Of a DNA stretch of 33,238 bases, positions 1-33,238 are shown piece after piece (positions within the stretch are counted from its first letter, which is position 1; each line of letters begins with the position of its first letter). Source of the DNA: a virus. Lineage: Duplodnaviria > Caudoviricetes. The DNA lies in IMG/VR virus record IMGVR_UViG_3300030376_006155, positions 1 through 33,238 of that record. One strand, written 5' to 3'. The notes below the pieces were generated by a model. The model was not told the DNA's origin. It worked only from the letters and a program-made list of their open reading frames with translations, and did not search any database. A program made the translations under genes and the position numbers.

Positions 1-727
1 CTAAGCCTGAACAAATCTATAAGAAGGTAACTGTATCTTACAATAAGGATTATGCACAAGATTCATATTTAAAAACAGTAAATCGGGGTAATGTTTATGA
101 TACTACAGGTATAGGGGCTGACCCACACTATGGGATTGAAAAGTCAGAAGATGCTCATTTAGAGTTTGAATCAGACTATATAAGGCATAATGCTGACGAT
201 GGAGCAACTGCTGATAAATTAGCTGAATTTTTATATGAGCAATATAGAAATGACCATTTAACATTCAATCTTAGACTGCCTTTAAAGTATATTGATTTAG
301 AGATTGGGGATTTAGTTAAATTCAGAGAGTTATTTCAAGGTGTAAAGGCTTATGGGATTGATTATAGGACAATTACATTACAAGGATATGGAGCTAACTT
401 AGATTATCAATGGCTCTATCCCTTATTTATAATTACTTCTACTACAAAGAATTTAGATTCAGTATCTATTGAGTGTATGCAATTACATCATTTAGTGCCA
501 AGTTTGCATGGTACTGATGCTTCTTATGCAGCGAGTGTTTTGAGTTACAAATGGTTCAATGGTCTACCTTATGATAATGGTGTAGTTGGTGGGGCAAGTT
601 ATTATGGAGAGGGTGTAAATGGTACCTTCTACTTCTCTGATTCTGAGCCTCTTGTTATTCCCGAAGACCTTGCAACTGAAATTGTTATTACTCCACCTAA
701 TATAATAATAGATGCACCTATTACAAC
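1..727 (+). repeat. Terminal overlap, copy A (pairs with 32593-33238)
   Basis: 1-77 is identical to 32593-32669 and 643-727 is identical to 33154-33238. The interiors are homologous but diverged. Confidence 0.95.
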
Positions 728-1679
728 AGATATAGATACAGAGGAATTTACTTATGACCTACACACTCATCAAGCAACTGTTATTGATGGTGACCAAGCA
801 GGCACAGATATAACCGATTTACTTGTAGTTGAATCAATGGGGCAAACTTTTACAGGAGGACAATCACATTTTGTAGGTGAAGTTGATACTGATACAAATC
901 AAATTGCAGTAACATATAGTATTACAAGCCCTACAACAGGTCTACAATCCATTCAAATCTTTAATTACAATATTAATATTAGAGAACGTCAATTACCTAC
1001 TGTTACTGTAACTCCAATGGCAGGGGCAGATTTAGGAGGGGATGTATGGTATAGTGAAATACTTGCAGAGGCAGGTATTCAGTTTGAACATTATATTAAG
1101 CTAGCAGATAATATGGATGCTAATTATTGGGAAAAATATGTATATAATACAAGCGAATTTCAGGAAATACAATATAGTGCTGTAGATAATGATAATGGCG
1201 AAGACTTAACTAATTCTGTTGTTCTTGTTGCTGCAGGTATGATTAACCAATTGTTGCTTGAAGGGCAAGGTCACCAACCTTATCAACACGACCCTATTAG
1301 TATAGCACTCAGCAGTTGGCAGTCAGGGAATTATCTACACCTTTTAGAGGAAGGCGTGCCTCGTTATCTTACTTCAACTGTGATGGCTTTTGTTTGGTCT
1401 GATTATGGGTTATATGAATATGTAAAGTGGCATGTAAGAATTGAATTGCCTCAGGTAGAATATGGGAATTTTGACTTAATACCATCAGGAGATATAAACT
1501 TAGATGGAGTGGTTGATATACTTGATGTCGTTAGAGTGGTGAACTATATATTAGCTGACCAAGAAGGGTCTGCACCTGCTCTATTTGAGGAACAATTACA
1601 TCAAGCAGATATAACTCAGGATGGAGCTATTAATGTATTAGATATTGTTACCCTTGTAAATGTAATTATGGAGAACTAA
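3..1679 (+). CDS. C-terminal part (allele A) of the large tail-tip/hub protein that starts at 30612; ends in a dockerin-like domain (1488-1676)
   Basis: Frame is open from position 3 (KPEQIYKKVTVSYNKDY...) into the 477 ORF, so ATG477 is internal. The same peptide is in frame at 32595. The C-terminus has duplicated Ca-loop/helix motifs GDINLDGVVDILDVV and ADITQDGAINVLDIV. Confidence 0.85.
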   Translation, partial: KPEQIYKKVTVSYNKDYAQDSYLKTVNRGNVYDTTGIGADPHYGIEKSEDAHLEFESDYIRHNADDGATADKLAEFLYEQYRNDHLTFNLRLPLKYIDLEIGDLVKFRELFQGVKAYGIDYRTITLQGYGANLDYQWLYPLFIITSTTKNLDSVSIECMQLHHLVPSLHGTDASYAASVLSYKWFNGLPYDNGVVGGASYYGEGVNGTFYFSDSEPLVIPEDLATEIVITPPNIIIDAPITTDIDTEEFTYDLHTHQATVIDGDQAGTDITDLLVVESMGQTFTGGQSHFVGEVDTDTNQIAVTYSITSPTTGLQSIQIFNYNINIRERQLPTVTVTPMAGADLGGDVWYSEILAEAGIQFEHYIKLADNMDANYWEKYVYNTSEFQEIQYSAVDNDNGEDLTNSVVLVAAGMINQLLLEGQGHQPYQHDPISIALSSWQSGNYLHLLEEGVPRYLTSTVMAFVWSDYGLYEYVKWHVRIELPQVEYGNFDLIPSGDINLDGVVDILDVVRVVNYILADQEGSAPALFEEQLHQADITQDGAINVLDIVTLVNVIMEN

Positions 1680-2302
1680 TGATTACTTATGGAAATGGTG
1701 AAGTTTTATTTGATGGTTCTTCTAAAGGCTTTGAGATGAGATACAGAGGTACAATTACAATTACCAATAGCCCTGATAATCTTTTCTTATCTGCAAATAA
1801 AACTAAGATTGTAGGGATAATGCTTGATGGTACAGATATGCCACAAGAATTATTTAATTATGTTGGAGAGCTGAGAGTTATATCTTGTAAGTCAGTACAA
1901 GGGAATGCCTTAGAAAGAGAACGAGTTTCTCTTCAGGGTGTTGACTATTGGGAATTAGATAGTGAAAAATGGGAAGATGATGGGTCACTATGGGGTACAA
2001 GAAATGGAACTTATTTAGTAGGTTCAAGGCAAAGATTTAACAAGCATAGCATTGTGGTAAATAACAATATTAAAACACAATCAGAGGGTCAATACCAGTA
2101 TAAAGATGGTAGCCCTGTACCTGCTAATGAGTTAATACATATTCATGCAGATGGGGTTGTTATGACAGGTGGAGTACATACTGAAGATTCAGTTCAAATA
2201 TACCAACCTGAAGGTAGAAGGGTAGCAACGAGACAACAAATTTCACAAATTAGACGAGCCACATCTACTACAAGTAGTTCAGGTGGTGGAGGAGGCTATT
2301 AA
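1679..2302 (+). CDS. Putative tail-associated protein with a cohesin-like beta-rich N-terminal domain
   Basis: Translationally coupled (TAATG) to the dockerin-bearing gene. Beta-strand pattern GFEMRYRG...KIVGIMLDG...LFNYVG, HIHxDG-MTG-H motif, Ser/Gly tail. Confidence 0.45.
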   Translation: MITYGNGEVLFDGSSKGFEMRYRGTITITNSPDNLFLSANKTKIVGIMLDGTDMPQELFNYVGELRVISCKSVQGNALERERVSLQGVDYWELDSEKWEDDGSLWGTRNGTYLVGSRQRFNKHSIVVNNNIKTQSEGQYQYKDGSPVPANELIHIHADGVVMTGGVHTEDSVQIYQPEGRRVATRQQISQIRRATSTTSSSGGGGGY

Positions 2303-3417
2303 TGGCTTATCAGAACGTAGGCACACCAAGATTTTATGTGGATTGGACAAGCTATTTGTTGAGTCAAGGCATAATTCAAAGTTATGAACCTGTAAGGATT
2401 ACACAGGATGGTAAGGGTTTATATACACACATAGGGATGTTAAACCCAACACAGCAAAGACATTGGTACGCCACAGAAGATGGAATTGGAGATGGAGGCG
2501 AATGTGGGATAATGTTTAAAACTCCAAATGGCTCAGTCTTAGATATGGAAGACGTTAATTGGTCAGGAGTTTTGGGTCATAATTTAGGTGATTATAATGG
2601 ATACAGAATAGGAACAGCATTTAGATTAGCTGCTGCTGCAGGTTTTCCAAAATTAAATTTAACAAATCCAATAGTAAATTGTGATATTGCAGGCAATTTG
2701 ATGCAACCAACTTTAAGTGGATTTAGTTTATGTGAAGCAGATGGCACTACAGCCAATACAACCCAAGACATAATAACAGGCATATATGCTTTAAATAGAG
2801 GTCAACAAAGTGCCGATGATATACTAAAGTTTGGCTCATTTTGCTTTGGTGAATATTACGATATGCCACATTCTCCTGACTTAAATTTAAAGATGACAAT
2901 AGAAATGGATGGAGTTAAGACCATCCAAAGTAAGGGAGGTGCTACGCTCAGTAATGCTTCTTATACTAAACCTGCTGATTGGGGAGATATGGGAGCTTGG
3001 CAATTAGGGGAAGCATCAAATCTTCGTAATGGAAGAAGAAGTTGGGACTTATCATTTAGTTATCTATCAGATACAGACGTATTCCCAATAAATGCAAGTA
3101 CAGGTTATGAAAATATTACATCAGATGGTTATTATACAGGTGTAGAAGGGGCATTAGTAAATCCTACTACAGATGTTGTAGATATAAACACCAATGAGGA
3201 TTTATTTGATACTAATGTTTTAAGTGGAAGTGATTTCTTTTCAGTTGTATGGAATAAAACTATGGGTGGACATTTACCATTCATATTTCAGCCTGACAAT
3301 AACAATAATAATCCTGACCAATTTGCAATAGCAAGATTTGATATGAACTCACTACAGTACGAACAAGTAGCAAACAATGTTTATAATGTTAAATTAAAGA
3401 TAAGGGAGAGTTGGTAA
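2302..3417 (+). CDS. Putative distal-tail (Dit/gpM-like) virion protein
   Basis: In the tail module. C-terminal RRSWDLSFSYL...PFIFQPD...ARF...YNVKLKIRESW pattern resembles distal tail proteins. Confidence 0.5.
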   Translation: MAYQNVGTPRFYVDWTSYLLSQGIIQSYEPVRITQDGKGLYTHIGMLNPTQQRHWYATEDGIGDGGECGIMFKTPNGSVLDMEDVNWSGVLGHNLGDYNGYRIGTAFRLAAAAGFPKLNLTNPIVNCDIAGNLMQPTLSGFSLCEADGTTANTTQDIITGIYALNRGQQSADDILKFGSFCFGEYYDMPHSPDLNLKMTIEMDGVKTIQSKGGATLSNASYTKPADWGDMGAWQLGEASNLRNGRRSWDLSFSYLSDTDVFPINASTGYENITSDGYYTGVEGALVNPTTDVVDINTNEDLFDTNVLSGSDFFSVVWNKTMGGHLPFIFQPDNNNNNPDQFAIARFDMNSLQYEQVANNVYNVKLKIRESW

Positions 3418-3424
3418 TGGGGAC

Positions 3425-3877
3425 GTGTTATTCGGGTTCGTTTTCGTATTTTTCGGATGGTGGGGAGAACATTTGGATGAACATCCAATGGGAGGATACT
3501 CCTGTCCAATATATTGTTCAGTAGAGCATAACCATTTGAGGTTTACAGGCAAAGTAGAAAATGGCAAGTTAAAACTCTATGATAGGGAGGGGTTTAAACG
3601 CAGCTTATCCCAATATGAGGGTGAAGTATGGCTTGAAGTAAAAGAAGCCGAAAAAACCCATTCTCCTAAGCAAAACGCATACTATAGGGCTATTATAAGA
3701 GAGATTGCTAATGAACTTGGCTACACAGAAGACGAAATGCACAAAACCACTAAACAGTTATTTGAAATTGAATCTACTAAGGATTTATCTGTTGCTGATT
3801 TCTCTGATTACCTTGATAAGATAATAATTCATTTTGCACAATTAGGGTATCCTGTTCAAGACCCTCGTGGTCGTTAA
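3425..3877 (+). CDS. NinB/Orf-like recombination protein; true start may be TTG at 3536
   Basis: SPKQNAYYRAIIREIA...EMH...STKDLSVADFSDYLDKI matches NinB-like motifs. Confidence 0.65.
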   Translation: MLFGFVFVFFGWWGEHLDEHPMGGYSCPIYCSVEHNHLRFTGKVENGKLKLYDREGFKRSLSQYEGEVWLEVKEAEKTHSPKQNAYYRAIIREIANELGYTEDEMHKTTKQLFEIESTKDLSVADFSDYLDKIIIHFAQLGYPVQDPRGR

Positions 3878-4565
3878 AGTTTGGGCATTTGCTGACTTTA
3901 GGACTATATGTCCTGTTGTGTTCGTCAGGCACTATTATACCACAATCAATTTTTTCTTTAAGGTATTCAATATATTCATCTGTATAAACCACAACCCCAT
4001 TCTTTAATTTATTTGTAGTAAAATTTCTGGCAGTTATGTCATAAGGCAGATTTATATGTACACCTTTTAATTTGTTCGCCTTTTTATTCTTGGATTTAAA
4101 GTTCCTATATCGCCAAGCCCTATCTGTATCTGAAAATATGTGTAAGTTATAATATTGGTTATTGTAGTCTATTCTAATATCAACACCCTTATTGTCCAAA
4201 AACTTATCACGCATTACATTGGATTCTCCAAAAATCTTTTGGCACTTAAAGTAGGCTTGGTATTCAGTAAGTATTGAAACTTGGGTTCTGTATAATCGTG
4301 CCTCAACGCCATATAAAAAATCATTCCACTCTATATGAGAATAATGCTCCTTGTAGTGTTCCTGTAAATAGGTATGAACCTCTGATATATATTCTTTATA
4401 AAAATCTTCAAAGCCAAGCCAAAATTTCTTATCAAAGAAATAATACTCAAGCCATTGATTAGGATTTAACTCTCCCCTTAAATCTATTTCAACTGTCTTA
4501 TTTCTCTGAAACTTATAGTTTAATTTTAACTTTGATAAAAAATTTACGAATCTACTCTCTTCCAT
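3777..4565 (-). CDS. TaqI-like PD-(D/E)XK restriction endonuclease with no cognate methyltransferase
   Basis: GVEARLYRTQVSILTE...FG...LDNKGVDIRIDY resembles TaqI-family endonucleases as I recall them; not confirmed by search. Confidence 0.55.
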   Translation of the reverse strand: MEESRFVNFLSKLKLNYKFQRNKTVEIDLRGELNPNQWLEYYFFDKKFWLGFEDFYKEYISEVHTYLQEHYKEHYSHIEWNDFLYGVEARLYRTQVSILTEYQAYFKCQKIFGESNVMRDKFLDNKGVDIRIDYNNQYYNLHIFSDTDRAWRYRNFKSKNKKANKLKGVHINLPYDITARNFTTNKLKNGVVVYTDEYIEYLKEKIDCGIIVPDEHNRTYSPKVSKCPNFNDHEGLEQDTLIVQNELLSYQGNQRNQQQINP

Positions 4566-4566
4566 T

Positions 4567-4869
4567 TTATAACATCTCCACAGGAAATTCTTTGTAATTA
4601 TTGTTTTTCATTTTAAAAACCCATCTACTCCTAAAAAATTCATATGCCCAATGCTCAAACATCTCTTTGCCATCAGTTATACTTGGGTTTATACATATGA
4701 AGGTTTCATAATAATTTGTTATTGAATGTGAAATAATATCTCTGTTCTCTTCTTTCCATTCGCAATGCTCAGCTCTAAGCCCACAATTTTCCATATTATA
4801 AAAATTGTCAAACACACCCTCAAGTTGCTTGGAATCCATATCTTTTGATTTCATTGCTTCTTTTTCCAT
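4567..4869 (-). CDS. Hypothetical protein upstream of the endonuclease
   Basis: ORF with a GGAG/AAGG RBS, preceded by an AT-rich intergenic gap. Confidence 0.7.
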   Translation of the reverse strand: MEKEAMKSKDMDSKQLEGVFDNFYNMENCGLRAEHCEWKEENRDIISHSITNYYETFICINPSITDGKEMFEHWAYEFFRSRWVFKMKNNNYKEFPVEML

Positions 4870-4962
4870 CCTTAACTCCCTGTTAATATTTATAAATTAT
4901 TGTATATGTAATATTAACTTACGTTGTGCTGAGTTTCCAAATCTTTTCTTAAAAATCTAGGA

Positions 4963-5241
4963 CTAAAAGGGGTTTTCTCGTCTAAACCCTTTATTCATTT
5001 GGTATGAAACTTTCCAAAGATTAACGTGGTTTAAGCGTGAGAAATCCGTATCACCAATCTGATGCCACTCTTGATGATGCTGTCGGCAAAGGGGGACACA
5101 AGAAAAATCCTCCACGCAATCCTTCTTTCTGTTACCCCCCATACCTATCGTGTCCAAGTGGTGGGCATCCACAGGTGAACTCCCACATACGCTACAACCA
5201 AAAGTTTTAACGAAATTTATAAATTCCTTATTTAAGCTCAC
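4963..5241 (-). CDS. DUF968/HNH-like zinc-binding nuclease
   Basis: CSVCG...DAHH...VPLCRQHHQEWH motif. Confidence 0.7.
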   Translation of the reverse strand: MSLNKEFINFVKTFGCSVCGSSPVDAHHLDTIGMGGNRKKDCVEDFSCVPLCRQHHQEWHQIGDTDFSRLNHVNLWKVSYQMNKGFRRENPF

Positions 5242-5608
5242 TAAACAGCCTATCTTTCAACTCTTTGTTCTCTATTTCAAGGGCTTCGTTGTGCGAATAT
5301 AATTCGTTATTCCGAGTAATCATCTCACCTAACTTCTGTACTGTCATTGTCGCATAACTTCCTGTTCTATTTCCCTTAAAGATTTGGAAATCCACTTCTT
5401 CATTCGGAATATAAAATGGCGATATTTGGGCTTTGCATTTAGCCTGCCACTTATACTCGTCATTAAGAGTCCCATCAACTCCTTCAGTAAGACCCATAGA
5501 ACGACCATCACTCCCCCAAGCACGCCTACAAGATAAGCCAATAGCCTCAAAAAAATTAACAATCCATCTTTCATAGTTATTCCCCTTTATTTTACTTTTA
5601 TTGGTCAT
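5228..5608 (-). CDS. Hjc-type Holliday junction resolvase (PD-(D/E)XK)
   Basis: SKIKGNNYER...RRAWGS...VD...QAK. Start placed at MTNK (5608). Confidence 0.7.
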   Translation of the reverse strand: MTNKSKIKGNNYERWIVNFFEAIGLSCRRAWGSDGRSMGLTEGVDGTLNDEYKWQAKCKAQISPFYIPNEEVDFQIFKGNRTGSYATMTVQKLGEMITRNNELYSHNEALEIENKELKDRLFSELK

Positions 5609-5828
5609 CTTCCCACTCCTTATATCTTTTGCTTTGTTTATACTTACTTCCAAATGTTTCCCTCATTGCACACACCTTACATACTGTTCTATTCTCAGGA
5701 TTAGCAAGTAGTTTTATAATTGCAGGGTGTGGCTTCAATAAATAAAAAATGGCGTTTACTTTTCTAACGCCACATAATTCACACTTCCTTGTTTGCTTGA
5801 CCGTTGGTGTAATTCTCAATAGAGCCAA
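5598..5828 (-). CDS. Small CxxC...CxxC zinc-binding protein (start uncertain)
   Basis: CELC and CKVC; lies within the operon. Confidence 0.55.
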   Translation of the reverse strand: MALLRITPTVKQTRKCELCGVRKVNAIFYLLKPHPAIIKLLANPENRTVCKVCAMRETFGSKYKQSKRYKEWEDDQ

Positions 5829-6042
5829 TCCCTTTTTTATTTAGGTTCTCACTAACTAATTCAAGCAATCTCTTTTGAGTTATCTCTATTAGTTGCTCTG
5901 TTACCTTAGTCCCAAATTCAGTATTTTTGCCAAATAGAAAGTTCCCATCATCGTCATATACTGACAATTCCCTAAACTTTTTTAATTGACTCCTGTACAT
6001 AGCCATTATGCTATCTCTTGCTCTTTGACTTGCTGTTCCCAT
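5779..6042 (-). CDS. Hypothetical protein
   Basis: AAAGGAG RBS; operon context. Confidence 0.7.
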   Translation of the reverse strand: MGTASQRARDSIMAMYRSQLKKFRELSVYDDDGNFLFGKNTEFGTKVTEQLIEITQKRLLELVSENLNKKGIGSIENYTNGQANKEV

Positions 6043-6257
6043 TTGACTCCTTTCTGCTGTTTATTGCAATCAAAACAAAATTCTCGGTCTAATTTATAAC
6101 TTGGCATATCTAAATGCTTTCTGCATTGCATTCCCTTACCCATATGCCAATATTTCTCCCATACAGTTTTACATTCCAAACAATATTTTAGATTACAAGG
6201 TTCTGATTTTGATGGCATCGGTAATCCCTGTAAATAGTTACTTATTTCAGACTTCAT
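6006..6257 (-). CDS. Small Cys-rich hypothetical protein
   Basis: CLEC and CFDC; GAGG RBS. Confidence 0.65.
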   Translation of the reverse strand: MKSEISNYLQGLPMPSKSEPCNLKYCLECKTVWEKYWHMGKGMQCRKHLDMPSYKLDREFCFDCNKQQKGVKWEQQVKEQEIA

Positions 6258-6430
6258 TTTACCTCACAATATAATTTACATTCAGTACACATAGGTCTAT
6301 CGTGATAGACTTTAATTTTTGCATTATGGCAGTCGCTTAAAAGCATATAATCTTTATTCCTGCTTATATCCCAATATATAATTGATATTGCGAATACTAA
6401 CCATAATCCTGCTACTAATTTATAATTCAT
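6254..6430 (-). CDS. Small membrane protein with a Cys cluster (58 aa)
   Basis: Hand translation MNYKLVAGLWLVFAISIIYW...CTECKLYCEVK; ATGA overlap with the next gene. Confidence 0.6.
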   Translation of the reverse strand: MNYKLVAGLWLVFAISIIYWDISRNKDYMLLSDCHNAKIKVYHDRPMCTECKLYCEVK

Positions 6431-6432
6431 TC

Positions 6433-6594
6433 TTAATCCTTAATATTCATTGTCTTGACAATACTTGGGCAATGTATAATATCCCCCTGCCTGTACCACT
6501 TCTTGCCACAAGCATCTGTATATTCAGTTATACGCCCATAGTCACTTCTTGCAATAGAGTTACCCTCATTGTCAAACATCTCTAATATCTTCAT
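6433..6594 (-). CDS. Hypothetical protein (53 aa)
   Basis: Hand translation MKILEMFDNEG...; AAGGAG RBS. Confidence 0.6.
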   Translation of the reverse strand: MKILEMFDNEGNSIARSDYGRITEYTDACGKKWYRQGDIIHCPSIVKTMNIKD

Positions 6595-6614
6595 TCTTTC
6601 TCCTTGATACCCAT

Positions 6615-6751
6615 AGCCACAGGGTTGCTAATTCGTGGTCAGCAACTGAAAATCACTTGCCTGTGGCTCTATTGGATAATGGGGTGGGCATAGGTGGACA
6701 GGCTGAATAAAACCTGTCCGTAGGGATGAAAGGTAAAACCCTAACTATGCC
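6615..6751 (-). ncRNA. Intergenic multi-stem RNA structure
   Basis: Perfect stems 6615-23/6660-68, 6624-29/6641-46, 6687-93/6745-51, 6696-6702/6713-19 and 6721-25/6739-43. Strand is inferred from the operon. Confidence 0.55.
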
Positions 6752-6948
6752 TCAAAAATTTCTCTTTCTGTTTCTCTTGCAATAGGATTATCAATATGAC
6801 TCAATCCCTCTAAAGCCACCTTGATTTTATTCTGAGCATTAATGAGCAAATCAATAGCATCTGAGAGTTCTTTTTCAAGCTCTCTTATTCTTTGCTCTTT
6901 GTTCCACAAATCCTTCATTGCTTCCTCTTTTTGATATTCTTCATCCAT
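6745..6948 (-). CDS. Coiled-coil hypothetical protein
   Basis: Heptad-like composition; RBS present. Confidence 0.65.
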   Translation of the reverse strand: MDEEYQKEEAMKDLWNKEQRIRELEKELSDAIDLLINAQNKIKVALEGLSHIDNPIARETEREIFEA

Positions 6949-6969
6949 ACTACTATCCCTTTATGAATA

Positions 6970-7371
6970 TTAAATAGCATTTCTAGTCGGTGTTAAATCT
7001 TTACCACAGCACACGCTTTGCTCTTGGTGTATTTGAAATTTATCATAGAAATCACTTTTCCCACAGGAAGAACAATAGCCAATTCTCGCATTGCCTGTTG
7101 AGTCTGATTTATAATCAGTAGCAAGAATTTTCTTTTGATTAACAACCTCAATCTCAAAGTCATCTTCCCAATTCTCGCCATTTATAAAAGTTGAGGGGTG
7201 TTTTATAAACTGTGGTTCTGTTCCCTGAACCTCAATCTGTTTAATGTAATTCTTAACCCCTTCAATACACTCTGATTGAGTTTTTTTAGGTAGCCTGTTG
7301 AAAGATACCCTTGCTCGTTTTTTCTCCTTTTTTCGTGGGTATATAGCCCAAAAATCATCAAATTTTCCCAT
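6970..7371 (-). CDS. DnaT-like / replisome-organiser C-terminal domain protein with a Cys tail
   Basis: FDDFWAIYPRK...KHPSTFING..WED motif; no N-terminal HTH. Start placed at MGKF. Confidence 0.7.
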   Translation of the reverse strand: MGKFDDFWAIYPRKKEKKRARVSFNRLPKKTQSECIEGVKNYIKQIEVQGTEPQFIKHPSTFINGENWEDDFEIEVVNQKKILATDYKSDSTGNARIGYCSSCGKSDFYDKFQIHQEQSVCCGKDLTPTRNAI

Positions 7372-7382
7372 AGTTACCCCTT

Positions 7383-7589
7383 CTACCATAATTTTGCCCT
7401 TTTCTTTTTTCTTAAATTAGTTTGGTAAACTCTAACACAAGGTAAGCACCAAGACTTATTCGCCCCATATTCATCAAGGCTGACATCTTTATTACATTTA
7501 AGACAAATCCTGCCACCTTTGGTTTGGCGTTCATTAAAGCGTTGGGAGATAACCTTAGAGTTACCTCCCTCTTGCGAACCTTTAGCCAT
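7383..7589 (-). CDS. Small zinc-finger protein
   Basis: CLKC...CLPC, basic C-terminus. Confidence 0.6.
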   Translation of the reverse strand: MAKGSQEGGNSKVISQRFNERQTKGGRICLKCNKDVSLDEYGANKSWCLPCVRVYQTNLRKKKRAKLW

Positions 7590-7864
7590 TAAAATGGAAG
7601 GTCATCATCTGTTGTTGAAGCAGTCATAGTTTCACCACCACCAAAAACAAACTCTTTGCCATTACCTAAATAGTTCTTAGGGGTTTTGGCTTCACGTTCC
7701 TCTTTAGACTGTTGCTCATAAACATAATGAGTGTCACCATATTCACTCTCACCATCCATATTTTCAGCAACAGTTATATTAGTATAAGTTCCTTTTTTAC
7801 CAACAAAAAACTTATCTTTATCTAACTTAGTTACGTCTATCTTTAGGTTTATTATTTTACCCAT
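7589..7864 (-). CDS. Phage ssDNA-binding protein
   Basis: Acidic DDDLPF C-terminus; adjacent to the annealing protein. Confidence 0.75.
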   Translation of the reverse strand: MGKIINLKIDVTKLDKDKFFVGKKGTYTNITVAENMDGESEYGDTHYVYEQQSKEEREAKTPKNYLGNGKEFVFGGGETMTASTTDDDLPF

Positions 7865-7865
7865 T

Positions 7866-8417
7866 TTATTGCTCCTTTATTATGTTATCTAACTTATCTA
7901 TATAGTCACTTGCTTGTTTTTTGCTTAGACCAACAAACTCAATGTGATTTTTTACATTGGCTTGTAGTTCAAGTTGCATAATCAAGTTCATTTGCTTGTT
8001 GGACATAGGCTTAAATTCCACCTTGCCAATATCCTTTTTAGGCTCAGCAGGTTTCTTGAAGGTATCTGCTTCTGAGTCCGAATATATGCCATATTCGTAG
8101 GCATTTATAAGTTTTAGGATACATCTATCAACTCCACGCTTTTCAGCCATAGAGCCATAGTATTTGGATTGACAATTTTCTTTACTTGCTTCACCTATTG
8201 ATGCAATTTCCTTATCCCCTTTAGCCATAGTAATTAAGAATCTACAAAAATCTCTCTCACTATTAAGCGTATCCCAATTTTTAAGCACTATGTCTTCCAT
8301 TGATGCAATCTTCTCACAGGCATCGTGAGTTATAATCCACTTACCGCTCTGCTTATGCTTCCAAAAGTCATTCTTTGGGTCAAGATTATATTTACTTGCT
8401 AAGTCTTTAATTTCCAT
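7866..8417 (-). CDS. Putative ssDNA-annealing recombinase (Rad52/Sak/Erf-like superfamily)
   Basis: GEAS..N...MAEKRGVDR.ILK...YS..EAD motif, S.KQ C-terminal helix, next to SSB. Confidence 0.6.
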   Translation of the reverse strand: MEIKDLASKYNLDPKNDFWKHKQSGKWIITHDACEKIASMEDIVLKNWDTLNSERDFCRFLITMAKGDKEIASIGEASKENCQSKYYGSMAEKRGVDRCILKLINAYEYGIYSDSEADTFKKPAEPKKDIGKVEFKPMSNKQMNLIMQLELQANVKNHIEFVGLSKKQASDYIDKLDNIIKEQ

Positions 8418-8623
8418 TATTGCCCTTCCTGTACACTATAAATTTCTTGTGCAGTACATCCAAGTTCTTCACATAGTCTTGCTACATAGATTCCACTTGG
8501 CTGTCGGTGGTTGTTCACCCAATATGAGAAAGCAGTATCAGAAACTCCTACTTTATCTGACAGGAAACTATGTTTCATTCCTGTTTTGGCTACCAACTGT
8601 TTTAAGTTATTTTTAATTTCCAT
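8417..8623 (-). CDS. XRE/Cro-like HTH regulator
   Basis: LSDKVGVS..FSYWVNNHRQPS...L..LGC..EIY. Confidence 0.85.
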   Translation of the reverse strand: MEIKNNLKQLVAKTGMKHSFLSDKVGVSDTAFSYWVNNHRQPSGIYVARLCEELGCTAQEIYSVQEGQ

Positions 8624-8747
8624 AGTATCTCCATTTATCTGTTACACAATCAATCGCTTCTATACCTATAAAAAGAAAGAGCATAAATATAATCCACGAG
8701 ATTAATGCGATTCCTACATATATTAATATGTTGTTTATTATTTTCAT
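8613..8747 (-). CDS. Small single-TM protein (44 aa)
   Basis: Hand translation MKIINNILIYVGIALISWIIFMLFLFIG... Confidence 0.45.
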   Translation of the reverse strand: MKIINNILIYVGIALISWIIFMLFLFIGIEAIDCVTDKWRYYGN

Positions 8748-8808
8748 TCCTTGTTGGTTAATTTATAAACATTAGTTCCAAAATACCAAACAAAATTATC
8801 ACTCATAT

Positions 8809-9039
8809 TTATAATAAGTCATTACTCCTTCGGTATGGGTCAGAATGTTCGTAGTCTAAATACAGTTCATTTAAGGCGAATTGCCTTTGCTTATCAGTAC
8901 CAAGTTCTAAATCTTTATATAGACCTTCAGCATCTTCATCATAGTAAGTGACGTAGTTATGCTCAGAGAAATATACAGTAATCTCTTTTTTAGTTTGGTC
9001 ATATTTCCAATGTGGATAATCTCCATTATAATCACTCAT
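8809..9039 (-). CDS. Early hypothetical protein
   Basis: AAGGAG RBS. Confidence 0.7.
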   Translation of the reverse strand: MSDYNGDYPHWKYDQTKKEITVYFSEHNYVTYYDEDAEGLYKDLELGTDKQRQFALNELYLDYEHSDPYRRSNDLL

Positions 9040-9040
9040 T

Positions 9041-9160
9041 TTACACTCCTTTTATTAATTTGGCTAGGAGATATACTATCCCCATAAATAACGCCCAAAA
9101 TCCGAAGAATTTAGCCATTTCCCAATACGCCAAGATGGACTCTTTAACATTAAACGACAT
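9041..9160 (-). CDS. Small membrane protein (39 aa)
   Basis: Hand translation MSFNVKESILAYWEMAKFFGFWALFMGIVYLLAK...; fills the gap exactly. Confidence 0.55.
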   Translation of the reverse strand: MSFNVKESILAYWEMAKFFGFWALFMGIVYLLAKLIKGV

Positions 9161-9161
9161 A

Positions 9162-9386
9162 CTATTCCTCTCCCAATGAAAAGCCTAAATGCTTTATTGA
9201 TTTTTCAACCTCTTTAGGCAGTTCGTACACACCATCATAATCCACGAGTTCCCAATCATAAAACCATATACCACCACCTTCACCATAATCATCGTGTTCA
9301 AAATAGCCTCTATGCTCTTTATCGCCATCTTCACATATATAGGTAACCCACTTGCCTATTCTATGTATATTGTCGTATTTCTTCAT
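9162..9386 (-). CDS. Early hypothetical protein
   Basis: AGGAG RBS; LVDYDGVYELPKEV motif. Confidence 0.7.
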   Translation of the reverse strand: MKKYDNIHRIGKWVTYICEDGDKEHRGYFEHDDYGEGGGIWFYDWELVDYDGVYELPKEVEKSIKHLGFSLGEE

Positions 9387-9586
9387 TTATTTTCTCCTGT
9401 TAGCGTGTGTTGAAACATCTCTAAACATTCAATCCAACCACTAAGATTAGCCCACTCCGTTTCATTCATAGTTTTAGTTTCAAGGTGGCTTTTCTCCTGT
9501 TCCAATACATCGTGTACTTGCATCATTAATTTGTTGCGTATATCTGATACACCATCTGCATAGCCTTGTTTATAATCAGCATTCAT
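9383..9586 (-). CDS. Early hypothetical protein
   Basis: GGAGG RBS. Confidence 0.7.
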   Translation of the reverse strand: MNADYKQGYADGVSDIRNKLMMQVHDVLEQEKSHLETKTMNETEWANLSGWIECLEMFQHTLTGENK

Positions 9587-9587
9587 T

Positions 9588-9743
9588 TTATAATTCCTCC
9601 CTTATTGAATTTACATCATCCATTAGGCTTTGAGTAGTGGACATAACCTCATCCAATATTGTAGCCTGTTTCTTTTGTTCTTTTTGTAACTCTCTCAAGA
9701 GTTCTTCATTTTGTGTTAGTATGTTTAGTATTGCACGTTCCAT
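9588..9743 (-). CDS. Small coiled-coil protein (51 aa)
   Basis: Hand translation MERAILNILTQNEELLRELQ...; GGAG RBS. Confidence 0.6.
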   Translation of the reverse strand: MERAILNILTQNEELLRELQKEQKKQATILDEVMSTTQSLMDDVNSIREEL

Positions 9744-9744
9744 T

Positions 9745-9975
9745 TTATAATTCTCCCTTTATAACTTTTTTAGCAAATGCGATTCCTTGCTTATTACCGC
9801 CACATTTAATCAATAATTGACACGCAATATCAATAGGTATATTTTCATCCGTTAGAATGGTTATTAATTGCATATAACCACCATAACCATCTTGAGTAGT
9901 TTTAGGTCTTGATTCAAAACTCTGAACCATCTTCTTGGTTTCATCGCCAATTAATTTATAGTATTGTTCTACCAT
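9745..9975 (-). CDS. Early hypothetical protein
   Basis: GAGGAG RBS. Confidence 0.7.
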   Translation of the reverse strand: MVEQYYKLIGDETKKMVQSFESRPKTTQDGYGGYMQLITILTDENIPIDIACQLLIKCGGNKQGIAFAKKVIKGEL

Positions 9976-10145
9976 TATTTACTCCTCAATAATTCTTCAT
10001 TGGCTTTTTTAGATGCTTTTTCAGATAGAGTTTTAATAGTTTTATAGTCGGCAGTTTTATAGCAATCAGCACAAGTAGATGAATAAGGTCTATATTTTTT
10101 ATTATTACAGACTACACATAGACCATTATTTATTGTTAGTGGCAT
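9975..10145 (-). CDS. Small zinc-binding protein (56 aa)
   Basis: Hand translation with CVVC...CADC; TAATG coupling to the next gene. Confidence 0.55.
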   Translation of the reverse strand: MPLTINNGLCVVCNNKKYRPYSSTCADCYKTADYKTIKTLSEKASKKANEELLRSK

Positions 10146-10147
10146 CA

Positions 10148-10402
10148 TTACTTATCTCCAAAATTATAAGATTTACCATTAACTTTAAGTGATTGTAAAT
10201 TGGATAATTTTATAGTTTTCCAACAATCCTTTTTACCTTTTTTCATTTCCTTAACAATCATATTGCCAACCTTTTTCTGTTCAGCGTTAGATTTCTTAAA
10301 TACCATACGCCTAACCGAGCCATCTAATTTGATGAATATACAAGAGCATATATGACCGCCACTTGCATCTATTATCTGTTTTACTGTTTCAACTTTATTC
10401 AT
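10148..10402 (-). CDS. SH3/Sm-like beta-barrel phage protein (WYL_2/DUF2693-like)
   Basis: FIKLDGSVRRM...WKTIKL motif. Start placed at MNKV after AGGAG. Confidence 0.55.
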   Translation of the reverse strand: MNKVETVKQIIDASGGHICSCIFIKLDGSVRRMVFKKSNAEQKKVGNMIVKEMKKGKKDCWKTIKLSNLQSLKVNGKSYNFGDK

Positions 10403-10619
10403 TTTTTTCTCCTGTGTTATCCACATCATTTTCTACTCTCATTACCTCAGTAAAACCAAGCCAATCATCGGGATACTCTACAACCTTAAAATCATCATCT
10501 TCCGTAGAGACAATTTCAACATCCTTATCTTCACATAGCCTTGCTATAATTAGCCCATCTAATGCTTGTGGGTCATCCACAGATATTATCGCTTTTATTG
10601 TTACCTCAAATTCAGCCAT
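10395..10619 (-). CDS. Acidic hypothetical protein, first gene of the leftward early operon
   Basis: AAGGAG RBS; D/E-rich. Confidence 0.7.
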   Translation of the reverse strand: MAEFEVTIKAIISVDDPQALDGLIIARLCEDKDVEIVSTEDDDFKVVEYPDDWLGFTEVMRVENDVDNTGEKNE

Positions 10620-10819
10620 TGTTACTCTCCTTTTTTATCTTATTAATATTTTCAATTATCTCGCTTAAATCAATTAAAACACTCATCAATCATTTCAACT
10701 GATGTGATAACTTATTAACACTTGTTATTCAATTCCTAATCTTTTTTTCAACAAAAGTTAAAGTTTTTTAGTTTATAGAGGGGGGAGCAAGGGGGGAGTT
10801 TTAAATTGGTAGATATTTC

Positions 10820-10848
10820 TTGCATAGAATTTGGAGATGTTTTAGATT
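10820..10848 (+). promoter_or_regulatory. Sigma70-type promoter TTGCAT-N17-TAGATT
   Basis: Exact 17-nt spacer; predicted start at about 10853-10855, at the first stem of the structured RNA. Confidence 0.6.
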
Positions 10849-10852
10849 ACTC

Positions 10853-11108
10853 GCCCTGTGGATTGGTATACGACACTTGTAGCACAGGGATTTAAGACTC
10901 CATACTACAAGGGGTTCGCAACATATGGAGAAGGCATAGCCTAAGTAACCAATGCCTGTTGCTTGAGATTTACATCTGACAAATAGTTTACTGCTCTGAT
11001 TAGTGTAAAATGAACAGGGTATCCATTTTTTCGGCTCGGCTCGGAGGAATTAAGGATAAGGTCAAACCTTCGTTTAGGCGAGGGGTTGGCGAAGCCTTAT
11101 CCATTTTT
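10853..11108 (+). ncRNA. Unknown ~255-nt structured RNA
   Basis: No long ORF, at least five stems, a terminal hairpin with plus-strand G-U pairs followed by a T run. Confidence 0.6.
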
Positions 11109-11180
11109 CAACTCTCTCAAAGGAATTAAGTAAGAAGTTAAGAAGATTTTCTTTAGAAGTTTTTTTAAAATTAAGAAGTA

Positions 11181-11275
11181 AAATTATAAAAGCAAATTAT
11201 AAATCAAAATTATAAGCACGATTTATAAAATTATAACCCAAAATTATAATAGTAAATTATAATTCAGTATTATAT
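11181..11275. repeat. AAATTATAA repeats at 13-bp spacing (candidate origin/DUE)
   Basis: Exact copies at 11181, 11194, 11207, 11228, 11241 and 11254; degenerate copies at 11220 and 11267. Confidence 0.7.
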
Positions 11276-11593
11276 CAAAAATCGCCTCACTTTTTGCCTC
11301 AAAATCACCTGAAAAAATAGCCTAAAATATTTGGTTGTATTATGCAACCATCCCATCAAATTTATGATGTGTAAATTTTGTGACTTAAAGTATTACTTTA
11401 ACTCTCAAATCTGTAAAATTTACCTAAATTTAACTATTTTTTAAATGTAACACCAAAAAAAGCGTAATTCCAACAAAAAACTTTTTTCTCCTCGTGAAAT
11501 CATCTTTTTTCATTTTTTTACTTGCTTTGTATCATTAACAACCATTAATATTTGTTAGTTGAAACATTAACAATAATTAACAAGGGGTAAAAA

Positions 11594-11722
11594 ATGGAAT
11601 CAATAGACAATTATTTAATATTAATACAGATTATATGTTTAGGGGTTGCAGGTTTATTAATACCTATTATTGCAATACTTACTGTAATTGTTGAAAACCA
11701 AAAATTAAGGGGGAAAAAGTGA
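11594..11722 (+). CDS. Small single-TM protein (42 aa)
   Basis: Hand translation; AAGGGG RBS. Confidence 0.55.
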   Translation: MESIDNYLILIQIICLGVAGLLIPIIAILTVIVENQKLRGKK

Positions 11723-11880
11723 GAAATTTAATGATAAAATTATCTTGTAAAATTCTAAATTATTACTTAGAAAAGAAATTGACTAAAAATTTAGGCGGTG
11801 CAATATCTAATAATAGGACTTTTAATAAACAGTTATTGTTAAAAGAAATCAAAACAAGTTTAATGGAAAAGGCGGTGTAA
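11719..11880 (+). CDS. Small basic protein (53 aa)
   Basis: GTGA overlap; ends just before the Gp88-like gene. Confidence 0.5.
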   Translation: MRNLMIKLSCKILNYYLEKKLTKNLGGAISNNRTFNKQLLLKEIKTSLMEKAV

Positions 11881-11881
11881 T

Positions 11882-12673
11882 ATGTTATTAAGTAAACCAG
11901 AATCAAATTTTAAAATCAGTAAAAACTTAAAAGAAAACTATAATACTTATTCACTTAATTTTGCTCATAGTGATATTAGCGGTTTTAATGTGTGTGCAAT
12001 GGCTAACAGATTAAGTAAAAATGAGAACAATTCTAAAAAATCAAATTGCTCTTCTGATTGTGTCGGATATAACGGAAACGCACAAATTTACAGAGCCGTT
12101 ATGGAATCACGGATTAAAAAAACTTTATCTTATTTTTTAGATAAACAGTCATTTTTGAATCAATTGGTATATGAAGTAGAAAAGGCAATAATCCAAAGTA
12201 ATAAAAAAGGTTTAAAACCATCATTCCGTTTGAATGCTTATAGTGATATACAGTTTGAAAAGGATATAATCAAAGATAATAAAAACATTTTTCAATTATT
12301 CCCTGATGTTAAATTTTATGATTATTCCAAATTGATAAACAGAAAAACACCTAAAAATTATCAGTTGACCTATTCACACCATAACCCCGACTTTAAAGAT
12401 ACTATTATTGCACTTAATAAAGGTTTAAACGTTGCAATAGTTTTTGAGAAATTGCCTAAACAGATAAAAATCAATAATAAAATTTATTCTGTTTTAGATG
12501 GGGATAAAACCGACCTTAGAATAGATGAAACTGATAAACAAGGCAATAATTGTATTATTGGGTTAAAGTTTAAAAAAGGCAATAAAAAATCAGTAACATA
12601 TCAGGACGCTTTAAAAAAGGCGGTTCAAGAGGGTTTTTGTTTATCTGTCAATAATCAATCATTAATTTATTAA
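11882..12673 (+). CDS. Gp88-family protein (Cys-cluster, radical-SAM-like phage enzyme)
   Basis: C...CSSDC, RLNAYSDI, FYDYSK, YQLTYS, NVAIVF and DGDKTDLR motifs. Confidence 0.75.
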   Translation: MLLSKPESNFKISKNLKENYNTYSLNFAHSDISGFNVCAMANRLSKNENNSKKSNCSSDCVGYNGNAQIYRAVMESRIKKTLSYFLDKQSFLNQLVYEVEKAIIQSNKKGLKPSFRLNAYSDIQFEKDIIKDNKNIFQLFPDVKFYDYSKLINRKTPKNYQLTYSHHNPDFKDTIIALNKGLNVAIVFEKLPKQIKINNKIYSVLDGDKTDLRIDETDKQGNNCIIGLKFKKGNKKSVTYQDALKKAVQEGFCLSVNNQSLIY

Positions 12674-12684
12674 AGGGGTATAAA

Positions 12685-12861
12685 ATGAAAACAATACAAA
12701 ATCTAATAGTAATTTTATGGGGGTGTTATATATTACAAGCGGTATACTTTTTTACAGTAGCCAAAACACCTATTTTAATTTCATTAATGTATTTAACTAT
12801 ATGCACTTTGGTTTGTGGTATGTTGTTAAATATGAGCGGTTATAAAGGCGGTATAAAATGA
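12685..12861 (+). CDS. Small two-TM protein (58 aa)
   Basis: Hand translation; AAGGGG RBS; ATGA overlap. Confidence 0.55.
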   Translation: MKTIQNLIVILWGCYILQAVYFFTVAKTPILISLMYLTICTLVCGMLLNMSGYKGGIK

Positions 12862-13079
12862 GTAAAAATACAACATATAAAAACATTGAGATTATATTCT
12901 TAAAGGATAAGACAATATTTATGAATATGCATTCAAGTGATAGATTCATAACCTATAAACCAATTAATAAAAAAGAATCTATAAATTTGATTGATAAAGG
13001 ATATATTATCTTTGAAGGACGTTCAAATACTTATGGGGACTTATCAAAGTATTTTAACAGGTTCGGATACATAGATTAA
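12858..13079 (+). CDS. Hypothetical protein
   Basis: AAGGCGG RBS-like motif. Confidence 0.65.
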   Translation: MSKNTTYKNIEIIFLKDKTIFMNMHSSDRFITYKPINKKESINLIDKGYIIFEGRSNTYGDLSKYFNRFGYID

Positions 13080-13132
13080 AAGGCGGTACTAATTAACCTA
13101 TAACAAAACACCATAACACAAACACAAACAAG

Positions 13133-13159
13133 AACCCAGTTTAAAACGCTGGGTTTTTT
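13133..13159 (+). terminator. Intrinsic terminator
   Basis: AACCCAGT-ttaaaac-GCTGGGTT followed by TTTT. Confidence 0.8.
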
Positions 13160-13591
13160 GTTTCCTACATCTAACACCACCACAAACAAACAACACCACA
13201 AACAGCCAATTTAAATCCAAATAAAAGTAATCTAATTAGTTACGTTTCATTATGTGATTGAATGTAATCAATAATATCTATAAATAGGGCTTTTACGCCT
13301 CTTATTATTCCTGTATTACTACCAAATCAATAAAGCATCTATTTGAAGCTAAATTTGCTATGAATAAGACGTTATCTTGTGAGCGGTGGGGTCTATGTAT
13401 GCCAAGCCATAAAATCAACAGTTTAAGCGGTGTTTATTCGTTCAAGGTTATCAAACTTTTATCTTGCTTAGTTGTTTGATTAGTTGTATGGATTTAAATT
13501 CTTTATTTTGTGCGGTGGATTCATAGCCAAAATTTTGTGACGTGATTTTAAAATTCGTGTGATGTGGTACGGTCAAAACAGGGCTAAAATA

Positions 13592-13649
13592 TTACTCGTA
13601 AGTTACTCGGAAGTGAGGCACACCCCATACCCGTATGTTACTCGTAAGT
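13592..13649. repeat. TTACTCG(T/G)AAGT x3 upstream of terS (candidate pac/TerS sites)
   Basis: Copies at 13592, 13603 and 13638, followed by GGGGGG and A-tracts. Confidence 0.5.
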
Positions 13650-13747
13650 CGTGGGGGGCTACCATTCCTCATAAAACGTAAAACTAACTACCAAAAAAAA
13701 TAAATAAAAAAACTACCACATTTATCTACCATAGTAGTTAAATTACA

Positions 13748-14440
13748 ATGTTTGGTAGAAAGGACAATATGACTAAATTAGTTAAGAACCCTCGTAAAGC
13801 ACACGCTGCTGAGATATATGCCTTAAACCCTGATATTACTGCCCAAGAAGTGGCAGATGCTTTGGGAGTTAAAGTTAGGACTGTGGTAGATTGGAAGAGT
13901 GACCCTAACTTTGTAGATGCTATCTATAATCGGTACATGGTGGAGTTTGGTGGTGAGATTCCTGCGGTGTTGAATGCTATGGTGAGGGAAGCCAAGAGTG
14001 GTAACGTACAAGCAGGTAGATTGATACTTGAGCATAGTGGTAAACTTGTTAAGAATATTAATGTAACTGTAGATTCGCCTTTTGAGAAGTTTATGAAGAA
14101 GGTGGAGGTTGCTGATGTTGTGGATGGTGAGATTGAGGATGTGGTAGAAATCATAAACGAGATTCCTGAAGAAATATTTGAAGGAACTACCTTACCTGAA
14201 CGTGTGATTGAGAACCAAGTTGAACGTACCAAGAAAGAAACAAAGCAAGTCAAAAAGGTAATTAAGACCGAAAGACAGAAGTCTAAATACCTTGACCAAC
14301 GTAAGAAGTGGTATCGGTGGAAGAAACGTGCAGAAGCTGTTGGTGTTGAACCACTATCTGCTAAACGCCCTACGAAGGGACAACGTGTAGCGTGGCAAGA
14401 AGAAATACAAAGGAGAGAACTTGAAGAAAAAGGCAAATAA
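13748..14440 (+). CDS. terS: Putative terminase small subunit (N-terminal HTH)
   Basis: TAQEVADALGVKVRTVVDWKSDPNF HTH plus AKSGNVQA.RL.LE; start may be 13769. Confidence 0.65.
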   Translation: MFGRKDNMTKLVKNPRKAHAAEIYALNPDITAQEVADALGVKVRTVVDWKSDPNFVDAIYNRYMVEFGGEIPAVLNAMVREAKSGNVQAGRLILEHSGKLVKNINVTVDSPFEKFMKKVEVADVVDGEIEDVVEIINEIPEEIFEGTTLPERVIENQVERTKKETKQVKKVIKTERQKSKYLDQRKKWYRWKKRAEAVGVEPLSAKRPTKGQRVAWQEEIQRRELEEKGK

Positions 14441-14600
14441 AAAAGAACTACAAGATATTGTGGCAAGGTTGATTGGTAATGTGGCTATGCTTGAGCAGAA
14501 GGTTGCTTCGTATAACACTTTATTTTCAATGTATGTGAAGTACAAGGATGATAGTGATGAGTTTCAAGCGTTTTTAAAAAAGGAGTTAGGTGATGGTTAA
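14421..14600 (+). CDS. Hypothetical protein (59 aa, TTG start)
   Basis: Hand translation; AGGAG RBS. Confidence 0.55.
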   Translation: MKKKANKKELQDIVARLIGNVAMLEQKVASYNTLFSMYVKYKDDSDEFQAFLKKELGDG

Positions 14601-14742
14601 ATGTTATAATTGTGATTCAGAGATGATTTGGGGCAATGACTTTGACTTTGATGGCTGTGGGTATGAGGGTGAAGGTGTAGTTAGTTGCTTTACTTGCCCA
14701 AGCTGTGATACCTACGCAGAGTTTGTAGTGCCTATTAAGTAA
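14593..14742 (+). CDS. Small zinc-ribbon protein (49 aa)
   Basis: MVKCYNCDSEMIWGND...CPSC; AGGAG RBS. Confidence 0.65.
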   Translation: MVKCYNCDSEMIWGNDFDFDGCGYEGEGVVSCFTCPSCDTYAEFVVPIK

Positions 14743-14989
14743 GCCCCATTAGGTCTATCTCATCTTCTTCAAGGTATTCGCACATCTTCTTATAGACTTC
14801 ACTTGTTATTCTTATATCTTCTGATTCGCCTTCAAATTCTTCATATATAGGCTCTGAATTTAGCTGTATTTTGTCTAATTGCTCTTGCATTGTGGTGAGC
14901 TTGTGATTAAGGTCTATCTGTTGTGTGAATATTAAGGTCAGTACGTCTTTTATGGCTTGAATCTCCTTGAACAGCTTAAATATCTTCAT
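14735..14989 (-). CDS. Hypothetical protein
   Basis: AAGGAG RBS. Confidence 0.7.
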   Translation of the reverse strand: MKIFKLFKEIQAIKDVLTLIFTQQIDLNHKLTTMQEQLDKIQLNSEPIYEEFEGESEDIRITSEVYKKMCEYLEEDEIDLMGLT

Positions 14990-14998
14990 ACTGACTCC

Positions 14999-15445
14999 TT
15001 ATTTTTTTAATGCTTTATGTATTTCCTCTATAAGTGCTTCTGTGTATCTTTCCTGAGCTTTTTTGTCAAACTTGTTTACAAATCGCCTTTGAGTGTTTCT
15101 ACCCTCTCCATTATTGTGCATCCTACCATATTCAATCATATGGAGTCCTTCTTCATCTCCCCTGATGCTTTTGTATAAGACTTTCGTTTTATATAAAGGC
15201 TTTTTGCCATATTTAGCAAATTCAGCTTTAGACCTTGACATAGGGTTTGATTTAGTAAGAGGGGGTTTTACCTTGCCCTGACTTAACATTTTTTTTGCAG
15301 ACTTTGCCTCTTTTTTGTATAGGTCTGCCCTTGACTTTTTCTCAATGCTTTTAAATTTGCGTGCAAGTTTAGGGAAGCTAAAATTCGTTTCTATAAATAT
15401 CTTAGGCATCTTCACCCATATCTTCCATAGCCTGTAAATGCTCAT
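14999..15445 (-). CDS. Virion morphogenesis/neck protein-like (Mu gpG/HK97 gp10-like); start likely about 15409
   Basis: PLYKT..LYKSI...YGRMHNNG...RRF motif; downstream of the portal. Confidence 0.55.
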   Translation of the reverse strand: MSIYRLWKIWVKMPKIFIETNFSFPKLARKFKSIEKKSRADLYKKEAKSAKKMLSQGKVKPPLTKSNPMSRSKAEFAKYGKKPLYKTKVLYKSIRGDEEGLHMIEYGRMHNNGEGRNTQRRFVNKFDKKAQERYTEALIEEIHKALKK

Positions 15446-16703
15446 CTTCCATAGCTTCTCGGTTAGCTTTTATGATAGATTCGGCTTCAGATTTACTTAA
15501 ATCTTTATTGTATTTCATAAGCAGCCCAATTTCATCAACCATATGATGATTAAGCATATGCTCATCCATCAGTATTTGGTCTTGGACTGTTTTTGGATAC
15601 TCAGGCTCTTTAAAGTCTATTTTTAACTCTTCAGGAAGAGAAATATTGTTGTATGATGCAATCTTTTTCTCAATATCATATAAATCATACTCATACATAC
15701 GATAAAGGTCTAAATCGTCTTGATAATCTTCAAAGCGTTCTAAATCCTTAATTTTTAGTGCAATCCCTGATGGAGTTTCTCCACCATCTTGAGCAAATTG
15801 CACATATAAGTGATTATTTTGAGCAACCAAGTCTAGTTGGAACTTAACGGACTCAATTACTGCCTGAATATCACCTTCAGGAGCAGCAATACCAAAAGTA
15901 GACCCTTCGGGTAGGTCAAGTATTGTATCACTCCCTGCTCGTTCCAATTTCTTATCCCCATACATCCCTGTAATGAATGGTTGCCCAAACATTTGGAATC
16001 TTAACCCTAATTGTAGCTCTGTCATCGTTATATTTACCTGTTCATTGCAACTAACAATGTCATTTGCTCCTTCAACGAAGAAAGAATCAATTTGGTCTTC
16101 TCTATGGGTGAATAAAAATGGTATTACGCCATATCCATGCAGATATTCGTTCATAATATTGCCATCTTCATCAAAATGGATGTATCTTTCTTTATCCCAA
16201 TAGGCATAGTGTAACTTTTCAGCAGCAGAAACATCACTTACATTCATCATAATTGGATATGTTATGGCTTCAGGCACAAAGGGGTTCTCGCCAAGATGCA
16301 CATCAAAGTAATAAACAGGTCTATAATCAAAGCAGGGCTGTGGGAGGTCATCACGATATATAACTTGTGTTGCAACAGACCCTACAAGACGAGTCATTCT
16401 TTCAATATGCTTCATTTTAGCATCTTTTTTGCGAGTCAAGGAGGAATACGAATCACTCACATTGCGAGAAGCCCCTACTGTGTAAATTCTTGACATCTTA
16501 TTGATAAATCTGCGTGTAAAGTTAGCATTGTACAGAGGAATCTCTCTAAAAGCATCAGCAGAGAAGTAATCATCAATATATTTTTCAGTTTCTGTGCCTG
16601 TATAGTAATCAAGGAGCTTGCGAATCTCATCTCTTCGTGCTTGTGCTATATTCAGCTTATATTCTTTGACCGACTCTTGTATTATGTCTATCGGGTTCAT
16701 CAT
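15402..16703 (-). CDS. Portal protein (SPP1 gp6-like)
   Basis: 433 aa after TerL; LDYYTG, HGYGVIPF, SGIALK and IDF..P motifs. Confidence 0.85.
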   Translation of the reverse strand: MMNPIDIIQESVKEYKLNIAQARRDEIRKLLDYYTGTETEKYIDDYFSADAFREIPLYNANFTRRFINKMSRIYTVGASRNVSDSYSSLTRKKDAKMKHIERMTRLVGSVATQVIYRDDLPQPCFDYRPVYYFDVHLGENPFVPEAITYPIMMNVSDVSAAEKLHYAYWDKERYIHFDEDGNIMNEYLHGYGVIPFLFTHREDQIDSFFVEGANDIVSCNEQVNITMTELQLGLRFQMFGQPFITGMYGDKKLERAGSDTILDLPEGSTFGIAAPEGDIQAVIESVKFQLDLVAQNNHLYVQFAQDGGETPSGIALKIKDLERFEDYQDDLDLYRMYEYDLYDIEKKIASYNNISLPEELKIDFKEPEYPKTVQDQILMDEHMLNHHMVDEIGLLMKYNKDLSKSEAESIIKANREAMEDEHLQAMEDMGEDA

Positions 16704-18022
16704 CGTGAAATTACTCCTAATTCTCGTTGTCTAATTGGAAATCTGTTTAAAAAGAAATACCTGAAAGCATCCATACTGTGGTCGTGCCTTCCATCTTTAA
16801 CAGGGTCAGGCTTCAAGTCTTTGCCTTCTCCTGACTCAGGGTATCTATAATTCTCTAAATCCTCTGCTAAACCCATACACTTCTTGTCTAAATGTACAAA
16901 TCTCTGTCCTTGTGCATTTTCTATAAACCCTCTAACGTGGCTTACTCCTGATGCGATACTTCTTGACACTTTATCTCTAATACTTCTTACGTGTATGCCT
17001 TTACGCCTAAATATCTCAATATCTCCTAAACCTGATTGTCCTTGTGCCTGCATACCCGCAGGGTCACCATAATACTCTCTTACGTGATAATGTTTAGCTT
17101 GAATCATCTCCACAAACTCGTCAGTCTTGATATTTGCCTTATGTACAATCTCATCTATTACATTTATATGCGTTAGTCCACCTATCATATGGGTTTGAAA
17201 CCATATTGCAGCAGGCATCCTAAATCCAAAGTCTATTGAGCAAAAAGTTGGATAATTCGGATTATAGGGAAATTCACCCATATCCAAACTCCTATCAAAC
17301 GGATAAACTCTACCTTCAAACGAAGTAAACATCGCCCCATATTCCTGCTCATAGAGCTCTTTTGACATATTTCGCTTACGTTCAATGAGGAATTGGTCTT
17401 TCTTTCCATCAGGGAATACTACATTGTTATCCCAAGTAGGGGCTTGATGAGATTCCCATAAATCATCTTCTTTGCCAAGCAAAAACAAGTCATATATCCA
17501 ATTAAACCCTTCAGGGGTTGTTATGAAGATAGCTTTGCCTTTTCTATCTGACAAGGTTGGCGAAAGATACATATCCCATATCTTCCTTTTCATTTTAGCC
17601 ACCTCATCCATGATTAGTAAATCTAACCCTTCCCCAACAAGAGAATCAGGATTATCGGCAGATTTAGCCTCTACAGTAGTTCCCCACTTGAATTTTATAA
17701 ATCTTTCTTTTTCAGAGGCTCTTTCAATGTCATTAGCACGACCAATTACCATCTTTTGCCATACTTCTCTGAACATTAAGTCTGCTTTGTCGTAGGATAA
17801 CCCAACTAACCATATCTTTTTGTTCGGCTGAGAGGCATAATACGTTGCCTCCATTGCAGACGAGGTTGTTTTGCCAAATCTCCTTCCACAGACCATAACG
17901 AAGAATCTTGCTGTGTCTTTATCAGGGAAATGTAACTTCCTTTGACCTGAATGAGGGTTATACCCCATAAAGTCAAACCATTGCTGCTTATATTGTGTTT
18001 GATTATCCATTAATACTTGCAT
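16700..18022 (-). CDS. terL: Terminase large subunit
   Basis: Walker A GRRFGKT, Walker B LLIMDE, TTPEG, nuclease DFG...DPA...DHSMDA. Confidence 0.95.
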   Translation of the reverse strand: MQVLMDNQTQYKQQWFDFMGYNPHSGQRKLHFPDKDTARFFVMVCGRRFGKTTSSAMEATYYASQPNKKIWLVGLSYDKADLMFREVWQKMVIGRANDIERASEKERFIKFKWGTTVEAKSADNPDSLVGEGLDLLIMDEVAKMKRKIWDMYLSPTLSDRKGKAIFITTPEGFNWIYDLFLLGKEDDLWESHQAPTWDNNVVFPDGKKDQFLIERKRNMSKELYEQEYGAMFTSFEGRVYPFDRSLDMGEFPYNPNYPTFCSIDFGFRMPAAIWFQTHMIGGLTHINVIDEIVHKANIKTDEFVEMIQAKHYHVREYYGDPAGMQAQGQSGLGDIEIFRRKGIHVRSIRDKVSRSIASGVSHVRGFIENAQGQRFVHLDKKCMGLAEDLENYRYPESGEGKDLKPDPVKDGRHDHSMDAFRYFFLNRFPIRQRELGVISR

Positions 18023-18066
18023 CTTACAAGTAAAGTAATTTAAGTTATCCTACTTGTATTATGCAA
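18017..18066. promoter_or_regulatory. Symmetric divergent promoter pair TTGCAT-NN-TACAAGTA-N8-TAARTT
   Basis: The same architecture occurs on both strands between terL and the scaffold gene. Confidence 0.65.
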
Positions 18067-18113
18067 CATATTGTATAGTACAATTTCCAAATAACAATAT
18101 ATAGGAGGACAGT

Positions 18114-18638
18114 ATGTCCGAAGAAGCTAATGTAGCTACCGAAACAGTAAGTGAGGAAACTACACAAGAGGCAACTACAGATACGACCGATGTAGGAGCA
18201 TTAATTGCAGAGAGCAAAAAGTATCGTAAAAGGTCGCAGGATGCTGAAGCAGAGCGTGATGCCCTCAAATCTCAATTAGCAAAGGCTGAAGAGGCTAAGC
18301 TAAAAGAGCAAGGTGAATTTCAAACTTTATACGAAGAGGCGAAGACTAAAATGGAAACATTAGAGTCAAATGCTGATAAATGGTCAAAGTATGAAACTGC
18401 AAAGCGTGAAGCTCTATTAAATAGCGTTCCTGAAGGCGAGAGAGAATCTTTGGTAGATTTGCCATTTGAAACTCTTGAGTATGTAACTAATAAAATTAAT
18501 AATATGAAGCCAAATGCTCCTGAAGTTGTTGGAAGTCCACGAGAAGCATCAAAGCCACTTGGTAATTGGGCTGAGATGGATGCTGAGGAAAGAAGACAAA
18601 ATTGGGGAGAGATAGTAAAAGGCTTCAATAAATCTTAA
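18114..18638 (+). CDS. Capsid scaffolding protein
   Basis: Acidic N-terminus, ESKKYRKR coiled coil, directly before the MCP. Confidence 0.8.
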   Translation: MSEEANVATETVSEETTQEATTDTTDVGALIAESKKYRKRSQDAEAERDALKSQLAKAEEAKLKEQGEFQTLYEEAKTKMETLESNADKWSKYETAKREALLNSVPEGERESLVDLPFETLEYVTNKINNMKPNAPEVVGSPREASKPLGNWAEMDAEERRQNWGEIVKGFNKS

Positions 18639-18649
18639 AAGGATAAAAG

Positions 18650-19537
18650 ATGGCAACTAATATTACAGGTGTAGGTACAGCTAGTGCTGATGCCGATGCT
18701 TTTGTACCTGAGCTGTGGTCAGCAGGAGTACAAAATTACATTCAAAAGAAATTCGTTTTAGCGAATTTAACTAACGATGTTAGCTTTATGGTGAAAAATG
18801 CAGGGGACACTATTAATGTTCCTCGTGTTACAGAAAATACAGCTACAACAACTACAATATCTTCATTTACAGCAGGAACTGCTGCTGTAGGGTATTCAAA
18901 CCCTAATGATGCAACAGGTTCATTGACAGTAGACCAAATGGCTTACTATGCAAGAATCTACCCTGATATTGTAGAAATCCAAGCTAACCCTGACCTTCTT
19001 GCAATGCACGCAGAAGCAATGGGATTTGCTATTGGTAAAGCGATTGATTCTCATATCTCATCACTATTAACAACTTATAGCTCTGACTATACAGAGCATT
19101 CAATGGCTGCTGATAACGCATTGACTGCTACTGAGTTAAAGCTGTTAATTAAGTCTTTATATGCAGCAGGAATTGACCCTGCTGATGGATATGTGCTTGC
19201 AGTAGGTGCAGAACTATTACACGACTTATTAGGTATTGACCAATTCGTTAATGCTGATTACGTTAAAGACCAATATGTATTCCAAAATGGTTTACTTGGT
19301 TCTGTAATGGGGATGCCTGTCTATGCTACTAATTCTATAGCAGCATCAGATGGAACTGCCGATCATGTTGTTGGGGCTGTGTTTAAACCAAGTAATATCT
19401 TCTTGGCTTATTCACAAAAACCTAAAATGGTATCACAGTATTCTGTAGACTTCTTAGGTCATAAGGTTGCTACACACGCATACTATGGTTCATTAGTGGC
19501 TGTGCCAAAACAGTTAGTTCAAATTACCAATCCATAG
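18650..19537 (+). CDS. Major capsid protein (HK97 fold, P22/N4-gp56-like)
   Basis: FVPELWS, GDTINVP, G.VMGMPVYATN and YG motifs. Confidence 0.9.
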   Translation: MATNITGVGTASADADAFVPELWSAGVQNYIQKKFVLANLTNDVSFMVKNAGDTINVPRVTENTATTTTISSFTAGTAAVGYSNPNDATGSLTVDQMAYYARIYPDIVEIQANPDLLAMHAEAMGFAIGKAIDSHISSLLTTYSSDYTEHSMAADNALTATELKLLIKSLYAAGIDPADGYVLAVGAELLHDLLGIDQFVNADYVKDQYVFQNGLLGSVMGMPVYATNSIAASDGTADHVVGAVFKPSNIFLAYSQKPKMVSQYSVDFLGHKVATHAYYGSLVAVPKQLVQITNP

Positions 19538-19554
19538 GATTAGGTAAGTAAAGT

Positions 19555-19584
19555 ATATAGGGGGGAGTTATCTCCCCCTTATAT
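19555..19584 (+). terminator. GC hairpin after the MCP
   Basis: ATATAGGGGGGAG-TTAT-CTCCCCCTTATAT; weak U tail. Confidence 0.6.
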
Positions 19585-20374
19585 CATCATTATTAAAGAA
19601 TTACAAAGATTTAAAGAGTCGGATAGGGTTTTAGTTTTAGGGCATAATGCTCTTGACTATAAAAGTGTTTTGAAATATCCTTTCCCATACAAGACAGGAA
19701 GAGGATTTCATCCACCTGCACCGACAAGTTTGCTTTTTGATAATTGGCAGGATTTTGATGGAGATTTAATCACTTGTCATTTCCAAAATTACAACTCTAA
19801 GTTTGTAGTTGCCTCAGAACATTCTCCAAGATTCCATAAAAGTGGAGGGATAAAAGTTTCTAATGTCCCTGCATACAATAGAGAATCAGAAGAGGCTTAC
19901 AAAGGGATGATAGAAATTGGGCTTAACCCTAATGACTTTCATTATTTTGACATACCAAAGATGTTTAGCTATAAAGATGCTACATTGAATCTTTATTCAG
20001 GACACCTTGCTTTAATCTTTGCTTGCGATATGGGATATAAAGAAGTGTATACAGCAGGGATTGATGGGAATGTAATCGGATATGAAGGTGGATTCTCTTA
20101 TAAGAAGAGGCACATTAAAGCTCTAAAGCAGTTCGTGAGGAATGGAAAAAGTGAAAAGGTTGGTATTTTTAAACAGAAAGAGCCAACAACAATGGCAGAG
20201 TGGAGTGATTGGAAGGTTTACAATACTTTTGGAGAAAGAATGAAACCATTGATTGGATATTGTAATGATAAATACCCTAATTCAAAAATTTACAAATCTC
20301 ACGAATTATCTCTTATGCCTGTTGAAATCAAGAACCCAATGGAGAATTATGAAAGACCTATTAGAAAGTATTAA
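19583..20374 (+). CDS. Maf/DUF115/CstII-like glycosyltransferase-fold protein; start uncertain (ATC/ATT at 19583-19592 or TTG at 19670)
   Basis: SGHLALIFACDMGYKEVYTAGID motif; upstream in-frame RVLVLGHN motif. Confidence 0.55.
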   Translation: MIIIKELQRFKESDRVLVLGHNALDYKSVLKYPFPYKTGRGFHPPAPTSLLFDNWQDFDGDLITCHFQNYNSKFVVASEHSPRFHKSGGIKVSNVPAYNRESEEAYKGMIEIGLNPNDFHYFDIPKMFSYKDATLNLYSGHLALIFACDMGYKEVYTAGIDGNVIGYEGGFSYKKRHIKALKQFVRNGKSEKVGIFKQKEPTTMAEWSDWKVYNTFGERMKPLIGYCNDKYPNSKIYKSHELSLMPVEIKNPMENYERPIRKY

Positions 20375-20771
20375 ACACCACGAGGGATTCGTTGAACACG
20401 TTTATGACGATTCTCTTGGTATCCCTACTATAGGGTATGGATTTGCAATAAAAGATTTAGTATTAGATGAGGATATTGCAGAAGAAATCCTTATTAGAAA
20501 ATTAGAAAAATTAAAGCGTAATGCTAATGCTCGCTTTCAATGGCTTGAAGATATGCCACAGGAAGTACAAGCAGTTATTTTGAATATGTGCTATCAGCTT
20601 GGCGTTACAGGAGTATCTAAATTTAGAAAAGCAATCTCTGCTCTTCAAGAGGGCGAGTGGCAAGAAGCTGCTGATGAGATGCTTGATAGCTTGTGGGCGA
20701 GACAAACACCCAACAGAGCAACAGAATTAGCAAACATAGTAAGGAATCAGTCTGAGAAAATCAGTTCTTAA
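20349..20771 (+). CDS. Endolysin, T4-lysozyme-like (GH24)
   Basis: HEG...YDDSLGIPTIGYG (E-X8-D-X5-T) and WARQTPNRA; start MKDL after GGAG. Confidence 0.9.
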   Translation: MKDLLESIKHHEGFVEHVYDDSLGIPTIGYGFAIKDLVLDEDIAEEILIRKLEKLKRNANARFQWLEDMPQEVQAVILNMCYQLGVTGVSKFRKAISALQEGEWQEAADEMLDSLWARQTPNRATELANIVRNQSEKISS

Positions 20772-21525
20772 AAGGGCTATAGTAACCCCTGATAAGCACT
20801 TCCCTCTCCACGACCAAAGAGCAATAAATGTAGTATGTAAGGCTATTGAGATGGTAAAGCCTGATATATATATTGACTTAGGCGATACAGGTGAGTGGGA
20901 ACTGTTTGGGAATCATCATTGGAAAGATTTAGATAGACCGCCTGACCATATTTTAATCCCTATGTTGGATAAATCGGTAAAACAGGTGAATGATGGGATG
21001 AGCCAAATTGATAGGTCTTTAGACATAGCAGGATGTGAGATTCGGCATTTTGTTCAGGGAAATCACGAGGTGTGGTTAGATAAGTTTTCCAAGAAGGAAA
21101 CAAGACCTCGCTTTCTCACAAAGAACGCCTTAAACTTGAAGGAAAGAGGTTACAAGTACCACCCTTACTTCAGGAAGCGACCTTTAAAGATAGGGAAGTT
21201 GAATTTTACTCATGGACATAGAACAGGGGTACATCACGCTAAAGCACATTTAGCTATGTATAAAGAATCTGTTATGTATGGGCATACTCACGATTTGCAA
21301 AGATTTACAGAAACAGGATTAGGCGGGACTCTATCGGCTTGGTCATTAGGTTGCTTAAAAGACATAAGGAAAGATGAAGATTGGCTTAGAGGCAATTTAA
21401 CTAATTGGAATCACGCATTTGCAATCGTGGATTGGTTTAAGAATGGAAATTTTAAGGTTGATGTCGTTGAGATATATGATGGCAGGACAACAGTTTGGGG
21501 TGAAGTGATAGATGGGGATAAATAA
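20752..21525 (+). CDS. Calcineurin-like metallophosphoesterase (likely CTG start)
   Basis: DKH, LGD, GNHE, HGH and GHTH motifs; the first motif lies upstream of ATG20851. Confidence 0.85.
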   Translation: MRKSVLKRAIVTPDKHFPLHDQRAINVVCKAIEMVKPDIYIDLGDTGEWELFGNHHWKDLDRPPDHILIPMLDKSVKQVNDGMSQIDRSLDIAGCEIRHFVQGNHEVWLDKFSKKETRPRFLTKNALNLKERGYKYHPYFRKRPLKIGKLNFTHGHRTGVHHAKAHLAMYKESVMYGHTHDLQRFTETGLGGTLSAWSLGCLKDIRKDEDWLRGNLTNWNHAFAIVDWFKNGNFKVDVVEIYDGRTTVWGEVIDGDK

Positions 21526-21788
21526 TGGATTTAAATATAATAGACCAATATGGATTACCCATTGCAATAACAATAGCCTTCGGTTACTTTATTTGGAAAC
21601 AACAGACTTGGATTCAGAAAGAATTAGTTGATGACCTTGAGCAGCAGTTTCGCAGGTTAGAGGGTATAATCATCAAGCTAATTGACCAACAAAAGATTAC
21701 ACAGATGGATATTAAGGAAGTTAAGGGTTATATTGAGGGTATTGAAGATATACTTTCAAGACTTATAAATGGGGAAGAAAAGAAGTGA
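21525..21788 (+). CDS. Putative holin-like membrane protein
   Basis: N-terminal TM helix plus coiled coil, near the endolysin. Confidence 0.55.
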   Translation: MDLNIIDQYGLPIAITIAFGYFIWKQQTWIQKELVDDLEQQFRRLEGIIIKLIDQQKITQMDIKEVKGYIEGIEDILSRLINGEEKK

Positions 21789-22009
21789 CAAAGAGTAGCG
21801 TGGATAATGTGCGTTCTGATATGCACGACAAAATTAAAGTAATACATAACAGAGTAGATGAAATCTTAGGGCAAGTTAAATTAACAAATGGCAGAGTTTC
21901 TCGTTTAGAGGAATGGAAGGCTCAATTTGTTGGGGGAGCAAAAGTGGTTGGAGTTGCAGCTACTTTATTTGCCTTTTCACTTAAAATGGGTTGGATAACC
22001 CTTAATTAG
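21785..22009 (+). CDS. Coiled-coil plus C-terminal TM lysis-associated protein
   Basis: TNGRVSRLE motif and hydrophobic tail. Confidence 0.5.
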   Translation: MTKSSVDNVRSDMHDKIKVIHNRVDEILGQVKLTNGRVSRLEEWKAQFVGGAKVVGVAATLFAFSLKMGWITLN

Positions 22010-22017
22010 GAGTAAGT

Positions 22018-22323
22018 ATGTTTTCAGTAGCATCTTTAACAGCATTAGCAACAAAGAAGGTAGCAGTTTACGCAGGTATGGGAGTAGCAGGATGTGCTAC
22101 AGCCTTTATATTAAAAAAGATTCCTAACGCCACCATAAAAGCCAAGTTTGGTTCTTGGATGTATAATCTTGGGGTGTTATGTACTTTGGGCTTAGGCAAG
22201 TGGAAGTGGACTAAGAAGGTATGGAATAAAACCCTTGAACCTTATTGCATTGATGCTATTGACAATATAGTTGTTACAGGCATATCAAAGTTTGTAGAGG
22301 GACTGCGTTCAGATAATGTCTAA
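22018..22323 (+). CDS. Membrane protein, possibly lysis-related
   Basis: Hydrophobic segments; AGGAG RBS. Confidence 0.55.
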   Translation: MFSVASLTALATKKVAVYAGMGVAGCATAFILKKIPNATIKAKFGSWMYNLGVLCTLGLGKWKWTKKVWNKTLEPYCIDAIDNIVVTGISKFVEGLRSDNV

Positions 22324-22885
22324 AGCCTTAAAAATAGACAAAGCAGTTGATGGCAATCTAAAACCTGTAAAGGATTCAGATGGTACTATGACTTCTTTAG
22401 AAATATCTACTGAGAAACTTAGAGTAAAGAATTTAGAAGTAATAGGTGATATAAATGATGGATATACAAGACAGATTCATGTAATTAATACAGGATTCTA
22501 TGGCAATGCTTCTAAAATGTACATTCCTTTAAATGGTTATATAGTAGAAAAAACAGCAACATCATCTAGTAATGAATATGTGGCTATGCCTTCTCCATAT
22601 GCAGGAAGAGTAATTAAAGTAATGGCAAGATCAGAAATAGCTTGTGGCAGTACAGTAGTTGGATTTCATAAATCAGCAGAAGGGGTAGAAGTGCCAAATA
22701 CAAGTGCTATTTCAGATGTTACTGTAAATATGGCAACAGATGATACTGCTTATACATTTGATTTTACAAGTTTAGATAATGCTTTTGCTTTAGGTGAAAT
22801 TTTGGCATTTTCTTTTGACCCTACAAGTAGCAGCTATGACACTAATGTGGTAGTAGTTTTAGAATATGAGATAGGAAAAATATGA
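22316..22885 (+). CDS. Putative virion structural/fibre protein
   Basis: Beta-rich S/T composition; late operon. Confidence 0.5.
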   Translation: MSKALKIDKAVDGNLKPVKDSDGTMTSLEISTEKLRVKNLEVIGDINDGYTRQIHVINTGFYGNASKMYIPLNGYIVEKTATSSSNEYVAMPSPYAGRVIKVMARSEIACGSTVVGFHKSAEGVEVPNTSAISDVTVNMATDDTAYTFDFTSLDNAFALGEILAFSFDPTSSSYDTNVVVVLEYEIGKI

Positions 22886-23670
22886 GTTTAACAGGCAAGA
22901 CAAAAGCAAGTAGCTACAAAGACCTATTGCAAATGAACAATTCCAATAGTGGAGTTGATGCCACCACAAGAAATGTGGTTGATGGTGAAGGTACTACAAG
23001 TGTATTAGCCATATCAGATGATGTATGTATGATTACCCCTCAAAATGATGATACAACAGGAGCTTTTAGGGTTAGAGATAAAGATAATAATGCGTTACTT
23101 GTAGTAGATTCTTCTAACGATTTAGTAAAAGCAGGAATAGGTCAGCACATTGTCAATACTAATATTAAAGAATTTGCAATGGATAGCCAAGAAGCAAACC
23201 CTGCTATCGCAGATACTTGGTATGCACTTACTTCAACTTTCAATCATATGGATACACAGGCTTTTACAATGGGTACAGGGTCAACCCCTGCAACAACTCT
23301 AACAGTGGCAACAGCTGCAAATGGATATGTCAAAGGTTATTGGTATGTACCATTTAACATCACAATAGATTCTTGCAATGTACTCTTTGGAGCAGATGCA
23401 GCATCAGGAGATGTGGTTAAGTTCTCAGTTATGAGTTATACAGTAAATACAGGTAATACTGCAACTGGTGGAGATTTAATTTCTGGAGTAGAGAACTGCG
23501 TTTCACCCTCTACCATTACAGGGGCAGGTAGAGAGCAAATATATTATCAGGCTTTAACAGTATCATCTGCTGATGTAGATGCAGGAAAAGTAATATGTGC
23601 ATTTGTAGCACAGGATGGTACAAACTCAGATTTAACAGTCAATATGCAATTAGTATATCATTTAAGGTAA
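22882..23670 (+). CDS. Putative virion structural/fibre protein
   Basis: MSLTGKT..SYKDLL N-terminus; T/A/G-rich. Confidence 0.5.
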   Translation: MSLTGKTKASSYKDLLQMNNSNSGVDATTRNVVDGEGTTSVLAISDDVCMITPQNDDTTGAFRVRDKDNNALLVVDSSNDLVKAGIGQHIVNTNIKEFAMDSQEANPAIADTWYALTSTFNHMDTQAFTMGTGSTPATTLTVATAANGYVKGYWYVPFNITIDSCNVLFGADAASGDVVKFSVMSYTVNTGNTATGGDLISGVENCVSPSTITGAGREQIYYQALTVSSADVDAGKVICAFVAQDGTNSDLTVNMQLVYHLR

Positions 23671-23680
23671 GGAATAAAAA

Positions 23681-25210
23681 ATGGCAAGATTTACAGCAAA
23701 TTTAACAATGACTACACCAACAGAAACAATTAATGTTTCTAAATCAGGTGATTATGATGTGGCTCTTAGAATAAATGCAGAGGTGGATGATAATGATAGT
23801 GTGATTGACTTACTTTCAGCAGAGAAAGATATAGGGCAAAATACACTTAGAGGTTGCAAGGCTCTTATGATTAGAAATTCAGGACTGGTTGGAGTAGAAA
23901 TTAAACTAAAAGGTGAAGAATGGGCAGATGCTGCCCCTGATACTAATGGTGGGGTATCTTATCAATCCTTGCTCATACCTGCAAATGACTTTATATTTTT
24001 ACCTAATTTAAGGCAGTTAAACTATGAAACTGCTACTACAAGTGCTGCAAATGGGAGGGTTATTGATAATCAACCACCTCATGGGAGTATGGCACAAGAT
24101 AGTGGAGCAGATGTAGATACTGCAACAGATGGAGCGATTGCTTCAGGCACAACTACTACAACTCTATATTTAGAAGATGGACATTCTAAGTTTTTTAAGG
24201 TTGGGGATTTAATAAAGATTGATGCTGAGATATGTGAAGTTACTGCTGTTGGAACAGGAGTAGACTTAGCTAATAGCACCTGTACAATCGTTAGAGGCTT
24301 ATATGGCTCAACTGCTGCTACCCATGCTGATGATGCTGCTGTATCTTTACCATATTTTAATGCTTATGCAGACTTTGACAAATATTCTACTGCTCAAACT
24401 GATGGGTCAGGTAGATATAAAGCCATGAACTTATTGGGATATGGGCGTTCAGTTGATGCAGTTGCAGATGGATGGGTGGCAGGGTCTATTAGTGGTAAAT
24501 TCTATTCAGCAGGTTATCAAGAATTAGGTATGTCAGGCATCACAGCCTCAACAGAATCAGGGTTAGCAGCCTCAACTGCTTATGCTTTTGATATAGCAGT
24601 AGATGGTGGGTCAGATTACACCCTATCATTTACTACTGGCACATCAACAAAATTTGGGGGGACTTCAGGAATCCTTAGAAAAATACAGGATGCTTTGAAT
24701 GCAGGTTATTATGCTTCTGGCAATTTATTGGAAAAGAAAGTAACAGTTGCTTTAGTAAATGGTGATATTAGATTTACTTCAGGACAATATTTATCTACAT
24801 CTGCAATATCTATATCAGCACCTGCAAGTGGAACAACTCTATTTGGTGTAGGTAGGTTTGTAATGGCTGTTGGGGATATTGAAGCAGCAGTTCCTGCTAA
24901 ACTTCCTGATGATGTTATTTATGATAAAAAGACTAACCAATCAAATCCTAATGTTGGGGCAATGTTTTATGATGATGGACATGGCAATATCTCAGGTGCT
25001 TGTAATGGAACTATTAACTATGAAACAGGTGCTATTGACATAACAGGATGCCCACCTAATGCACATTTTGTTATAAGTGGGAGTTATGGTTCTGCTCATT
25101 CAGGAGGGGAAGAATATAGTGACACAAAAGGGAATTGTATAAGTAAAATTAGCGGCAGGTCAGTAAATCAAAAGATTAATTCAACTATTGAGATTATAGG
25201 ACTACAATAA
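23681..25210 (+). CDS. Putative virion structural protein (509 aa)
   Basis: G/A/S/T-rich; IDAEI...RG..G.TAATH and GTINYETG motifs seen in virion proteins. Confidence 0.55.
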   Translation: MARFTANLTMTTPTETINVSKSGDYDVALRINAEVDDNDSVIDLLSAEKDIGQNTLRGCKALMIRNSGLVGVEIKLKGEEWADAAPDTNGGVSYQSLLIPANDFIFLPNLRQLNYETATTSAANGRVIDNQPPHGSMAQDSGADVDTATDGAIASGTTTTTLYLEDGHSKFFKVGDLIKIDAEICEVTAVGTGVDLANSTCTIVRGLYGSTAATHADDAAVSLPYFNAYADFDKYSTAQTDGSGRYKAMNLLGYGRSVDAVADGWVAGSISGKFYSAGYQELGMSGITASTESGLAASTAYAFDIAVDGGSDYTLSFTTGTSTKFGGTSGILRKIQDALNAGYYASGNLLEKKVTVALVNGDIRFTSGQYLSTSAISISAPASGTTLFGVGRFVMAVGDIEAAVPAKLPDDVIYDKKTNQSNPNVGAMFYDDGHGNISGACNGTINYETGAIDITGCPPNAHFVISGSYGSAHSGGEEYSDTKGNCISKISGRSVNQKINSTIEIIGLQ

Positions 25211-25257
25211 TGGCTTATAAGAAACCTAAGAAAAAGAAGAAGAAGCGAGGCAAGTAG
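25210..25257 (+). CDS. Poly-lysine micropeptide MAYKKPKKKKKKRGK
   Basis: TAATG coupling; 15 aa, highly basic. Confidence 0.5.
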   Translation: MAYKKPKKKKKKRGK

Positions 25258-25280
25258 TCTTGCTTAATATGTCAAAATGC

Positions 25281-25312
25281 TTGTATATTACAAGTATAAT
25301 TTTATATAAGAT
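25281..25312 (+). promoter_or_regulatory. Third copy of the late promoter motif (TTGTAT-AT-TACAAGTA)
   Basis: Intergenic, upstream of the head-tail/tail operon. Confidence 0.55.
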
Positions 25313-25324
25313 TTAGGGGGTTGC

Positions 25325-26287
25325 ATGGCAACTGCACCAATTTACTGTACCCATAAAGAATTAAAGCGTGTATTCCCACAGCTTGACGATTTTGATACTA
25401 AAGTTCAAGTGTTTGGGTGGACAACAGTATCCACCAATAAGTATGCCTCCCATAACAGTGGTTTAGTTACACAACTATTTGCAGATGGAGAAGATTTAGG
25501 TGCAGCACAGTCTGCCCATACTGATTTAAATGTTGAGGGTGAATGGTTTTATAACTCAGCAGAAGATGTACTTTATTATTATTCAGCAAGTACACCTGCC
25601 GATAAGTTGATGGAAGCAGGGGAAGAGTTTACTGCTATGGTAACTCAATTCAGAACTGATGCAAGTAGATATTTAGATTCAAAGTTAGACCCAAATTTGC
25701 CTGCTAATCAATTTAAGGATAAGTCAGGTAATTTTGACTACATGATTATTAGGACTACTGCTCTTTTATGTGCTGTTCTTATGATTAGGGCAACTGACCC
25801 AACAAGTGAGATGGCTTCTGCAATGATGGTTGAGGCACAAGAAAATATTGATGCACTTAACAATGGTAAGGCAGGGCTATCTTGGCAGAACACTTCTGAT
25901 TCATCTAAAGGTGTTATTAGAGATGTAGGGACAGTTAGTGGAACAGTTAGACCTGTAGATACTCGTGGGCATTATAGTGGTACATACGATTTAATTAAGA
26001 TTAAGATAGACACAACAGGTGGTGCTATTGGGACTGCCACATACTCTGTATGGACAAAGGATGGTGATAAACTTGGTATGAACGAAGGGAATCAAGTTGT
26101 TACTACTGAAATTATAAATGGTGATTATCAGGCATTAGCAGGAGGCTTACAGGTAAGATTTGCAGGTACAGATTTTGATTCTACAGCAGAAACTAATGAT
26201 ACTTGGGAAGTGGAAGTTCAAGGCTATACAGAAGAGGTAGATTCTAATTCATTAAAACCTATTAGAATGACTCGCAGGTATCAATAG
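25325..26287 (+). CDS. Putative head-tail adaptor with extra domains
   Basis: YCT..EL N-terminus and ASRYLDSKL motif; position before the tail genes. Confidence 0.5.
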   Translation: MATAPIYCTHKELKRVFPQLDDFDTKVQVFGWTTVSTNKYASHNSGLVTQLFADGEDLGAAQSAHTDLNVEGEWFYNSAEDVLYYYSASTPADKLMEAGEEFTAMVTQFRTDASRYLDSKLDPNLPANQFKDKSGNFDYMIIRTTALLCAVLMIRATDPTSEMASAMMVEAQENIDALNNGKAGLSWQNTSDSSKGVIRDVGTVSGTVRPVDTRGHYSGTYDLIKIKIDTTGGAIGTATYSVWTKDGDKLGMNEGNQVVTTEIINGDYQALAGGLQVRFAGTDFDSTAETNDTWEVEVQGYTEEVDSNSLKPIRMTRRYQ

Positions 26288-26737
26288 ATGCCTACTTTAT
26301 CATCAGGTGGAACATTTGAGAATAATTGGAAGAATATACTTGATAAACTAAGGAGTGTTCTTCGTAATGAGTATGGCAATACTTTACCTGTTTATATAGG
26401 TGATGAAGATTCATCAACAAGCAGTCAATATATTCGCCTTGACCCACAAAGTAGTGAGCTAGTTGAGCAGAACGTAGGTTATGAAACAAGAGAATTTACT
26501 ATAAATGTTTTTTATGTTTTTTCAGGGGTCAATATGAAGAAAACTGCCCTTGACCATATTTTAAGATTTGTATCAAGGACAGAAGCGTTAATACATGATA
26601 ATAGTTCAATGGATTTAGCTTCAGGGACTGCACACGATTGCAGATTCCAATCTACTGAACTTGGTACAGACGAAGAAGAGAATGTTTATATAGTTAGTTG
26701 GGTATGGCAATGCTCACTAATGGGAAACCAAAGTTAG
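26288..26737 (+). CDS. Putative tail terminator/completion protein
   Basis: Size and position before the tail tube gene. Confidence 0.5.
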   Translation: MPTLSSGGTFENNWKNILDKLRSVLRNEYGNTLPVYIGDEDSSTSSQYIRLDPQSSELVEQNVGYETREFTINVFYVFSGVNMKKTALDHILRFVSRTEALIHDNSSMDLASGTAHDCRFQSTELGTDEEENVYIVSWVWQCSLMGNQS

Positions 26738-26744
26738 GAGAGCT

Positions 26745-26927
26745 ATGAAATACAAATTAAAGAAAATAAAGTCTATTTCTGCTATTAATGATTGGCATGG
26801 TCTTGGTGAAGATAATGCAAAGAAATTAGTTGCAGGGGAAGAAGTAGAATTAGAAAGTCCTCCACAATCATTTTTAGATGGTGGATACTTAGTACAAGCT
26901 AAATCAAAAAAGAAAGAGAGTAAATAA
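26745..26927 (+). CDS. Small hypothetical protein
   Basis: AGGAG RBS. Confidence 0.65.
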   Translation: MKYKLKKIKSISAINDWHGLGEDNAKKLVAGEEVELESPPQSFLDGGYLVQAKSKKKESK

Positions 26928-27919
26928 TGGCTGCATTAGATAATACAGTTTACTCAGGCAAGCAATATGAAGCGTATATATCCTTACAATCAGATGCTTT
27001 AGGCACAAATGATGTGTCAGGAACTTTATATAAAATGAGAATGCCTGAAGTAAATGACATAGAGTTTTCAGAAGGATTCCAAACTGCTGATATAGAGAGA
27101 ACAGGGCAAAGAGTTTTAAGACCTACAGACCATATCAAAATATATAAAGGTGGAGTTTTTACTTGGTCTTTTGATAATTTAGTTATAGAGAATGAAGCAT
27201 TGCTTCAAACCTTATTGCAATTAGCAACAGAGGATGCTTCTCCTGCTGTTACTGCTGTAATAACAGGGAATCAGGCAACTGTAGCCTATGAGCAAGGGGC
27301 TACAACAGGCGAGTATGCTTGTATTGTTTTATCTTCTCCTGATGCTGACAAAGACAGATTAATGCATAGTGCTGTACTTCAAGAGCTAACGCTAAGTATG
27401 AGTCCTGAAAATAATGGTGGCAGACTAACTGCAAGTGGTACATTTTTTAGTGGCTATCAGCCTGTTATTGGGGCTGAAGGAACATCTCCTGATGCTACTG
27501 CTGTAAACTTTTCTAAAGGCTTTTTTGATTGCACTACTTCTCAATTAGGTGGAGATGATGTTGTAATGAATAGCTTTGAACTTACAATCTCTAATCCTGC
27601 AACAAGAGTTGGATATGAAACAGTAAATAGTATTGCAGGTGAGCCTTGTGCTTATAATAGAGGTGGTCAAATCTCAGTTACAGGTAGTGTTAGTGTAAAA
27701 TTAGACGACAATACAGCTCAAATCATTACTGAAGACTTCCTTGTTGGAACTTCTGCTAATGTTAGTATAGGTGATGGTTCTTCAATAGACTTTGACATTC
27801 CAACAGCCAAGTACACAGGGCATACACAGGCAGATACAGATAATGGTGTATTTGTTGAGTTGCCATTTGCTGCAACAGCAGATGGTTCAGATGCATTGGT
27901 TACAATTATTGCAACTTAA
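26927..27919 (+). CDS. Major tail tube protein
   Basis: 330 aa, acidic and beta-rich, SFELTISN...VTGSV...LPF.A; upstream of chaperone and TMP. Confidence 0.75.
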   Translation: MAALDNTVYSGKQYEAYISLQSDALGTNDVSGTLYKMRMPEVNDIEFSEGFQTADIERTGQRVLRPTDHIKIYKGGVFTWSFDNLVIENEALLQTLLQLATEDASPAVTAVITGNQATVAYEQGATTGEYACIVLSSPDADKDRLMHSAVLQELTLSMSPENNGGRLTASGTFFSGYQPVIGAEGTSPDATAVNFSKGFFDCTTSQLGGDDVVMNSFELTISNPATRVGYETVNSIAGEPCAYNRGGQISVTGSVSVKLDDNTAQIITEDFLVGTSANVSIGDGSSIDFDIPTAKYTGHTQADTDNGVFVELPFAATADGSDALVTIIAT

Positions 27920-27930
27920 TAAGAGGTAAA

Positions 27931-28218
27931 ATGAAGTTAAAACTTGACTCAGGCAGAGAAGTTAAACTTAAAGATGTATCCTTAGATGATAGGGATGAAA
28001 TGTTAGATAAGGTGGAGTACCAATTTGATTCTAAAGGTAATCCACAAGGTGTAAAAATGATGCACTCAACCATCACATTTTGGTTGCGTAGAGGCTTAGA
28101 TGGTGATTCTTCTGATGATTTTATCAGAGGACTAACCTTTGAAGAGAGAACTGAGATATTCCTCAAGATGCAAGAAGGATTGCTCTTGGGGGAAGAGAAG
28201 CCCTCCAAATTGAAATAA
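27931..28218 (+). CDS. Tail assembly chaperone (gpG-like)
   Basis: Between tail tube and TMP; slippery GGGGGAA at 28188-28194. Confidence 0.75.
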   Translation: MKLKLDSGREVKLKDVSLDDRDEMLDKVEYQFDSKGNPQGVKMMHSTITFWLRRGLDGDSSDDFIRGLTFEERTEIFLKMQEGLLLGEEKPSKLK

Positions 28219-28646
28219 ATGTAATTGCTGATGGTTGTGGAGGGTGTCAGTATCACGACTACCCATATAAGGCTCAAGTTCCTGTTTTAATTGACGGAAA
28301 ACGCCCCATAAGGGAGTTTACCTGCAACGAGGATGTTTGGGATGTAATTGACCTTCTTATAGAGGAAACTAAGCAAATGAATAATAAGGGCAATGAGTTT
28401 GATGTAGCTAAGTCAGTCAATTCTCAGTTGCCCTTTTTTGCTTGTAGAAACAAAGTTTTGAAGAATGAACATCAGAAAGATATACAAAGATATATTTACT
28501 GCAAGGAATTTGGAGTTCCTGCATATAGTGGAGCATATGGTGACCAACCTTCCAAGTGGGTTGAGAAATCTTTTGTAATTAAAAATGCTCTTGCGAAGAA
28601 AGAAAAGGATATGATAGATGGCAGCAAACGAACAGATAACGATTAA
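28188..28646 (+). CDS. Tail assembly chaperone extension (gpT-like, -1 frameshift)
   Basis: The -1 frame is open from 28155 to 28646 and includes ORF 28377-28646. Confidence 0.7.
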   Translation, partial: GGREALQIEINVIADGCGGCQYHDYPYKAQVPVLIDGKRPIREFTCNEDVWDVIDLLIEETKQMNNKGNEFDVAKSVNSQLPFFACRNKVLKNEHQKDIQRYIYCKEFGVPAYSGAYGDQPSKWVEKSFVIKNALAKKEKDMIDGSKRTDND

Positions 28647-30615
28647 GTTCGTCCCTGAGGGGGATAAAAGGTTACTTAAGGCTTTTCAGGGACTTGCAGA
28701 AGGTCAAAAGAAATTTAATGCAACAACTAAGTCAGGACAAAAAAGTTTAAAGCGTTATGGGGACACTCAACAAAGAGTAACTAAAAGAACAGGATTAATG
28801 GGTAATGCTTTTTCTGTTATTCGTTCTAAAATGCTCTTGTTTAATTTTGCTATCGGAGTATTAGGGGTAAGGGCAATAGCAGATTTTGCAAAACAGGCTG
28901 CTAAAGTAGAATCTATGGGAAGGGCATTTGATACCCTATCAGGAGGCGTTAATAAGGGGTCTGCAGCTCTTGGCAAATTGAGAAGAGCTACTAATGGAAC
29001 TATGGATGATTTTAATCTATTCCAACAGGCTAATAATGCTATGATTCTTGGGGTGACTAAAAATTCATCTGAAATGGCTGAGATGTTTGATATAGCTCAA
29101 AGACTTGGTCGTGCCTTAGGCAAGGATACTGCACATTCAGTTGAATCACTTATTACAGGTATTGGTAGGCAATCTCGCCTTATGCTTGATAATATTGGTA
29201 TTATTGTTAAAGCCGATGAAGCGTATGAAAAGTATGCAAAGAGATTAGGAACAACATCTGAAAAATTAACAGATGCACAGAAAAAACAAGCATTCCTTGA
29301 AGCTACAATGGAATCTGCAAGGGCTAAAGTTGCATCGCTTGGGAGAGAAAATCTTTCAAGTGTAGATTCTTTTGACAGGTTTATTGCTGCTTCTAAAAAT
29401 ACAGCCATAGCACTTGGCGATGTCTTGCTCCCCCAAATCACTTCTGTATTGGATGGTATTGTTGATTTATCAGATGAATTAAGGGGAGTTTTTAGATTAG
29501 CAAGAGATGGCAGGGATGATTTTAATTTATTCAACACGGAGATTGAAACATTTTCAGCAGGCATAGATGGTCTTAGCGTTGAAGAGCTTGAGAAACAGTT
29601 AAAAGATTTTCAAAGCCAATTAAAAGGTTTGCCTGAAAGCACAAAAGAGGCTGTAAAAGGTGTTACAGAAGTTGGGGATTTAGATTTATCAACAATGTCA
29701 ATTATTACGCCTGAAATAGACGATACAAATATAATTACATTAGGAGAATACAGTAAGTCATCAGCCGAATTGGGGGCAAATTTAGTAGAGGTTTCTCAAG
29801 GGCTTTTTGCCCTTCAAGACCCTTTTGCTATAATTGCAGAGCAAGCTGAAGGGACTACTCAAGCGTTTGATGCGATGATTTCAATAGACAATGATGTCTT
29901 AATTGAGAAGATTAGACTTTTAAAAGAAGAAATTGATAAACTAAAAGATTCAGGCGATGGGACTAAGGAAACATTCTCCCAAATTATGGAAAAAGGAATT
30001 GAGATGGGACAAGTCGTTGCTGCTCAATTCTCTGCAATGAATGCTGCTCAAACTGCAAAATTAGATGCAGAAGTAGCTGCTCTTAAAGCAAGCGATAAGT
30101 TTAAAAACGCAAGTTCTAAAAAACAACAACAGATGGAAGACGATTTAAGGAAAACTCAGTCTAGGGAAAGGACAAAACTCGCAGAGAGAGAAAAGTTAGG
30201 TAAGATAGCAAATGCGACCATGAGTACATATACTGCTGCTGCTAAGGCTTACGAAGCAGGTCCGATTCTCGGACCAATTCTCGCAGCAATAATCACAGGA
30301 ATGGGATTTGCTCAGGTTGCAGCAATAAAAAGTACACCAATTCCTAAATTTGCTACAGGTGGTATGGTTGGTGGTCGTAGACATTCACAAGGGGGGACTA
30401 TGATAGAAGCAGAGCAAGGTGAATTTGTAATGTCAAGAAATGCTGTAAATGCTGTAGGCATAGAGGCAATGAATAGAATTAATGCAGGCGGTGGTGCAGG
30501 CTCAGTAGTAGTAAATGTATCAGGGAATGTTATGAGCCAGGATTATGTTGAAGGTGAACTGGCTGACCAACTTAAAGAAGCAATCAGACGTGGTGCTGAC
30601 ATAGGAGTTTCATGA
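28618..30615 (+). CDS. Tape measure protein
   Basis: 665 aa, Ala-rich and helical; GIGRQS..LDNIGI and KFATGG...GEFVM motifs. Confidence 0.9.
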   Translation: MAANEQITIKFVPEGDKRLLKAFQGLAEGQKKFNATTKSGQKSLKRYGDTQQRVTKRTGLMGNAFSVIRSKMLLFNFAIGVLGVRAIADFAKQAAKVESMGRAFDTLSGGVNKGSAALGKLRRATNGTMDDFNLFQQANNAMILGVTKNSSEMAEMFDIAQRLGRALGKDTAHSVESLITGIGRQSRLMLDNIGIIVKADEAYEKYAKRLGTTSEKLTDAQKKQAFLEATMESARAKVASLGRENLSSVDSFDRFIAASKNTAIALGDVLLPQITSVLDGIVDLSDELRGVFRLARDGRDDFNLFNTEIETFSAGIDGLSVEELEKQLKDFQSQLKGLPESTKEAVKGVTEVGDLDLSTMSIITPEIDDTNIITLGEYSKSSAELGANLVEVSQGLFALQDPFAIIAEQAEGTTQAFDAMISIDNDVLIEKIRLLKEEIDKLKDSGDGTKETFSQIMEKGIEMGQVVAAQFSAMNAAQTAKLDAEVAALKASDKFKNASSKKQQQMEDDLRKTQSRERTKLAEREKLGKIANATMSTYTAAAKAYEAGPILGPILAAIITGMGFAQVAAIKSTPIPKFATGGMVGGRRHSQGGTMIEAEQGEFVMSRNAVNAVGIEAMNRINAGGGAGSVVVNVSGNVMSQDYVEGELADQLKEAIRRGADIGVS

Positions 30616-33238
30616 GCTTTATAGATGATATACAGGGAAAGAATACACAGCTATATCCAATAGTAGAGATAGATGGTCAATTTTACTCTACTAACAATGT
30701 GACTATTGGTGATAATTATTGTAAGCCAATCCTTATGAACATTCCTTCTATCAAAGAATCAATAGACATTGAATCAAGGAAGTTTAAGATTTCCAATGTA
30801 TCCCTTGAGTTTAATAACTTTCCTTTTGATGGGGTTAGATTCTCTGACCAATTAACTGAATCATCCTTAATTAATACTGAAACCACTATATATTTTAAAA
30901 GCCAATCCACTAATGCTGTTGAAGATATGCACGAGGTATATAAGGGTATTATTAGACGTATATCCCACGATGATGAGAAGGTCAAGGTGGAGCTTGAAGA
31001 TTTAACAGAGCAAAAAGCACATAAGGATTTACCAAGCCAAGAATTTTTGGGGGATGATTCTGTTCTTGATAAATATAAAAACAAGCCCATCCCAATGGTT
31101 TATGGTCACGTTGAAGCAAGCCCATTATTACTAACAAATACATTAAACCCTGAAGATTATATTGAAGATATTTTAGGCGATACTATAGAGAAATATGTAG
31201 ATATAATTTGTGACTATAGAGCAATAGGTGGTTTTGTAACAGTAAACCCTAAATATCAACATAATTTAGAAGTAGGCTCTTTATATATATATGATAACGC
31301 TTCGCAAACTTATCTTAATGCTTGCCTTGAGTCTAAGACAAATTCTCAGCCTGAAACAACCCAATATATTGAAGACCCTGATAATGCAAAAATAACCTTA
31401 TTTTTAAAAACAAATGGGGGCGAAGGACAAAACTTTCCTGCACAAGGAATGATAGAATGCGAGGATATTAAAAATACAAATTCTATACAAGGAATTTGGA
31501 CTGAAGGAGCAGGACAATATCATCATAAAACAAGGGATGGGGTTAATGCACTAACAAATGATTCATCTTATAGCCAATGGCAAGACATTCTTTCTGCTTC
31601 AGATGAGAATGCCCCTAATTTTCATTTTATGGGTGCATATCATTCAGCAGGCACATCTGTAACTTGGAATCCAAGTGAATATGATAATTTAAGTGATTAT
31701 GGGAGAAAGCTATTTATACTTATAAGGGCAACTTTTAAGAACCATAATATCCTCACATTTGCTATAGACCACCCTTCTTTATCTTTTGATGGGACTTACC
31801 AAAGTGCAGAGTTAAGAATAGGCACTAAGGAAAAAGTATTTACATCAGGGGTTGATGAAGATGGTCTTCCTGTTACACATGAATCAGGAGGCGATAGTTT
31901 AACTTTAACTACAATAGGTACAGGACAAACTTACTACTTAGATACAATTAATTCAAGTATATATAATAATGGCTTAAACTATGAAGGAAACGTCGGAGAG
32001 ATTGGAATATCTTGGGTAATGCCTTCTGGGACATTAGGAACTAATTATGGGTTTATTGAATCTAAAATAGAATACTTAAACGCAATAGAAAGGTTTGTCC
32101 TTAAAGGATTTGCAGGATTTGATTTCTATGCTGATGTAAAAGGTAGAACAAACACATTTGATGACCATCCTGATGAAGGAATCCAAGCTACAGGAGGGTA
32201 TATAGATTACCAAACAATTGATTTAGGGATTGGAGGAACAATTGTAACGAATGTATGGATACCCCCTGTTCATCCATTTATTGAGAATCCTATTGACATT
32301 ATTTATGATTTAGTTAGAAGTGAACTTGGGTATGATGCTATTGATGAAGCTGAATATGCAGAAGCAAAAGCAGAACACGTTGGATGGAAGTTTGGATTTA
32401 CTGTAAATAAAAAAATCAACTCCAAGAAACTTATTGAAGATATAGCTAAATCTACTAAGTGTTTCCCTAAATTTAAGAATGATGGCACTTTTGGCTTTAA
32501 TACAATTAAAGATAGTTATGACGTAGCAAATGATTATGAAGATGCTACTCAAATAAAAGAATCAGAAGTTATATCATATTCATTTAAGAAAACTAAGCCT
32601 GAACAAATCTATAAGAAGGTAACTGTATCTTACAATAAGGATTATGCACAAGATTCATATTTAAAAACAAGTGAGATTGACTTAGGTGCTGATTCATATT
32701 ATGGTATTGAAGATTCAGAAGATGCTCATTTAGAATTTGAATCAGACTATATAAGGCATAATGCTGATGATGGAGCAACTGCTGATAAATTAGCTTCATT
32801 CCTGTCACAGCAATACAGGAGAGACCATTTAATATTTAATCTTAAATTGCCTTTACAGTATATTGACTTAGAGATTGGGGATTTGGTTAAATTTAGAGAA
32901 CTTTTTGGGGGTGTAAAGGCTTATGGGATTGATTATAGAATTTTAAATCCTAAAACAACAGGGAATCTATTTCCTTTATTTATAGTCACTTCTACTACAA
33001 AGAATTTAGATTCAGTAGAAATTGAATGTATGCAACTGCATCATTTATCAGGAGGCGAATCAAATCAATGGAAAGAAGGAATAGAAGGTATGTTTCCTCC
33101 TGATTTTGGGTATGGAGAAACTGATGTTAATGGTACATTCTACTTTCCTGATACTGAGCCTCTTGTTATTCCCGAAGACCTTGCAACTGAAATTGTTATT
33201 ACTCCACCTAATATAATAATAGATGCACCTATTACAAC
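30612..33238 (+). CDS. Large tail-tip/hub (gpJ/Tal-like) protein, N-terminal part with allele B; runs off the window end
   Basis: ATGA overlap with the TMP. Hand translation MSFIDDIQGKNTQLYP..., PIPMVYG, DVKGR, ENPIDIIYDL. About 1219 aa when joined to allele A. Confidence 0.85.
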   Translation, partial: MSFIDDIQGKNTQLYPIVEIDGQFYSTNNVTIGDNYCKPILMNIPSIKESIDIESRKFKISNVSLEFNNFPFDGVRFSDQLTESSLINTETTIYFKSQSTNAVEDMHEVYKGIIRRISHDDEKVKVELEDLTEQKAHKDLPSQEFLGDDSVLDKYKNKPIPMVYGHVEASPLLLTNTLNPEDYIEDILGDTIEKYVDIICDYRAIGGFVTVNPKYQHNLEVGSLYIYDNASQTYLNACLESKTNSQPETTQYIEDPDNAKITLFLKTNGGEGQNFPAQGMIECEDIKNTNSIQGIWTEGAGQYHHKTRDGVNALTNDSSYSQWQDILSASDENAPNFHFMGAYHSAGTSVTWNPSEYDNLSDYGRKLFILIRATFKNHNILTFAIDHPSLSFDGTYQSAELRIGTKEKVFTSGVDEDGLPVTHESGGDSLTLTTIGTGQTYYLDTINSSIYNNGLNYEGNVGEIGISWVMPSGTLGTNYGFIESKIEYLNAIERFVLKGFAGFDFYADVKGRTNTFDDHPDEGIQATGGYIDYQTIDLGIGGTIVTNVWIPPVHPFIENPIDIIYDLVRSELGYDAIDEAEYAEAKAEHVGWKFGFTVNKKINSKKLIEDIAKSTKCFPKFKNDGTFGFNTIKDSYDVANDYEDATQIKESEVISYSFKKTKPEQIYKKVTVSYNKDYAQDSYLKTSEIDLGADSYYGIEDSEDAHLEFESDYIRHNADDGATADKLASFLSQQYRRDHLIFNLKLPLQYIDLEIGDLVKFRELFGGVKAYGIDYRILNPKTTGNLFPLFIVTSTTKNLDSVEIECMQLHHLSGGESNQWKEGIEGMFPPDFGYGETDVNGTFYFPDTEPLVIPEDLATEIVITPPNIIIDAPIT
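32593..33238 (+). repeat. Terminal overlap, copy B
   Basis: See 1-727; 81 bp shorter and in frame. Confidence 0.95.

Follow-up and report, generated by a model that had tools for sequence, protein, structure and literature searches.

The PAGEV RNA motif (Rfam RF03037) is found in plasmids of gamma-proteobacteria, where it lies within the predicted origin of replication, and the accessible portions of the original report assign it no known mechanism (Weinberg 2017, PMC5737381). The MRB origins of Vibrio carry no ORFs and produce two transcripts, RNA I and RNA II (Le Roux 2011, PMC3035462). According to that study, RNA II is a detected transcript whose 3' end lies close to the border of the conserved block. 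A function as a primer was not demonstrated there, and the mechanism was left uncharacterised in 2011. The legend of its Fig. S2 names pSIO1 and 'pHPD10' among the pB1067-family plasmids.

Two other systems are relevant. ColE1 RNA II is a promoter-driven, folded RNA whose G-rich stretch forms a lasting hybrid with template DNA, the rG stretch pairing with a dC stretch (PMC4412123, in the excerpts available). The T4 origins oriF and oriG combine a promoter with a downstream region in which the transcript forms an R-loop, which resembles the phage origin proposed below. In contrast to that proposal, the T4 origins use a DNA unwinding element, and their description, in the portions of the sources at hand, includes no RNA that has a conserved fold and a matching box. 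We found no paper linking PAGEV, MRB origins and phages in the literature on PAGEV, MRB, ARRPOF and phage ColE1-like primers, a survey that covered few subscription papers; Pan, Leung and Gu 2010 or the Weinberg supplement may already note the overlap of PAGEV with MRB or the pseudoknots.

The DNA analysed here, called the window, is a 33.2-kb virus record with an estimated completeness of 98% and with genes for terminase, capsid, tape-measure and lysozyme proteins. An initial annotation had described it as a phage without a primase, in agreement with which none of the 52 ORFs scanned matches a primase, helicase, polymerase or integrase. No tRNA or tmRNA was found in the window. Its ends (1-727 and 32593-33238) are redundant but diverged, the identical blocks reaching 85 nt, which suggests that two strains or variants were joined in assembly. 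The portal-like and large terminase genes (14735-18022) have the opposite orientation to those for the small terminase and the capsid, an inversion also present in relatives. Other products include one with a dockerin type I domain at its C terminus (477-1679), possibly a clue to the host, an HNH-like protein, and a protein with a TaqI-like restriction endonuclease domain (3777-4565), for which no methylase match was found among the scanned ORFs.

The RNA element lies in a gap (10669-11718) flanked by a leftward early operon on one side and rightward genes on the other. No ORF of at least 50 aa is present in this gap. The features to which we refer are as follows.

6970-7389, minus strand: 139-aa protein, candidate helicase loader, similar to phage replication initiators in their C-terminal half only
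10820-10848, plus strand: predicted sigma70-type promoter (-35 TTGCAT, 17 nt, -10 TAGATT), pattern kept in the copies, predicted start ~10853
10854-10889, plus strand: P1 hairpin, the 3' end of whose loop (10876-10882) is one strand of the kissing helix PK1
10898-10930, plus strand: P2 hairpin, whose loop holds the PK1 partner (10905-10911) and a PK2 strand (10918-10922)
10932-10962, plus strand: P3 (10932-10935 with 10954-10957), the P4 5' strand (10946-10952) and the PK2 partner (10958-10962)
10965-11021, plus strand: inner hairpin, whose loop (10969-10974) pairs with 11004-11009 (PK3), and the P4 3' strand (11015-11021)
11029-11054, plus strand: repeat copy 1, putative guide, with a left arm, GGCTC (11038-11042) and the exact box (11045-11054)
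11054-11102, plus strand: last hairpin, with the G-tract (11080-11089)
11106-11130, plus strand: repeat copy 2, putative DNA target, with the exact box (11121-11130) and, near its start, an RNA-DNA junction predicted from MRB distances
11167-11274, no strand assigned: AT-rich 13-mer array, downstream wherever found but variably adjacent

The structured RNA is real and richly covarying. All 17 motifs listed in the initial annotation are present where it had placed them. Folding of the single sequence does not exceed shuffled controls (z of -1.43 for the plus strand and -2.01 for the minus strand), and support for the fold therefore comes from homologues. In anchored tables over 20 distinct close copies, the stems CCCTGTG/CACAGGG (P1) and CTCCATA/TATGGAG (P2) pair in 18/18 copies with seven versions and in 20/20 copies with nine versions, respectively. 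The two loops, whose complementarity had been put forward as a possible pseudoknot, form PK1 with 7/7 Watson-Crick pairs in 19/19 copies and four versions. Across the homologues, P1, P2 and this loop-loop helix covary strongly. P3 is paired in 20/20 copies (three versions). PK2, a 5-bp helix between the 3' part of loop 2 and the five bases after P3, also covaries, being fully paired in 19/20 copies with four versions, and P4 retains 4-6 of its 7 pairs and includes a double change.

Other stems of the initial annotation needed revision. Only a 4-bp core of AGGCAT/ATGCCT is conserved, and the alternative CCTGTT/AACAGG is not conserved at all. TTTACA/TGTAAA covaries, as read by eye and in the close copies only, but it is corrected here to a pairing between a hairpin loop and downstream nucleotides (PK3). 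Most groups lack the T-run that follows the last hairpin in the window; since the run is not conserved, this hairpin is not a general terminator.

The fold was measured separately on 14 diverse 5' domains in an unfitted alignment made with MAFFT. In this alignment 84% of cells pair, with double changes at 15/20 pairs, while slid controls give 44-56% and 0/500 shuffles reach the structure score, the registers having been chosen on the alignment itself and the shuffles ignoring relatedness. RNAalifold missed P1 and P2 on another alignment because the helices were misaligned there, and the anchored tables and the alignment of 5' domains were used instead.

The collection comprises 27 distinct phage copies. 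The 20 close copies, two of which are cut at the 5' end (the copy in L023 being identical to that of the window), were gathered through neighbouring proteins, a conserved pattern and terminase relatives; the seven distant copies were added with models and a structural descriptor that gave 0 matches in 18 shuffled genomes. All copies reside on phage-like or short metagenomic contigs, and the carriers are a group of marine phages. Among terminase relatives at least 90% complete, 8/10 have the RNA. One search of relatives for the RNA took in 49 of the 80 terminase loci plus one further locus (L006), and neither a 91-kb phage (G050) nor a truncated relative (G027) gave a match. Cultured phages and plasmids, searched by BLAST with the RNA, likewise contained no match. 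Matches to the short pattern only were dropped as chance (10/10 in GTDB genomes and 12/28 in metagenomes). In one relative (L004), the flanks are nearly identical to those of the window and the RNA is much changed, for which reason we regard the RNA as behaving like an exchangeable module. In another relative, and in this one only, a small ORF with a ribosome-binding site directly follows repeat copy 2 (L003:8588-8727, minus strand).

A further feature lies at the 3' end. It had been noticed earlier that TATCCATTTTT is doubled, and the repeat stands, but it is only the edge of a longer covarying repeat that continues to 11130, beyond the end of the region first annotated. In all copies, a purine box of 8-18 nt within the RNA recurs exactly 68-89 nt downstream, past the hairpin with the G-tract, which thus separates the two boxes. 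The close copies have exact boxes of 8-12 nt, 75-83 nt apart, in 20/20 cases, and their six versions each match only themselves (8/8 positions versus 2-7/8). The distant copies have the box in 7/7 cases (five computed, with self matches of 8-13 versus cross matches of 4-8, and two by eye). About 12 box versions exist, and when wide windows are compared, matches between genomes reach 11 nt. Both boxes change together in every phage, as in the single-base changes of L008 against L018 and those found in L043.

The box of copy 1 follows a conserved GGCTC. The element contains no complement of the box, and so a common RNA partner fails to account for it. Beside the box, over 13 distinct pairs, a G of copy 1 stands against an A of copy 2 in 36 cases and an A against a G in 0, counts that derive from about four columns. 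We infer that such one-way differences would be tolerated if copy 1, as RNA, paired with the template strand of copy 2.

How the element relates to described RNAs can be judged first from Rfam. The window has 0 matches at gathering threshold, including none to ColE1 RNA I or RNA II. The original statement that no known family could be recognised is nevertheless only partly right, given a weak match to PAGEV, which scores 12.1 bits against a gathering threshold of 61.1 (E of 0.018 per genome) and is in register, with model position 1 exactly at P1. Because 12 versus 61 bits fails the cut-off, the kinship rests on architecture. The PAGEV model matches 0/15 relatives, a sequence model of the phage RNA finds nothing significant in PAGEV plasmids, and a pattern built jointly for PAGEV and the phage RNA has no match in viral contigs. 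A structure model built from the phage copies only places PAGEV 5' domains in register at 5/8 matches (86 kb) with E values of 0.55-1.9, and chance matches in phage DNA score above the PAGEV ones.

The architectural likeness is extensive. Both RNAs have P1 and P2 with similar loop lengths and a kissing register that joins the 3' part of loop 1 to the 5' part of loop 2. Both have AAGGG in loop 2 and a J2/3 GGU whose pairing partner is a GCY further on, with the PK2 strand immediately after this GCY, and in both an enclosing helix is succeeded by a box, a G-tract and a second box. The J2/3 GGUA and the P1 and P2 loop motifs of PAGEV are present in the window. PAGEV differs in having a long insert or third stem after J2/3, where the close phage copies have a short loop of ~9 nt, and the phage RNA differs in its additional PK3. 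PAGEV occurs in plasmids, whereas the phage RNA occurs in tailed-phage contigs.

The Rfam model of PAGEV shows no pseudoknots and stops before the boxes. Of 16 plasmid loci analysed, 15 have the loop-2 anchor and one (L162) lacks it. PK1 and the G-tract GTAGGGG are each present in 15/15, P3 together with PK2 in 13/15 (from a best-of search, with compensatory versions), and a repeat of 7-11 nt at a distance of 86-97 nt in 14/15. The plasmid repeats are partly explained by hairpins, and Vibrio shows only two versions. True PAGEV copies are found in Pseudomonas plasmids, including pPMA4326D, which has no annotated Rep. The PAGEV model scores 122 bits in pSIO1 and 104 bits in pPHDP10 (the 'pHPD10' of the Fig. 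S2 legend), and gives no match in pVCG1.2 or pPS41.

RNA I of pSIO1 has its promoter on the minus strand, which puts PAGEV on the RNA II strand. Three estimates, measured from the inverted repeat, from where RNA I starts and from where conservation stops, transfer the mapped end of RNA II to ~661-665 of pSIO1, and copy 2 begins at 666, a placement made by distance only. PAGEV is seen inside MRB RNA II, with the pseudoknots and the downstream repeated box, at L150:348-680, L152:5283-5600 and L153-L161. MRB RNA II therefore resembles the phage RNA as a transcript from a Rep-less origin that holds PAGEV, ends by distance at the second box and has a G-tract just before its end, the phage end being a predicted one. 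The two differ in that MRB RNA II is ~465 nt long and is overlapped in its 5' region by the antisense RNA I, whereas the phage RNA begins at P1 and spans ~255-275 nt. A consensus scan finds no antisense RNA I promoter or terminator over the phage RNA, and P1 directly follows the -10 box. Taken together, the phage RNA probably works like PAGEV and MRB RNA II and is probably related to them, without being a member of the family.

Gene content supplies an additional clue. Among the RNA carriers, 5/11 have a short initiator homologue of 133-148 aa and 6/11 have no initiator match. The two complete relatives without the RNA encode initiators of 217-246 aa, whose additional N-terminal part matches phrog_2514. 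This part may bind origin DNA, as in lambda O/DnaD-type initiators. Because the two phages without the RNA are close kin, the link between initiator length and presence of the RNA amounts to about one event. For the short initiator, Pfam gives nothing and the Atlas gives unnamed viral clusters only. The full-length initiators of the relatives without the RNA (G045:20468-21208 and G047:1342-1995) have a short amino-acid repeat within them, a possible sign of iterons inside the gene.

We consider it likely that the RNA is a replication primer of the MRB/ColE1 type that acts through an R-loop and has lost antisense control, and that the locus is the origin of the phage. This reading is favoured because of the likeness to PAGEV and MRB RNA II, the covarying box with its G-tract, and the truncated initiator. 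Host RNA polymerase would transcribe from ~10853, and the folded core would present copy 1, which would capture the template strand of copy 2 to form an R-loop. Where a G of copy 1 faces an A of copy 2, rG-dT pairs would be allowed, in this direction only. The G-tract would stabilise the RNA-DNA hybrid, and the RNA 3' end at ~11105-11121, produced by termination or by RNase H, would prime a host polymerase. The truncated initiator would load the host helicase and would no longer need to recognise DNA. The lack of an evident antisense RNA I module is in keeping with a replicon whose copy number is not controlled. A resemblance to ColE1 RNA II had been suggested at the outset, and a primer of that kind is the best explanation, on grounds other than those first given. 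Unlike the fixed G/C run of ColE1, the pairing box of the phage RNA varies.

Covariation of guide and target and the G-to-A polarity would suit any RNA-DNA pairing. The RNA might accordingly guide some other DNA transaction at copy 2, such as nicking, recombination, the start of packaging or genome-end processing, either unaided or together with a phage protein, for instance the HNH-like or TaqI-like nuclease encoded in the window. We judge this unlikely, since small plasmids with no gene in common apart from the origin have this layout too, and since the length of the initiator goes with the presence of the RNA.

Joint changes in direct repeats are a typical mark of protein-binding sites. The boxes could on this basis be DNA sites, like iterons or operators, that coevolve with a phage protein, while the RNA serves separately as a trans-acting sRNA, as a scaffold or in transcriptional activation of a nearby origin; in one layout a divergent HTH gene does lie beside the RNA. 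Protein sites would not be expected to differ in one direction only between G and A, to be spaced 68-89 nt apart without helical phasing, to have copy 1 fixed behind GGCTC inside an RNA, or to recur as repeats in Rep-less plasmids, and we regard this explanation as improbable.

The element appears to act as a transcript of the plus strand. The promoter TTGCAT-N17-TAGATT, previously noted to point into the stems, belongs to a pattern (TTG-N17/18-TAnAnT) found upstream of P1 in 18/18 copies checked, with divergent spacers, although a consensus promoter scanner does not list it. This pattern and the frequent G-U pairs in the helices indicate the plus strand, and the sequences thus support an ncRNA that is read from a promoter on the plus strand and contains a kissing pseudoknot. 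GC skew goes with the direction of the genes and is uninformative; third-position skew does not switch at the RNA, which counts against an origin there. Weinberg 2017 (PMC5737381, in the portions available) raised for plasmid motifs the idea that such folds act as single-stranded DNA, here a lagging-strand or single-strand origin. No transcript was seen in one metatranscriptome run, which has no coverage of 10744-11159 and shows neither absence nor expression. The conserved promoter and the G-U pairs speak against single-stranded DNA, as does MRB RNA II, a detected transcript across the PAGEV region as placed by distance (PMC3035462, in part), and we hold this reading to be very improbable.

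It is equally hard to credit a multimerising structural RNA (pRNA- or ARRPOF-like, with intermolecular pairing of the perfectly complementary loops) or an antisense regulator of ORF 22316-22885, to which 10922-10941 offers a 20-nt exact complement at 22582-22601, because both leave the boxes and G-tract unexplained and because the 20-nt match, the genome's longest non-terminal repeat, occurs in the window only (other carriers reach <=12-15 nt, barring an end redundancy) and was rejected as a family feature.

Proximity to AT-rich 13-mers had been the original argument for a primer, and this argument proves weak. The 13-mers adjoin the RNA in 12/24 loci, lie 1.7-2.6 kb away in 6/24 and are not found in 2/24 (one of them a complete genome), a further 4/24 being too short to tell. 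Because adjacency holds in only 12/24 loci, the fixed partner of the RNA is the box rather than the array. The AAATTATAA 13-mer array, at 11167-11274 in the window, is upstream of the GP88/small-terminase side in the window and relatives whatever the position of the RNA, and bent DNA, a packaging site or a loader site are candidate roles for it.

If the primer reading is true, a clade of tailed phages has a plasmid-type RNA primer origin instead of recognition of iterons by an initiator. More tentatively, and with somewhat greater doubt than trust, we suggest a family of RNA-guided origins common to plasmids and tailed phages, in which a pseudoknotted scaffold, itself conserved, would hold out a variable guide of 8-20 nt, and this guide would find and open its own downstream match and thereby replace the DNA-recognition domain of the initiator. 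Should guide and target be changeable together, the specificity of an origin would be set by base pairing. The comparison also ties together two loose ends, namely the function of PAGEV and the mechanism of MRB RNA II, and the location of PAGEV inside RNA II, with covarying pseudoknots and box, opens the way to a direct test by compensatory mutation in small plasmids.
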